From NCBI GenBank assembly GCA_964518475.1, contig CAZFGR010000004.1, positions 1 to 64,000 on the forward strand: a stretch of 64,000 bases of DNA, given 5' to 3'. Below the pieces are notes generated by a model. That model worked only from the letters and a program-made list of their open reading frames with translations, searched no databases and was not told the DNA's origin. The DNA comes from an uncultured Nitrososphaerota archaeon. GTDB taxonomy: Archaea; Asgardarchaeota; Njordarchaeia; Njordarchaeales; Njordarchaeaceae. The position numbers and the translations under genes were made by a program. Numbering within the stretch: position 1 is the first letter of the stretch; the number at the start of each line of letters is the position of its first letter. Below, in pieces: positions 1-64,000 of this stretch.

Positions 1-188
1 CCCTAAAGGCCATGGTCGGGGACGTTATCCATAGTAGGTCCTGGGAGGCGAGAATTTGTGATGCCTTCATCGTAGTCTTATCCTACAATGTGGCCAGGAT
101 CACCGCACTAAGCCCTAATTAAACGGCTGAGAGAGGCTTAGAAGGCTGAACGGGACAAGGGGCAAAAAGATAAATTTGAAACAAAGCC
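1..188 (+). mobile_element. Right end of IS5-family (IS903-group-like) insertion sequence: transposase C-terminus plus terminal inverted repeat
   Basis: Frame 3 (3..122) reads LKAMVGDVIHSRSWEARICDAFIVVLSYNVARITALSPN*, a typical IS5/IS4 DDE transposase tail (K..G..i.SR.w.......l.YN). The reverse complement of 171-188 is GGCTTTGTTTCAAATTTA; its first 9 nt match the IS903 IR start GGCTTTGTT. Confidence 0.75.
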
Positions 189-450
189 TAGTTTTTGGCA
201 ATTATTCTTTCTCATTCTTATTTGTATCATGTGAAGAATTTGGAAGGTCTCCATTAGGAAAGAAAATGTTTGACTAATAATTAACAAGTTCTAAGAAAAT
301 GTGTTAGAAAAAGTGAAAAATTAAAGAGACATAACAAAATTTATTTGTGTGTAGGAAGTTCTTATGTGTTGTTTTCATTTTTGGAGAGAATCAAGAGAAA
401 ATAAATTTATTTAAATGTATAATTTGTGTGTTATTTTTGAGTTGTTAAGG

Positions 451-474
451 AAAACTTATATATGGTTAACCATA
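451..474 (+). promoter_or_regulatory. Putative BRE/TATA promoter of dppA with an overlapping perfect 14-bp palindrome (candidate operator)
   Basis: A-rich BRE-like run, then TTATATA (456-462); TATGGTTAACCATA (461-474) is a perfect palindrome about 45 bp upstream of the ORF. Confidence 0.5.
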
Positions 475-517
475 AAAATATTCAATGAAAACTAGTCTAC
501 CTTTTAAAACTTAATTC

Positions 518-2788
518 TTGGTGAAAAATTTGGCTAGGAAAGAAGCCATAATCGGAGTAATAATAATAGTAATTCTTGTAGCGGCCGGTGTTGGTTATTG
601 GTGGTTAACCAGACCTAAGAAACCAACAATAGCTTTCACGATTTACTACAACACTGGAAACGTTCAGAGAGAAAGAATAGCCGGTTTGCTAGCATCCGAG
701 TGGGGCAAACTAGGTTTCAAAGTAACGGTACAGGGACTTGAGTGGCCAGTACTGCTGGATAAGATTATGAACCCAGAAGAGTTTGATGTATACATTATAG
801 GCTGGGCACCTGACTATATCGACCCAGATAACTATGCACATCCAATGGCTTACGGTGGAACAAGATTTAAGACCCTTGAGATATTTGAAGTGGAATCGGC
901 AGCGGAGATATCGAATTATCTAAAGACTGCATGGGTCTTTGACACACCAAATTATGTCGTTGTTGCTGGGGAAAAAGGTACAGGAGCGACACCTACAGTC
1001 CCAGCTGGAAAGCCTATCCTAGTTGTTCAGTATGAGGTTGATGAGGAGGCCACGTTGCCTCTCAATGAGTCAGTTCCATGGGTTCACATCAATCCAGGAA
1101 TGTACAGAAACGCTACTGGTGACGCTTTAATTCTTGCTGGGGTCAAAGAAACTGACCCAGCCAAGAGAGAGGCAATCTATAACGCTGTTCACCAGTTCAC
1201 CAACCAAATGTTACCGTTGCTCTGGCTAGGTCAGGATATACTACTCCATGGTCAATGGACCTGGGTACAGGGATGGTATTATCATCCAATAATGCCACCT
1301 AGGTATGACTTACTTTGGGAGGACGTGGAGGCACCCGATGTTGAGATAGGTGACCTCGGTGGCGGAGTTGCTGAGACACCCACGGTTACGTACTACAATA
1401 ACGAGAGCGTTATTTCTATAGCTACCTTCGGTTGGCCAGAGAGCTTTGATCCAGCAGCAAGCTACGAGACATTTGGATGGGAGATCTTCTGGGAGACTGG
1501 CACTACTCTAGTTACTTACTGGAGAACATCTACGGAGTACGTAGAGAAGAATCTAGCTATCGCGTGGGCTTACACACCCAATGGTACCGATTACTACTTC
1601 GTAATTCGCGGAGGCGTGAAGGCCTACAACCCATGGGTTGATATTATTAAGAATGATCCAGAATTCGGAGGAACTACCAGTGAGGTATACGACATAAATG
1701 CTACTGACGTCTTATTCAGCTTGTGGAGGATCGCGGAGCTTGAGATGGATCCAAGCTGGATGATCACGGAGTACATAGATGTCAATGCATCAGAGGTGCT
1801 AACAGAGGAGGAGCTAGATGCTCTCCTACAGAGTGGTGAGCTAGTAACAGACTACAAAGGTCAGACCCACGAGCCAGAGAACCTAACAGATTTGCTAGAA
1901 TTCTTCGGCTCTGAAGAACTTGATACTGCTGGAGTAGTTCACATCAAGTTGTATGAGCCATATCCAGCTATTCTACCAATCCTAGCAGATGGTTTCGTAA
2001 TCGTAGTTCCAATGAAGTATGTGTTTGACGCTGCTAAGTGGGACTACGCTCAAGCACTTGAGGATATTCAGTACGGAAAGAACCCAGAAGGTTTCGCTAA
2101 CTGGATCTTCGGAGAAGAAGGTGATAACGAGACATCCCATAGACTGCTACACAAATATCCCGTGGCTACTGGTCCATTCTACGTATATGATTACATGGAG
2201 AACCAATGGATTATCTTGAAGAAGAATCCGTACTACTGGAACCAGACATTATACGACGAGAACCCCAACTATGGTACGATTGAGTATGTTATCTACGCTA
2301 TCCACAGCGAAGCCGAGCCCAGAATAGCAATGTACACTACAGGTGCCTCTGACTTCTGTGCTGTGCCTCTGGAGAGGATTGAGGACGTTAACGGAACAAC
2401 TTACCCAGGTACTAACTATGAGATATTAATCGAGAAGAATCCTGATTACTTGACATACGACATAGTATTCATCGTATGGAACACCTACAAGTTCCCATTC
2501 AATAATCCGCTAGTCAGAAAGGCCTTAGCATACGCTACCCCATACGAGACAATCTACAAAGAGATCTACAACGACCTTCTAGTGCCACTATACGGAGTTA
2601 TTCCAAAGGGCATGCCTGGCTGGACAGACTATAACATCGAGCACTATACATACGATCTAGACAAAGCTAGAGAGTTAATAGAGCAATCAGGAATCTTCGC
2701 ACCCCAGACCACTGCAGCTTACCTACCAGCACCATTCGCATTCATCGCCCTACCGATCACACTATACCTGGATGACGAAGAAGAATAA
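518..2788 (+). CDS. dppA: Peptide ABC transporter substrate-binding protein (family 5), apparently circularly permuted
   Basis: N-terminal TM anchor; family-5 motifs PESFDPA, ATGPF, PFNNPLVRKALAYA, YDLDKARELI, IGWAPDYIDPDNY, ETDPAKREAIY; dppBCDF downstream. Confidence 0.9.
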   Translation: MVKNLARKEAIIGVIIIVILVAAGVGYWWLTRPKKPTIAFTIYYNTGNVQRERIAGLLASEWGKLGFKVTVQGLEWPVLLDKIMNPEEFDVYIIGWAPDYIDPDNYAHPMAYGGTRFKTLEIFEVESAAEISNYLKTAWVFDTPNYVVVAGEKGTGATPTVPAGKPILVVQYEVDEEATLPLNESVPWVHINPGMYRNATGDALILAGVKETDPAKREAIYNAVHQFTNQMLPLLWLGQDILLHGQWTWVQGWYYHPIMPPRYDLLWEDVEAPDVEIGDLGGGVAETPTVTYYNNESVISIATFGWPESFDPAASYETFGWEIFWETGTTLVTYWRTSTEYVEKNLAIAWAYTPNGTDYYFVIRGGVKAYNPWVDIIKNDPEFGGTTSEVYDINATDVLFSLWRIAELEMDPSWMITEYIDVNASEVLTEEELDALLQSGELVTDYKGQTHEPENLTDLLEFFGSEELDTAGVVHIKLYEPYPAILPILADGFVIVVPMKYVFDAAKWDYAQALEDIQYGKNPEGFANWIFGEEGDNETSHRLLHKYPVATGPFYVYDYMENQWIILKKNPYYWNQTLYDENPNYGTIEYVIYAIHSEAEPRIAMYTTGASDFCAVPLERIEDVNGTTYPGTNYEILIEKNPDYLTYDIVFIVWNTYKFPFNNPLVRKALAYATPYETIYKEIYNDLLVPLYGVIPKGMPGWTDYNIEHYTYDLDKARELIEQSGIFAPQTTAAYLPAPFAFIALPITLYLDDEEE

Positions 2789-2798
2789 TCTTCCTTCA

Positions 2799-3548
2799 TT
2801 ACTTCCATTTTTGTTTAATTTCTATTTCTTTCTTTTTTGTGAGTAGTAAGAATCCGAGAGCAATTATTATGGGCCCGATGCCAAGGCCTCCTAACGTCAT
2901 TTCTATCAATTCTATGCATCCTCCGATGATTAATAATATAGCTCCTGTCTTCATGTATTGGAGTAGCTCACTTTCTTCTATCAAGTATCTCAGGGATATA
3001 CCCTTTACGAGGATCACTAAAGTTAAAAGCACTTGGTCTACAAAGATTAATTCTTCTAGGATATATGGTATCTTAAGTTGAATAATTGTATTTTCCGATT
3101 GAATAGCTGCTTCTAATTGTTCTTTAAGAATATGGGCTATCGCTGGCAATATCGAAAGGAGATAGATAACGATTAGTAATGATAGAATCAGCAGAATAGA
3201 GGAGGTTATGGAGAGAATAAAACCTGCTCTCGTTTCTAGGATGCGTCCTAGCTTCTTAATGGAATTTGCGGAGAGGAGCAACGCTAATGCTAGAAAGAAT
3301 AGTGAGCAAAAGAAAGTAATTGAGTGAACTAGGAAATTTTCGACAATTATCTCGATTAATCGGGAGGCAGCCTCTTTTTGCGCTTGTAAAAGTAGGTTTT
3401 GGAATTCGTCTACTGCTTTTTCAAAAAGTATGAGGGTATATATGGGGGCTACGAGGTACAATATATAGAAACCAGTTACTATTTTGAAGCGAGAGGAGAT
3501 CTCATCAAAGAGGCGTAGGTATTGGCTAAGCGTAGTTTCTTCATTCAC
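2799..3548 (-). CDS. Multi-pass membrane protein (possibly DUF973/DUF996-like)
   Basis: About 6 hydrophobic helices; C-terminal KTGAILLIIGG motif; overlaps the upstream ORF by 4 bp. Confidence 0.6.
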   Translation of the reverse strand: MNEETTLSQYLRLFDEISSRFKIVTGFYILYLVAPIYTLILFEKAVDEFQNLLLQAQKEAASRLIEIIVENFLVHSITFFCSLFFLALALLLSANSIKKLGRILETRAGFILSITSSILLILSLLIVIYLLSILPAIAHILKEQLEAAIQSENTIIQLKIPYILEELIFVDQVLLTLVILVKGISLRYLIEESELLQYMKTGAILLIIGGCIELIEMTLGGLGIGPIIIALGFLLLTKKKEIEIKQKWK

Positions 3549-4243
3549 GGTTCTTTCTCTCCTTTAATAATGTTTTCATAGAGTTCTTTAGCTTGTGGGA
3601 AATGATTAATTACCCAATCATATGTGAGACTTTCCTGTAGTCTCCAAGCTATTTCGAAAATCTTTAAATTGTCTGTGATTACTAGGGGGTAATAGGCTCT
3701 CTCGGAGGAGATTAATCTAATATCGTTCCTATCTGTTATATTAAGACCATTTCTGATTAGGTTCTTTAGGAATAGTGCGATGGCGTAGGGATGAGCCTCC
3801 GTTCTGCCTAGAAAGTATCGGAAGATGGGTGCTTTTCTCTCAATTAATCTTCTTGTTGGAATGAATATTGCCCTATACCTTTGCCAATCAATATTTAGCT
3901 GTAGCTCTTCTCTAAAACTTGATTGGGAAGCCTCTAATAATTCCTCGACTTTGTCAAAAGCTTGTTTTATTATCTCAATTATTGAAGGACCATCTAGTGC
4001 TGGTTTTAGAAAAATACCCTTGCCTAATATCTGTTCTTCAGAAAGTCTCATAAGACTAGTTTTTCTAGCTAACAATATTGCTGTTATAGGATCATTGCAT
4101 ATGGCTGGTAAGAGAGCATCCACTAGGATATCATTCCTTTTTTTGCGAGTTTCGTAAATTATTCTTATATACGGTTGCCAGATAAGGACTCCTTGCTCTA
4201 GGATTATTTCGCTCATTTTCTTGGGAACAGCATAATATACCAA
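3545..4243 (-). CDS. Hypothetical protein
   Basis: 232-aa ORF coupled to the downstream membrane gene; no family recognised. Confidence 0.65.
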   Translation of the reverse strand: MVYYAVPKKMSEIILEQGVLIWQPYIRIIYETRKKRNDILVDALLPAICNDPITAILLARKTSLMRLSEEQILGKGIFLKPALDGPSIIEIIKQAFDKVEELLEASQSSFREELQLNIDWQRYRAIFIPTRRLIERKAPIFRYFLGRTEAHPYAIALFLKNLIRNGLNITDRNDIRLISSERAYYPLVITDNLKIFEIAWRLQESLTYDWVINHFPQAKELYENIIKGEKEP

Positions 4244-4326
4244 GGCTTAACACCAATTATTACATGGCACTTAAATAATTATACACTTCCTTAATAAGAG
4301 GTATTAGTTTTACTAAAGAGAAAAGA

Positions 4327-7155
4327 GTGACAATAATGTTAAGGCTTGTTTTTAAAAGAGGACTCTTCGTTCCTCTCTTTCTAACAGTTTGTCTTGTCTC
4401 AACAATCATGCTGAGCGTATTATTGATGAGCGAATATGTGGCTTATGCCCAACTGACTGATAGTCTGGATAGGGCACTTATTGATGCGAAAATGATCATT
4501 AGGACAACGAATTTTAAACCCTATAAGCAATTATACGCTGATATATATTCATTGCCAGAGGTTTCTTGGGAGGGTCTATTCTTTAGCCGTGAAGAACTTG
4601 AAATAATCATTCAGAAGGAGAAACTTTCATTCTATCCAAAAACTATGGGTAAGGAACTACTGTTGCTAGGTATGAATAGTTCTGAATGGGTAAATAACAT
4701 AAGTATTTTAGAGGGAGTTTTTCCCAATAGTATAAATGAAGTAGCTGTAGATCCAGCCTTAGCAGCTCTTCTTAATATCTCTGTTGGTGATAGAATACTG
4801 GTTACAATGATTTATGGAAACGCATCTATGGAGTTTGTTGTATCTGGAATCATCAAGCTGAGCGGCTTACTTTCGAAGATAATTTATAATGACTATCCAA
4901 TACAATACCGCATCCCTCTAACGAGCTTGAACACTTCTCGAGAATATTTAGGGATTTGTATTTTTAGCCTAGAGAGTATGGTTAGCAGTGAGGGCATAGG
5001 AGGGCTCTTTCCCGGCCTACCCGTGTATGTTATGAAGTTTAATAGAAGATTCTTCTTTGATCCTTGGAATCCAGACAGGATATTACGAGGAATCAAAAAC
5101 ATTGAGGGTAAAATAGTTGATAAGGCACTAAAGTACGTGGGAATCACACAGATAACCTTTTATAACTACGCAAAAACTGTTGTTGAGGATTACTTGGCTT
5201 GGCCTTCAGCTTTTAGACTACAATTAACCTATGCGATTCTCTTAGTAATATTCGCTGGAGGTTTATACTCGATAATAATCGGTTGGATATTTCTTAATGC
5301 TCGTAGAAAAGAGATAGCATTACTCAGGATCCGTGGTTTCTCTGATCGTCAAATAGGTATTTTATTAGTCTTGGAATACTTCTTTGTTAGCATTATTGGT
5401 GGCTTGTTAGGGCTGGGATTGTCCACTCTTATAGCTTGCATAGCCCCCAAGTTCTTCCTTCCATACTTCTCATCGCGATATGATCCGGTTCCATTAATTC
5501 TTTCTAGTACTCCGAATTATCTCTCAGCCGCGATTATATACTCTCTCATCTTAGGTTTCTTAGCAGTTATACCCTCATCTATTCAAGCGCTTAAGATAAA
5601 CGTGATGGAGGGTCTTTCTGAGTACTTAGAAGAGATCGAGAAAGAGAAGCTATCCAGCTGGATCCTTATTGGACTAATTGTAGGAATAGGGAGTTTTATC
5701 GAAGTTCTTTGGGATTTGCCAGTGTTTAAGCTAGCTCTAAATAACCTAATGCGATCAGCAACTGCGTTACTACAAGTATTCGGTTTTATTATCTTTGTTA
5801 CCGATTCAGTGATTCTATCTACCGGTCCATTTCTTCTCGCATATAGCCTGAGTATGGTCGTTTCTCACTATTCTTCTAGAATGGAAGGTCTTCTCTCCAA
5901 GTTATCCTCTCTCATAATTCCAAAGAATATTTCTGATACAGCGGTAAAACATTTTACAAGAAGACCCTCTAGGATTTCTAGAATGATATTCATTACGGCA
6001 ATAGTACTCGCACTTCTAATAGAGGCAGGATTAAATTCTTCAATAACTATATCATCCCTTAAGAAACAGACACAATTATTTGTGGGTGCTGACTGTAGAG
6101 TAGACATCATTAGGTATACCCAACCTATAAGCTCTTCCCAACTAGAACTATTAATCAAAGGTTTAGAGAATCAAGCTAAGGTATCGGAGGCGTCAGAGGC
6201 TTGGGGCTCTACACGATTCATTGGAAGATCGCTCTATATAAAAGTGATAGGCGTTGACGAAGAATATTTCTCAGTAGCTTTTATGGATGAAAATTACTTC
6301 GTAGGGGTAGACCTAAAAAGTGTTTATGAGTCTCTCTTCATTAAAAGAGAAGCCCTTCTCAGCATCTCTGCGCATGATAGTTTAGGGATAAATATTGGAG
6401 ATAATCTATCAGTAGTCGTTTCAGCCAGATACGGCTTTACTAAAAAACTAATACGAGTCAGAGTAGCAGGTTTTATTTCTTTTCTCCCAGGACTTCTTTT
6501 CGATATCTATGACGCCCAAAAAGCAGATTATGTAATAATGCTCGTAAGTAGGAACATTATAAAGGATATCTTACCATTGCCGAGTAAAATCTTAATAGAC
6601 TTGCCTCACGAAACAGATCACTACTCATTTGGTGAAAAACTAGCATCCCTCTTAGGCGAGAATGGAATTCTAGCAACAATTTATCCGTACCAAACAGTGC
6701 TGAAACTTGCATTAGAAAATTCCCTACCAGGGATCATCGCAACAATATATAGACTAGAGTTCTTGGAGCTAATAGCGCTTACTGGATTCGGAATATATCT
6801 AATCTTCGTCTCAGAATACATAGCTAGGAGAAGAGAATTCGCATTGCTTTGGGCTAGAGGAATTAAAAGAGAAGAAATAGCATCCATAGCTACTGTAGAA
6901 GCGTTTCTCACAGCGATGTTTTCAATGATTGTTGGCTTTATTATTGCTTATGATTTTAGCACATCATTGGCAAAATTTGTTAACATTGGTTTGATAGGGT
7001 TCCTGAAACCACCAGAGCCCATAGGTGCTGTTCTTCCAATAGACCTCATATGGGTGGTAGCGGCTCAAATAGTAATTATCTATATCGCAGCAAAAGTAGC
7101 AATGCGGTATGCTCTTCGGTACAATTTTGCTCAGCAACTCCGTATACATTACTAA
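4327..7155 (+). CDS. ABC permease, FtsX/MacB/SalY family (two repeat halves)
   Basis: Two copies of the RRKEIALLRIRG / RRREFALLWARG motif, two large extracytoplasmic domains, multiple TM helices. Confidence 0.9.
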   Translation: MTIMLRLVFKRGLFVPLFLTVCLVSTIMLSVLLMSEYVAYAQLTDSLDRALIDAKMIIRTTNFKPYKQLYADIYSLPEVSWEGLFFSREELEIIIQKEKLSFYPKTMGKELLLLGMNSSEWVNNISILEGVFPNSINEVAVDPALAALLNISVGDRILVTMIYGNASMEFVVSGIIKLSGLLSKIIYNDYPIQYRIPLTSLNTSREYLGICIFSLESMVSSEGIGGLFPGLPVYVMKFNRRFFFDPWNPDRILRGIKNIEGKIVDKALKYVGITQITFYNYAKTVVEDYLAWPSAFRLQLTYAILLVIFAGGLYSIIIGWIFLNARRKEIALLRIRGFSDRQIGILLVLEYFFVSIIGGLLGLGLSTLIACIAPKFFLPYFSSRYDPVPLILSSTPNYLSAAIIYSLILGFLAVIPSSIQALKINVMEGLSEYLEEIEKEKLSSWILIGLIVGIGSFIEVLWDLPVFKLALNNLMRSATALLQVFGFIIFVTDSVILSTGPFLLAYSLSMVVSHYSSRMEGLLSKLSSLIIPKNISDTAVKHFTRRPSRISRMIFITAIVLALLIEAGLNSSITISSLKKQTQLFVGADCRVDIIRYTQPISSSQLELLIKGLENQAKVSEASEAWGSTRFIGRSLYIKVIGVDEEYFSVAFMDENYFVGVDLKSVYESLFIKREALLSISAHDSLGINIGDNLSVVVSARYGFTKKLIRVRVAGFISFLPGLLFDIYDAQKADYVIMLVSRNIIKDILPLPSKILIDLPHETDHYSFGEKLASLLGENGILATIYPYQTVLKLALENSLPGIIATIYRLEFLELIALTGFGIYLIFVSEYIARRREFALLWARGIKREEIASIATVEAFLTAMFSMIVGFIIAYDFSTSLAKFVNIGLIGFLKPPEPIGAVLPIDLIWVVAAQIVIIYIAAKVAMRYALRYNFAQQLRIHY

Positions 7156-8048
7156 ATAGACATTCTCCTTAATTCTTTCTCAATCCTATTTAGCTCATTC
7201 TTTAACTCGGTATATCTCTCGACGAGTTGATCAAGAGATAATAAACCGTTACGATAATCGTTTTCAAGCTTCTTTATTTCTTCCAAAATGATTTTTCTCC
7301 TTTCCTCAAGGCTTGTTAGTAGCTCGTCAGTATCTGAAAATAGAAGTTTAGTAATATCTCTTTCTGCAGGAGTCACGGTCTCTAATATTCGACCATCACG
7401 CATTATACTAATCCTATCAGCATAGGTAACCATAGAGATATCATGAGTAACCATGATAATTGTCTTATTTAATTCTCGGTGAAGATCCCTAAATAATCTG
7501 ACAATCTGTCTTCCCGTCACATAATCTAGCTCTCCAGTTGGTTCATCAGCTAAAATAAGAGGCGGATCATTAGCAAGTGCTACAGCGATAGCCACTCTCT
7601 GTTGTTCTCCTCCCGACAACTCATGGGGCTTATTATATAGCTTATCTCCGAGACCTACTAAGTTAAGGAGTTCACGTGCTCTTTTAATCCGTTCTTCACG
7701 TGGAATACCAATAGCAGCCATTGGGAGTTCTACATTTTCCAGTGCCGTAAGGTATGGGATAAGATTAAAGAGCTGAAAAACGAAACCAACGCGTTTTCTG
7801 CGATACTCAATTCTTCTCTTCTCGGTGTATTTAGTTATGTCTTCCCCGTCAACGAGGATTATACCCGCATCTGGAGTGTCGATGGCTCCAATACAATTCA
7901 GTAATGTAGTCTTTCCACTTCCAGAAGGACCTGCAATTACCCTGAACTCGCCTTCCCGAACTTTCATAGTTAATTCTCTCAGAGCTACAGTTTCCGAAGA
8001 ACCTGTTTTATAAATTTTGATTAATTTTTCGCAGATAACAAAAGCCAT
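7152..8048 (-). CDS. ABC ATP-binding protein, LolD/MacB family, with C-terminal helical extension
   Basis: Walker A GPSGSGKT, GFVFQLFNL, LSGGEQQR, ILADEPTG, VTHD. Confidence 0.93.
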   Translation of the reverse strand: MAFVICEKLIKIYKTGSSETVALRELTMKVREGEFRVIAGPSGSGKTTLLNCIGAIDTPDAGIILVDGEDITKYTEKRRIEYRRKRVGFVFQLFNLIPYLTALENVELPMAAIGIPREERIKRARELLNLVGLGDKLYNKPHELSGGEQQRVAIAVALANDPPLILADEPTGELDYVTGRQIVRLFRDLHRELNKTIIMVTHDISMVTYADRISIMRDGRILETVTPAERDITKLLFSDTDELLTSLEERRKIILEEIKKLENDYRNGLLSLDQLVERYTELKNELNRIEKELRRMSI

Positions 8049-8111
8049 TTGGCGAGCCTCGTACAGGAGTATGGGATGGAGAGATATTTTGAGGATAATT
8101 TTATAGCGTAT

Positions 8112-8145
8112 CTAGATTAGATTTAAAACTAGATTAGATTTAAAA
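8112..8145. repeat. 17-bp perfect tandem duplication in a divergent promoter region
   Basis: CTAGATTAGATTTAAAA at 8112-8128 and again at 8129-8145. Confidence 0.85.
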
Positions 8146-8191
8146 AATATGATATTATTATAAAGCTTTCAGGTATTAACGAGGTACCTTC

Positions 8192-9190
8192 ATGGCGGGT
8201 CTTGGCCGTTATCTCGTAAGAAGAGCCTTAACGTTTATTCCAACAGTATTTGGTGTTGTATTTCTAGCTTTTACTATAGCGTTTGTGATGCCAGCGGATC
8301 CGGCTAGGACATGGGCGGGTGGACAAAAAGCTAGTCCAGAAGTTGTTCAGCACATTAAAGAGATGTATCACCTAGATGACCCGTTCTGGATTCAATTTTA
8401 CTTCTTCCTCAAAAATATACTGACTAACAAAATATACTCTCCAGTAACTCATAACAGTGTATGGTACGAATTCTCGCGGAGATTTCCGATAACTCTTAAC
8501 CTAGCCGTCATGTCGATGTTTATGATAGTTGCGATGGGCATTCCGCTGGGAATCATAGCTGCTCTGAAGAAAGATACTGCAATCGATAATGCTGTGAGAG
8601 TATTAGCCCTTATAGGTTACAGCACACCGAGCTTCTGGATAGCTTTCATCTTCATGTGGATATTCTATAATAGGCTGGGATGGATGACCCTAGTAGGACT
8701 TCCCAGACCCTCTGAAGTGATTACTGGTATATATACTCTCGATGCATTGATTTTGGGAGAATGGGATATCTTCATTGCTATTTTGAGACGATTATTGCTC
8801 CCAGCATTCATTCTTGCATTCATCTCTGTGGGAGGACTAGCTAGATATGTGAGAAACTCCATGCTTGACGTATTATCAGCGGATTTCATATGGTTTGGAA
8901 GAGCAAAGGGGCTTCCTCCATTTAGACTCTGGAGACACGCACTTAAGAACTCGTTGATCCCGGTCATCACCGTTATTTTCTTTATGTTTGGTGGTTTATT
9001 AAGCGGAGCGGTAATAACTGAGACGGTGTTTAACATTCCAGGACTTGGTGTTCTATATTACGCATCAATAAGAAACCTGGACATTCCAGTCATTGTCATG
9101 ACAACTCTTTTCGCGGGCGTGATAATAGTAGTAATAAGCTTGATAGTTGATATTCTATACGCTATGATAGATCCGCGAATAAGGTTCTAG
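8192..9190 (+). CDS. dppB: Peptide ABC transporter permease
   Basis: RYLVRR start, PADPA, EAA-loop variant GRAKGL, HALKNSLIP, GAVITETVF, LYAMIDPRIR. Confidence 0.93.
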   Translation: MAGLGRYLVRRALTFIPTVFGVVFLAFTIAFVMPADPARTWAGGQKASPEVVQHIKEMYHLDDPFWIQFYFFLKNILTNKIYSPVTHNSVWYEFSRRFPITLNLAVMSMFMIVAMGIPLGIIAALKKDTAIDNAVRVLALIGYSTPSFWIAFIFMWIFYNRLGWMTLVGLPRPSEVITGIYTLDALILGEWDIFIAILRRLLLPAFILAFISVGGLARYVRNSMLDVLSADFIWFGRAKGLPPFRLWRHALKNSLIPVITVIFFMFGGLLSGAVITETVFNIPGLGVLYYASIRNLDIPVIVMTTLFAGVIIVVISLIVDILYAMIDPRIRF

Positions 9191-9202
9191 GAGGCCTTCT
9201 AA

Positions 9203-10624
9203 ATGGGTATATTCTGGATAAAATTCTCTAAACAACTAGATAAACTAACTGATAAACTCGTAGACGCATATGCCGCCATTAGGGAATCAATCTCGCCTGG
9301 ATGGAAGGTAAAGAATAGATCAAAGATTGAGGAAACAAAATTAATGCTTAGAGCATTTAATAGATCACCTCTAGGAATTTTCGGAGCCGCACTTGTCTTC
9401 CTGTTTTTCTTCTTGGGAATATTTGGTCCCCTCCTAGCACCGGAACCATACTGGGAACTCTACGTTCATCCAAGAAACATGCCTCCTGGCTGGGAGGGAC
9501 ATATTTTCGGTACAGACTATATGGGGCGTGACTTGTTATCCTCCCTTCTCTGGGGAGCCAGAGTATCTTTGGTAATAGGAATACTGGTTGTGGCTCTCGG
9601 AACACCACTAGGGATCATTCTTGGACTAATTTCTGCGTACTATGGTGGTAAAGTAGATGAGATAATAATGAGGATCGTAGATATTTTCTATGCTTTCCCA
9701 GCATTGATGCTCGCAATTGCCATGGCGGCTGTTCTTCCGTCAACGATCTCCCAATTCATCTTTAAGTATCCACTTCTAGAACATATCTTAGCAGCTTTAT
9801 TCGCGATTAGGATAGAGCATAGCGGGAACTTGGGTGCAATGCTGGCGGTTATCCTAGCAATGGTTATTGTGTGGTGGCCAGGATATACACGAATGGTTAG
9901 GGCTGTTGCGTTATCAGAGAAGGAGAAGGTGTATGTGGAAGCGGCAAAGGCTCTAGGTCTCTCCGATCTCCAAATAATGTTCAAGCACATTCTTCCAAAC
10001 GTGATTACGATAATCCTCGTAATGGTTACCATTGATCTCGGTTCTATAATAATTCTAGAAGCCGCTCTGTCATTCCTGGGCCTTGGAGCACAACCACCAA
10101 TTTGTGAGATAGGGAGAATCGTAAGTGACGGTAGAGAGTATTGGCCCGATAAGTGGTGGCTAGTCATTATTCCAGGTACCTTCCTCTTCATTGTTGGTCT
10201 GGGATGGAACCTACTTGGCGACGTTCTAAGAGACGTTCTTGACCCAAGAACTAGGAGAAGTATTGAGTTTGGTATAAAGGAGAGACCAGTAAAACTCTTC
10301 GATATTGTTGGATTGATTGGTGATCTCGCGATTGTTGGTGGCATAGTTTACATGATGGTTGCTAATGGGGATGTTCCAGGAGCTTTATTACTAACAGGAC
10401 CGCTTCTCATAATCTATATGGTGTGGAAAGGACTGAATTTAATTAGACTATTTGACAGACTGAGAATTGGGCAAATTCTTGGGGTTTTAGCGTACTTGGG
10501 GACTTACAGAATATTATCTCCTTATATGGTTGGTGGCGGAGTAATACCAGCCATGATAGTGCTTGTAGGTGTTATACTAAAAATGGTGAGAGAAGAGCTC
10601 GCTAAGAGGATGGGAGAGGAATGA
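9203..10624 (+). CDS. dppC: Peptide ABC transporter permease with extra C-terminal TM domain
   Basis: HIFGTDYMGRD, YVEAAKALG, HILPN, LSFLGLG, GDVLRDVLDPR, then about 115 extra hydrophobic residues. Confidence 0.92.
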   Translation: MGIFWIKFSKQLDKLTDKLVDAYAAIRESISPGWKVKNRSKIEETKLMLRAFNRSPLGIFGAALVFLFFFLGIFGPLLAPEPYWELYVHPRNMPPGWEGHIFGTDYMGRDLLSSLLWGARVSLVIGILVVALGTPLGIILGLISAYYGGKVDEIIMRIVDIFYAFPALMLAIAMAAVLPSTISQFIFKYPLLEHILAALFAIRIEHSGNLGAMLAVILAMVIVWWPGYTRMVRAVALSEKEKVYVEAAKALGLSDLQIMFKHILPNVITIILVMVTIDLGSIIILEAALSFLGLGAQPPICEIGRIVSDGREYWPDKWWLVIIPGTFLFIVGLGWNLLGDVLRDVLDPRTRRSIEFGIKERPVKLFDIVGLIGDLAIVGGIVYMMVANGDVPGALLLTGPLLIIYMVWKGLNLIRLFDRLRIGQILGVLAYLGTYRILSPYMVGGGVIPAMIVLVGVILKMVREELAKRMGEE

Positions 10625-11643
10625 GCACTAGGAATAAAGAAATCTTAAAGATAAGGAACCTATACGTGAACTTTTACACATATGCGGGAGTTGTTAAAGC
10701 AATAAATGGAGTTGACCTAGACGTCTACGAAGGAGAAGTTATAAGTCTCGTAGGAGAAACGGGTTGTGGAAAAACAGTTACTAGCAGAGCCATAACACGC
10801 TTAATCCCTCCACCTGGAAGAATTGAGAAAGGAGAAATACTATTTAGGAAAAACAGTGAGTGGATCGACCTACTAAAACTAGATGAGAATGAACTCCGAA
10901 AAATTAGAGGAGATGAAATAGCTTATATATTCCAGGATCCTAGCTCCGCTCTGGATCCCCTATACACTACGGGTTATCAAATAGCCGAAACTATGGTTGT
11001 TCACGATAAGGCAGATTGGGACGAGGCTTGGAAGAAAGCCATTGAACTGCTGAGGGAGACTATGATACCGGCTCCCGAAGAAAGAGTAAAGACGTATCCT
11101 CATGAGTTATCTGGTGGTATGAAACAGCGTGTAGTGATAAGCATTGCGCTTTCGAACGATCCTAAGATTTTGATTGCGGACGAACCTACAACAAACGTAG
11201 ACGTTACGATTCAAGCAGAGTTAATTGATCTATTGAAAGAACTTCAGAAGAAAAAGGGTACAACGATAATGCTCATTACCCACAACATGGGTCTTGTCGC
11301 AGAGATTGCTGACAGAGTTGCAGTAATGTATGCTGGCAATGTGGTTGAGATAGCTGATATCTGGACAATATTTGAGGAACCCCTGCACCCCTACACGAAG
11401 GGTCTGCTTGCATGTGTTCCCGATCCTCTGAAGAAAATAGAGCGCCTGGAACCTATCCCTGGAACGATTCCTAACTTAATCTACCCTCCCCCGGGCTGTA
11501 GATTCCATCCAAGGTGTCCGAAAGCAATGGATATCTGCAAGAAACAAAGATCACCCAGAGTAGAAATAGCTCCTGGACACTTTGTTGAATGCTGGTTATT
11601 TGTAAGTGAGGAAGAGCGGAAGGAGGCTGAAAAAAGTGGCTAA
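10621..11643 (+). CDS. dppD: Peptide ABC transporter ATP-binding protein
   Basis: GETGCGKT, LSGGMKQR, IADEPT, HPYT, C-terminal GCRFHPRC...C...C Fe-S motif. Confidence 0.95.
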   Translation: MSTRNKEILKIRNLYVNFYTYAGVVKAINGVDLDVYEGEVISLVGETGCGKTVTSRAITRLIPPPGRIEKGEILFRKNSEWIDLLKLDENELRKIRGDEIAYIFQDPSSALDPLYTTGYQIAETMVVHDKADWDEAWKKAIELLRETMIPAPEERVKTYPHELSGGMKQRVVISIALSNDPKILIADEPTTNVDVTIQAELIDLLKELQKKKGTTIMLITHNMGLVAEIADRVAVMYAGNVVEIADIWTIFEEPLHPYTKGLLACVPDPLKKIERLEPIPGTIPNLIYPPPGCRFHPRCPKAMDICKKQRSPRVEIAPGHFVECWLFVSEEERKEAEKSG

Positions 11644-12601
11644 ACCGCTAATAGAGGTTAAAGATCTTAAGAAATATTTTCCGGTCAGGAGATTTCTCCT
11701 TTCTAAGGATTATGTAAAGGCGGTTGACGGAGTAACATTCACCATCTATAAAGGGGAGTGCTTGGGTGTTGTAGGAGAGTCGGGATCTGGTAAAACCACG
11801 CTTGGAAGAACAATACTTAGGTTAATCGAACCAACAGCTGGTGATATAATATACGACGGTAAATCTATTCTAAAACTAAAAGGTGAAGAGCTTAAAGAAT
11901 TCAGGAGAAAAGCTCAAATGGTATTCCAAGATCCATTCTCTTCTCTTGATCCTAGAATGACTATTTTCGATATAATCCTTGAAGGACCTAGAATCCATAA
12001 TATAGATGTTGGAGATCCGGAGGAATTTGTCGTAAAAATGCTTGAGACCGTAGGTCTCAAGAGAGAGCATATCTATAGATATCCGCATGAATTCTCTGGT
12101 GGTCAGAAACAGAGAATTGCGATTGCTAGGGCATTAGCTGTTAACCCAGAATTTATTGTTCTGGACGAGCCTACGAGTGCGCTTGATGTATCGGTGCAAG
12201 CGAGTATCTTAAACATGCTAAAAGATCTGCAGAAGAAGTTCGGTTTGACATACATGTTTATTTCTCATGATTTAGCAGTTGTTAAGTATATGAGTAATAG
12301 AATTGCGACAATGTACGTTGGAAAATTTGTGGAAATAGCGAACTCTGACAAGATGTTTGAGGAGCCTCTTCACCCGTACACAATGATGTTGCTTGATGCT
12401 CTGCCAATTCCTAATCCAAAAATCACTAGAGCTAAAAAGCGTAAAGAGATCGTGGGAGAACCTCCATCCCCTATTCATCTACCGCCAGGGTGTAGATTTT
12501 ATCCACGATGTCCATACGCTATGCCTATTTGCAAAGCAAGAGAGCCTCCTCTAGTTGAGGTTGAAAAGGATAGGGAAGTAGCTTGTTGGCTATATCAGTA
12601 G
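11606..12601 (+). CDS. dppF: Peptide ABC transporter ATP-binding protein (likely start GTG 11636)
   Basis: [33 protein letters not shown]; AGGAGG RBS precedes GTG at 11636. Confidence 0.95.
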
Positions 12602-12613
12602 GAGGGATGAGTA

Positions 12614-13807
12614 GTGGTTGTCACTAGGGAAATTAGTTTTGATGAAATGGGTAAACAATTGTTAATTATTGTTTCATTGCTAGCTATCATGATTATTCTT
12701 TCAGCGATAGCAGCCATTTATTCGCAAAGTCCAAGCCTAATAGCTAATTTCGCAACCACGCTTTTTGTGTCTTCAACTGTTCTGAACGCGTTATTGGGAT
12801 ACTTCCTTGGAAGACGTAAGGTTGAGAGAATATCATTAATTTCGATTTTCATAAACTCGGTCTTGTGTATCATCGGAGCCTACTTAATCTTTGAAAACGT
12901 TGTATTGATCTATAATAACATAAAAACGAAACCCACGGTAACGCACTTCGAAGTAGCACTTACAGTGCCTATTCTTCTCATAATAATCACATATATAGCC
13001 TCGGAATTAACGGAGAAGAGGATTCCAGAAAAATACTGGCGAACAGCTAGGATTCTAGGTGATAGGGTTAGAGGAATAATATCTTCTGCTGGCCTAGCAA
13101 TAATAGGCCCCACTGGAGCATTCTTCGGCGTTCGCATAATGGATCCGTTCTTCGCTATATTCGTTGTGCTTTATGCGGTTATCGAATGTTGGAGAACAAT
13201 TGGTGAGATAAGATTCGTTAGAAAGAAAAATAATCTATTGCAGACACTCGAGAAGGTGGCAGAAGAAACATTCAAAGCAATACCGGCAATTCACAGTGTT
13301 GAGACTGAATACATGGACGTAGCTGGACACTTTATCGTCATTCACTTACAAGCTACTGTTTCGAAGATTCTTGAAGAAGAATACATTGAATCCATCGCGG
13401 ATTTCATGTTGACGGAGCTTATAGATAGGCTCGGTACAGTAATATATCTAAGGATTCTGATAGGAACCAAGGAGCCCAAAAAAGTGATCATAGCTGTTCC
13501 TGTTATGGATTCAGAAACAGTAGCAAGTTTCCCAAGCGAGAAGACAGCGATAATTACGCTTGAGTATCCTTCTGGAAGAGTATTAAACAAGGAAATAATT
13601 GATTTAAAGTTTGATGAGTATGAAAAAATTCCAGAAGCAAAAGCTGTAGAGAAACTTGCGAAAAAGAATGTTCTGATAATTGGAGCGAAGAGTATAAACG
13701 AGATAGCGGAGAGGGTTGCTAGACACTGGTTTATTGAAGTAATAAAACTCGATAAAGAAAAAATAGAAGAAGTTATCGAGACTATTAAACAAAACCTAGC
13801 ACAATAA
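12614..13807 (+). CDS. Divergent cation diffusion facilitator (CDF)-like protein with C-terminal NifB/NifX-like domain
   Basis: 6-TM CDF layout including the DP helix (IMDPFFAIFV), dimerisation-domain-like middle, then the IIAVPV...IIGAKSI pattern typical of archaeal CDF-NifX fusions. Confidence 0.65.
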   Translation: MVVTREISFDEMGKQLLIIVSLLAIMIILSAIAAIYSQSPSLIANFATTLFVSSTVLNALLGYFLGRRKVERISLISIFINSVLCIIGAYLIFENVVLIYNNIKTKPTVTHFEVALTVPILLIIITYIASELTEKRIPEKYWRTARILGDRVRGIISSAGLAIIGPTGAFFGVRIMDPFFAIFVVLYAVIECWRTIGEIRFVRKKNNLLQTLEKVAEETFKAIPAIHSVETEYMDVAGHFIVIHLQATVSKILEEEYIESIADFMLTELIDRLGTVIYLRILIGTKEPKKVIIAVPVMDSETVASFPSEKTAIITLEYPSGRVLNKEIIDLKFDEYEKIPEAKAVEKLAKKNVLIIGAKSINEIAERVARHWFIEVIKLDKEKIEEVIETIKQNLAQ

Positions 13808-13825
13808 ATTGGTCCTATTTTTTCT

Positions 13826-14167
13826 TTACACTCTTTTACGTAGTGTCTCTATTCTAACAAGAGATTCTGTTGTGATCAATTCTTCAGCTAGCGGTTTCTT
13901 CTCGATCATTGCCGGTACGAGTTCTACAACGATTTCATCCTTATTACTCACTAAGGCCCTTCTTAAAGATTCTTTCAAGGATTTTTCGTCTCCTAAGTAT
14001 TTACCGTCTAGTTTACAGATGCAGTTACCTTCGTACAACACTTGAGATAGCTCGATGATAAGATACGTAACATAGTCCACAGCGTCATTTATCTTAGTGT
14101 CTTCAACATTAATTTCCTTCATTACACGATCGAAAGCCCTAATCACGATTACTGTCATATTTCTCAC
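13826..14167 (-). CDS. Hypothetical protein, possible ubiquitin-like (beta-grasp) fold
   Basis: Preceded by an AGGTGA RBS-like element; KLDGKYLGDEKSLKE resembles ubiquitin IFAGKQLEDGRTLSD. Confidence 0.5.
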   Translation of the reverse strand: MRNMTVIVIRAFDRVMKEINVEDTKINDAVDYVTYLIIELSQVLYEGNCICKLDGKYLGDEKSLKESLRRALVSNKDEIVVELVPAMIEKKPLAEELITTESLVRIETLRKRV

Positions 14168-14445
14168 CTTTCACATCATCTTCTCTCCAAATATAGATAA
14201 AGGAAATACTCTAAGAGGAGTAGTAATGATAATTAATTCATCGTATATATCAAGAGTCTAGATATATATTTAGGGTAATCTGTCACAGCAACCCGTTATA
14301 CAAGCCAAAACTTTTCACTAAGAGAAGTAGTGGGGAGGTCTAGTATATCGCTACTCATGAAAAAACTTGAATCTTTATCCTCGATACTATTATGATAGAA
14401 TACTTTGTTGAAAAATAGGATACAAATGATGTAGGTGTTGGAAAG

Positions 14446-14733
14446 ATGAGCGAGAAAGAGCTTGTAAGGGCGCACTTGTTTATCTCTGGTATTGTCCAAG
14501 GTGTAGGATTTCGTTGGAGTTTTATGGAGAGAGCGAAATGGTTAGGGCTTAAAGGATTTGTGAGAAATCTACCGGATGGCAGAGTTGAAGCTGTTGTGGA
14601 GGGGCCAAGAGGAGCTGTTCTCGAGATAATAGAATGGAGCAAGAGGGGACCCCCTGGCGCTGTTGTTGAGAGAGTTGAAGTTATTTGGGAAAAGTATAAG
14701 GGAGAGTTCACCGATTTTGAGATACGTTTTTAG
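14446..14733 (+). CDS. acyP: Acylphosphatase
   Basis: [29 protein letters not shown]. Confidence 0.97.
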
Positions 14734-15475
14734 TCTTTTCGATTGTTTTTCTAGCTATGTCTATTCCCCGCAAGAAACTGGCACCGTTTTTTATCAAGTA
14801 TATTATAAACTCTTTTAACATCTTCTTTCTTGAAGCCCTACCTATGCAGGTAGGATGGATTATGATTGGGAAGTACCATAATCCCTCTTCTCTAGCCGCG
14901 TCGAACTCGTATTTCCATATTCTTAATACTTCGTCAGTGGATCTATATTGAATCTCGAATAGGAACCAATCGTCGAATAATTCGTGTATGGGTAACTCTA
15001 CTAATTCCTTATTATTTATTCTCATTATATAAGGCTCATCATCAGATAATAAGCTGCTATCATATAGGAGACCTAGATCCGTAATGTATTTCAATGTGTG
15101 TGGAGATATTTCCCAGTAAGGGCGGCGAAAACCGTGCACATGCCCCTGTATCTGCTTTATTATCCTAAAAGATTTCTCATGGATACTCCATTCCTCTTCA
15201 GCGGATAACTCGTTGAGTTTCTCATGTTGATAACCGTGCATACCAATCTCGTGACCACGCCTCAAGATTGTATTAACTAGGTCTTGATAATGCTCTATAA
15301 CCCATCCAGGAGTGAAAAAAGTTGTTCGGATATTGAAAATGTCTAGAGCTTCTAAGACACGTTGTAAGCCCTTACGTATGGAGAAGACTGCTTTCGATAT
15401 TTTCACGGGCTGGTCACTATAATATAAACGTTCCGCGCTATCAGCATCAAAATCCACGGATAAGAAAACGATCAA
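14708..15475 (-). CDS. Polysaccharide deacetylase (CE4/NodB, PgdA-like)
   Basis: [34 protein letters not shown]. Confidence 0.9.
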
Positions 15476-15502
15476 GATAAATCACCTCAAAGACAATTAC
15501 GC

Positions 15503-16444
15503 TTAAGATGTCTTAAGCTTACGAAATAGTAATACTTCGTCTCCAATAACCCTAAAACTATATTGAGAAAAATATTCATCAAGAATGGTTTTATCCACGT
15601 ATAATCTTAGTCTTTTAAAATCAGCCTTCTTAGCTATGCTAGCGACGGTTCTCAGAATCTCTGGAAGGTCTTGTAGATTTTTTACCCAAAGATACAAGTT
15701 TCCACATTCTTTATCGCTCCACAAACTTCCAATACTGAATACGGCTGTACCTTCATCTATTGAAGCTTTAATACTTATTAGCCTGCGTTTCTCTGTATCA
15801 AAAATCATCCATTGTTTCAACCATGCTGGGAAGGATGGGAATATTCTAGGAGTGACCAGTATGAGATCTTTTACTACTTCATATCTACACGGGAAGGGAT
15901 CTAGTGATGGTACATTCTCTTCCCTAAACTGGTCGAGATCAATCTCTAATATAGTAATGTCATAAGCTATATCTCCTATGCCACATTTTTTGTAGAAACC
16001 TATAGCCTCCCTAGTGGGCCAAACAGCGATTGTGTCGCAATAATTCTCTTTAGCAATTGCTATGGCTTTCTCTATCAATGCTTTACCAATTCCTCTCCGC
16101 CTGAACATCTTGTGAACCTCTATAACATCAATGTAAGCGTTTTTCCCGAGGAAATCTGCCTCATCACCTATATACATTTCTAACTCCCCAACAATCTTAC
16201 CATTAATTTCTGCTACGAGAGGGTATTGACCATGGATAAGCAAATAATTTAACCGAATAGCACATGTTTCGACACTCATCCATGGGCCTCCATGGCTCCA
16301 CCTCTCTTCTATGGTTAACTCATCATAGCTCGCTTTTATTTTCTTGCCGTTAACTATCTTGATCCAGTCTGTGATGCTAGAGCAATGAACCTCTGTAATT
16401 CCTTTGGCATCGTCAAGGGTAGCTAGCCTTGTCGATATAGTCAT
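15503..16444 (-). CDS. GNAT acetyltransferase
   Basis: VHKMFRRRGIGKALI acetyl-CoA motif; AIGFYKKCG. Confidence 0.88.
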   Translation of the reverse strand: MTISTRLATLDDAKGITEVHCSSITDWIKIVNGKKIKASYDELTIEERWSHGGPWMSVETCAIRLNYLLIHGQYPLVAEINGKIVGELEMYIGDEADFLGKNAYIDVIEVHKMFRRRGIGKALIEKAIAIAKENYCDTIAVWPTREAIGFYKKCGIGDIAYDITILEIDLDQFREENVPSLDPFPCRYEVVKDLILVTPRIFPSFPAWLKQWMIFDTEKRRLISIKASIDEGTAVFSIGSLWSDKECGNLYLWVKNLQDLPEILRTVASIAKKADFKRLRLYVDKTILDEYFSQYSFRVIGDEVLLFRKLKTS

Positions 16445-16503
16445 GGGTCTTCCCTCTTATATGCATCATTATTAACTAGACTAAAAATCATAAGAATAAA
16501 TGA

Positions 16504-17853
16504 TTGATAATTATTATGGAGGAGAAGCAGGGGAGAGCATTGATTGATCCAAAGCTTGGTAAAGAACCTATCCTCCAATTAGCGCTAGATTTTACAGAAT
16601 TAAGAAGAGCTATAGTTGTTGCTAGAGAAGCCATTAAAGGAGGGGTAGATTGGTTAGAGGCAGGAACGCCCCTAATAAAGAGCGAAGGTATGAACGCTAT
16701 CAGAACCTTGCGGAGAGAATTTAGGGATAGAGTGATCGTTGCTGATCTAAAGACAATGGATACGGGGAGATTAGAAGTTGAGATGGCTTTCAAGGCTGGA
16801 GCGAACATAGCTGTTGTTCTTGGTGTGAGTGATGATAGCACGATTAAGGAAGCTGTTGAAGCGGCCAGGAACTATGGGGGTTTCATAATGGTTGACATAA
16901 TAAATGTTACAGATCCTGTCAAACGGAGCATTGAGTTAGAGAAGCTGGGGGTCGATATAATATGTGTCCACGTCGGTATTGATCAGCAAATGCGTGGAAT
17001 AGATCCCCTAAATCTTCTAGAAGAGATAAGGGAGAAGGTATCTATTCCTCTAGCTATCGCTGGTGGAATAACGAGTGAGACCGCGGGAATCGCTGTTGAG
17101 AAAGGTGCTGATATAGTGATTGTTGGTGGAGCAATTACGAAGGCTGAAAACGCTACTGAGGCTGCTAGGATTATTAAAGAAGCAATGCTTAAGAGAACAT
17201 CTATCAAAGCTATTAAGGGAAAAAAGGCTAAGCGAGAAGAGGAAATCTTAGAAATTTTGAGAACCGTTTCTGTTCCGAACATTAGTGATGCCATGCATAG
17301 AGCACGTGTATTGACGGGTTTTAAACCAGTTATTCCGGGAACGAAAATTGTCGGTCGAGCTTTACCTGTGAGAACTTATCCTGGGGACTGGGCTAAACCC
17401 GTTGAGGCTATAGATTATGCCATGGAGAACACCGTGATAGTCATCGATGCCGGGGGCGAGGAAACAGCTGTATGGGGAGAACTCGCTACTTGGAGTGCGA
17501 AAAATAAGAAAGTTGCTGGAGTCATCATATATGGGGGAGTTAGGGATATCGAGGATATTCGAAAAATAGGTTTGCCAGTATATGCTAAACACTTCTGCGC
17601 AAGAGCTGGGGAGCCTAAAGGATTCGGAGAAATAAATGTCCCAATAGAGATCGAGGGAGTTAAGATACGACCCGGTGACTACATCGTAGCTGAAGAGGAG
17701 GGGATAATAGTTATTCCGCAAGAAATTGTTCAGGAAGTCGCGAATAGGGCCCTGGATGTTAGGGAGCGAGAGGATAGAATTCGAGAGGAGATAAAGAGAG
17801 GATCAACTCTAAACCAAGTTATAGAGCTTTACAAGTGGGAGAAAGTTTCCTAG
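16504..17853 (+). CDS. hps: Bifunctional 3-hexulose-6-phosphate synthase / RraA-(HMG aldolase)-like protein
   Basis: LQLALD, EAGTPLIK, ADLKTMD, HVGIDQQ, then NISDAM, VIDAGG, AVWGEL, GGVRD, IRPGD. Confidence 0.9.
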   Translation: MIIIMEEKQGRALIDPKLGKEPILQLALDFTELRRAIVVAREAIKGGVDWLEAGTPLIKSEGMNAIRTLRREFRDRVIVADLKTMDTGRLEVEMAFKAGANIAVVLGVSDDSTIKEAVEAARNYGGFIMVDIINVTDPVKRSIELEKLGVDIICVHVGIDQQMRGIDPLNLLEEIREKVSIPLAIAGGITSETAGIAVEKGADIVIVGGAITKAENATEAARIIKEAMLKRTSIKAIKGKKAKREEEILEILRTVSVPNISDAMHRARVLTGFKPVIPGTKIVGRALPVRTYPGDWAKPVEAIDYAMENTVIVIDAGGEETAVWGELATWSAKNKKVAGVIIYGGVRDIEDIRKIGLPVYAKHFCARAGEPKGFGEINVPIEIEGVKIRPGDYIVAEEEGIIVIPQEIVQEVANRALDVREREDRIREEIKRGSTLNQVIELYKWEKVS

Positions 17854-17872
17854 GTAGAGGGGTTGTCGGAGA

Positions 17873-18808
17873 ATGCGCTTACTTATCATGGGCCTTGGAT
17901 CCATAGGATCTATGCTAGCTGGTTATTTTGCTGAGAATTATGACGTCTACGCTGTTGGGAGAGAATGGCACGTTAAACCAATAATTGAGAGAGGGTATTT
18001 GATACTGAGAATCCTATTCAAATCAGAGACTAGAAATGTTAAACTTGCTAAAGTATCCACGAGTCTAAAAGAGTTCACTGGAACAAGATTCGATGCTATG
18101 TTTGTTTGTGTGAAAGCCTACGATTTGGAAAATGCTTTGGCTGAGATTGTTAGCAATAACATTGATGCTGATTGCTATGTTTTTCTCCAGAATGGTTTAG
18201 GAATAGAGGAACTAGCCGCAAAAATAATCAGAAACAGAAACATTATTAGGGCCCTTACCAATAATGGTGCTAATATCCCAGAACCAGGCGTTGTTAACCA
18301 TGCTGGACTAGGAAAAACATACATAAGTGGAGTATTTGGAGAGAAAAAAATTGAGTGGGGGAAAAGAATTACGGAATTGTTCAACTCAGTGGGGCTTCCA
18401 GCGGAGTACGTAAGAGACATCACACCGTATGTATTTAGGAAGGTGGCTATAAACGCTGTAATAAATTCATTAACAGCGATTTTAAGGATAAAGAATAGGG
18501 GGGTTGCGGATCTGCCAGAACTTAGAGGCATTGTCAGGGGAGTATGTAGGGAGATTAAAGAAATTGCAAAAAAGAAGGGTCTTAACCTAGGTAAGTTGGA
18601 GGAGATAGTCCTATCTGTAGCAAAAGAGACTGGTGAGAATATATCATCTATGCTACAGGACATTCTCCGAAACAAAAGAACTGAGATAGATTTTATAAAT
18701 GGGGCAATTGTAAAACTGGGTAAAGAACTGGGAGTCCCAACACCTGTAAATGAGACCTTATATAGACTAGTTAAGGCAATAGAGAAATCTCGTGAGTATC
18801 GAGTATAG
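17873..18808 (+). CDS. panE: 2-dehydropantoate 2-reductase
   Basis: GLGSIG, VKAYD, LQNG, K...NAVINSLTA, SSMLQD, TEIDFING. Confidence 0.93.
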   Translation: MRLLIMGLGSIGSMLAGYFAENYDVYAVGREWHVKPIIERGYLILRILFKSETRNVKLAKVSTSLKEFTGTRFDAMFVCVKAYDLENALAEIVSNNIDADCYVFLQNGLGIEELAAKIIRNRNIIRALTNNGANIPEPGVVNHAGLGKTYISGVFGEKKIEWGKRITELFNSVGLPAEYVRDITPYVFRKVAINAVINSLTAILRIKNRGVADLPELRGIVRGVCREIKEIAKKKGLNLGKLEEIVLSVAKETGENISSMLQDILRNKRTEIDFINGAIVKLGKELGVPTPVNETLYRLVKAIEKSREYRV

Positions 18809-18821
18809 GGAACATTCTTAG

Positions 18822-20030
18822 ATGAAACTCTCGGGAGATTGTGCTATGAACGACCGAACGAGGCTACTAGTGGTAGTGTCTCTCCTGCATCTAATTAATG
18901 ACGCGAATATATTGCTTATTCCAACTGTTCTTCCATTAATTTTGAGAGAGTTCCATTTATCCTATACTCAGGTAGGGATCTTATTAAGTTCCTCCATAGT
19001 GTTGACAATATTTCTTCAATCCCCCCTCGGGTATTTCTCAGATATTAAAGGGAGGAGGTATCTCCTATCTCTAGGATTCCTTATTCTTGGTCTAGGAGGT
19101 ATACTATCTTCATTAGCAGAAACTTTTACACAGCTATTGATTGCTCAGTTAATTATAGGATTAGGAGGTAGCTTCTATCATCCACTAAGCTATGCCTTAA
19201 CAGCAATATCTTATGAATCTGGGGGAAGAGGTAGATCTATAGGTATCCAGAGTAGTATGGGGGATATTGGTGTATTGTTAACATTTGCTGTAAACGGTTA
19301 TATAGCACCTAGACTCGGTTGGAGAACGCCTCTCCTCCTATTTGGTCTAGTAGCCATTGGAGGAAGCATTCTTCCGCTGTTAGTAAAGGAAGAAAGTCCT
19401 GTAGATAAGAATATAGCTTCGGAAAAAATGAATTCGCAAAATATTGTTTCGTTGATACCGATCTTGGGAATCCAATTCTTCCTTGTAGCAGCTTACAGAG
19501 TAGTATACGGGTATACCTCTCTCATTCTCATCGAAAAAGGACTTGAATTATTACTTGCTAATTTAGTAATTGCGTTACTGACATTGTCTGGTATAGTAGG
19601 TAGTATTGCCATCGGGACTTTAGTAGATAGTTATGATGCGAGAGCGCTGATTAGTATGCTCGCACTGATAGGTATTTTAGTGGTGCAGATTCTGATTCAT
19701 AGTAGTGCGTTACTGTTAGCAATAGTAAGTGTAATAAGTCTTGGATTCGTGATTTATGGGTTTTATCCATGCACATATTCATTACTAGCAGATAACGTAT
19801 CGAAGAATGTCCTTGGGTTAGCCTACGGTATTATGCTTTCAATAGGATTAGTTGGGGGAATCCTAGGCACAATCCTTGGAGGGGTTTTAGGGGATCTGTA
19901 CGGCCTAGTATTAGTTCCGTATTTAGTAGTATTGTTTTTTATAGCTATCCTCTATCTATCGCTCATAAGTAAGAATATTGATATAAGAAAGAGCGTGGAG
20001 AACAGTACAAATGATTTAAATACTTTGTGA
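18822..20030 (+). CDS. MFS transporter
   Basis: 12 TM helices, motif A GYFSDIKGRR, GGSFYHP. Confidence 0.9.
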   Translation: MKLSGDCAMNDRTRLLVVVSLLHLINDANILLIPTVLPLILREFHLSYTQVGILLSSSIVLTIFLQSPLGYFSDIKGRRYLLSLGFLILGLGGILSSLAETFTQLLIAQLIIGLGGSFYHPLSYALTAISYESGGRGRSIGIQSSMGDIGVLLTFAVNGYIAPRLGWRTPLLLFGLVAIGGSILPLLVKEESPVDKNIASEKMNSQNIVSLIPILGIQFFLVAAYRVVYGYTSLILIEKGLELLLANLVIALLTLSGIVGSIAIGTLVDSYDARALISMLALIGILVVQILIHSSALLLAIVSVISLGFVIYGFYPCTYSLLADNVSKNVLGLAYGIMLSIGLVGGILGTILGGVLGDLYGLVLVPYLVVLFFIAILYLSLISKNIDIRKSVENSTNDLNTL

Positions 20031-20066
20031 GAGGAAAACTTTATCTGTTCTTTACGAGGGTAGCTC

Positions 20067-20813
20067 ATGACGATACTAGGGATACTACTAATAGATTCCA
20101 AGGGCAACACCCTTTATAAAAAGGTTCTTGACATAAAATTCCGCGAAGTTCCTATAGAGCCCTTGGTGGCGGCGATTAGAGGTATAGGTATGGAGATGGG
20201 AGGAAAAGAAATTGTGAAAACGTATTTTGAGAAGGCCGTGATATTCTTTATTCCTGGGGCAATAATTAGAGATTTGTTTCTCGTTCTCATACTTGATAAT
20301 GTTGAAAGAGTTGATGTTCTTAGAGGAGTGTATATTCTAAACAAAATAGAGAAACTATTGAGAATAGTCGAGGGAAAAGATCTGAGAGAGAAGATCGAGA
20401 ACATAAAGGTCAGTATCGATAAGATAATTAGTCAAGCGCTAAGGATACCAGATTATCTAACAGCTTCAATCACTAGGCTTCTTGAGAAACTGGGACCAAT
20501 GGTACCCGAGATTGCCATGGAGGTATTAAGGAGACGACTAGGAGAAGATCCTATTCTGGCCGCTATTTTATGGCCAAATGAGTTCTTGAAAAAGTTGTTG
20601 GAAATGTTTGGGTGGGATAGTGCAGAATTACTCATTACTTCCCTCTATTTAGAAATTACAACGCTTTATCCGAGGATACCGCAAACTTCTCTAAAAGACT
20701 ATTCATTAAAGGTGAAACAATTAACTAAGCAATTATTATTGGGTGATAGAAAGGCTATAATAGCTTGGAGAAAACTCTTAGAAATTATTGCAGAACATTT
20801 TATTAAACAATAA
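20067..20813 (+). CDS. Hypothetical: N-terminal longin-like domain plus C-terminal DUF3227/NitrOD5-like helical domain
   Basis: N-terminus ILGILLIDSKGNTLY...LVAAIRGIGMEMGGKEI..YFE...FF...DLFLVLILD; C-terminus WPNEFLKKLLEMFGWDSAELLI. Confidence 0.55.
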   Translation: MTILGILLIDSKGNTLYKKVLDIKFREVPIEPLVAAIRGIGMEMGGKEIVKTYFEKAVIFFIPGAIIRDLFLVLILDNVERVDVLRGVYILNKIEKLLRIVEGKDLREKIENIKVSIDKIISQALRIPDYLTASITRLLEKLGPMVPEIAMEVLRRRLGEDPILAAILWPNEFLKKLLEMFGWDSAELLITSLYLEITTLYPRIPQTSLKDYSLKVKQLTKQLLLGDRKAIIAWRKLLEIIAEHFIKQ

Positions 20814-20945
20814 GCAGTTAAAAATTAAACAAGTAGAACTATTGTAGACTTTGTAGGCAAATGGCAGAAAAACAAATAAATTAGATGTATATTCTTCCAG
20901 ATAGGTGGTATGCTCTTATTAACTATATTACGGGGCTGACATAAT

Positions 20946-22316
20946 ATGCTCGAGCGGGTCTATACGGGAATAGAGGGACTCGACTGTGCTCTCGGTGGAG
21001 GTTTTGTGAGAGGTTCACTGATCCTAGTTGAGGGGAATCCCGGAACCGGAAAAACAATACTAGGAGCTACTTTCTTGTATAATGGGATAGTCAAGTATGG
21101 AGAGAACGGAATCTATCTAAATTTTATTGAAAGAAAAAGGGATTTTTATGCTCGTATGAGGTCTCTAGGCATGAATTTTGAACCACTGGAGAAGGAAGGG
21201 AAGTTCGAGTATATTGAGGGACTGTATTCTCTCGATATCCGCGGCCTAGAGAACATATTTAAGCTATTAGTCGAGAAAATATTTGCCATTAATGCAAAGA
21301 GACTCGTAATAGATTCTGTCTCAGCAGTTATTTATGGTCTGAAAGAACGTGAAATCCGGGCCTTTCTCAGTAATACTATAAGCAGGATCCTTAGAAGCAC
21401 TGGAGTAACAACGATGCTGATTAGTGACCTACCTTACGGGAAAAATGTGATAGAGAATGAGGTGGGTGAATTCATCGCTGATACCGTTATTATGATGAAG
21501 CAAAGGATCAGACCAGATAGAATAACAAATGTTATGGAGGTTCGGAAGAGTAGGGGGAAGACGGTAAAGCCTTACGTGTTGCCTTATATAATAACTGGAA
21601 GGGGATTCTATGTCGTCTCTCCACTATCAACAAGACTATACGGACGCTATAGTAAGGAAATTTTAGAAACTGGTATCTCAGCACTGGATAATCGTCTTAG
21701 CGGAGGATTACTAAAAGGTTCCACAACATTAATAGTGGGTCCTTCAGGTACTGGAAAGACCCTTCTAGCATTAACTATTGCTGTTAATAACATTAGAAAA
21801 GGAAAAAGGGTTATCATTACTACTTTTAAGGAACCCGACGAGATTCTTAAAGAATACTTGATTAGACTTGGTGTAGACGAGAGTGAACTTGATAAAAAAG
21901 TTAGGATTCTGAGCCTAAATCCCTTTGGATCGTCTGAGTACGAGATCCTCTATATTGCTCGACGTGCTGTCGAGGAATTTAAGCCAGATATATACATTCT
22001 TGACGGGTTAGAGATTTTTGAAGCAGCATTAGGGAAGGAAGAAGCCTTTAATTACACTTACAGAAGAATTCAAGAACTCAAATCAGCTGGATTAACAATA
22101 ATACTCGTTAAATGGAGTCCAAATCCTAAGCAAGGAGACAATTTATACCCCTTGATGGATAATATCCTAATAACAGATATCATGTGGGAGAAAACCAGAT
22201 ATAGGAAGCTCTTATGGATCGTGAAGTCTAGATCTGAGGGAGGGGAAATTCTCAGCACGCCTTTAATGATTAAGGAAACAAGCCGAAGCTTGCTTCTCAG
22301 TGAAGCGGAAGAATAA
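20946..22316 (+). CDS. KaiC/RAD55-like RecA-superfamily ATPase, two domains
   Basis: TGIEGLD..LGGG and TGISALD..LSGG; Walker A GNPGTGKT and GPSGTGKT; Walker B LVIDS and YILDG; KSRG/KSRS Arg fingers. Confidence 0.92.
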   Translation: MLERVYTGIEGLDCALGGGFVRGSLILVEGNPGTGKTILGATFLYNGIVKYGENGIYLNFIERKRDFYARMRSLGMNFEPLEKEGKFEYIEGLYSLDIRGLENIFKLLVEKIFAINAKRLVIDSVSAVIYGLKEREIRAFLSNTISRILRSTGVTTMLISDLPYGKNVIENEVGEFIADTVIMMKQRIRPDRITNVMEVRKSRGKTVKPYVLPYIITGRGFYVVSPLSTRLYGRYSKEILETGISALDNRLSGGLLKGSTTLIVGPSGTGKTLLALTIAVNNIRKGKRVIITTFKEPDEILKEYLIRLGVDESELDKKVRILSLNPFGSSEYEILYIARRAVEEFKPDIYILDGLEIFEAALGKEEAFNYTYRRIQELKSAGLTIILVKWSPNPKQGDNLYPLMDNILITDIMWEKTRYRKLLWIVKSRSEGGEILSTPLMIKETSRSLLLSEAEE

Positions 22317-22519
22317 GAGTTACTGGCTCGAAAAAGAACTTATGCTCAGTATTTAAACATTAAGCAGTTAGAAAATTTTTCAGCACAAATTTTTATCGAA
22401 AGAAGCACTTGCTAAGCCTATAGCTATTGGCTAATCGTGCTAATATTATTCAATAATTTAATATTATTTTAAGATTAAGAAGAGAGTACTAAAAGCGAGC
22501 AAGAATATTCCGCTAAGTT

Positions 22520-23491
22520 TCATACATTTAAGGTTTGGAAAATAACAGCGATAATGAGCGGAAAAATCAAGTTGTCGTCAATTCCTATTTTTGCGTTTAG
22601 GATATCTACAAACACTAGACCAGCTATGGCAATAATTGAAATGAGGATCGGGGTATGAGGAACTATCAGGAGTGTTATGAATGTTCCTAGAGCTCCCGCT
22701 AGTATGCCTTCCAAGGTCCTATCTTTGATAATTATTCTTTTTCCAGTAATTTTACCAAATATTGCTGCTAGAGCATCGTATACTAATGCAGCTATTATAC
22801 TCCTAGCAACTACTGATAAGGGGAATAAGGTAGCTATAAAGAATAGACTTGTGGCTGTATAGAAGTATGTTGCGAAATATCTCTTCTCATGGGGCCTCAG
22901 TAAAGTTTCTGGAAAGATATTAAGGTTGAAGTATATTCTGATCACTTCTAGTAGGAAGAAGTATATGAGTAAAGAACCAGTAATGATTATTATCATGTAC
23001 TTTATGAATGCTAAGTAGTTCAATGGGAGTCCTTTCCCGCTTAGAAGCTCCATTATAAGCGAAAAAGATATGTAGAGGGACCATAGAATTTGAGGAGGTA
23101 GCAATAACAACAAAGCTACGCTATGGAAGGATTTCCTGGCTATTTCCCAGTAACCATTTCGCAAGAAGACTTGATGTATTGGTAAACTATTCTTAACATC
23201 CTTCAGAAAGCGATCAAATAATACCTTGAGAAGAATGATTATGAATGTTATAGAAGAAGTTAGGAGTGCGAAGAGAAACATTACAGCAGAATCAAGATAA
23301 CTATAATACATCGAAAAAAGGAATGCTCCCCTGTATGTGAAGAGACTAGCAATAGCCGCAGATAATCTAGCGCTAAGCTCCCTTTTCTTAGAGATACTGT
23401 TCAACAAAAGCGTCGTGGCTATAATCAACAGTATCAGCGAGAAAACACTTAGCAAATCACTCAACTCTCTCGGTGCATTAGTATTGATCAT
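22520..23491 (-). CDS. CTP-dependent isoprenoid-alcohol kinase (dolichol/phytol kinase-like)
   Basis: EIARKSFH, LRPHE, DALAAIFGK, RTLEG, DDNL motifs; multi-TM. Confidence 0.75.
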   Translation of the reverse strand: MINTNAPRELSDLLSVFSLILLIIATTLLLNSISKKRELSARLSAAIASLFTYRGAFLFSMYYSYLDSAVMFLFALLTSSITFIIILLKVLFDRFLKDVKNSLPIHQVFLRNGYWEIARKSFHSVALLLLLPPQILWSLYISFSLIMELLSGKGLPLNYLAFIKYMIIIITGSLLIYFFLLEVIRIYFNLNIFPETLLRPHEKRYFATYFYTATSLFFIATLFPLSVVARSIIAALVYDALAAIFGKITGKRIIIKDRTLEGILAGALGTFITLLIVPHTPILISIIAIAGLVFVDILNAKIGIDDNLIFPLIIAVIFQTLNV

Positions 23492-23584
23492 TCATACATA
23501 CAATAGTTACGGGATCTACAATGAATCATACATTCTTTTACTTCTCAAGCTTATGAAGATTTTTAAATCATAACTATTGGTTCC

Positions 23585-23770
23585 TCAACTCTTAGTCTTG
23601 GATCGATGTTTTCTTGAAGCTTTATAGTGTTCCGCACAATGTACACAACAAAATGTAAGCACTTCTCCATCAACTTCTTCACTGTAGTCTTCCCCAACTA
23701 TTTTGATACCACAATTAGCACATACTTTTATCTGGGGCGTTATAGCGACTTGAATAAGATTAGAAAACAT
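23585..23770 (-). pseudogene. TRASH metal-binding domain, probably the 3' remnant of a CopR/CopT-type regulator or a small Cu chaperone
   Basis: CANCG-x18-FCCVHC TRASH signature; the nominal N-terminus is the antisense of a copA remnant. Confidence 0.6.
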
Positions 23771-23963
23771 TTTCTGGGCATTTATCTACAATATAGTCCT
23801 AATCCCGATAGCTGCGGGTGTACTCTATCCCGCACTTGGAATAATCCTGAAACCAGAACTAGCAGGGCTAGCAATGGCGATAAGCTCAATTTCGGTAATA
23901 ACCAATGCTATTCTTCTCAAAAAGTGGAGACCCAAAGTATATGAACGGATACTGAAGTCTTAG
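23745..23963 (+). pseudogene. copA: 3' fragment of Cu(I) P1B-type ATPase
   Basis: Reads [63 protein letters not shown]...*, containing the YN and MxxSS motifs of the last two CopA TM helices; no start codon or rest of the gene. Confidence 0.85.
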
Positions 23964-24040
23964 GTGATAGATCCGTTTTAGTAGCTTTTAAATTTTTCTT
24001 GGGGCAGAGAAATTTCTGAAGCTGTTTCTATCACTCATAA

Positions 24041-24087
24041 ATGGGGAAATAGTTATATTCTTTCCCATAATATATTATCTAATGGGA
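24041..24087. promoter_or_regulatory. Candidate autoregulatory operator of vapBC-1 (three alternating ATGGG/CCCAT boxes)
   Basis: ATGGG (24041), TCCCAT (24063), ATGGGA (24082), separated by TATA-like spacers. Confidence 0.45.
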
Positions 24088-24111
24088 TGAATTACATTCG
24101 TGTGAAGAACT

Positions 24112-24360
24112 ATGGCTGAGATTACTACTCTCGATGATAGAGGGCGAGTTTTGATAGGGAAAAATTTGAGGAGGAAATATGGACTTAAAGAGAAGTCTAT
24201 TGTTGTTCTCATACCGTTGAGGGAGGGAATCTTGATTAAGCCTATTAAGGATCCATTAAAAAGACTTTCGGAGATTCTACGGGGTATTACGTGGGATAGA
24301 AGAGTTCGTAAGAGGGTTGAGGAATGGGTTCTTCGACAAGTCGGCGAGAAAGAATCTTAG
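24112..24360 (+). CDS. vapB: AbrB/MazE/SpoVT-family antitoxin
   Basis: TTLDDRGRVLIGKNLRRKYGL swapped-hairpin motif; overlaps a PIN gene. Confidence 0.88.
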   Translation: MAEITTLDDRGRVLIGKNLRRKYGLKEKSIVVLIPLREGILIKPIKDPLKRLSEILRGITWDRRVRKRVEEWVLRQVGEKES

Positions 24361-24773
24361 TAGAAACGGATTTTTTATTCGGTATAAATCCCCTAGATAA
24401 ACTTCACGACTATGTTATTAATATAGTAAGACTCAGTAAGAATGGTGCTATAGACTGCTTTATTCCGACATCAGCATTGATGGAGTTTAGAGCAGTACTC
24501 TATTCGCGAGGTAAGGAGCCTAGTGAGGTTCTAGAAGCGCTCAGCATAGTAAGGGAGTTCCTGAGATCTAGCAATATAGGGGAAATACCGCTAAAAAGTG
24601 AACACATAATTAGTGGGGAAACTCTGAGAATGAGGTATCGTGAACTCACGTATTTTGATGCAATTCATGCGGGTGTAGCATTAATCGAAAACATGACTAT
24701 AGTGAGTTATGATGAGATATACTCAAGATTAGAGGAGATAAAATGGAGAAAAATAACAGAGTTCCAAAAATAA
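24324..24773 (+). CDS. vapC: PIN-domain toxin
   Basis: ILVETDFL, E in SALMEF, TYFDAIHAG, IVSYDE. Confidence 0.88.
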   Translation: MGSSTSRRERILVETDFLFGINPLDKLHDYVINIVRLSKNGAIDCFIPTSALMEFRAVLYSRGKEPSEVLEALSIVREFLRSSNIGEIPLKSEHIISGETLRMRYRELTYFDAIHAGVALIENMTIVSYDEIYSRLEEIKWRKITEFQK

Positions 24774-24870
24774 TTTCAAAGCGGAATGGGACTAGTAATG
24801 TAAAGCGGTCACTATCAAGTACCTTCGACTCCTTTCTGCTGAGATACACTATACAAATTCTGTAACAAGC

Positions 24871-25338
24871 TTATGGGATGATATCTGGTCTTAGTATCCA
24901 TATTATGCGCCAGTTCTGATCCTCACTTTTCTCTAGACATACGATATTAGAGTATCTGAATTTCACAATCTCTAAATCATCTCTCCCCGTGACTAGTAGG
25001 GATAATAGCTTGCTTAGGTGAGGTAAGTGACCAACTATCATTATGTTCTCGCTTATATTCTTTATTTTCTCTGCCCATATCTTGGGATCCGCTAATGGTT
25101 CTAGATCTTTCTCCTCCCTAACTTCTTTAGGGTTTAAGTACTTAGCGAGAATCTCAGCTGTTTGTTTAGCTCTTGTCTTCGTGCTGTGTATTATCTTGTC
25201 TATTGTTATCTTGATATGCGTGCTGAAATATTTTGCTATCTTCTCAGTCTCTTCAGCACCTTTCTCAGTGATCCTTCTCTCAGGATCCTCCTCTTTCTTC
25301 TTAGCCTCCGCATGTTGTACAAGAAATACATAGGGCAT
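24871..25338 (-). CDS. sixA: Phosphohistidine phosphatase SixA-like
   Basis: LVQHAEA (RHG-type catalytic His), HSTKTRAKQTA, IVGHLPHL; ATG 25338 follows an AGGGAGG RBS and avoids overlap with nagA. Confidence 0.85.
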   Translation of the reverse strand: MPYVFLVQHAEAKKKEEDPERRITEKGAEETEKIAKYFSTHIKITIDKIIHSTKTRAKQTAEILAKYLNPKEVREEKDLEPLADPKIWAEKIKNISENIMIVGHLPHLSKLLSLLVTGRDDLEIVKFRYSNIVCLEKSEDQNWRIIWILRPDIIP

Positions 25339-25439
25339 AGACCCTCCCTGACCCTCAATTTTTATCTCAAGAATCAAATATTCGACGATAATGCTATATG
25401 TATTTTTGAGAAGCGTTTTATTTTGAATATTTTTGCACC

Positions 25440-26621
25440 TTGGTGTTGACAATGAAATACAAGTTGATAATTAATGCAAGTGAGATAATTACACCATTTA
25501 GTCGCTTGTATGATTTCTCTATAGCTATTGATCACAGCGATAAGATAGCTCAAATAGCTCCCCAGGGATCCATACATGAAACTGCTGATAAAATCCTAGA
25601 GTATCCTGAGGGTATACTAGTCCCGGGATTCATAGATATTCATATCCATGGGGCTGCTGGAGCTGATACAATGGATGCATCGGTTGATTCCCTAGAAAAA
25701 ATCTCTAGATTTCTGGCAAGTAAAGGAGTAACAGGTTTTTACCCAACAACAGTTACTGCTCCGATTGAGAGAATAAAAGCGGCGATAAGAGCTACTGTAG
25801 AGGCTATTAGGAAGGGTGTGGGTGGAGCAAGCATATTAGGTATTCATCTAGAGGGTCCATATTTCAGTAAGGAAAAAGCTGGTGCCCAAGATATCAGATA
25901 TTTAAGAGAGCCTAGTGTTGAGGAGGTTAAGGAACTGCTTGAAGTTAGTGAAGGGTATATAAAAAGAGTAACATTGGCACCAGAACTTCCAGGGGCCATT
26001 GAAACAATAAAGTTCTTAAGGAGTAAGGGGATAGTGGTAGCTCTAGGCCATACTAATGCTACCTATGATGAAGCCATAAAAGCTATTGATGCTGGCGCTA
26101 AACTAGCTAACCACATCTATAATGGTATGCGAAGCTTCTATCATCGTGACCCTGGAGTCCTAGGTGCCGTTCTCACAAGAGATGATGTCTTTGTTGAAAT
26201 GATTGTTGATGAAGTTCATCACCATTACGCTGCGAGAGACATCGTGATTCGGTGTAAGGGAGTTGATAAGGTGGCATTGATATCCGATGCCATTATGGCG
26301 ACTGGACTAGCGGATGGAGAATACATGTTAGGGGAACAGAAGATAATAGTAAAGAATGGGATATCTCGATTACCCGACGGTACAATCGCTGGGAGCACAT
26401 TAACACTAGACAAAGCTATTAAAAATGTCGTGAGGAATTTAAGAGTGTCCCTACCAGATGCCGTGAAGATGGCTTCCTACGTTCCCGCTAAGATAATGCA
26501 GATAGATCATCAGAAAGGGAGTATAGAAATAGGAAAAGACGCTGATTTAGTCATCCTTAACAAAGATCTTGATGTCATCCTAACAATTGTTGAGGGCTCA
26601 ATAGTTTATCAAAAACAATAA
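25440..26621 (+). CDS. nagA: N-acetylglucosamine-6-phosphate deacetylase (likely start ATG 25452)
   Basis: PGFIDIHIHG, HLEGPY, GHTNA, HIYNGM, ISDA, IAGSTL, GKDADLV. Confidence 0.93.
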   Translation: MVLTMKYKLIINASEIITPFSRLYDFSIAIDHSDKIAQIAPQGSIHETADKILEYPEGILVPGFIDIHIHGAAGADTMDASVDSLEKISRFLASKGVTGFYPTTVTAPIERIKAAIRATVEAIRKGVGGASILGIHLEGPYFSKEKAGAQDIRYLREPSVEEVKELLEVSEGYIKRVTLAPELPGAIETIKFLRSKGIVVALGHTNATYDEAIKAIDAGAKLANHIYNGMRSFYHRDPGVLGAVLTRDDVFVEMIVDEVHHHYAARDIVIRCKGVDKVALISDAIMATGLADGEYMLGEQKIIVKNGISRLPDGTIAGSTLTLDKAIKNVVRNLRVSLPDAVKMASYVPAKIMQIDHQKGSIEIGKDADLVILNKDLDVILTIVEGSIVYQKQ

Positions 26622-26739
26622 TTATTTCCCGCTACCAAAGTATTATGCCCTAAGATCGGTCATCGTTGATAGAAACTTTAAACTTTTTAATGTCGTACCA
26701 TAATTTAATTCAAATATTTTTCTGAAATATTCACAACTG

Positions 26740-28056
26740 GTGTTATTAGTGCTGATCGGTTTTTCGGAAGAGAATATTACTCCTAAGCCTGGTTATCCGT
26801 TAGGAGGATATATTGAGCGATTCTTGGCCAAGCAAAGAGCTAAGGGAACACTAAACGACATTTATGCAAGAGCAATGTATATCAGTGATGGGAGTGAAGA
26901 AGCCTTAATAATCTCGGCAGAAGTCCTTGCATTCGATAATTTGTTCATAACTACTACGAGAAGAGTTATCCACGAAGCTACTGGAATCCCGAAAGAACAC
27001 ATAATGCTCTCAGCCACACATACTCATAGTGCTCCAGCGACTATAGCAGAAATGATACTCTTCAAATCATTCTTAACTCCCGAGGATTTAAAACTAACCC
27101 AGGAATATAACGAGTTCCTAATTACTAAACTCTTAGAGGCGTCTAAAAAAGCAAAAGATAATGCGACCCAGTCCGAGCTTCTTTTAGGCAAAGGAAGGGT
27201 GAAGAACTTATGCACGAATAGAATAGATCCTAATCTAGAAAAAGACGACGAAATCGTGATATTAACTGATTCTGAAAGAAGAGGTAGTATAATATCATTC
27301 ACTTGCCACCCCACAGTTCTTGGGGCTGATAATCTATTGTATAGCGGTGATTTTCTCTCCTATACGAGTCAGGTAATAAAGAGCTGTACATCAGATGCTT
27401 TCGTTCCAGTATACTTAAACGGAGCAGCAGGCGATCAGAGTACCCGTTTCGTCCGTAAGAATCAAAGTGTTGAGGAAGCTAAGAGACTAGGAGAGATTCT
27501 CGGGAAAGAGGTCTGTGCGGTTCTTAATAATCTAGTCCCGATAGAGGGCAAAAGCATTAGAATAAAATGTCTAACAGCAGAGGTTAAAGTGAGAAATCTT
27601 GAAGAAGAAAGATTTAGAGAGCGTATCGAAAAACGTATTAAGGAATTAGAGGAATTGATGAAGAAGGCCTCTTCTGAAGGTGAGAGAAGGAAGATCTCTC
27701 AGGACTTGTTTACAGCACAACTTATCCTCGGATACTATGAAGAGTTTGCAAATTTCCTGAAAACCTTTGGTGAAAAGATAAGGATTGGGATCGATATTTT
27801 GTTCATCGGGGAAAACGTAGCCATAGTATTTATCCCATTAGAACTTTTCTGCAGATACGGCTTAGAGATTAAGAGAAAATCTGGTGTGGAAACAACGATA
27901 GTGGCTTGCTATTCAAACGGATACTACGGATACCTCCCTACAGAAACAATTTATGAACACTTAGATTACGAGGCACTCATGTGCGTGCTTTCGCTAAGCT
28001 CGAGCGAAGCCTTGCTAAAAATGATACTATCTGAGCTTTCTGGTGGAGTAGGATGA
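26740..28056 (+). CDS. Neutral/alkaline ceramidase-N-like metalloamidohydrolase
   Basis: ITP..G.PLGGY, SATHTHSAP, CHPTVL, GAAGDQS, NGYYGYLP. Confidence 0.8.
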   Translation: MLLVLIGFSEENITPKPGYPLGGYIERFLAKQRAKGTLNDIYARAMYISDGSEEALIISAEVLAFDNLFITTTRRVIHEATGIPKEHIMLSATHTHSAPATIAEMILFKSFLTPEDLKLTQEYNEFLITKLLEASKKAKDNATQSELLLGKGRVKNLCTNRIDPNLEKDDEIVILTDSERRGSIISFTCHPTVLGADNLLYSGDFLSYTSQVIKSCTSDAFVPVYLNGAAGDQSTRFVRKNQSVEEAKRLGEILGKEVCAVLNNLVPIEGKSIRIKCLTAEVKVRNLEEERFRERIEKRIKELEELMKKASSEGERRKISQDLFTAQLILGYYEEFANFLKTFGEKIRIGIDILFIGENVAIVFIPLELFCRYGLEIKRKSGVETTIVACYSNGYYGYLPTETIYEHLDYEALMCVLSLSSSEALLKMILSELSGGVG

Positions 28057-28466
28057 AGAATATTGATGATATGATTAAAGTGGCGAAGGAAGTAATTAAT
28101 AACGCCTACTCTCCCTACTCTAAAATAAGAATCGCTGCAGTTGTTAGGGGAAAGAGCGGAAAACTCTACTACGGTGTTAATATAGAGAACGCATCGTATG
28201 GACTAACAATATGTGCAGAAAGAGTAGCGATATTTAATGCTGTAGCTCAGGGAGAAAGAAAGTTCGAGACAATACTTATTTACAGTCCAGATGTTATGCC
28301 GTGGCCTTGTGGAGCATGTCGTCAAGTAATGAGCGAATTCTTTTCTCCGGAGACAAAAGTGGTTATAGTTGGTAAAGAGCATATGAAAGAACTGATTTTT
28401 AGAGAACTGTGGCCGCCTGAATATAGTTTTTCCAAGAACCAGCTGAGACGCAATATTTATAGATAA
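28053..28466 (+). CDS. cdd: Cytidine deaminase (tetrameric type)
   Basis: AYSPYS, GVNIENASYGLTICAER, PCGACRQ. Confidence 0.96.
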   Translation: MKNIDDMIKVAKEVINNAYSPYSKIRIAAVVRGKSGKLYYGVNIENASYGLTICAERVAIFNAVAQGERKFETILIYSPDVMPWPCGACRQVMSEFFSPETKVVIVGKEHMKELIFRELWPPEYSFSKNQLRRNIYR

Positions 28467-28620
28467 CACCATTATATTATGAGTCTTAGCAATCTGAGAT
28501 CTGTCTTCATTAATAAACTAAAATCTCAGCAGAGACTACCTGCAATCCTTAAAATTAACTCAAAAACAAATTTGAGATCCCTGGATTAAATCTAAACTAA
28601 GTCTAAGATGAGGGATAGGC

Positions 28621-29586
28621 GTGGCTGCTCCATCTATGCCGAAATGGAAGGCTCTTATTCTAGCTTCTAGACCACCATTTCTTCAAGTAACAATTATTCC
28701 AGTTACACTAGGAATCATCTTGGCGTTGCTTTATACTGGAATCATTAACTGGTTATATGCTCTATTAGCTCTCGCTATAGCTTGTTTGCTCCACCTAAGC
28801 GTTAATCTAGTGCATGAATACTGGGACTGGAGAAGCGGCACTGATAACATAAACGTTAATGCCATTAGACCGTTCACTGGAGGTAGTGGGATGATACAGC
28901 TAGGGTTAGTAAAACCAATAGAGGAACTTGCCTTTGGCTTGTCTCTAATGTTTCTCGCAGTTGTGGGTGGCTTATATGTTCTCTATACCTTACCAGCAGT
29001 TCGCATACCACTTCTTATCATTGGGGCCATAGCTGTTTTCTCGGTAATTTTCTATACAGGGCCTCCCATAAAATTAGCTCATAGAGGAATTGGCGAGTTC
29101 TTTATTTACTTAAACTTTGGACCCCTAATGAGTCTTGGAGCTTACATAGTAGTTGCTCAGAGAATACATCTCGAGCCAATAATAGTTGGTTCTCTCGTAG
29201 GTATCCTAACGGCAGCGATTATCTGGATAAACGAGTTTCAGGATACAGAAGCTGACGTGAAAGTTGGAAAGAAACACCTAGTTGCGCGTCTCGGTCTTAG
29301 AAGGGCAAGTTATGGCTATGCTGTACTCGAAATCACACCTTATGTAATCCAAATAGTTGCGATACCTCTTGGTTTATTACCTTGGGTAACAATACTGACG
29401 TTTCTAGCGATTCCACAAGCTATTAGAAACATACGGATATGCCTCAAGAACTATGATAAACCAAGGGAATTATTCCCAGCAAATTTAGGAACAATAAGGA
29501 ACCAACTAACGTATGGAGTACTTCTGATCATATCCTACCTATTAGTGCTTGTGCTCCCGATACCAGCGTATATACGCCTTTTCTAA
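28621..29586 (+). CDS. menA: 1,4-dihydroxy-2-naphthoate prenyltransferase (UbiA family)
   Basis: ASRP, HEYWDWRSGTD, YTGPP...RGIGE, NEFQDTEADVKVGKKHL. Confidence 0.85.
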   Translation: MAAPSMPKWKALILASRPPFLQVTIIPVTLGIILALLYTGIINWLYALLALAIACLLHLSVNLVHEYWDWRSGTDNINVNAIRPFTGGSGMIQLGLVKPIEELAFGLSLMFLAVVGGLYVLYTLPAVRIPLLIIGAIAVFSVIFYTGPPIKLAHRGIGEFFIYLNFGPLMSLGAYIVVAQRIHLEPIIVGSLVGILTAAIIWINEFQDTEADVKVGKKHLVARLGLRRASYGYAVLEITPYVIQIVAIPLGLLPWVTILTFLAIPQAIRNIRICLKNYDKPRELFPANLGTIRNQLTYGVLLIISYLLVLVLPIPAYIRLF

Positions 29587-29715
29587 AAAACAACATTATT
29601 ATTTACAACGCATTTTTTCCTTAATCCTCATCGCTATGGTTAATTAATCATCTAGGAAAGTATATATTTCATCTCAACACAGTTTCTTTCCTAAAATAGA
29701 TTAGGTGAAGGTTTA

Positions 29716-31344
29716 ATGAGAATCCTAGTTGTTGGTCACAAGAACCCAGATACAGATGCGATAGTTGCGGCCATATCCCTCACACACATTCTTAGGAAGA
29801 AGGGCTTCGATGCGGAACCCTTCAGGGCAGGGGATATTCAGCCAGAGACCAGAATTATCCTCGAAAAAACTAGGCTTTTATTGCCAGATTTATTAATAGA
29901 CGTATATTCTCGCGTAAAGGACGTAATGACGAGAAACGTCCTCTACGTGAAAGAGGGTGATCCTTTAAAGAAAGCTGTTAACTTGATAGTTTCTAAGGCT
30001 ATTAGATCGCTTCCTATCGTTAATGGGGAGAGAATAGTTACTGGATTATTCAGTACAGAATCGCTTGCTAAAGGTATTTTATCGGAGATTTCGACGGAGA
30101 GTCTAGAGATCAAGGACACCCCCGTAAGGAATTTCCTGGAAGTTTCTAGTGGTAAGTTGCTAAGTGGAGATCCTCAAACTGTATTGAGAGGCAAAGTGTT
30201 TGTGGGAGTAACTGGTGATAAATCCTTTATCAGAGACTTAGAGAGGCTCAAGGATCGCATAATAGTCATCGGGAAAAGAGAGAAAATTCTGCTTAAAGCG
30301 ATAGAGGAAGGAGTAAGGGTCATTATTGTGACGGATAATGAGAAAATTCCCCAAGAGATTGTGTCAAAGGCTAGGGAACGAAATGTTACTCTCATAGTCT
30401 CACCCCATGATGCATACACAACTCTTCGTCTTTTAGACCTTAGCCAACCAATAGAGAGGTTTTCAGAAGAAACCGTTACCGTTGATGAGGATACTCTAGT
30501 GAAGGATGCTAGGGAGATAATGTTGCGTCGTGGTGTTCGAAGTATTATAGTCACGGATGAAACTGGCAGACTGAGAGGAATCATTACTCGAAGCGATTTA
30601 GTAAAGGATTATCGGAAAAAAGTAGCGCTTGTAGATCATAATGAGTTTAGCCAGTCTGTAGAGGGTATCGAAGAGGCTGAAATAGTGGCGGTGATCGATC
30701 ATCATAGGATTAGCGGAGATGTAAAGACTCTGAACCCAATAATATTCCGAGTAGAGCCCCTAGGATCAACGAATACTATCATATGGGAAATCGCTAAAGA
30801 ATGGGGAATTACTATTGATAAAAATATCGCAGAAGCCATGCTGTATGCTATTCTCTCGGACACTCTCCTTCTGAAGAGCCCCACCACTACTACAACGGAT
30901 AAAGAGGCCGTGAATGAATTATGCGAATATGTAGGAGTAGATCTGGGAGATGTTATGGAGTTCGTTAGGATAGCCATCGCAGCTAACGAGCCAAGCGATC
31001 CGTGGAAAATAGTTACCATGGATCTGAAAATATTCTCTTCAGAAGCAGGGAATTTCGGAATAGCTCAAATAATGACTACTCGACCAGAGAACTATCTAAA
31101 AATGGCGGACTCTCTCAAAAAAGTTATGAGCGAAGTTTTGAAAGAAAAGAACCTACTGTTCTTATCCCTAATGATCACTGATTATATTGAGAATAGAACA
31201 TTCCTACTAACCGTCGGCGACGAAGATATAATAGCTAATGCTTTACAAGTCGATGTCTCTAAAGGTTACGTAGAATTGCCGGGAATTACGTCAAGAAAGA
31301 GCCAAGTACTTCCGAAAATACTCAGATACCTCCAACAAAGATAG
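29716..31344 (+). CDS. ppaC: Family II Mn-dependent inorganic pyrophosphatase with CBS/DRTGG insert
   Basis: GHKNPDTD, LVDHNE, IDHH, ILSDTL..KSPTTT, SRKSQV; CBS pair flanking a DRTGG-like domain. Confidence 0.93.
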   Translation: MRILVVGHKNPDTDAIVAAISLTHILRKKGFDAEPFRAGDIQPETRIILEKTRLLLPDLLIDVYSRVKDVMTRNVLYVKEGDPLKKAVNLIVSKAIRSLPIVNGERIVTGLFSTESLAKGILSEISTESLEIKDTPVRNFLEVSSGKLLSGDPQTVLRGKVFVGVTGDKSFIRDLERLKDRIIVIGKREKILLKAIEEGVRVIIVTDNEKIPQEIVSKARERNVTLIVSPHDAYTTLRLLDLSQPIERFSEETVTVDEDTLVKDAREIMLRRGVRSIIVTDETGRLRGIITRSDLVKDYRKKVALVDHNEFSQSVEGIEEAEIVAVIDHHRISGDVKTLNPIIFRVEPLGSTNTIIWEIAKEWGITIDKNIAEAMLYAILSDTLLLKSPTTTTTDKEAVNELCEYVGVDLGDVMEFVRIAIAANEPSDPWKIVTMDLKIFSSEAGNFGIAQIMTTRPENYLKMADSLKKVMSEVLKEKNLLFLSLMITDYIENRTFLLTVGDEDIIANALQVDVSKGYVELPGITSRKSQVLPKILRYLQQR

Positions 31345-31478
31345 CAACAACGAGAATATGCTAAAGACTTTTTGATCTCTCTACCCCTTACGGCATAAAA
31401 ATATCTCTAGGAAAATAAGGCTAACTATTATATACTAATTTTCCACTAGTTAATTGCCTCTCTTTAATAAAGGGATAA

Positions 31479-32222
31479 GTGATGAGAAAGTTCTCTTCCT
31501 TTCTTATGCTTTTGGTCAAGAATACTTTCTATATAGTTCTCTACGCTCTTTTGGCTCTATTTCTCTACGACATTGTTGCTGAAGCCACAATAAATGGGTC
31601 TCCAATAACGGGTATTGGGCCTGTGAGTTTGGCAACGGGTCTAGATTATGTGATACCTTTTGTGTCTGCTTTTACAATACTCTATGTCTTCGTATTTTAT
31701 CCCTTTGTGATATACTCTCTAGGCTATTTTGCTTACGTTAAACCAGAGAAAATGGATAAGGTATTCTTGTCAATACTAATCGTTTACATAGTAGCGTACC
31801 TAAACTACTTGCTGTTCCCAGTAAAGATGATAAGACCAGATCCTGATACTTTACCAAGCGACTTCCTCTCTAACGTAATGAAAAAGTATTATCAAGAAGA
31901 TCTTCCAGTAAACTGTTTCCCAAGTCTCCACGCCGCTAACTCGACATTGTTCGCGTATTGGCTAAGTAGGGAAAAGCCCAATCTAAAATGGTTATTCTGG
32001 GGAATAGCTATCGGTGTAATGATTTCAACACTATTCGTAAGACAACACGTCATAGCTGATGAAATATATGGATTCCTATTAGCATATCTAGTTTCTTGGT
32101 ATATTGATAAAAAGATCCAGGAAAAGGAGGCGGTTCGAGAATACTGGTTAGCACGAATAATATTCACACTAATTCTAGCAACTATCGTGACTAGCTTCAT
32201 AATATTGAGTTATCTTCCATAA
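31479..32222 (+). CDS. PAP2-family membrane phosphatase/phosphotransferase
   Basis: NCFPSLHAA and STLFVRQHVIAD catalytic motifs. Confidence 0.85.
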   Translation: MMRKFSSFLMLLVKNTFYIVLYALLALFLYDIVAEATINGSPITGIGPVSLATGLDYVIPFVSAFTILYVFVFYPFVIYSLGYFAYVKPEKMDKVFLSILIVYIVAYLNYLLFPVKMIRPDPDTLPSDFLSNVMKKYYQEDLPVNCFPSLHAANSTLFAYWLSREKPNLKWLFWGIAIGVMISTLFVRQHVIADEIYGFLLAYLVSWYIDKKIQEKEAVREYWLARIIFTLILATIVTSFIILSYLP

Positions 32223-32419
32223 CACATCTTCCATAACACAGAGAAGAGATTGAGTAAAAGTCTAAGCGGCAAAACCTAATTGACAAAGCTCTTATCATTA
32301 TTTTTCTTGAGTAATGGATTTTTAGTTGAGAAATGTATCGATAGTATAAGTAAGGAGCGTTTAATCTCCTAAACACAGAAATTGTTATCTGGAATGAGTA
32401 GTTTAGGAGCGAGAACTTT

Positions 32420-32824
32420 ATGACGGGACCAGCAGAGGGTAAAGTAAGAATTCCAGTAGACTTCATCGTCGATGGTGAGAAACTCGAATGCACAGTATAC
32501 ATACACTTAAAGGGATATTCTAGGGCAAGAGTTACGCACATAGATATCGAAGACTTCGAATGCAGAGGAGACAAAATCAATGGTGGTGTAGCCATAGGAA
32601 CAAAAGACGGTTTCTCTGTAATAATGGTTAAGGAAATAGAAATTAACGGTAAGAAAGTCAAGAAATTCATGCTGAGAGGCATTAACATCCTGGGTATCGG
32701 AGAAAGAGCAAGATGCGTTGTTGGCATAAAAGAGGGAGGTATTTTCATAGGGTTTGAATCAAAGGTTCTAACACGATTAGAAGAAATAGCAAGAAAAGAG
32801 CTCTCTAATAGTGAAAAATCATAG
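32420..32824 (+). CDS. Hypothetical protein (probably a conserved archaeal family)
   Basis: AGGAG RBS; beta-rich 134-aa ORF with IHLKGYSRARVTHIDIE motif. Confidence 0.65.
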   Translation: MTGPAEGKVRIPVDFIVDGEKLECTVYIHLKGYSRARVTHIDIEDFECRGDKINGGVAIGTKDGFSVIMVKEIEINGKKVKKFMLRGINILGIGERARCVVGIKEGGIFIGFESKVLTRLEEIARKELSNSEKS

Positions 32825-32945
32825 TCTTTCCAGGATTATAACGCTAGTTCTCTAGTTCGGAATAATGCTTTATGGAAAAATAGATATACACGCTTTTTAA
32901 TTCCTAAAGAGTACACTACCATTAGGACTATCTTAAGGTGTCGCT

Positions 32946-33692
32946 ATGGAGTATTTTATAGCGATATTTTCTTTGATAGTTTTGGCTCTTCTTCCTTGGC
33001 TACTGTATTTCATCTGGTATAGTCGTTTAAAGGCTAAGTATGTAAAGTTTTTCCTGATAGGGGGTATTGGTTGGCTCCTAGCTCTGTTGGCACGTACACC
33101 AATTCTTATGGCATTACAGCTCATGCCTAATCAGCTTGTTCAAGGAGTTATTGCATCTCTACTTGCTGGAATCTTCGAAGAATGCTTTCGCTTCTTCTTT
33201 ATTCAAAAATTTCTCGGAGGAGAGTTTTCTAGTGGGAATGGGATAAGTTTTGGTGTTGGATGGGGAGTCTTTGAAATTATCCTGATGCATACCTTGAATC
33301 TTATAGTTCTTCTTGTGATAATTTCGTTGAACATTAGCATTCCTGGTCAAGAAATCCCACCTCCCGATGAGCTATTCATAGGAGGGCTGGTGGGGGTTTA
33401 TGAGAGAATCGTAGTTACAACTCTTCATGTAGGCTTGACTCTAGTCATTATTCATGCTATTAAGAATAGGTTATGGTTGTATTTCGCGATAACTTATCAT
33501 TTCCTAGTAGACTTTGTAGCCGTAACAATGGCCATAACTCTAGAAACTACTCTAGCCAATCTATGGTTAATAGAGGGAGTTATTACGCTCCTAGTGATAA
33601 TTCTATACGTCATAATTCTGAAGGTTCTAAGAGTTAGACTAAGCAGAGCATTCATGGATACATCGGAAGAACTTTTACCGATTTTCGCCTAA
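32946..33692 (+). CDS. YhfC/PrsW-like intramembrane glutamic/metalloprotease
   Basis: AGIFEECFR, GVGWGVFE, ER....LHVG, YHFLVD. Confidence 0.85.
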   Translation: MEYFIAIFSLIVLALLPWLLYFIWYSRLKAKYVKFFLIGGIGWLLALLARTPILMALQLMPNQLVQGVIASLLAGIFEECFRFFFIQKFLGGEFSSGNGISFGVGWGVFEIILMHTLNLIVLLVIISLNISIPGQEIPPPDELFIGGLVGVYERIVVTTLHVGLTLVIIHAIKNRLWLYFAITYHFLVDFVAVTMAITLETTLANLWLIEGVITLLVIILYVIILKVLRVRLSRAFMDTSEELLPIFA

Positions 33693-33746
33693 TTGTTAAG
33701 ACTATAATATATGTAGAAAAGAAGAAATACCATTACTTTGGAATAA

Positions 33747-34682
33747 TTGATTATTAATAAGGCCAGGAGAGAACTGTTGCTCTGGGGTAATGATGGAGGC
33801 CATCAGATGGATGTTCTTAAAGATCTAGAGAGAATATTGATAGAGCAGGAAGAGAAGGGTAGGGCTCTTTCACGGTTCATAGCCCTTGTTTGGATAGTGT
33901 CTATCGCGGTTGATTTTATCGCATATAGTATGGCTATGAATGCTTCAGAGTACGGTTTAAGGGGTCAAGCGAGATCTTATCTTCTAGCATATACGGATAT
34001 CTTACTTGTGTACTCACTAGGATTTCTAGCGAGCTTTATTTTATCATTGTTAATTTTCTATTCAATAGCGAAGTATTCTAGGAGGGATATTCTGTATTTC
34101 CTTGGTGGCTTCTTTTTCTTGATCTCGGGGTTTTTTGATTTGGTAGCGATGTATTATACTTTCCAATCAAGGAGCAAAATTCAGGAAGTCGCAGTGAAAC
34201 TTCCTTTATTATCAGTAGACTCCCTATTCAAATTCATTAATGACGAATTATATTATTTGGTGAACCGTGTTAATACCCTAACAATGGGTTCAATGGTCAC
34301 AGTTGGCGGTGCATTTGTTTTCTTCGGGCTGAGTGCCATAAAGTTTTCGCGAATTCTCGGAGCCCAACGACCCTTGATATTATCCTCGATTGTACAGACT
34401 CTTGAGACTGGTAAGGAAATGAGAGAAGGTTATGTTCAGTACGCAGTCTCTCTTTATTCGAGAGAACTTGATAGCGCAGTTAACAACATCCGCATGGCTG
34501 GTATTCTGTATCTAATAGTTGGTGTGGCGGAGATCCTAGCATTTTTAGAGATTGTCCAATCAATACTATTCGTGATATTCCTGATTTTTATACTAGGACT
34601 CTTTCTAGAAGGCTCCGGGTATAAGAAACTGAGAAGGATTATAGAGACTTGGAAAAGTATGCAGACAAGATCAACGAGCTAA
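33747..34682 (+). CDS. Multi-pass membrane protein (possibly DUF973-like; likely start 33807)
   Basis: About 6 TM helices; GGAGG RBS before MDVLKD; C-terminal RMAGILYLI motif resembles that of 2799..3548. Confidence 0.6.
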   Translation: MIINKARRELLLWGNDGGHQMDVLKDLERILIEQEEKGRALSRFIALVWIVSIAVDFIAYSMAMNASEYGLRGQARSYLLAYTDILLVYSLGFLASFILSLLIFYSIAKYSRRDILYFLGGFFFLISGFFDLVAMYYTFQSRSKIQEVAVKLPLLSVDSLFKFINDELYYLVNRVNTLTMGSMVTVGGAFVFFGLSAIKFSRILGAQRPLILSSIVQTLETGKEMREGYVQYAVSLYSRELDSAVNNIRMAGILYLIVGVAEILAFLEIVQSILFVIFLIFILGLFLEGSGYKKLRRIIETWKSMQTRSTS

Positions 34683-34694
34683 GAAATTTTTGGA

Positions 34695-37600
34695 GTGATT
34701 ACTATGAGAAAAGGCGCGGTTTTACTTTTATCAATAATATTATTGAATCTCCTTATAATTCCGCAGATCCTTCCAGAGACAATTACTAGCCAAACAGCTC
34801 AAGCCCACACGCTTTCCAATGAGAATCCAAACAATACACTTCCTCTAGGATTAATGAGGCAGAAGCCCCTCAAATTGCCGGAAATAGAAACTCTTTACAG
34901 CAAGAAGTATGTACTGGAATTCGGAGAACCTCTTCTAGTTCCTTCAGGTATACTTGAGGGTTATTGGCTACCATTCATCCCCAACACGAGAATTTCCATG
35001 CAGCCTGGTTATCCGCTCCTTCCAGTAAACATATCAGTAATCGAGCTACCGCATGATGCCCAGGATATCCAAGTCCAGATACATACGACCGAGACAAAGG
35101 TTCTCGAAGATAGCTATAATATTTTACCTAGTCCAAAACCCTTGGTAATGACGAGAAATAATGCGAGTATAAATGAGTTGTTCGAGATTAGAAAGAGAAT
35201 TTTTGAGAAGTACCCATCCAGTTTCCTAGAATATAGAGTATTGAATGGTATCGACACAAGTACTTTAGAGAGAAAGAAGTTCTTAGTGATCTATTTCTAT
35301 CCTCTGACCTATACTGGTGATGGGGAATTAATCTTTGTGAGAAAGGCGGTTATAGATATCTCGTACAGGATAAGCCCTAGCGTCAGGCAATTAAGCTTAG
35401 GGAATCTAGAAGCTTTAATAATTACTAGTAATGATCTGTTTCCAGAAGCCCTCTTATTGGCTAGGATGAAGAATTCATCGGGCATATCAACAATTGTGAG
35501 AACAGTAGAATGGATCTACTCTAATTACCAGGGAAGAGATAAGCCAGAGAAGATAAGAGCTTTTATCAAAGATATGGTGAATGAATACGGCATAAAGTTT
35601 GTGATAATTTTTGGTGATGCTGACAAGGTTCCCACTAGGGAAGTCTGGGTACCAGATGGAGCATACGATTATGATCCCTCCATAGATGGAAGCACGGTGG
35701 CTACTGATCTTTACTATGCCGATCTAGATTATAGCTGGGACGATAATGGAGATGGTTTATGGGGAGATCTGAGATACGATAGAGTCGACGGGCTACCAGA
35801 TGTTATTGTAGGTAGGATACCAGTAAGTAATGAAAGTGAGGCTAGAGCTTATCTAGAGAAGCTAGCTAGATATAAACCAAGCAGTGATTGGTTCAACAAT
35901 GTTCTTCTCATAGGTTCTGATACGTTTATGACTGGATGGCCGGAGGGAGAATACCTATCTGATTATATAACACGATTCATATGGGCGAATTTCTCCGTCA
36001 CTAAGCTGTATGAGACCGCTGGTAATTTGACGCTACCGATGCTTATTCACCAAATAAACAAGGGTTATGGTCTCATAAACTATGATGGCCACGGAGACGT
36101 AAATGCGTGGATAATAAGTCTGGGATCTATCTACGCTATGGACAATGCTTTACAACAGATTAATAGAGAGCATCTATCCATTATTTTCTCAATGGCTTGT
36201 TTAACAGCGAGATTCGATGATAGGGATTCTATCGGTGAAGCGTTTGTTCTGAATCCGAATGGTGGGGCAATTGGATATGTTGGAGCTACTAGATTATCTT
36301 GGGGATACATTGGTGAGCTAGTCATAACAGGGCTTGCTGGTGAGATGAGTTGGAGATTCGTGAAGAACTTCTTTTCGCCCCTAAATAGGTACTTGGGAAG
36401 TGTCTGGGCAGCTACTATTAGCGAATACGCTATCAATAACCCTATTGAAACAAACTACTATGGCTATTACCTAGATTGGAAAACTGTAGCAGAATTCGTC
36501 TTATTCGGGGATCCAACAATTAGTTTAAGACCTATTCCACGCGAAAACGTTACGGAAATTCCAGAATTAATCGGAGACAACACTAGCGTATTGATAAGAA
36601 ACGCAACTATGACAATTCATTCCCTAGACTTATCTTCCTCAAATCTAACAATTTATAACTCAACGATCCATGTAAAGAATCAGGCAAAGATACAAGAGTA
36701 CTCTAGGGTTATTCTGAATGGGAGTTTCATTACTGGAGAAGTAGCTCTAATTCTTAACAACACCATATTAATGATTGATAACTCCGTAATCGAAATACCA
36801 ATAATACTCATCGGGAACACAACCGTCTCTGTAAGAAATTCTTATGTGAACGGGATAACGGTTCTTGATAATTTCTCCTGGCTTAGGATCGAGAACTCGT
36901 CAATCAATTTGTTACTGAGAATTGACGAAAAGGGTGAAATTTTGATTAGAGAGGGCTTCTGCAAGTCTATGAATCTTCTAGACTTGGTAGGGTATAATAT
37001 TTCCCTAAATAATACACATGTTCTACTTGGATTGAATGTTACGGGTGCAGAATTAAACATTACAAACTCAATACTGTCCAGTGTCTTCGCGTACGACGCT
37101 GCTATCCAAATAACGAATTCCGCAATAAGCTCTATCAAGGTCGTAGGGAAGACTAGTCTAGTTGTGGATAATTCCCGAACAGGCGTAGAATTATCAATTA
37201 TCGACGCACACGGGGTATTAAAACTAGCAGAGAGCCCAAAATATCTAAGAATCAACGGAGATAACTTTACTGGCGTCCAATGGTCCTTGGAACTAATGAA
37301 TACAAACATAACAACTTGGAGAATAAGGCTCTACAATTCTTCTCTAGAGGTTAGAGATTCCACAGTCTATGAAATTGTTGCTGAAGAATCCGAGCTTCTA
37401 GTCATTGACTCTAAAGTAAGTATTCTAAATGCTATAAATACGATATGTAATATCGAGAATACTCGTGTTTACTATGAGCGGTTACTATTCTCAAATATTA
37501 CTAGCGCAGATTCTAGGATAGAGTATCTGTGGGCAAACAACAGCTTTTTAGATCTCAGAAACGTTACTGGGTATGATACCAAGTTCTTAAATTCTAGTCT

Positions 37601-40600
37601 TAGTGCTTCTATCATCTATTATTACCACGTAGTATTCACGGGTTCTCAGAGATCATTTATGAGTGAGAGTAAGGTGGCTATTTTAGAGATATTTGACTAT
37701 GCAGAGTTAATAATTAAAGCATCTAGAGTCGCGGTGATGTTCTTAAGAAATTCGTCGTATGTGCGATTAGAAAATACCACGGTTACATATGCTGCAAGAA
37801 TAATGGATAACACCACATTACTAGCTAAGAACTCCATTATATGGCCCGAACTCGTCTTTGTAAACACAAATACTGTTATAAAGAACTTAGTGGCTGGAAA
37901 CATTACTAGTTTAGAGCTTATAAATGGATGGAATATTACTATTATGTCCTCCGTAGTGATTGGGTGGGACATTATCCTCTATAACTCCTCCGCTGAGATC
38001 TCCGAGTCTCAAATCTACTGGCTATTTGGCTACTACTCCTCAAGGGTACGTGTAGAGAAGTCATGGATCGATCTGCTTAGACTCACACACTTTAGTAGCG
38101 GTGAGATTGTTTTATCTCGCATATCTCAAGCGGTATTATCGGGATTCTCGGAAACTACTCTTAGAAAGTCTTCTGTATCAAGTATGACTGTGATGGGGAA
38201 TGCTAAAGCAGGACTATCCATGATCAAGAGTACGGAAGTAGTAGTTTTCACCAACGCAAGCGTCGCAGTCCATAACTCCTTGATAAGGTTTTTGGCACCT
38301 TTTGATTCTTCAAGCGTGGTAGTAGAGAACTCTGCAGTGGGTATTTGGCTAGAGCTATACAACATCGTAAATAAGACTATTAGGCTAAAGCCTGGCTACT
38401 ATATTATGCTTACTGAGGCAGATATTGGGTTACCGAATATTGACTGGAGCCTAAGCGTGAAAGAATCCCGAATCAACTGGTACCTCCTATTAGTAAACTC
38501 CTCGGCGAGGATAAAGGATTCGCAATTAACTATTCTAGGATTCCTAGACTCAAGCATTATTGTTGAGAATTCATTAATAATTGATATCCTCCAGGCCGTG
38601 GCATCGGATTTCCTGATTAGAGATACTGTGGGTGCGAACGTAACAACAATCATTAATGGAGTAGGAACGCTAGAGAATTCCTCCTTCACTAACCTAATGA
38701 TTCAGGATTCCGAGATAGAGATAAGTGATTGTAAAAGTACGCTAACATTAGTATTCGCTGATGGAGAGCTGGAACTGAGCCTGAGACCAGCGTATTATAA
38801 AGATGCATGGCTAAACTATACCGCTGGATCCGAGACAATAAACCTTCACCTAATGAATTCTTGGATAAACAATTGGATGGTACTCTTGATGGGTAGGGCT
38901 AGGGTCTCAATAGTGGATTCGAATGTATTGACTGTTGGAGCGGCTGAAAATGCTACACTGATTGTAAGGAATACAACAATATATGGTTATCTAGAACTCT
39001 TCCCGACAGCCAGTATTTTGGTTGAATCATCCTTAATAGGAAACCTTTACTGGTTCTTATACAGTACAGAGCTAGCAATTTCTATCCCAGCACCAAATAT
39101 AAGCGATATGGAGCTTAACGCCTCTGGTTACTTAAGGATAATAGACTCATTCCTTTATAATATCCATTTAGAAGCCACATTATCAAACATCTCCATCTTC
39201 GACACGCCGAGAATCTCAGAGACACGATTAATCATGTCGAAACTAATTGCCCAAAACTCGATAATAGACAAGATAAAGGCCGCATCATCAAGCCTTGACT
39301 TAACTCAATCAATAGTTAATACAACAGAGTTCATTGGAACTGATGCTAAAATATCGAGAAGCACTATTAAGAACCTCGGTATTGACCAGTTCTCTAATGT
39401 AATTGTCGAGTATTCTAGCATCGGTCTTAATATGGTCTTTAGATTCTTCAACATTGTGGTGAAGGGAGAAGAGTGGAAATCCGAGAACAGTAATAGTACA
39501 ATTATTGGAGATTACTGGGTTCTACAGCTTAGTTCCTCCAATATAACGAGTGCTTCATTCACCCTCGTGGGAACAGCTAACGCCACTATATCCAATTCTC
39601 GTCTTAAAGCACTTGTATGCAAAGACTTCAGCACAGCTAATATCACAGAGTCTGAAATAGAGACATTAATTCTGGAAGATGCTGCTCACATCGCATTATC
39701 CAATAGTGTTACGGGAGTAGAGATAAGAGTGGAGAATACTGAAACAGAATTTGATCTAAAGACAAACATAGAAGTGTCGGGAAAAATAAGTGCGTTGAGA
39801 GGCATTGGTTACGAGTTATCGCTTAAGGATACGGTAATTACTGGAGTAAACATTACAGCGGTAGCGTCTAAGGTAGTGATTGATAATTCAGAAATAATGA
39901 TGCTAGTAGCTGATTATGGATCAAGAGTCTTCGTGAATTCTTCAAGAGTAATCTTAGCACTTCTAGGTTCTGGAGCAAAGATTTGGGCGGAGGATTCAGA
40001 GATTAGATTATTGACACCGCATCAGATAAACAAAGTATATCTGGATAATTGTCAAGTAGGGGTTTCGCTTCTATTAATGGGAAGAAAAGAAAAACTTGTT
40101 CTTGGAAGCGGTTTTGAACCCTACTTTGTAACTAATGATAACTTCATGGATTGGCTAATAGAGGGCTATTATTCCGAAATAATTGATTGGAGAGTACTTG
40201 CATTGCAGGGATCAAACGTAACACTTGAGTACTCCCATATACTACTGGTCTATGCAGAGGCGAACTCATGGGTAAGACTCATAGACTGTCAACTAGAACT
40301 TCCACCCATAGTAACCATGCAGAGCATAGTCGAGATTTACTGGAGCTTAGGAGTGAGGGTATTAAGAGACCTAATACCAATAAGCAACATTAATGTAACA
40401 ATATATAACGACAAGGGAGAACTCGTAGCATCAAGTACAACGAATGAAGCTGGAGAAGCCATCTTTTACTTACCCCAAGCCATAATCCTAGACTCCGCTA
40501 GAATCGACCTAGGCAACTATGTCATAAAAGTCAAGTATGGTTATCTAGGCGCTTCAAAGCGAATATACCTATGGAAGCCCACATCCGTAACAATTTACTT

Positions 40601-40721
40601 AATGGGCCCACTCACAATCGCATTGATAGGATTCACAATAATCCTCATAGGAATACTTATCAAAACAGTAGTAGAAATACTACGAGAGAGAAAGAAGCCA
40701 AAAGCCCCAGCATTTCCATAA
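34695..40721 (+). CDS. Surface-anchored C25 (gingipain-family) cysteine peptidase with long beta-solenoid region
   Basis: Signal peptide, propeptide (PGYPLLP), FVIIFGD, TDLYYADLD, PDVIVGRIP, catalytic YDGHG and SMAC, GGAIGYVGATR, LFGDP; about 1300 aa of I/V-x-N/D-S repeats; Ig-like domain; C-terminal TM plus basic tail. Confidence 0.88.
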   Translation: MITMRKGAVLLLSIILLNLLIIPQILPETITSQTAQAHTLSNENPNNTLPLGLMRQKPLKLPEIETLYSKKYVLEFGEPLLVPSGILEGYWLPFIPNTRISMQPGYPLLPVNISVIELPHDAQDIQVQIHTTETKVLEDSYNILPSPKPLVMTRNNASINELFEIRKRIFEKYPSSFLEYRVLNGIDTSTLERKKFLVIYFYPLTYTGDGELIFVRKAVIDISYRISPSVRQLSLGNLEALIITSNDLFPEALLLARMKNSSGISTIVRTVEWIYSNYQGRDKPEKIRAFIKDMVNEYGIKFVIIFGDADKVPTREVWVPDGAYDYDPSIDGSTVATDLYYADLDYSWDDNGDGLWGDLRYDRVDGLPDVIVGRIPVSNESEARAYLEKLARYKPSSDWFNNVLLIGSDTFMTGWPEGEYLSDYITRFIWANFSVTKLYETAGNLTLPMLIHQINKGYGLINYDGHGDVNAWIISLGSIYAMDNALQQINREHLSIIFSMACLTARFDDRDSIGEAFVLNPNGGAIGYVGATRLSWGYIGELVITGLAGEMSWRFVKNFFSPLNRYLGSVWAATISEYAINNPIETNYYGYYLDWKTVAEFVLFGDPTISLRPIPRENVTEIPELIGDNTSVLIRNATMTIHSLDLSSSNLTIYNSTIHVKNQAKIQEYSRVILNGSFITGEVALILNNTILMIDNSVIEIPIILIGNTTVSVRNSYVNGITVLDNFSWLRIENSSINLLLRIDEKGEILIREGFCKSMNLLDLVGYNISLNNTHVLLGLNVTGAELNITNSILSSVFAYDAAIQITNSAISSIKVVGKTSLVVDNSRTGVELSIIDAHGVLKLAESPKYLRINGDNFTGVQWSLELMNTNITTWRIRLYNSSLEVRDSTVYEIVAEESELLVIDSKVSILNAINTICNIENTRVYYERLLFSNITSADSRIEYLWANNSFLDLRNVTGYDTKFLNSSLSASIIYYYHVVFTGSQRSFMSESKVAILEIFDYAELIIKASRVAVMFLRNSSYVRLENTTVTYAARIMDNTTLLAKNSIIWPELVFVNTNTVIKNLVAGNITSLELINGWNITIMSSVVIGWDIILYNSSAEISESQIYWLFGYYSSRVRVEKSWIDLLRLTHFSSGEIVLSRISQAVLSGFSETTLRKSSVSSMTVMGNAKAGLSMIKSTEVVVFTNASVAVHNSLIRFLAPFDSSSVVVENSAVGIWLELYNIVNKTIRLKPGYYIMLTEADIGLPNIDWSLSVKESRINWYLLLVNSSARIKDSQLTILGFLDSSIIVENSLIIDILQAVASDFLIRDTVGANVTTIINGVGTLENSSFTNLMIQDSEIEISDCKSTLTLVFADGELELSLRPAYYKDAWLNYTAGSETINLHLMNSWINNWMVLLMGRARVSIVDSNVLTVGAAENATLIVRNTTIYGYLELFPTASILVESSLIGNLYWFLYSTELAISIPAPNISDMELNASGYLRIIDSFLYNIHLEATLSNISIFDTPRISETRLIMSKLIAQNSIIDKIKAASSSLDLTQSIVNTTEFIGTDAKISRSTIKNLGIDQFSNVIVEYSSIGLNMVFRFFNIVVKGEEWKSENSNSTIIGDYWVLQLSSSNITSASFTLVGTANATISNSRLKALVCKDFSTANITESEIETLILEDAAHIALSNSVTGVEIRVENTETEFDLKTNIEVSGKISALRGIGYELSLKDTVITGVNITAVASKVVIDNSEIMMLVADYGSRVFVNSSRVILALLGSGAKIWAEDSEIRLLTPHQINKVYLDNCQVGVSLLLMGRKEKLVLGSGFEPYFVTNDNFMDWLIEGYYSEIIDWRVLALQGSNVTLEYSHILLVYAEANSWVRLIDCQLELPPIVTMQSIVEIYWSLGVRVLRDLIPISNINVTIYNDKGELVASSTTNEAGEAIFYLPQAIILDSARIDLGNYVIKVKYGYLGASKRIYLWKPTSVTIYLMGPLTIALIGFTIILIGILIKTVVEILRERKKPKAPAFP

Positions 40722-40787
40722 AATACTACGAGAAAATTTTATTAATGAAGAGAAAGTAGAGAGGAGGATCATAGAGGGACAAGGTGA

Positions 40788-42149
40788 GTGAGTCTGGACA
40801 ATATAAGTGATCATAGGAAGATGGGATTTATTCAAGTAACGTTATTATTCGCGTTATCTAATTTCGCAACATATATCTTAATCCCAAACTTTAACTTAAT
40901 AAAACAAGAACTCGGCGTAAGTGATACTTATTTAGGAATACTAATGGGTGGTTTCTTATTCTTTAATGGGTTAGGAGCATTGTTATGGTCCTACTTATCT
41001 GATGCCCGTGGAGCTAAGAGGAAGATTCTCTTAACTCTAAGCTTTATTCTTAGTGGCTTATTGATCTACATAGTATCGGTCACGAAGAATACAGTGTTAT
41101 TAATGTTTTCGTGGATTTTGGCTGGAGCTTGTTTAGGAGCAACGGTTCCGCTGGGGTTCAGCATAATATCTGATTTGTTTCCCCCAGAGAATAGGACCCA
41201 GACATTTATGTTGTGGTTCTTTTTTAGTGGTTTTGGATTAGCCTTTGGTTACGTTTTTTCCCTCTTTCTCGGGGCGTTTTATAACTGGAGATTCCCAGTA
41301 ATGGTGGGGAGTTTTATCGTGGCCCTGTCTGGCTCTATTCTCTCGATGACTTTATGGGAGCCTCCAAAGGGTTGGTCAGATATAAAGGGGTTTGGAGGCG
41401 TTGATTACCCATATAGATTCAGGATAAGTGATCTAAAACTAATTGCGAGGAATAAAACGAATATCTTCATAGTTATTCAGGGATTCTTTGGAACAATACC
41501 AAATGGTGCGTTATCGAGTTGGGCGGTGCATTACTTGGTTAGGGAATGGGGCTTATCCGAGATAATGGCTTCAACCATTTTAGCGATGGGGAGCGTTGGA
41601 GCTATAGGTGGCTTCTTTTTCTCGTATCTAGGGGATAAACTATATGAGAGAAACGAGATGTATAGGCCCTTGATAGCTGCGGTATGTTCCATAGTAGAAG
41701 GATTATTATTCGCTATATTCTTCATGATTCCTGTAAAACTAGATATATACACTAATGACCTCATAGAGGGGTTTATAATCTTCCTAGACATAATTCGTAA
41801 AGACCCTACATCCTTGTTAGCAATGGTGATATTCTTCACCGCTATGGCTATGAATCCCGCTCCAGGATCAATAAGGGAAAGTGTGTTATCGGATGCTAAT
41901 CTTCCAGAGCATAGAGCAACAGTACTCGCTGGAGCAAACATAATAGAGATATTCTCGAAATCATTAAGTATAACAGTTATAGGGATACTATCTGACCTCC
42001 TAGGGTCTCTAAAAGAACCATTGACGATAGTTATGCTTATATGGATTCTTTCTGGAATAGCATGGATATATGTGGCGAAGTATTACGGAGAAGATAAGAA
42101 CAATGTAAGAAAAGTAATTACTAAGCGACTCCAAAAAAGTAATCAGTAA
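40788..42149 (+). CDS. MFS transporter
   Basis: 12 TM helices, SYLSDARG..RK and YLGDKL motif-A variants, ISDLFPPENR. Confidence 0.9.
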   Translation: MSLDNISDHRKMGFIQVTLLFALSNFATYILIPNFNLIKQELGVSDTYLGILMGGFLFFNGLGALLWSYLSDARGAKRKILLTLSFILSGLLIYIVSVTKNTVLLMFSWILAGACLGATVPLGFSIISDLFPPENRTQTFMLWFFFSGFGLAFGYVFSLFLGAFYNWRFPVMVGSFIVALSGSILSMTLWEPPKGWSDIKGFGGVDYPYRFRISDLKLIARNKTNIFIVIQGFFGTIPNGALSSWAVHYLVREWGLSEIMASTILAMGSVGAIGGFFFSYLGDKLYERNEMYRPLIAAVCSIVEGLLFAIFFMIPVKLDIYTNDLIEGFIIFLDIIRKDPTSLLAMVIFFTAMAMNPAPGSIRESVLSDANLPEHRATVLAGANIIEIFSKSLSITVIGILSDLLGSLKEPLTIVMLIWILSGIAWIYVAKYYGEDKNNVRKVITKRLQKSNQ

Positions 42150-42225
42150 AACTTAGTCTTCATAACCATAGTCTTTCTAACTACGTCAAATATTTACTCG
42201 TTTTTTGGACATATCTTCTTTATCT

Positions 42226-42624
42226 TCATGTTATTGAGTTTTCGGATATAATAGTTATTTTCGGAAAAATTAGTGTCATATGGTTAATTTGTTTAGGATT
42301 GTAGCTAAAATCATCTATATCTAGTAGGAATAAACCATTGCTCTCCATCTTTAATGCCTCAGATGTATAACCACTGCGGGATAGTATTATTCCAATGGTC
42401 TTCTTTCTGAACTTTTCCTCTATGGTAATTTTCTTTGACAGAAATTTTTGGATCTCTCTTGCTCCTATCTTATTTTTTAACCACTTTGCTTCTCCTATAA
42501 TGATGGCTTCTGGTCCAATTCCGCATGTATTGATCTCTAAATCTCGCCACCAATGACTACCGACGCGATCTATGATCGGTATTTCTACTCTATCAATGCT
42601 TCTCCCAGAAAGAAAAGTCTTTAT
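42226..42624 (-). pseudogene. C-terminal PD-(D/E)XK/DUF234-like fragment of an archaeal ATPase
   Basis: Start-less open frame ...DRVGSHWWRDLEINTCGIGPEAIIIGEAKWLKNKIG...ILSRSGYTSEA...FLLDIDD, matching GxWW..EID...IGEcKW...SxSGFT. Confidence 0.7.
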
Positions 42625-42652
42625 TTATGCAGAAACATTCACTATATTTTTT

Positions 42653-42706
42653 GAATGATGAAAGCCCGGTAGTCGGATGCGGTGAAGAGCAACCGGTTAT
42701 CTGAAA
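42653..42706 (+). ncRNA. Box C/D methylation guide sRNA
   Basis: C box ATGATGA (42655-61), 12-nt guide AAGCCCGGTAGT, D' CGGA (42674-77), 4-nt loop, C' GTGAAGA (42682-88), 12-nt guide GCAACCGGTTAT, D box CTGA (42701-04); GC-rich island in AT-rich intergenic DNA. Confidence 0.82.
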
Positions 42707-42755
42707 ACATAAAAATCTTACCGTAATAAGCGGTTAGAATAATAGACTTTTTCGA

Positions 42756-43153
42756 GTGAATGTAGACTTCTTGAGGTTTGAAGATGTCGTACTTAGAGTG
42801 AATCGAAAGAGCCAGATTTTCCTTAGAGAGGCTGAGAGGTATTTACGCGAAGGAGTATATTGGGTCGCTTGCTTTAATGCTCACCAGTCGGCAGAATTTT
42901 ACCTCAAGGGAATCTGTATAAGAGGACTAATTCTTATCCATTTACACACGATCTCGCAATCCTCTTAGATGAACTAGAAAATTGTGGTATTGAGATACTT
43001 GATAACATTCGTTTAAGCGCGGATTACCTAACACCACATTACACAGGGACACAGTATCCTGGAACTAGATCAATAGTATATGATAAGAGAATAGCAAAGA
43101 ATTGTTTGAGGCATGCGAAAATCATAGCAGAATTCGTTGAGGGATTATTATGA
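42756..43153 (+). pseudogene. HEPN-domain gene, frameshifted
   Basis: ACFNAHQSAEFYLKG, then a 1-nt shift near 42913 continues LYKRTNSYPFTHDL...LTPHYTGTQYPG...AEFVEGLL*, ending in ATGA overlapping the MNT start. Confidence 0.85.
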
Positions 43154-43515
43154 ACTCAAAAACAGTACATGATGCAGAAGAGTTCCTTACCAAGCTTGTG
43201 GAAGTTATTGTGGATATTTATTCTGGAGACGTTACAGTTATTCTCTTTGGAGGGAGGGCACGAGGCACTAGTTCAGACACTGGTGACTTTGATGTATTAG
43301 TTGTCCTAAGAAATATGCAAGACCCAATCGAGGAAGCTGTAAAAATTAGGAGAGCACTGCCTAGGCGAAGATTCCCATTAGATATATTAGTAGTAGAGCT
43401 AAAAGATCTTGGAAAACCCATTATCAGGAATATGCTAGAACACCACAAACTATTATACGATGGGTTGAGGATCGCTAATATACTCTCTAACACAAACTTC
43501 TCAGAATCAAAATGA
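43150..43515 (+). CDS. Minimal nucleotidyltransferase (MNT)
   Basis: VILFGGRARG...GDFDVLVV (GS replaced by GG), PLDILV. Confidence 0.8.
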   Translation: MNSKTVHDAEEFLTKLVEVIVDIYSGDVTVILFGGRARGTSSDTGDFDVLVVLRNMQDPIEEAVKIRRALPRRRFPLDILVVELKDLGKPIIRNMLEHHKLLYDGLRIANILSNTNFSESK

Positions 43516-43965
43516 TAGGAAAGCAGATTAAGATATCGTCTTAGAGTTACAATGCACTAAAAACACTGAGTCATTAGTCGCTCAGTAGATATTAATGAAT
43601 AATGAATAGCAAAATAAGAGGCTTCATTCAGAGATATTTGGAATTAAATAAAAGAGAAGAAGGATTAAAAAAATACCTTATCTTGTGCCCTCTATTTCAT
43701 ATTAGTGAAGCAGAATATTGAACTATTCATCTCATATCTATTTTGTCTGAAGTAAATGATGCTCGCTTAGTGAAACATATTATTAGGTGCGATCATCATT
43801 GAAGTTCTAGGGATTTGTAAAGATTAAGTCGTCGGATTCTGAAAGATTTGATATAAAACGGAAGATTATAGGAGAGGTTTTTAGGAGGGATTTTTGGGCA
43901 GTGAAGTCTCTAGTAATCTCAATTAGGAAAAATATTTATGTGGTTTAATCTCTTACTGGGTCAGG

Positions 43966-44589
43966 GTGGTTGTTGTGCGACCGATCGTTATTGAGGGCAA
44001 ATCTGTTGCTCTTGGTCCATTGGTTAGGGAGGATTTGGAGCGGTTATGGTTTTGGATGAATGATAAGAAGGTTACTCAGTATCTTGGACACCTGTTTCTT
44101 AAGGTCTTCTCTTTGGAAGCTGAGAGGAAGTGGTTGGAGAGGGCTTTAGAGCCCGATGATAAAAATCTATTCTTTGCTATTCTGTTAAAGCCTGACTACG
44201 AGCACATAGGGAATATTGGTTTGCATAGGATTGATTATTTAAACAGGCATGCCGAGGTCGGGATATTTATTGGTAGGAAAGATCTTTGGGGACGCGGCTA
44301 TGGATCTGAGGCTCTTATCCTTGCTCTGGACATAGCTTTTAATGTACTGGAGTTAAACACTGTTTTCCTAAGGGTGATGGAGTATAATGAGAGGGCCATA
44401 AAATGTTACTCGAAGGTGGGGTTTAAGTTCGCTGGTAGACTTAGACGATATATCTATAGGGGTGGTCGATACTGGGATACAATATTAATGGATATCACAA
44501 GAGAAGAGTTTAACCGAAACCATAAGAGTATCATAAAAAGTGTGTGTAAGGATGTTTTCAAGGATCAAAAGACACAATCATCAGCTTAG
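43966..44589 (+). CDS. RimJ/RimL-family GNAT acetyltransferase
   Basis: AEVGIFIG..DLWGRGYGSEA, NERAIKCYSKVGF, EG-type GRLR. Confidence 0.92.
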   Translation: MVVVRPIVIEGKSVALGPLVREDLERLWFWMNDKKVTQYLGHLFLKVFSLEAERKWLERALEPDDKNLFFAILLKPDYEHIGNIGLHRIDYLNRHAEVGIFIGRKDLWGRGYGSEALILALDIAFNVLELNTVFLRVMEYNERAIKCYSKVGFKFAGRLRRYIYRGGRYWDTILMDITREEFNRNHKSIIKSVCKDVFKDQKTQSSA

Positions 44590-44680
44590 CGATGGAATTG
44601 GACTATATCTATAACCTCTCTACTACCTTTTTCGACTTCTTAATTAAGTAGTAAAGTGGTATTGAGTATCTCTGGGAGTG

Positions 44681-45520
44681 TTATGGGAGAAATTTAACCA
44701 TTTCTTTCGCTGGTCTCCTAGGTGGTGGCTCTGGAACATACTCGGGGTAACCAAGCGGTGTTACTGTGGCTATGTAATGATCCTTTGGTATCCCTAACAT
44801 TTCTTTGACATCATCTCTATCCATAGCCGCTATCCAGCATGTTCCTAGTCCGTAACTCCACGCCGCTAGCATGAAGTGATAAGCCGCTATACAAGCATCC
44901 TCTACGTATCGTCTAGACTTGGAGGGGTCGGAACAAATAGCTACTGCTAGTGGAGCTCTACCAATGGGTGCAGAGTTTCCACCACGTATGGTGGCTAGCT
45001 TCTTTAATTTTTCCTTATCCCTGATCACTACGAAATAGTATGATTGAGAATTCTTGGATGTGGGTGAGTATCTGCATATTTCAAAGATTTTCCACAAGAC
45101 TTCATCTGGGACATCTCGTTCCTGGAAGTACCTAATGCTTCTCCTCGTCACTAATAGCTCGTCCCCCATCAGATAGGGCTCCGTATCGTGTAGAAAGGTT
45201 TGAAACTCAATTGTTCGTCCTTCTGGATCTTTGGCGAAGAAATGGTATATTCTGTACTTCTCGTTGATCTTTGGCTCAGTGATTGCAATCTCTTTAAGCT
45301 TTTTATACATTTCATCTACTAGGCTCTTTTCTCGGTAGAAAAAGGTTATTATCCCCGAGGTATCTGCTTCTTCCCGTTCGCAGAAACCGAGTAATAAATT
45401 TCCATGCCTTAGAATTGTGCAGTCTTTTTGCTCTAGCCATACACTCATCCCAATCTTATTAAGATAGAAATTCTTTATTTCAGAAAGGTTCTTGGTTCTA
45501 AAGAATATGATTCCGGCCAT
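44681..45520 (-). CDS. VOC/glyoxalase-like domain fused to nitroreductase
   Basis: N-terminus FYLNKIGM...FFAKDPEGRTIEF; C-terminus RRSIRYF, SPTSKNSQ, GLGTCW, PLGYP. Confidence 0.85.
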   Translation of the reverse strand: MAGIIFFRTKNLSEIKNFYLNKIGMSVWLEQKDCTILRHGNLLLGFCEREEADTSGIITFFYREKSLVDEMYKKLKEIAITEPKINEKYRIYHFFAKDPEGRTIEFQTFLHDTEPYLMGDELLVTRRSIRYFQERDVPDEVLWKIFEICRYSPTSKNSQSYYFVVIRDKEKLKKLATIRGGNSAPIGRAPLAVAICSDPSKSRRYVEDACIAAYHFMLAAWSYGLGTCWIAAMDRDDVKEMLGIPKDHYIATVTPLGYPEYVPEPPPRRPAKEMVKFLP

Positions 45521-45635
45521 GATACCTCCCCAATAAGATAATGCTAAGTTAGGAATTCTTTATCGAAGGAAGAGAATATGTTATAGGTTTATAAAAATAG
45601 TATGAACTTTAGCTGTGTCTTGGGGCTCATCTTAC

Positions 45636-45959
45636 TTAATCGGTTTGGAGAAGTCTTTTTACTTTTTCTTCTATTTCTTCTGTCCTAACCTTAACCTTTG
45701 TTAATAATTCCCCGAAGTAGTTTCTAAGGAATGGATCTTGCAGTGTACTTAGTCGCGAATTGATATCTTCTATGGAGTATTTTATACTCTTCAATATATT
45801 TGGCGCATTTTTCAGATATTTCTCTTCCTCAGAATCAAGTGTTTCATTGTTCTCCATCTTCTCTAGGATGTCATTAATACGACTAATGGTGGATAGTAGG
45901 AGGTTCACTTTCCAGAAAATATAGGATACGTCTGAGACCTCACCACGCATTTCCAGCAC
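45636..45959 (-). CDS. Hypothetical helical protein
   Basis: 107-aa amphipathic-helical ORF; no family recognised. Confidence 0.5.
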   Translation of the reverse strand: MLEMRGEVSDVSYIFWKVNLLLSTISRINDILEKMENNETLDSEEEKYLKNAPNILKSIKYSIEDINSRLSTLQDPFLRNYFGELLTKVKVRTEEIEEKVKRLLQTD

Positions 45960-46115
45960 TTTGTAAGCAATTAGGTTGAAAAGATGTACTAACGATTCCT
46001 AATTACCTATTTGATGCAAAAATATCTTTACTAATTATTTAAGCGTTTATTCCCTACTTTGAATTACTGTCTTTAATTTTTACCTAAAGTCGCTTAAACT
46101 TTTTTGATTTATTTC

Positions 46116-46429
46116 CTAGGAGTCCTGCTTTTGTAAAAATTTTTCTAAAAAGAGATTATTAGGCTGCCTCTCCTTATCTCCTGATAATAGTCCGTTTAAT
46201 TTACCGTGTTCTAACCTGGTTTTCTCATTTCTTAGCTCTTTAACTTTTTCATATACTGAATCCCAGAACTCTACTTCTTTCTTAATAGCTTCTACTTCAT
46301 TCTCAATAATTAAGTTAAATGCATGGGATCTACTTTTGGCTATACCCTATTTAGTCATTTTTCTGCTACTTCTAATAGTTCTTTTTTCACTTTAATTGAG
46401 ATAGTAACTGGTATGTTCGGGTACGCCAA
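46116..46429 (-). pseudogene. Ribbon-helix-helix (CopG/VapB-type) antitoxin remnant
   Basis: TTG 46429 AYPNIPVTISIKVKKELLEVAEK, frameshift in an A5 run (~46358), MTK*GIAKSRSHAFNLIIENE...EFWDSVYEKV; no partner toxin. Confidence 0.6.
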
Positions 46430-46767
46430 GGTATACTAGTACCACCATATACTATATGCAACCTTCATCTTAAACCTATTTTTTCTACATCATCATGATT
46501 ATCTGATTCAGAATTTTTATTAAACGTGTTACCAGATGTTATAGAGATTCGTTTCTTGATGAGGATGAGGTTCCTGAAGTGATTTTGAAGATTTTGTTAG
46601 GGGTGGGATGTGTGGAATTTAAGATGATCAAGGGAGATTTTGTTGTTGCAGTGTGGGTTTGGTATATGTGATGAATATATTACTAGCTAATAATATTTTC
46701 TTCCGTTTGATATGCATATACGGGAGGCAAGGGCTCTATTGTTCGCAATATAGGGGAGGAAAATTCA

Positions 46768-48528
46768 ATGCGCAAGAGTACTTTGATCCTAACCATTCTC
46801 ATGATTCTATTAGTTAGTATTAGTTACGCTCTAGCACCACCAAGTCATCCCTTGGGTACTTATAGGGCAGAGGTAACGGTTAATTATGAAGGATTAGAAG
46901 GAGTTCTTAGGTTTAATTTCACGATAATGGCTCCTACTGAGCTAGAACAAAAGGCGGTCACAATAAGAAGCGTTAATATCGTGAATGGTCGCAATTTGAC
47001 ACTTTTAGCCAGGGGTTATGATTCTTATCCTCTGGAACCTGGCGTAAAAGTGGACTACATAATAGATGTATACGTGGATGGGGAAATAGTTGTTGTTAAA
47101 CCTACTCAAGTGTCAGCAATTGTTCATTTGCCGAATGGTCATAATGAAAAAGCCTTAGTAATGCTGTTAAAAAACGAGCTCGTCTTTCGATTCGCCATAA
47201 GGTACAAATCTAAAATAGCTGTAGCCACTCTATTTCTTATAGCATTTCTCTGGTTATCAGAGATTATCCCATTGGTAGCGTCAGCGCTTTTAGTACCCGT
47301 GATAGCTGTTGTGTTAGGAATAATGTCTCCCAAGGAAGCTCTAGCACCCATGTTCGATCCAGTAATAGCTCTATTCTTGGGCGGTTTTCTCCTGGCAAGA
47401 GCTATGAGTAAATACGGACTTGATAGACGAATTGCTGTTAATATCATTGCTAGAGCTAAATCACTACCGAAGCTAGCATTCGCTATAATGTTTATTTCTT
47501 GTTTCTTATCATTCTGGATGTCGAACACGGCAGTAGCTGCATTAATGATTCCGATAGCACTGGCTATTCTTAAAAGTATTGAGAAAGAGAGAGGATCGAA
47601 TTATGGGAAGCTACTCGTTCTGGGCGTAGCTTATGCAGCGACGATTGGTGGTATGGGGACAATAATTGGTACTCCTCCCAATGCTATAGCTGTCAGCATG
47701 CTTAGAGACTTAGCGAATATAGAACTTGGATTTCTTGACTGGATGATTTACGCCACACCATTCACTTTCCTTCTTCTCCTAGTAGCATTTGCTTATCTCT
47801 ACTGGATCCTACCAGTGAGAAAAGATCTAATCGAGGGCAAAATCGCCTTAACGGAGCTTAGTGAAACAGTGATAAAGCTTCAATTAGAGGAACTCGGTAA
47901 GATGAAGAAGGAAGAGAAGTTGACTGCAGCTATTCTGGTACTGACTGTTTTTCTGTGGTTTTCTCAGAAGCTTCCCTTCAGCATATTTGGCTGGTCTGGA
48001 CACGGTATATCGTCGGGAATAATAGCATTATTAGCAGGGGTGATACTATTCACAACAGGGCTACTGGATAAGGAGGATCTCCAAAAAATAAGCTGGGAAA
48101 CACTACTAATTTTCGGAGGAGGACTGGTGCTAGGCGAGATGCTTATACTCTCAGGCGTTAGCGAATGGATCGCGGCAAAACTTGTTGTAATAGGTAGTCC
48201 CTTCATTATCTTAATGCTTCTAGGCTTTATCAGTTTGATAATCACGGCATTCGCAAGTAATACTGCTGCAGCGGCCATCCTCGTACCACTAGCAATACCG
48301 ATTGGCTCAGCTCTAGGAATAAACCCTGTTGTCCCAGCACTGATAGTAGCTATAGCGACCAGCACTGATTTCGCGTTACCGATAGGAACGCCCCCGACAA
48401 TGCTTGCTTACAGTACTGGCTATTTCAAGTTCAGAGAAATCGTTAAGATAGGCTTCCCACTAATGATTATCGGTATATTAGTAGTAGTCCTAATTATGAG
48501 TCCAATATGGCTAATAATGATTAAGTAA
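46768..48528 (+). CDS. DASS/SLC13 sodium-coupled anion symporter with N-terminal extracytoplasmic domain
   Basis: WLSEIIP, LFLGGF, WMSNTA, GTIIGTPPN, WETLLIFGGG, ASNTA, PIGTPP. Confidence 0.92.
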   Translation: MRKSTLILTILMILLVSISYALAPPSHPLGTYRAEVTVNYEGLEGVLRFNFTIMAPTELEQKAVTIRSVNIVNGRNLTLLARGYDSYPLEPGVKVDYIIDVYVDGEIVVVKPTQVSAIVHLPNGHNEKALVMLLKNELVFRFAIRYKSKIAVATLFLIAFLWLSEIIPLVASALLVPVIAVVLGIMSPKEALAPMFDPVIALFLGGFLLARAMSKYGLDRRIAVNIIARAKSLPKLAFAIMFISCFLSFWMSNTAVAALMIPIALAILKSIEKERGSNYGKLLVLGVAYAATIGGMGTIIGTPPNAIAVSMLRDLANIELGFLDWMIYATPFTFLLLLVAFAYLYWILPVRKDLIEGKIALTELSETVIKLQLEELGKMKKEEKLTAAILVLTVFLWFSQKLPFSIFGWSGHGISSGIIALLAGVILFTTGLLDKEDLQKISWETLLIFGGGLVLGEMLILSGVSEWIAAKLVVIGSPFIILMLLGFISLIITAFASNTAAAAILVPLAIPIGSALGINPVVPALIVAIATSTDFALPIGTPPTMLAYSTGYFKFREIVKIGFPLMIIGILVVVLIMSPIWLIMIK

Positions 48529-48642
48529 TCTAGACTTTTCTAATTCTCTTTTGATTTTTTGGGAAAATATCTATAGACCTTATTTTCATAGAAACCTCGC
48601 TGATAAACCATGTGGGTGATTATAGAAAAAATTCGTGAACTT

Positions 48643-49422
48643 TCACTCTTTCTTAAATGCTAGGAAAACCATTAGTCCTTTTTCATACCCGTATTCTCCA
48701 AAATTAAAGTCACCGTAAACCTCTATCTTCTTGAACCCGGCTAGTCTTAATAGAAGTTCAATTTCTGGTTTTGTGTACCACCTCAATGTATATTTCCAGA
48801 AATATTTCTTGGAGTCATTCCCAGAAACTATCTCAACGAGCCTATCCACGTAGATATATTGGTTTGTTGGGTCGTACTTAGCTCTTTCCCACAATATGAG
48901 CTTTCTGGATTCATCAATATCGAGAGTGTAAAAACTGATTCTTGACTTCTTAACTATGTACTCATGGGAAGGTATGAACACGTCAAAGGCGAAAGCTCCT
49001 TTATTATTCAAGTGATTGAAAACATTGGTGAATGTCGATAAAGCATCATCTAGCGTCTTTAAATGCACAATCGAGCTGAAGGGGATGATTATTAACTTAA
49101 ACTCTTTACCTAAACTAAAATTTCTCATATCCGCCTTAATGATTTCTACTCGCTCTCTGACATCCTTGGTCTCCTTCTCTAATTTCTTCCTTAGAATAGT
49201 TAGCATTGATTCAGAGTTATCGATCCCGGCTATCTTATATCCTCTTCTGGCGAGTGGAATCAATACTCTACCTGTTCCGCACCCAAGCTCTAGTATTGGA
49301 TCTCCGTATCTTTCAGCTAATCCAGCATAGAAATCTATATCTTCAACTCTAGAACCGTAAAAAAGATCATATATCTCTGCAAACGATTTATAGCCATCTT
49401 CCTCCAAAGGAGGCCCCTCCAA
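48643..49422 (-). CDS. Class I SAM-dependent methyltransferase
   Basis: AEIYD, ILELGCGTGR, GIDNSESML, ADMRNF. Confidence 0.92.
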   Translation of the reverse strand: MEGPPLEEDGYKSFAEIYDLFYGSRVEDIDFYAGLAERYGDPILELGCGTGRVLIPLARRGYKIAGIDNSESMLTILRKKLEKETKDVRERVEIIKADMRNFSLGKEFKLIIIPFSSIVHLKTLDDALSTFTNVFNHLNNKGAFAFDVFIPSHEYIVKKSRISFYTLDIDESRKLILWERAKYDPTNQYIYVDRLVEIVSGNDSKKYFWKYTLRWYTKPEIELLLRLAGFKKIEVYGDFNFGEYGYEKGLMVFLAFKKE

Positions 49423-49690
49423 TATAAGTTAGGAGATAGGAGTTACAAAACTGTTATGTCTAAGACCTATAAGAGTGTGAATTATGGCTAAAAGGAAAGT
49501 TTACAATCTTTACATAAGGTTTTCTTTCCAAAGAGTATTAGCAACAAGCATGGAAGTCCATAGACTCATAATATGGACGATGGCGAAAGATAATATAAAT
49601 GGTACTAGAGCAAGGATAAGATTAGTTATAAGAGATGGTACATTTCCAGAGCGAATTCGTAAACTTTGACGAAGAGGTATTAATCCGACC

Positions 49691-50350
49691 CTATTCAACG
49701 TATGTAGGCTTAAACCTCTCCCATCTTTCCTCAAGTTCCTTTAAAACATCCGCCTCTTCCTTCTCCTTCCATAGGAAACGCCAGTAAAATACAAGGATAG
49801 TAGCGAGTATTGCTAATGCGATTAATAACCCCTTGACTCCTCCAAGTATCAAACCCAAAAAAGCTCCTATATACAGGGAAATCATTAACATAACGTATAC
49901 ATTAGCAGCTATTCTTGGTGCAAATAATAATATAGAAACAATTCCGCTTATCCACCATGCAGCAATAGGCACAATCACAAGTAATATGCTTTTTACCCAT
50001 CCATACTTTTTAACATGATATTTCCAGAACCAGGACGCTGTTATTAATCCCGCTGGTAATGCCCATCCAGTCGCTGTAGCGTACGCTACCCACTCTTCCC
50101 ACTTTAACCCGACTTTACGAACATAGTAAATTTTACCAATCCTGATTATAGAAAATGCCCAATGGCCATTAACAAATAGATCGAGTTCATCTCCGAAATT
50201 GCCGCTGATTCTTCTAATTTCGCTAAACTCCACATCAGCGAAAAGACCAAGAACTTGCTCTAAACTCATAGGTTTCCAACTCTCCCCCCTCAGAGGCCTT
50301 GATCCAGCATACTCCCTTAAATTCTCAAGCATCTCTTGAGTTAAACGCAT
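49691..50350 (-). CDS. Hypothetical membrane protein
   Basis: Soluble N-terminus followed by about 4 TM helices. Confidence 0.6.
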   Translation of the reverse strand: MRLTQEMLENLREYAGSRPLRGESWKPMSLEQVLGLFADVEFSEIRRISGNFGDELDLFVNGHWAFSIIRIGKIYYVRKVGLKWEEWVAYATATGWALPAGLITASWFWKYHVKKYGWVKSILLVIVPIAAWWISGIVSILLFAPRIAANVYVMLMISLYIGAFLGLILGGVKGLLIALAILATILVFYWRFLWKEKEEADVLKELEERWERFKPTYVE

Positions 50351-50566
50351 TATAAACGCCGGGAATATTGTTAAAAATTAGTATTTCCTCACGGTTAAGG
50401 AATTTTATTAAGTACTAATTTATAGAAAAATCTTTGCCTAAAATCTAATAAATAAAAATGTAGGAAAGCCATAGACGTCTCTTTTAAAATGTTTGGAATT
50501 CCAGAAAAATCACTTTTAACCAACTCATAGTAAAGAAGGCCAAATAGAGGATATACGTTTCTAATT

Positions 50567-50995
50567 TCATGGATCGATTCCGAGCTCTTCTGCTTTCCTT
50601 AGGATCTTTAATGCTAGTTTATAAATGTCTTTATAGAGTCTTTTACGTAATATTTCTTCAAGTAGATGAAGATTTATTGAGGTATAACGATGAACAATTA
50701 TATTTCTGAACCCTACTATCTTTTTGAATAACTCTACATCGCTGATTTCAAGTACGTTTCTATTTTTTAGCAATTCTCCTATCTCACTGTATCTATTAGG
50801 GGGTTTTTCTCCAACCTCAGCAAGAAATCTTAACCCCATATCAATTAATTCTTGAATAGAAATTTGCAGCGTATAAAGAGTAGATGTCAGAAGAGTATAA
50901 TCGTCTATTATTTCTTTAGCCTCATGATTGTTAAGGAGAAAGTCTATATGCGCCAGATTTTTCCTTATATGACTCAATTTTTCCTTCATTTCCAT
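50567..50995 (-). CDS. hepT: HEPN (DUF86) RNase toxin
   Basis: GFRNIIVHRY (R-x4-H) motif. Confidence 0.9.
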   Translation of the reverse strand: MEMKEKLSHIRKNLAHIDFLLNNHEAKEIIDDYTLLTSTLYTLQISIQELIDMGLRFLAEVGEKPPNRYSEIGELLKNRNVLEISDVELFKKIVGFRNIIVHRYTSINLHLLEEILRKRLYKDIYKLALKILRKAEELGIDP

Positions 50996-51426
50996 AGGAG
51001 TTCCTCCGCCTTTTTCAAGTACTTCTTACCATATTCTACTAATTCTAACGCTTTTCTAAAATCAATGTACATCGAGATGCTTACGTCTCTGAAGATTTTG
51101 TAGTCCTCTAATGCTCTGGCAAAGACAAGAATGCCATCTCTTAGAATTTTATATCTCAATTCCAGCGGGAGATCATTATCAATAATGGTTATGTCGATCT
51201 TGTCTTCATTCACATTTAAGCATTCGGATAATTCAACGATTAAATTTACTAATTTCTCAAGACTTGGCCTTTTTCTGAAGCGGATGGCGATATCGATATC
51301 ACTATTTTCTCCAAAATCTCCTTTTACAATGGATCCAAAAAGAATTGCAAAGAGAATGTTTTCTTTGTCTTCTAAGCATTTTTTTAATTTTTTAACCAAA
51401 GCATCTAGAGAGTTCATACTCATCAC
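50986..51426 (-). CDS. mntA: MNT adenylyltransferase antitoxin
   Basis: ILFGS...G...SDIDIAI, KIDI; overlaps the HEPN gene. Confidence 0.9.
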   Translation of the reverse strand: MMSMNSLDALVKKLKKCLEDKENILFAILFGSIVKGDFGENSDIDIAIRFRKRPSLEKLVNLIVELSECLNVNEDKIDITIIDNDLPLELRYKILRDGILVFARALEDYKIFRDVSISMYIDFRKALELVEYGKKYLKKAEELLWK

Positions 51427-51766
51427 TGCATCCTATATGAAAAGATTTCTAAGCATTTAAAGTTACATTAACGCGGAAAAAGAAAACTTATCTTACAGCA
51501 ATCTTGGTATAGCAATACTTAATGCGTAAAGATAGAAGTCTGTAACTATTAAGTTTTTACATGCCCCGGCATCTTTTAAGAGTAAGAGCGATTTTAGGTC
51601 AAAGTGTAGATTTCTATGCTGTTGGAGCGAGTTCTCTTGCATACTCTATGGTCTCTCTGGATGGTTCAAAAATAGGTATGTGACTAAAATATGAACACTT
51701 TCTAACGTGATCATAAAAAGAAAAATGCTGATAAGTACTTTGAGGTAATTTTCTTATAACTTTCAT

Positions 51767-52777
51767 TTAAGTGAATCCTGGTTTTCTAATCTTAGTTACT
51801 TCATGATTGACAAGAGTTGGTGGGATTTTTCCCCGATAAAACGCTATTAAGTTTTCTGCCACTATTTCCGCCATTCTAGTTCTGGTTTCTATGGTGGCGC
51901 TTCCTATGTGGGGAGTTACTACAACATTATCTAGAGTAAGCAATGGGTTATCTTTCGGAGTTGGCTCTTTTTCGAAAACATCTAGCGCCGCCCCTGCGAT
52001 CCATCTCTCCTTTAATGCTTTGTATAGAGCCTGTTCATCCACGACGGGGCCTCTACTAGTATTTATAAGGTATGCTGTCCTCTTCATGAGTTTAAGTTCT
52101 CGTTCACTGATCATTCTTCGAGTCTCTGGTGTTAGTGGGACATGTATCGAGACTACATCTGCGGTTCTTAATAACTCATCAAGTTCAACAAATTTAGCTC
52201 CGATCTCTTTTTCAATATCTTCTTTCCTCTGCTTATCATAGTATATTACTTTCATACCGAAATACTTAGCTCTTCTAGCAACGGCGGATCCTATTCGCCC
52301 CATCCCTATTATTCCCAGAATCTTACCATTTAACTCCATCCCAAGCATCATTGTGGGATGCCAGCCTGTTCTTGTTCTTTCCCATTCACCGCTCCGCACG
52401 AATTTGTCAGCCTCAACTATTCTTCGTGTAATAGCGAGAATGAGCGCCCATGTTAAATCAGCGACGGCCTCAGTGAGGACTCCAGGAGTGTTTGTCACAT
52501 ATATGCCTCTCTTAGTGCAAGCTTCGATATCAATATTATCGTAACCAACAGCGTACTGAGCAATTATTCTCAGATTCTTAGCCTCCCTCAGAACTTCCTC
52601 ATCTATAGGATCCGTTAAGAGGGTAACAAGAGCGTCAACATCCCTAGCTTTCTCAATAATAATCTCTTTTGGTGGCGGATAATATTCGGGCCATACTTCT
52701 ACATCGTAGTATTCCTTAATCATTTTGATGCCTTTCTCCGGTATTTCACGAGTAATGAAAACTTTTGGTCTCTTCAT
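51767..52777 (-). CDS. gyaR: Glyoxylate reductase (D-2-hydroxyacid dehydrogenase)
   Basis: KPKVFITRE-like start, [41 protein letters not shown]. Confidence 0.92.
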
Positions 52778-53039
52778 GATACATCACCCTCTTAATGTAT
52801 AATCATTGACGCTTAATAACTCTTTTCAAGTATTCAAGGGTTAAGGATTACTAGAACTTGGTAAACACCTTTAATAATCTTGGCTCTGAAAGATTACATA
52901 ATTTTCGGATGAGAGTTTCTTGGCAACAAATTTGCTGATTATTAGTAAAAAGCTATAACTACATCACTACATCATATCTTACTTCTAATGACTTTACAAA
53001 ACGGTATATTGAAGACAACGAATTATCGAGGCATGTGCC

Positions 53040-53633
53040 TTGTCTTACGAAATTGGAAAGGCTGCGGAGAAAGAACTCGCAGAGATATTTGAGAATAACG
53101 GTTTATCTGCTATAAAAGTTCCGCTATCGGGCAGATCGCAGGCTTTACCAGATATCATTGTGCCTAGGAAGGGAATATTGTATGGATTCGAAGTAAAGAC
53201 GCTTACGAATAAGGAGGAAGCTACTTTTTCTGGCAAAAGTTTTGATAATCTAATGGAATGGCTCCTAATGCTTAGGAGGGAGGGAATACCAGCTAAAGGC
53301 TTCCTCGCAGTCAAATTAATCGATAGGTGGTTCTTTGTTGAGATAGATAGACGGACAAAAGATGTAAGAATACCCTGTGATAACATGCTTGAATTAGATG
53401 AAATGCTCAGAATTCTTAAAGGTAGAAGAAGGCGAAAAAGAGTAAACTGCTCAATTCGAATAATGGGCTCTAAAGAAGATGTATATAAACTCCTCGGCAT
53501 AATTAGAAAATGCTTGGAGAAAAACGGATACATCGTAAAAACAACAGAGCTAGAAGTTTATAAGGATAAGAAAACTAGAGAAGAAATCGATACTACTAGA
53601 ACTAGAATCTACATTAATCTGAAGAGAAAATAA
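53040..53633 (+). CDS. hjc: Hjc/Hje-type Holliday junction resolvase with C-terminal extra domain
   Basis: GKAAEKEL...VPLSG...PDII...GFEVKT. Confidence 0.8.
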   Translation: MSYEIGKAAEKELAEIFENNGLSAIKVPLSGRSQALPDIIVPRKGILYGFEVKTLTNKEEATFSGKSFDNLMEWLLMLRREGIPAKGFLAVKLIDRWFFVEIDRRTKDVRIPCDNMLELDEMLRILKGRRRRKRVNCSIRIMGSKEDVYKLLGIIRKCLEKNGYIVKTTELEVYKDKKTREEIDTTRTRIYINLKRK

Positions 53634-53674
53634 CGGTCAAAAATCTGGAGGAAATGAGGAAATAGGGGACTAGA

Positions 53675-54484
53675 ATGATTGATCCATTAGAATTGACTAG
53701 AATGCTTAGAGAAATCGTGTGTAAGGAGGAAAGTGGTATAGTTCTACGACGATATTGGAGATTCAGAGGTGGACAGTGGTACGGTGGCATAGCTACAGCG
53801 GATTGTGTGGGATGTAACCTTAGATGCAAATTCTGTGGACCAGTTCTCTACATGACTAAGAAAAAGCTACTAGGTGCGCTAGAAACTCCTAAGAACGTGG
53901 CTAAAAAGTTGGTAAGTATTGCTTTGAAACACAACTATAGATACCTAAGAATAAGTGGCGGAGAACCGACAATCTGTCCAGAACATCTTTTCCAGTTATT
54001 GGATGCTCTAAGGGAATATCCATTCATTTTCATACTTGAAACGAACGGAATTCTTCTAGGCTATGATAAATCAATTGTTGAGCAACTTAGCCAGTATAGG
54101 AACGTACATGTGAGGGTCTCTATAAAGGGAACAAATCCTCTAGAATTCCAAGAATTAACTATGGCGGATAAGAAATTCTTTGAGTACCAGTTAAGGGCAC
54201 TAAAAAATTTGCTAGACTATGAACTATCTTTTCACCCAGCAGTAGTAGCTAGTTTTACAACTCCTCAGAACATAGAGAAACTAAGAAGAGAATTAGCTAA
54301 TATAGATCCATCCTTAGCAGAGCATCTTGAAATAGAATACATCGTTCTATATCCGCATGTTATAGAATCACTAATAAAACATAAACTCTTTCCAAAAAGA
54401 GCTTATACCATGAAGTGGGAGTTGATAGGGGAAGAAGATTTTAAAAGGAGGCTTCTCAAAGAATATGGTGACAATTATTCATGA
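53675..54484 (+). CDS. Radical SAM protein (COG5014-like)
   Basis: WYGGIATADCVGCNLRCKFC, RISGGEP, LETNG, RVSIKG. Confidence 0.88.
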   Translation: MIDPLELTRMLREIVCKEESGIVLRRYWRFRGGQWYGGIATADCVGCNLRCKFCGPVLYMTKKKLLGALETPKNVAKKLVSIALKHNYRYLRISGGEPTICPEHLFQLLDALREYPFIFILETNGILLGYDKSIVEQLSQYRNVHVRVSIKGTNPLEFQELTMADKKFFEYQLRALKNLLDYELSFHPAVVASFTTPQNIEKLRRELANIDPSLAEHLEIEYIVLYPHVIESLIKHKLFPKRAYTMKWELIGEEDFKRRLLKEYGDNYS

Positions 54485-54533
54485 ATATTTTTAGTTCTAT
54501 TCTCTGCGTGATTTGGTAGAAATATCAAACAAC

Positions 54534-54902
54534 TTAGAATTTTGTGTAAGAGAATCTGTTTGCTTGAGATATATGAAGCCACCATGGAGTTTTTTGAACT
54601 GGGACATATTCTTTATCTACTAGAAGGTAATCTCGAAATACTTTAATAACCACTCCTCTATCTCCTCTTTTCATATCGCTCCTAATACTCCTGGCCCTCC
54701 AAAGTTCTCCCCTGACTCGTACCCATCCCATCTTAGTGGGGCTAAGGTCCTCGACAACTATGCATTCTTCTCCTATTAAATCAAGCGCCCACCTCTTCCC
54801 CTGTGGTCGGAGAATTACAATTATTAATGCAATAATTATTATGAGGAATAATATCCCAAGCATGACTGGTAAAAAAAGTATATAGAGAAAGAGGTCAGGC
54901 AT
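54534..54902 (-). CDS. NfeD-like C-terminal (OB) partner of stomatin
   Basis: TM helix, then LIGEEC.VVEDL.P..GWVRVRGELWRA. Confidence 0.85.
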   Translation of the reverse strand: MPDLFLYILFLPVMLGILFLIIIIALIIVILRPQGKRWALDLIGEECIVVEDLSPTKMGWVRVRGELWRARSIRSDMKRGDRGVVIKVFRDYLLVDKEYVPVQKTPWWLHISQANRFSYTKF

Positions 54903-54911
54903 ATTAGGTCC

Positions 54912-55754
54912 CTAACTGCTTTCATGTTCTTCTTCAGTCTCTTTCTTAATTAATGTTTTTGTTACTCCTATTGCTTTAAGAATTTCCTCAAAACCAGTAC
55001 CTACTGTGAGAGGGTATAGAAGAACAACATTCTTCTCCTTGGCCATTGCTTGTAGAGTATCTAGTTCGCGCAGACGTAATGCAACTGGGTGCTTTTCATA
55101 ATATTCAGCCGCCTTTGCGATTATCTCTGCAGCCTGCCTATCACCCTCAGCCGAGATTATCTTAGCTCTTCGCTCTCTCTCTGCCTCTGCCTGTGCCGCC
55201 ATTGCCCTAACCAGTTCTGGAGGCAGCACGATTTGCTGTAATGCCACGTTCACGACCTTTATTCCCCATCCAGACACTTGCTCGTCAACAAGTTCCTGGA
55301 TTCTCTTAGCTAATTCTTCTCTTCTTGTTAGAATTTCGTCCAGCTCAAAATCTCCTAAAATATCTCTTAACGCTGTTTGCCCAAGCACGTATATTGTCCT
55401 CTGAATATTTCCAAGAGTTACGACTGCTTTGCCAGGATCATGTATGCGGTAGAATACTGCAGCATCCACTTTTATATTGATATTATCTTTCGTAATCAGT
55501 TCCTGACTAGGGATATCAATTGTTTGCACCCTCAGATCAACTCGTTGAATAGAGTCTATCCCTGGTATTATCCAGATAAGTCCTGGGCCCTTAACTCCCA
55601 CTAATCGTCCGAGTCTGAATACAACAGCCCTCTCGTACTCTGGAAGAATCCTTATACCTGATAGGAAATAGATAACCAGGAAGAAGAATATAAAGAACAG
55701 AAAACTCATTAGGAAGAATACCCCCGCTTGCATAGGATCACCATCCAACCTCAA
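54912..55754 (-). CDS. SPFH/stomatin (slipin) family protein
   Basis: YERAVVFRLG, GPGL, VDLR, ITKDN, AMAAQAEAERERRAKII, ALRLREL. Confidence 0.95.
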   Translation of the reverse strand: MRLDGDPMQAGVFFLMSFLFFIFFFLVIYFLSGIRILPEYERAVVFRLGRLVGVKGPGLIWIIPGIDSIQRVDLRVQTIDIPSQELITKDNINIKVDAAVFYRIHDPGKAVVTLGNIQRTIYVLGQTALRDILGDFELDEILTRREELAKRIQELVDEQVSGWGIKVVNVALQQIVLPPELVRAMAAQAEAERERRAKIISAEGDRQAAEIIAKAAEYYEKHPVALRLRELDTLQAMAKEKNVVLLYPLTVGTGFEEILKAIGVTKTLIKKETEEEHESS

Positions 55755-56337
55755 TCAATATATATGATCCTTTCTATTTAAAAGTATTGCTTTTATAGAG
55801 GACTAGGTAAAATGTATAGTATATTAGAAATAAGTATTGGTACCATCGCCTAATCCGAATTGCTTTCTTAGCTAAAGTGAGATAATTATGGAGATGCCCT
55901 ACTTTAATGTATAAAAGGTGATCAACTATAGGCTTGAGACGCTTCAGAAGATTTTATCATTTTTTGGAAATTATTCCTCATTAGGCTGATCACCATAGTA
56001 CCTAGATACTAGATCAAACTAATGAGAAGTACTAAAATTTTCACAATGTAGAAGAGGCAAGACCCGAGCTGAAAACACAGAGTAAAAACCAATAAATCAA
56101 CACGCGATTTAGAAAGTGATGTAATTGTTGCTGAAGGTTCTTTAAGCAATTGGAAATGGATGCGAATATTTTTATTCAGAAAAGAAAAGATCCCGCATTT
56201 GTTTTACTCTTTTTGTAGATGGTTCCTTAAGCGCTAGCGTTAAAGTAAGCGTTATTCTACCTAAAGTTTTTTAAAAAATATAACAATGTAACTTTTTAAA
56301 ACCGCTAAGAGGCAAAACTGTTCTGAGAGGAATCATA

Positions 56338-57201
56338 TTGAGTCGTGCTAAGGCTTATGCGGAACTTTTTAAACTCAAGCAAACAGCACTTTTAGTATAT
56401 TCTGGGATTTTTGGTTACTTTATAGCAGCTGGTCTTGATATCAATATAGTAGATCTCAGTTTATTTATCATAGCTAGTTTCTTATCAATATGTGGAACTA
56501 CTGGACTGAACATGTACTATGATAGGGATATAGATAGTGTCATGTTTAGGACGAGAAACAGGCCATTACCTAGTAACAGGTTAGATCCCGATGAAGCATT
56601 CGCTGTTTCAATGACGCTAGCAGCGACAGGTATAGCGATCGGCTTCTTCATAAACTATTGGGTAGGTATCGCCATAACATTAGGTTTCTTAATAGATGTG
56701 TACGTTTACACAGTTTTCCTTAAGAGAAGGACGCCACTAAATATTGTCATAGGAGCGATTGCTGGAGGAATGCCTATATTTGGAGGATACATGGTCTATA
56801 CTAAGCAGCCCACTCTTAAAGCACTTTTATTACTACTAATAATTGCTATATGGGCTATTCTCCACATATGGTTTATAGCGACTTATTATATCGAGGATTA
56901 TCAAAGAGCTAACATCCCGATGTTGCCAGTTGTTATCGGTGAAGAGAAAACCATTAAAGTAAGCTTTGCTGGACTCGCAATACTTCTTGCAATAGTTATA
57001 GCTATGAAGATACTAAACTATGCAACATGGTTCTCAGTAAGTGTCTCGCTGCTGTTTACAATTATCCTAGCGATCATTCTTATAAAATATCTTCAAACGA
57101 ACAATAAGGAGTATGTTAGAAAAGCGTATAAAATATTAAGTCCCTACCAAGGAATTCTCTTGCTAGTATTCTTTATTGAGAAAATATTAGGCTTTGTGTA
57201 A
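56338..57201 (+). CDS. cyoE: Protoheme IX farnesyltransferase (heme O synthase)
   Basis: NMYYDRDID..M.RT.NRPLP, YTVFLKRRT, W...H, EDY..ANIPMLPV. Confidence 0.9.
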   Translation: MSRAKAYAELFKLKQTALLVYSGIFGYFIAAGLDINIVDLSLFIIASFLSICGTTGLNMYYDRDIDSVMFRTRNRPLPSNRLDPDEAFAVSMTLAATGIAIGFFINYWVGIAITLGFLIDVYVYTVFLKRRTPLNIVIGAIAGGMPIFGGYMVYTKQPTLKALLLLLIIAIWAILHIWFIATYYIEDYQRANIPMLPVVIGEEKTIKVSFAGLAILLAIVIAMKILNYATWFSVSVSLLFTIILAIILIKYLQTNNKEYVRKAYKILSPYQGILLLVFFIEKILGFV

Positions 57202-57211
57202 TTTTAAGGAA

Positions 57212-57931
57212 CTATTCTCTCCTAATAATTTTTAGGACATAACTAAACGCCTCTATTGGATCCTCGAAGTGTACCTTGGCCGCTCGTTTTACTTCTGGAT
57301 TATCACCAACGGCAATCGAAAGTCCTGCTTTTTGGAGCATTGGTATATCATTCAGACCATCTCCCAGGGCTATAACTTCTTCATCGCTGATTCCTAGTTC
57401 AGCTAAAATTCTCCTTAAAGATACATATTTATCAACATTAACTGGGAAGACTTGTATCACGTTATGCATTCTGTGATAAATTAACCTACACAGGTTCTTA
57501 GCGTGGTTTTTCTCTAAGAACTTTTTAACATAATTGTCTACTTCTTCGAAGTATTCGCCAGCAGCCATAGTTAGTATAACTCTTGTGCACGGAATAAATA
57601 TCTTGTCACCAAAGGATCTCTCTAATTCGTCTTTTAAGGAATTTCTTATCCTCTGAAACTTTTTTAACTCATCTTTTTCTAGAGCGTAAATGATTCTTAC
57701 TTCGTCTGGGAAGTATATTACGGAACCTTCCTCGCCGACCAGAATCGTTCTATTAGGTCGTAGTCCCATGCCAAGGATTAAACCATCGAGCCAAGTTATT
57801 TGACGGCCTGATAAGAAGATTATTCTGCAGTGTTGAGAGATCTTTTTTAAAAGATCAGAAATCTCTCGAGGTACTGGATCGTGGTACGGCTTCACTACAC
57901 CATCTACGTCAGTTGCCACTAATCTATACAT
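57212..57931 (-). CDS. HAD IIB (Cof/sucrose-phosphatase-like) phosphatase
   Basis: TDVDG, SGR, VDK, GDGLNDIPM; overlaps EIIA by 8 bp. Confidence 0.88.
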   Translation of the reverse strand: MYRLVATDVDGVVKPYHDPVPREISDLLKKISQHCRIIFLSGRQITWLDGLILGMGLRPNRTILVGEEGSVIYFPDEVRIIYALEKDELKKFQRIRNSLKDELERSFGDKIFIPCTRVILTMAAGEYFEEVDNYVKKFLEKNHAKNLCRLIYHRMHNVIQVFPVNVDKYVSLRRILAELGISDEEVIALGDGLNDIPMLQKAGLSIAVGDNPEVKRAAKVHFEDPIEAFSYVLKIIRRE

Positions 57932-58364
57932 CTTTTTTAGCCTCCCTTAACTTCTTCACTATTCTCTCTTTAACATCGATTATTCCTTCTTTACCAGCTG
58001 ATAGAGCTATACGTGCAAGCTCTTTTAGGGACTTCTTGTCCTCCCTTTCTATCAGGACAGTAAGTAGCATCGGGATATTAACACCGGAAACGATCTCTAC
58101 ATCTTCTCTCTCGGCAGCAATTAATGCTGAAACATTCATCGTTGTTCCTCCAAAGATATCAACAAGAACCAATACTCCGTCTCCATCATTTACTGCATCT
58201 ATAGCTTTAGACACCTTCTCCTTAAGATCCTCTAGCCCCTCGCCCTCCAGTAAGGGTACTCCGATAGCCTTTTCGGGTTTCCCATAAAGCATTCTAGCAG
58301 TCTCTAAAAGCGCATCAGCTAGGTGCTGATGCGTCACAATTACAATACCAATCACTTTTCTCAC
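57924..58364 (-). CDS. PTS mannose/fructose/sorbose-family EIIA
   Basis: IVIVTH (phospho-His), LVLVDIFGGT..N, SGVNIPML. Confidence 0.92.
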   Translation of the reverse strand: MRKVIGIVIVTHQHLADALLETARMLYGKPEKAIGVPLLEGEGLEDLKEKVSKAIDAVNDGDGVLVLVDIFGGTTMNVSALIAAEREDVEIVSGVNIPMLLTVLIEREDKKSLKELARIALSAGKEGIIDVKERIVKKLREAKKDV

Positions 58365-58520
58365 CTTATTTATGAAACTTCAAGCTAAAACACTTTTAAA
58401 ATTAGAATATAAAGGATACCGTATATCGATCGAGAATGGATGTCTGAGAGAATGGGTGTCTTTATGTATTGGGAAGAACTAGAAAACTTCTAAACGAAGC
58501 TCATTCTAAAAGTTATGGTC

Positions 58521-58952
58521 TTATTCCTCGATTCTGGGTAATCTTTTTATCCATTTTACTTTATCAAAATCAGTGTCAAATGTGTAGATCTCATCAATTC
58601 CTTCTCTCTTCATTACTATTACCGCAAGAGCATCGTTAGGATCTAGCATTAATTCCTTCCCTAAGGATGCCGCATGCAGATAATCTTCTTTCTTAACGTC
58701 AGTAATTTCAATATTTTCCATCGAGAGTAGTGTAAAGACAATATCGTTAAGATCTGCTAATGAAATTCCATGTTTTAGGATGTTCACGATTTCTGACAAA
58801 TGCACCACAGTTGTTATGACTTCTTCTCCCTTCATGATTCTACTCACAATATTCTTAGCCTCTTCCTTCATTCTTTTTTCTTTTCCATTCAATTTACGTC
58901 TAGGTTTATAATAAGCATAGATGAAGATATTTGCATCAAGAAATCTTTTCAT
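58521..58952 (-). CDS. vapC: PIN-domain toxin
   Basis: FLDANIF, LSE, DPNDAL, YTFDTDFD. Confidence 0.92.
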   Translation of the reverse strand: MKRFLDANIFIYAYYKPRRKLNGKEKRMKEEAKNIVSRIMKGEEVITTVVHLSEIVNILKHGISLADLNDIVFTLLSMENIEITDVKKEDYLHAASLGKELMLDPNDALAVIVMKREGIDEIYTFDTDFDKVKWIKRLPRIEE

Positions 58953-58954
58953 AA

Positions 58955-59203
58955 CTATTTCTCTCCTCTCTCAGCTAATCGCTTTTCAAACTCTTTCCAA
59001 TCCCCGATGGCATCCACTCCTAAATCAACACTATCAAAATATTTGCGCAAATCAATTCTTTTAAGCGGGAGAATCCTTAGCTCATCATCCATCTTTAAAA
59101 TAACAACGTAATTTGTATCGCGAAGAACCTTTTTACGCCAATCTGCCGGCAATACAATACGTCCAAACCTATCTACCTTTTTCACTTCAAAACTCATCAC
59201 CAC
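58955..59203 (-). CDS. vapB: AbrB/MazE-family antitoxin
   Basis: KKVDRFGRIVLPADWR. Confidence 0.9.
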   Translation of the reverse strand: MVMSFEVKKVDRFGRIVLPADWRKKVLRDTNYVVILKMDDELRILPLKRIDLRKYFDSVDLGVDAIGDWKEFEKRLAERGEK

Positions 59204-59229
59204 TCACCATCAAATTAACTCAAAACATC

Positions 59230-59273
59230 TTGCCAAATAATATATGAACTGGCAAATAATATTAATTTTGCCA
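59230..59273. promoter_or_regulatory. Candidate autoregulatory operator of vapBC-2 (three alternating TTGCCA/TGGCAA boxes)
   Basis: TTGCCA 59230, TGGCAA 59250, TTGCCA 59268, with AT-rich spacers. Confidence 0.5.
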
Positions 59274-59444
59274 ACCTCTTCGTTATATAATTGAGTTTTT
59301 CTCTTGAGAGAAAAATTCGGGATTTTCTCATTAGACTAGAGACTAATCACTAATAATGTCGAGATAGAAGATAACTGAGTGAGAAACTACTAATTGCTTA
59401 AAAAGTTAGATGGAAAAAATTATGGGGGAGAATAAAAGTTCCTC

Positions 59445-60581
59445 TCAGACCGCATAGAGGTGGTCGCTCCAAGCTTTAGGTGCTGTCCTAACATACTTTA
59501 GGATAGCTATCAATCCATCAACTATTATCGCTATAATTGCCACAATGATGATTATTTTCGCCAGCGGCAAGTATTCTTGAGGTATCGTTATTATTACCCC
59601 ATACCTTAAAAGATCAAAGTAGCCTTTCACGAGGTACTCCGTAGGAATTATGATAAGTTGTATCTGTTCGGTGAATATAGCTGCGATTAATAACCAGGGA
59701 AGAAACATGAAACCTAAAACAGACTTTACTGTGTCAGCGAGATAACTTCGAGTCTCAGTATATTTCTCGTAAAAGTACTCCACTAAGTCAATTACCGCTA
59801 TGAGAATAAGATAAGTTGAGAGAATGTACAAAAAGAACTTCATTAACTGGTTAAATGGCAGAATACTTACCATAAATATCATGTACGCTATGAAAAGCGC
59901 TACGAATGACTTGAAGACAAGTAATATCGAAGGAGAATAAGCAATTGCTCTAGGGAACGGTTGTAGGTATTCGATCTCCTCAAACCTTTTTGGTCTCTCA
60001 GTAACTTCTCTAGGCTTTGCTATCCTAACCTCTGTGCGCTTTTTAGCTCTTTCCACTTCTCTCCTTATCTCTAATCCAAGATCCTTCATTATCTTCAAAA
60101 AACCTTTCTTAAGATCTGGGTTACTTGAAACGATAGACATCAATACGTATAGACCAAGAATTATGAATGTTATTGATAAAAGCATCTCAGCAAAGATCAT
60201 TGCTACATCCAATAAAGCAGCTGCGCTGCCATGATACGCATAACTGATAATTTTTAACGTATATCCGATAATAACAAATATCACTACCCAGGAGACAATC
60301 TTTATGAAGTAGGGGTAAAGATCGTCACTAATTCCTAGCTCAAATACTAGTTTTTCCTTCTTTCCTCCAACAACATATTTGCTAGCTAATTCCCTTGGAT
60401 CACCGAGATCTCTGAGGACTCTATATACATTCCTGACAGTTAATCCTCCCAATTCCATAGCCTTATCAATAATATGCGTCCTCAATTCTGCGACAACGTC
60501 CTCAGCGATGTCTTCCGGCAAGTATCTCTTTACTTCATCTAGGTATTCATCTATGAGCTCCATGGCCTCCTTCTCACTCAC
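59445..60581 (-). CDS. HAAS/DUF1700-type membrane protein (PadR partner)
   Basis: IDEYLDEVKRYLP...ELRTHI...LGDPRELA..Y, then TM helices. Confidence 0.8.
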   Translation of the reverse strand: MSEKEAMELIDEYLDEVKRYLPEDIAEDVVAELRTHIIDKAMELGGLTVRNVYRVLRDLGDPRELASKYVVGGKKEKLVFELGISDDLYPYFIKIVSWVVIFVIIGYTLKIISYAYHGSAAALLDVAMIFAEMLLSITFIILGLYVLMSIVSSNPDLKKGFLKIMKDLGLEIRREVERAKKRTEVRIAKPREVTERPKRFEEIEYLQPFPRAIAYSPSILLVFKSFVALFIAYMIFMVSILPFNQLMKFFLYILSTYLILIAVIDLVEYFYEKYTETRSYLADTVKSVLGFMFLPWLLIAAIFTEQIQLIIIPTEYLVKGYFDLLRYGVIITIPQEYLPLAKIIIIVAIIAIIVDGLIAILKYVRTAPKAWSDHLYAV

Positions 60582-60927
60582 CTTCCTTCACCTCCACGAT
60601 ATTATTAACTATTGAGGATAGTTTCTTCCAGAAACTTCTCATCTCAGCAAAAACTTGGAGACCCAAGGACGTGATTTTGTAGTATTTTCTTGCCTTATCG
60701 TGAACAATCTTCCATTCACCCCTGATATAGCCCTTGCCCTCAAGCCTCCTTAGCAAAGGATACAGAGTTCCCTCCTCAATCGTTAAGAACCCACTACTCA
60801 ATTGCTTGATCGTTTTTGAGATTTCGTAACCATACATCTCCTTCTTAGATAAAAGTGCGAGGATGCACATCTCGACGATCCCTCTTTTTATCTCCGTTTT
60901 CCAAGTATCAATGTCAACGTCATCCAT
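60574..60927 (-). CDS. PadR-family transcriptional regulator
   Basis: ILALL...MYGYEI, EGTLYPLLRRLE..G, RKYYKIT..G; ATG 60927 follows a GGAGGT RBS. Confidence 0.93.
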   Translation of the reverse strand: MDDVDIDTWKTEIKRGIVEMCILALLSKKEMYGYEISKTIKQLSSGFLTIEEGTLYPLLRRLEGKGYIRGEWKIVHDKARKYYKITSLGLQVFAEMRSFWKKLSSIVNNIVEVKEGE

Positions 60928-60948
60928 AATATACCTCCAAAAATATAC

Positions 60949-60990
60949 ATACCTTGCCATACAAGGTATATTGTCACAATAGGTATTTAA
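60949..60990 (-). promoter_or_regulatory. padR promoter with tandem inverted-repeat operator
   Basis: ATACCTTG-N5-CAAGGTAT (60949-60969), an imperfect second copy 17 bp away (60966-60986), and adjacent minus-strand TATA TTAAATA (60990-60984). Confidence 0.65.
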
Positions 60991-61212
60991 GTTTTACATG
61001 AGATTGAATGATTATTTGTGAAAAACGGAACAGCCTTTTCTATTCTGTACCAAGAATAAACCAGAACTTTCTATTCCTTGTTAAAGCAAATATCGGTTTC
61101 TTAGATGGTTTTCTAGGTAATATTTCCAGAATCGATAGACCTTGAAGAACACTGTCATTGAAATATTTCCGAAAAACAGTTAGAGAAAATAATTTATGAA
61201 GAAAAGTTTTTA

Positions 61213-63117
61213 TTGCGTATTAATTTAGTGTATTTTGCCGCATTCTCTAAGAATAAATCTAGGAAGGATGATAATATGCGTTTAGAACCAAATAAGGAAG
61301 AGTCAAGGAAGAGCAAATTCTTCGAATTTAGCACAAGAACACTAGTTCTATACGTAACTGTGATCTCCCTAGCAATATTTCTGCATGTAAGGAGCGTGGG
61401 AGCTCAAGCACCTGTAACAATAACACCACTACAAGCCCTAGCAATAACAATCTATGCTTTCCTCTGCGGACTCGATTATATATGGGTGACGCCCACTGGT
61501 ATATGGCGACCAACCATAGCAGGGACAGTCACTGGTATCATTATAGGCCAACCTCTCTTAGGACTAATTGCTGGATCATTAATCGAGTTCACATTCCTAG
61601 GTCTATTCACAATAGGAGGCGGAACGGTACCAGAGGCAGCCTCTGGAACAATAGTAGCTGTTCTTCTAGGAGCAATAATTGGCGTAGCAGCTACACCCGA
61701 GGAAGCTGCAGCCTTAGTGCCTCTGGCGTGGCCAGTAGCAGCCCTAACAATGAACATTGAGATCTTAGTTAGAGCAGGCGATGCCTTCTTCACTCACTGG
61801 GCTGACGCCGAAATCGCAAAGGGCAATTTCGACAAGATTGGAATTATTAATATCATAGGAGCTATTCCATGGGCTTTGAGTAGAGCTATCCCAGTAGGTG
61901 TTTTCGCTTTCCTTGGAGCGACGCCGGAAGTAGCCGAAACAATTAGAAAGGCGATTCTTAGCCCAGCTATCCAACCATTCTGGAACGCAATGGCTGTAGC
62001 TGGATGGTGGATGCCAGCTTTGGGAGTCGCACTTTTGCTGAGAATGTTCTATAGAACAGAGTACTTGCCATTCTTCCTATGGGGCTTCGCCTTGGTAGCC
62101 TACTTTAACTTATCATTGATCGCGGTTGCTATCTTCTCAGTAATCCTAGTAGGTGCTATCTACGTTGCTAGATGGATTATCCAGTTTGGCGAATTAAAGT
62201 TTGAGGCTCCAGAGGAAGCTGGTGGCGAGCGAGTCATAACGAGGGGAGATCTTGTCAAAGCATTCTGGTTATCATGGTTCATTCAGAGCTCTTGGAACTA
62301 TGAGCGAATGATGGGTACTGGTTTTGCTCATGGTATGCTACCAATAGAGAAGAAACTGAGGAAGACACCAGAGGAGCTCAAGGAATGGTTAACGATGCAC
62401 TCAGAATTCTATAACACAGAGCCGCACCTCCACAACATAATTCTCGGAATGGTCATTGCTATGGAGGAGAGAGGTTCTGACATAGAGACGATAAGAGCTA
62501 TAAAGACAGCGTTAATGGGTCCATTCGCTGGACTGGGAGACTCCGTGATGTGGTTTACTTTGCTCCCAATAGCTTTCGCTATAGGTGCTAGCTTGGGTGC
62601 TCAAGGAAACTTCCTAGGTCCTATCATAGCTCTCCTCATATGGATCCCAGTATCATGGGCTGTCAAGTACTACTCCTTAATTGTTGGATATAGGTACGGA
62701 GATAGATTAGCTGCAGTTCTTCACGGAGATGTTCTGAAATTCTTCAGAGATGCTATAGCGGCGTTCGCCGTAGCAATGATGGGTGGCATTGGAGCTTCTT
62801 ATGTGACACCGCCTGGTAGCGTTAAGGTAACTCTAGAGATCTATGGAGTGAGTATTCAGTCGGTTATGGACATGATTCTTCCAAGACTATTAGCCTTGCT
62901 AATAGTGCTATACGCGTACTGGATCGTGAAGAGAGGAGTTCCACTAAGCCTAACTGTTACTGCATTGTTCTTCACTGGAGTAGGTCTAGCGTTGTGGAAC
63001 GTTATCGGTCCAGCAGCAGCTACGTTCCAGTTACCGAGCCTAGGATACTTCATACTAGGTTTAATCTTCCTAATCTTGGCAGCAATAATCGTTATCTTCG
63101 GTGCTAGGGAGAAATAA
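61213..63117 (+). CDS. PTS mannose-family EIIC-EIID fusion (likely start GTG 61396)
   Basis: EIIC: WRPTIAG.VTG..IG...GL..G..IE..FLG..TIGG..VPE; EIID: LVKAFW...IQSSWNYERM, FYNTEP, KTALMGPFAGLGDS; one open frame; AAGGAG before GTG 61396. Confidence 0.92.
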   Translation: MRINLVYFAAFSKNKSRKDDNMRLEPNKEESRKSKFFEFSTRTLVLYVTVISLAIFLHVRSVGAQAPVTITPLQALAITIYAFLCGLDYIWVTPTGIWRPTIAGTVTGIIIGQPLLGLIAGSLIEFTFLGLFTIGGGTVPEAASGTIVAVLLGAIIGVAATPEEAAALVPLAWPVAALTMNIEILVRAGDAFFTHWADAEIAKGNFDKIGIINIIGAIPWALSRAIPVGVFAFLGATPEVAETIRKAILSPAIQPFWNAMAVAGWWMPALGVALLLRMFYRTEYLPFFLWGFALVAYFNLSLIAVAIFSVILVGAIYVARWIIQFGELKFEAPEEAGGERVITRGDLVKAFWLSWFIQSSWNYERMMGTGFAHGMLPIEKKLRKTPEELKEWLTMHSEFYNTEPHLHNIILGMVIAMEERGSDIETIRAIKTALMGPFAGLGDSVMWFTLLPIAFAIGASLGAQGNFLGPIIALLIWIPVSWAVKYYSLIVGYRYGDRLAAVLHGDVLKFFRDAIAAFAVAMMGGIGASYVTPPGSVKVTLEIYGVSIQSVMDMILPRLLALLIVLYAYWIVKRGVPLSLTVTALFFTGVGLALWNVIGPAAATFQLPSLGYFILGLIFLILAAIIVIFGAREK

Positions 63118-63165
63118 AGGCCTTGTTTCCTTTTACTAAGGCTTTTTTTATTTTTTAATTTTTAT
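63118..63165 (+). terminator. Possible T-rich terminator between EIICD and EIIB
   Basis: GCCTT...AAGGC short stem followed by T7, T6 and T6 runs. Confidence 0.3.
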
Positions 63166-63253
63166 AAGATATGAACGAAAAAATCTAATAACTCTTTTTT
63201 GTACTTTTTCTTTTCATGGAAATTCTAAAAGATAGTTATGGAAGGGATCGGTC

Positions 63254-63757
63254 TTGGAGATTGCTTTATTGAGAGTTGATGATAGATATGTGCATGGCCA
63301 GGTTACGGCTGCTTGGGTAAGGGTCGCTAATGCTAATGTTATATGGGTTGTTAATGACGCTGTAGCTAAGAACCCCGTGATAAAACAGTTACAGACGTCT
63401 TTAGCGCCTCCGGGAACTGTTGTGGAGGTCTATACTATTGAAGAAGCGATAAAGAAACTCCAAGAGGAACAAGGTAAAAGCGATGGTAGAAGAGTGCTCG
63501 TATTAGTAGCTAATTGTGTTGATGCTTTAAAACTGGTTGAGGGAGGGGCAAAGGTAGACTCTATTAATCTGGGCCAAATGGCTTGGAGGCAGGGAAGGAC
63601 TCAGATTGCGAAAACGGTATCAGTGTCTCCAGAGGATGTCGAAGCTATCAAAAAACTTGTTGAGAAAGGTATTAAGGTATGGTATCAGCAACTTCCTGAC
63701 TTCCCTACGAAGCCTCAGGATGTTGTAAAAATGTTACAGGAAAAAAATCTTTGGTAG
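63254..63757 (+). CDS. PTS mannose-family EIIB
   Basis: LLRVDDRYVHGQV...W (phospho-His), VVNDAVA, INLG.M. Confidence 0.93.
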   Translation: MEIALLRVDDRYVHGQVTAAWVRVANANVIWVVNDAVAKNPVIKQLQTSLAPPGTVVEVYTIEEAIKKLQEEQGKSDGRRVLVLVANCVDALKLVEGGAKVDSINLGQMAWRQGRTQIAKTVSVSPEDVEAIKKLVEKGIKVWYQQLPDFPTKPQDVVKMLQEKNLW

Positions 63758-63772
63758 TGAGTGGTGTATGAT

Positions 63773-64000
63773 TTGAACAAAATTGGTTTTGGTTTAGTAG
63801 GAGCTGGTGGAATCGGTTTTGTCCATGCTTGGGCTACTAGAGTAGCCCCCTTCTCGTTTAGTGATTTAGATCCTAGACAGATCGAGCTAGTAGGTGTTTA
63901 TAATAGGACGTTATCGAAGGCTGAGAATCTTGCGAAGAGATTTGGCTTCAGATACGCTACAGATGAGTTAGAGAAAATACTTAATGATCCCGAAATAAAT
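63773..64000 (+). CDS. Gfo/Idh/MocA oxidoreductase, N-terminal part (runs off the window)
   Basis: (M)NKIGFGLVGAGGIGFVHA...LVGVYNRT..KAE.LA..FG......LE.IL.DPEI; absent from the ORF track because it is truncated. Confidence 0.85.
   Translation, partial: MNKIGFGLVGAGGIGFVHAWATRVAPFSFSDLDPRQIELVGVYNRTLSKAENLAKRFGFRYATDELEKILNDPEIN

Follow-up and report, generated by a model that had tools for sequence, protein, structure and literature searches.

A role as major signaling hubs has been proposed for the KaiC-like ATPases of archaea, and in other systems the longin fold is well understood as a platform that forms dimers and mostly serves small GTPases. The described system closest to the locus analyzed here is the pair of a KaiC-like ATPase and an "archaeal Death domain-like" adaptor (DUF3227/NitrOD5, PF11537; PH0832, PDB ID: 2p9x), which was predicted by Makarova, Galperin and Koonin in 2017 (mBio 8:e01959-17, as cited in PMC5847659). 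In Nitrosopumilus and its relatives, REC-NitrOD5 response regulators use the same helical superfamily for output or interaction, joined to a signaling domain; there the fusion partner is a phospho-receiver, and the upstream component of the pathway is a histidine kinase (PMC5847659). Among Asgard archaea, longin-GTPase fusions in Rag-like proteins and an NPRL2-like longin fused to two-component domains have been described (Liu et al., bioRxiv 10.1101/2020.10.19.343400; PMC10933270).

We analyzed a window of 64,000 nucleotides (positions 1–64,000 of contig CAZFGR010000004.1, GenBank GCA_964518475.1) from an uncultured Asgard archaeon of the Njordarchaeaceae, in which a gene for a two-domain protein, P0001, is followed by a gene for a KaiC-like ATPase, P0002. 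The P0001 gene (20067–20813, + strand) encodes 248 residues and carries a GAGGG Shine-Dalgarno-like motif approximately 7 nt 5' of its ATG; the P0002 gene (20946–22316, + strand) encodes 456 residues. Both open reading frames lie where the sequence-only reading had placed them. They are separated by an A/T-rich spacer of 132 nt (20814–20945), which is wider than those of the other pairs of a P0001 family member and a KaiC, where the genes overlap by 1–17 nt or are 21–22 nt apart, so that the KaiC gene of the window may have its own promoter. Upstream, a gene for an unrelated MFS transporter ends 36 nt before P0001; given this short distance and the 132-nt gap on the other side, co-transcription of P0001 with the KaiC gene is not evident at this locus. 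A promoter and terminator scan returned counts at background level and was uninformative, since its consensus is bacterial and the host is an archaeon.

P0001 itself matched no family in Pfam or NCBIfam. Its AlphaFold2 model (pLDDT 86.7; pTM 0.87) comprises two domains, with strands at residues 3–10 and 15–20, a helix at 31–43, strands at 51–53, 58–63, and 70–76, a helix at 81–100, and nine further helices thereafter. The longin half (residues 1–128; 20067–20450, + strand) contains the five strands, the helices 31–43 and 81–100, and two short helices, and overlaps from position 20439 with the C-terminal helical half (residues 125–248; 20439–20810, + strand), which contains seven helices. Secondary structure assignment by DSSP demonstrated the longin-type order of elements in the model, beta-beta-alpha-beta-beta-beta-alpha(-alpha), with the five-stranded sheet lying between helices; the same order had been proposed from the sequence for the N-terminal half.

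The structure comparison (VIA) of residues 1–128 gave the best scores with AP2 mu (Z 13.4; 115 residues; rmsd 2.6) and delta-COP (Z 13.2), followed by the longins of TRAPP, VAMP7, and Mon1-Ccz1 (Z 10–12), and the top approximately 30 matches were all longin domains. Foldseek matched the same half to zeta-COP (1.3e-4). Matches to Roadblock domains were weaker (Z 8–9) and spanned only residues 1–100, whereas those to longins spanned residues 1–128; moreover, the N-terminal helix that marks Roadblock/LC7 domains is absent from P0001, where strand 1 begins at residue 3 and extra C-terminal helices are present instead. Residues 1–128 thus form, in the predicted structure, a longin fold, and the longin-like character first suggested by the sequence withstood comparison with known folds. 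Among sequence profiles, P0001 had no match to Fuz_longin_1 (PF19036) or Robl_LC7 (PF03259) at E ≤ 10, and among 15 family members Fuz_longin_1 matched three weakly (best 0.0088) and Robl_LC7 matched one (0.019), all short of the cut-off. The family conserves Y89 and K93 of the longin half in the motif Y-L-x-N-K-I-E-K.

The helical half is clearly homologous to PH0832. Profile A2 matched PH0832 in the PDB with an E-value of 3.2e-6 over chain residues 5–93, and structural superposition aligned 94 of 98 residues (Z 9.2–10.0; rmsd 2.7–3.0; 21–22% identity), the next match reaching a Z of only 4.4. The domain contains an invariant P170 in a P-x-x-F motif. NitrOD5 (PF11537) was the Pfam family matched by most members (seven of 15 at E ≤ 1, best 1.8e-4), but none reached its cut-off of 27 bits; a paralog from the same genome (contig G000:C5) scored 21.7 bits, P0001 itself had no match at any threshold, and no NitrOD5 domain above cut-off was found in 301 genomes of the phylum. 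The all-helical domain of approximately 95–100 residues, stand-alone or as an output domain, that typifies NitrOD5 was found both in residues 125–248 and in a stand-alone homolog described below. On these profile data we read the C-terminal half as a distant, superfamily-level relative of NitrOD5/DUF3227, not as a member of PF11537. The earlier proposal of a DUF3227-like domain at residues ~135–205, which is the stretch that aligns to PH0832, therefore holds as superfamily kinship, given the weak matches among members, but not as family membership. In the ESM Atlas, a feature search with the C-terminal half gave no usable match, its structure rows all having TM < 0.5, and a shape search with the model of this half returned one plausible, unnamed archaeal cluster of 110 residues (TM 0.59/0.65).

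P0002 matched PF06745 (3.4e-78) in two stretches corresponding to two KaiC domains (N domain, 20958–21620; C domain, 21666–22277; both + strand), in agreement with its initial description as a tandem KaiC. The Walker A motifs are GNPGTGKT and GPSGTGKT, and alignment A4 showed that each domain retains Walker A, the Walker B Asp, and the catalytic Glu, with G-x-x-G-x-GK-T/S, E62/E296, and D123/D353 invariant. P0002 shares with the KaiC of the cyanobacterial KaiABC clock the two-domain architecture, and in both cases small accessory proteins would read or set the state of the ATPase. However, P0002 remained far below the cut-offs of the clock-KaiC equivalogs (134 versus 546 bits for TIGR02655; 225 versus 408 for PRK09302), no KaiB above cut-off was found in the genome, and P0001 is unrelated to KaiA, KaiB, and SasA.

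The link between the P0001 family and KaiC is real. A KaiC gene is adjacent in 10 of 21 family loci; in seven of these a two-domain KaiC follows immediately on the same strand, and in three the neighbor is a single-domain KaiC. Because the genome contains only approximately five KaiC-family genes, such adjacency would arise by chance with a probability of well under 1% at each locus. Each of the four P0002-like KaiCs of the genus is immediately preceded by a family member. The KaiC-linked members belong to at least three clades and occur on either side of the midpoint root, and identities among members co-vary with those among their KaiCs (r 0.91, for 10 comparisons of five pairs that are not independent). 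Furthermore, another Asgard family (G081) encodes the C-domain as a stand-alone protein of 139–152 residues, whose gene has a two-domain KaiC on one side and a single-domain KaiC on the other, and comparison of this protein with the profile of the C-terminal half gave an hhalign probability of 93.9% (E 1.6e-7). The adjacency of adaptor and KaiC that defines the predicted module thus extends across lineages, in keeping with the linkage that had been expected in relatives, and together with the position of the isolated C-domain between two KaiC genes it indicates that the helical half is the known KaiC adaptor.

At approximately half of the family loci KaiC is missing from the vicinity, suggesting that family members can work without an adjacent KaiC; the paralog on G000:C5, for instance, has genes for an OB-fold protein and an ABC transporter as neighbors. 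P0003, which at 48% identity is the closest homolog, comes from a contig of 1.2 kb; the 283 nt that follow its gene contain no KaiC start, but a contig of this length is too short to count. Conversely, for the more distant two-domain KaiCs of family f10 (G019 and G029), the upstream neighbor is a single-domain KaiC, and no adaptor could be detected within 1.5 kb.

Full-length matches to the fusion were confined to one genus among 400 genomes of the phylum, and the closest relatives of the longin half are the N-termini of proteins of approximately 730 residues from the same lineage. A search of the genome contigs with P0001 alone as the query found no related loci, and word-indexed homology searches with profiles A2 and A1 found no further members. 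The arrangement agrees with the 2017 prediction, as far as it is relayed in PMC5847659, in that a two-domain KaiC lies beside, and usually overlaps, a gene for an all-helical PH0832/NitrOD5-superfamily domain of approximately 100–120 residues, which also occurs here as a stand-alone form. It differs in the additional N-terminal longin of 128 residues, in scoring below the PF11537 cut-off, and in the restriction of the two-domain form to one Asgard genus. The longin fusion is accordingly a real, genus-restricted twist on the KaiC-adaptor pair, and is its only new part; the label of a new signaling module given by the sequence-only reading was overstated, because the pairing of KaiC with a DUF3227-like helical adaptor had already been predicted. 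In a full-text literature search, we found no report of a longin fused to a PH0832/NitrOD5-like domain or of a link to KaiC. Compared with the REC-NitrOD5 regulators, a longin and a KaiC ATPase take the place of the phospho-receiver and the histidine kinase, and as in other Asgard longin and Roadblock fusions, a eukaryote-type longin was shuffled onto prokaryotic-type signaling parts within a narrow lineage.

We consider it probable that P0001 assists the neighboring KaiC-like ATPase as a cytoplasmic accessory protein of two domains, the C-terminal half docking on KaiC and the longin recruiting a partner. The helical adaptor domain would dock on the KaiC ring, and the adaptor would read or set the ATPase activity or phosphorylation state of KaiC. 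The adaptor of one Asgard genus gained an N-terminal longin domain, which, judging from longin and Roadblock domains elsewhere, may act as a dimerizing platform recruiting a further partner to the KaiC hub. The analysis showed both folds, the homology of the helical half to PH0832, the linkage to KaiC for the isolated C-domain as well as for the family, the restricted occurrence of the fusion, and the integrity of the ATPase motifs; we infer the physical binding to KaiC, the direction of signaling, and the identity of the longin partner. A predicted complex of P0002 and P0001 (alignments A4 and A1) scored 0.26, the mark being 0.32, a value that weighs neither for nor against binding.

The partner of the longin could be a Ras-superfamily small GTPase, for which the longin would act as a GAP, a GEF, or a platform coupling the KaiC hub to eukaryote-like GTPase signaling, as the sequence-only reading had proposed from fold analogy. 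Where they have been characterized, longins and Roadblock domains typically serve as platforms for GTPases (PMC3747258; PMC10933270), the genome contains at least 10 genes for Ras-family GTPases and six for Roadblock proteins, and the N-domain shares its core fold (Z 8–12) with the MglB/MglA and Ragulator/TRAPP platforms. However, P0001 differs from these platforms in its longin-type topology, with C-terminal helices and no N-terminal helix, and in having no linked gene for a cognate GTPase, and GTPase binding is not universal among longins, being absent, for example, from those of SNAREs and of adaptor sigma/mu subunits. The contig of the window carries no gene for a GTPase or a Roadblock protein, and across approximately 150 kb of flanks at the 21 family loci a GTPase occurred within 2 kb at one locus only (L033), where P0004 lies 2 kb from an Arf/Ras/Roc GTPase and a VapBC pair and another gene stand in between. 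Since genes for Asgard GTPases and for their regulators generally do not share an operon (PMC10933270), such neighborhoods cannot decide the coupling either way. We regard direct GTPase binding as unlikely, and consider it similarly doubtful that the longin binds a Rab/Arf/Rag-like GTPase, or a longin/Roadblock partner of one, and thereby bridges the KaiC hub and a GTPase network.

Genomic contexts elsewhere in the family raise a nucleic-acid rather than a signaling role, in which the KaiC partners would act like RadA-paralog (aRadC-type) ATPases with an Ssb-like OB-fold protein, and the family member would be an accessory. Homologs of this OB-fold protein (PF21473) occur beside family members at five loci in two clades, directly upstream of the single-domain KaiC at L015 and L016, directly downstream of the member at L012 and L020, and 3.6 kb away at L013; the RecA/RadA superfamily includes the KaiC-family ATPases, and RadA, RadB, and DnaB gave weak matches to P0002. 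We nevertheless judge this role quite improbable for P0001: no OB-fold gene occurs at the locus of the window or at the other six two-domain KaiC loci, the sequence relatives of the C-domain are response-regulator output domains (REC-NitrOD5; PMC5847659), and structure comparison revealed no nucleic-acid-binding fold in either half of P0001. Even less credence is due to an incidental adjacency, with P0001 expressed together with upstream metabolic and transport genes and having no tie to P0002. The genes for an HPS/RraA fusion, PanE, the MFS transporter, and P0001 do form a co-directional run with gaps of 13–36 nt, narrower than the gap to the KaiC gene; but these upstream genes are conserved beside no other member, whereas KaiC is, and the pair of member and KaiC recurs in independent lineages.

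If the longin half did bridge to a GTPase, a prokaryotic timer or switch ATPase would control a proto-eukaryotic GTPase platform. The probable accessory protein of KaiC outlined above has its adaptor covalently tied to a longin, and the two soluble proteins of 248 and 456 residues, with separable domains, offer a means to ask what a KaiC adaptor delivers. The fusion adds to the cases in which eukaryote-signature domains were shuffled, in Asgard lineages, onto signaling parts of prokaryotic type, and because it is confined to one genus, it says more about modularity than about the origins of eukaryotes.

P0001 (20067-20813, +; 248 aa) and P0002 (20946-22316, +; 456 aa) were both present as ORFs in the same direction, where the sequence-only reading had placed them. 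The window is contig C4 of a MAG (2.33 Mb, 91% complete), and its DNA was found in metagenomes from sediment and hydrothermal vents. P0001 is preceded in the same direction, with gaps of 13-36 nt, by a 449-aa fusion of an OMP-decarboxylase/HPS-family domain and an RraA-like aldolase domain (16504-17853), a ketopantoate reductase (17873-18808), and an MFS transporter (18822-20030). Further along lie a small metal-binding protein with a TRASH domain (23585-23770, -), a toxin-antitoxin pair (24112-24773) of a VapB-like AbrB/MazE-type antitoxin (82 aa) and a PIN-domain VapC (149 aa) overlapping by 37 nt, and a very long ORF of 2008 aa (34695-40721, +).

PF06745 matched P0002 in two stretches (3.4e-78), which identified it as a two-domain KaiC-family ATPase, the tandem KaiC previously proposed. 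The Walker A motifs of the two domains are GNPGTGKT and GPSGTGKT, the Walker B Asp and catalytic Glu are kept in both, and all these residues were invariant across six cognate homologs. The score of P0002 was far under the clock-KaiC equivalog cut-offs and no KaiB above cut-off was detected in the genome, so P0002 is a generic KaiC-like ATPase of the archaeal kind and not a clock component.

Neither Pfam nor NCBIfam had a model that matched P0001, even with the threshold relaxed to E<=10. Its family is small: when 1.84 billion representatives were scanned exhaustively with HMMER, 13 proteins came out at E<=1e-3, almost all 240-280 aa long, and a word-indexed search gave one closer homolog, P0003, at 48% identity. 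AlphaFold2, given an alignment of 15 sequences, returned a confident model (pLDDT 86.7, pTM 0.87) with, for residues 1-128, the order beta(3-10), beta(15-20), alpha(31-43), beta(51-53), beta(58-63), beta(70-76), alpha(81-100), then two short helices, the same layout as had been read from the sequence. In an all-against-all structural search, the best matches of this modelled half were longin domains, namely AP2 mu (Z 13.4, 115 aa, rmsd 2.6), delta-COP (Z 13.2), and the AP3/AP4 sigma and mu longins (Z 12.8-12.9), followed by TRAPP synbindin/Bet5, VAMP7, Sec22, Mon1-Ccz1, and CPLANE (Z 9.5-11.8). Foldseek concurred (zeta-COP, 1.3e-4), supporting the proposed longin-like fold, and the fold neighbours of P0001 in the ESM Atlas were proteins of Promethearchaeota and Thorarchaeota. 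Roadblock/MglB/LAMTOR domains scored Z 8-9 with coverage of residues 1-100 only; the topology is of longin and not of Roadblock type, since the N-half lacks an N-terminal helix and carries additional C-terminal helices.

When the C-half (aa 125-248) was modelled on its own (pLDDT 80.6), a single structure stood out among its matches: PH0832 of Pyrococcus horikoshii (PDB 2p9x; Z 9.2), aligned over 94 of 98 residues at 22% identity. The runner-up scored Z 4.4, and pyrin/death-fold domains appeared in the tail at Z~4. The sequence profile of the C-halves also matched 2p9x over nearly the whole chain (E 3.2e-6). PF11537 (NitrOD5/DUF3227) was the Pfam family matched by most members (7/15, best E 1.8e-4), but P0001 itself did not match it and the paralog on contig C5 reached 21.7 bits against a cut-off of 27. 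The C-half is thus best described as a PH0832-like domain, a distant relative of PF11537 that lies outside it by the curated threshold; the resemblance to DUF3227/NitrOD5 suggested earlier holds as a distant relation, not as membership.

The survey of gene neighbourhoods covered 21 non-redundant loci of the family, drawn from metagenome contigs and from four genomes of the genus. A two-domain KaiC lay directly downstream on the same strand in seven: the window, G004:C13, a second copy on G004:C1, G006:C43, and the contigs of the members P0009, P0014, and P0015. The genes overlapped by 1-17 nt or were 21-22 nt apart, the window being exceptional at 132 nt. A single-domain KaiC adjoined the member in three more loci (two convergent, one upstream), bringing KaiC adjacency to 10/21 and bearing out the proposed linkage in relatives; 11 loci were without KaiC, four of them on contigs too short or truncated for judging. 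With only about five KaiC-family genes in the window's genome, chance adjacency would be <1% per locus. Conversely, each of the four two-domain KaiCs of P0002 type detected in the genus had a family member directly upstream. The members linked to KaiC were spread over at least three clades and lay to either side of the midpoint root. Divergence of members and KaiCs correlated at r 0.91 over ten non-independent comparisons of five pairs, largely owing to the separation of the window's pair from the others. Most telling was a profile search of 400 phylum genomes, which found one stand-alone C-domain (139-152 aa; E 3.5e-10; hhalign probability 93.9% against the C-half profile) in G081, a genome of another family, on one strand between a two-domain and a single-domain KaiC gene. 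The helical domain accompanies KaiC and is the part that travels with it.

Several loci showed further arrangements. KaiC genes cluster in f10, the family of G081: at the G081 locus (G081:C23:2058-5372) the stand-alone adaptor lies between two of three consecutive KaiC-family genes, and in G029 and G019 a two-domain KaiC comes immediately after a single-domain KaiC and no adaptor was detected. In a KaiC-less locus, an IS1595-family transposase (L030:2184-3184; zinc ribbon and DDE) is inserted directly downstream of the member P0013, in the place of the two-domain KaiC of sister loci. One contig (G004:C1:1-9828) carries two pairs 3 kb apart, a member with a convergent single-domain KaiC and an OB protein, and a member with a two-domain KaiC; between them is a fused PTS mannose-family IIC/IID gene (536 aa), unusual in an archaeon, for which horizontal transfer or misbinning could account.

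P0001 is probably a KaiC adaptor whose longin domain serves for output or as a platform. The sequence-only reading had gone further, proposing that the protein could couple KaiC to longin/GTPase-type signalling; its folds and KaiC linkage stood, and the GTPase coupling, for which fold analogy is the sole ground, is unproven. The window's genome encodes, above cut-off, 10 Ras-family GTPases, 6 Roadblock proteins, and two ESCRT-II EAP30 proteins, with no Ras-family or Roadblock gene on the window's contig. This gene content, together with the ESM Atlas fold neighbours, marks the source as very probably an Asgard archaeon. Across ~150 kb of family-locus flanks there was one GTPase, 2 kb from the member P0004 with a VapBC pair between. 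Asgard GTPases generally lie outside operons of their regulators (PMC10933270), so this absence weighs little; a bridge from KaiC to a GTPase seems unlikely. A nucleic-acid-related role for the module, a minority alternative, draws on a second recurrent neighbour, a small Ssb-like OB-fold protein (PF21473; 108-128 aa, mutual identity 40-90%) encoded at five loci in two clades (L012:6954-7328, the KaiC-less paralog locus of the window's genome on G000:C5; L020:7251-7619; L015:4764-5111; L016:5844-6182; L013:10390-10773). Its gene is immediately upstream of the single-domain KaiC gene or, at loci lacking KaiC, immediately downstream of the member, and may encode a third component of that module sub-type. 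It was absent at all two-domain-KaiC loci.

Returning to the adaptor with a longin domain, full-length matches to both domains occurred, among the 400 phylum genomes, only in the window's genus (4/7 genomes). The N-domain by itself matched, with E values as low as 1e-17, the N-termini of ~713-745-aa proteins from the same genus and neighbouring ones, two of them in the window's genome (G000:C5:29694-30056 and G000:C15:16426-16812); a 729-aa longin-headed gene (L023:6904-9093) lies directly downstream of the member P0008. The remainder of these proteins had no Pfam match. They are the closest sequence relatives of P0001's longin domain, which, with the fusion confined to one genus, is thus an addition to the adaptor specific to this lineage.

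KaiC paired with a small helical partner of DUF3227/NitrOD5/PH0832 type was, according to PMC5847659, predicted as a module in 2017, so that "new signalling module" overstated the case; P0001 differs in the longin domain joined to the adaptor. Fusion of longin with prokaryotic signalling domains has been noted as a theme in Asgard archaea (bioRxiv 10.1101/2020.10.19.343400), and a full-text literature search found no publication combining longin, Asgard, and KaiC. The parts and the pairing are already known, and the joining of a longin domain to a KaiC adaptor is new. As two soluble proteins, P0001 and P0002 offer a clean way to probe experimentally what KaiC adaptors deliver.
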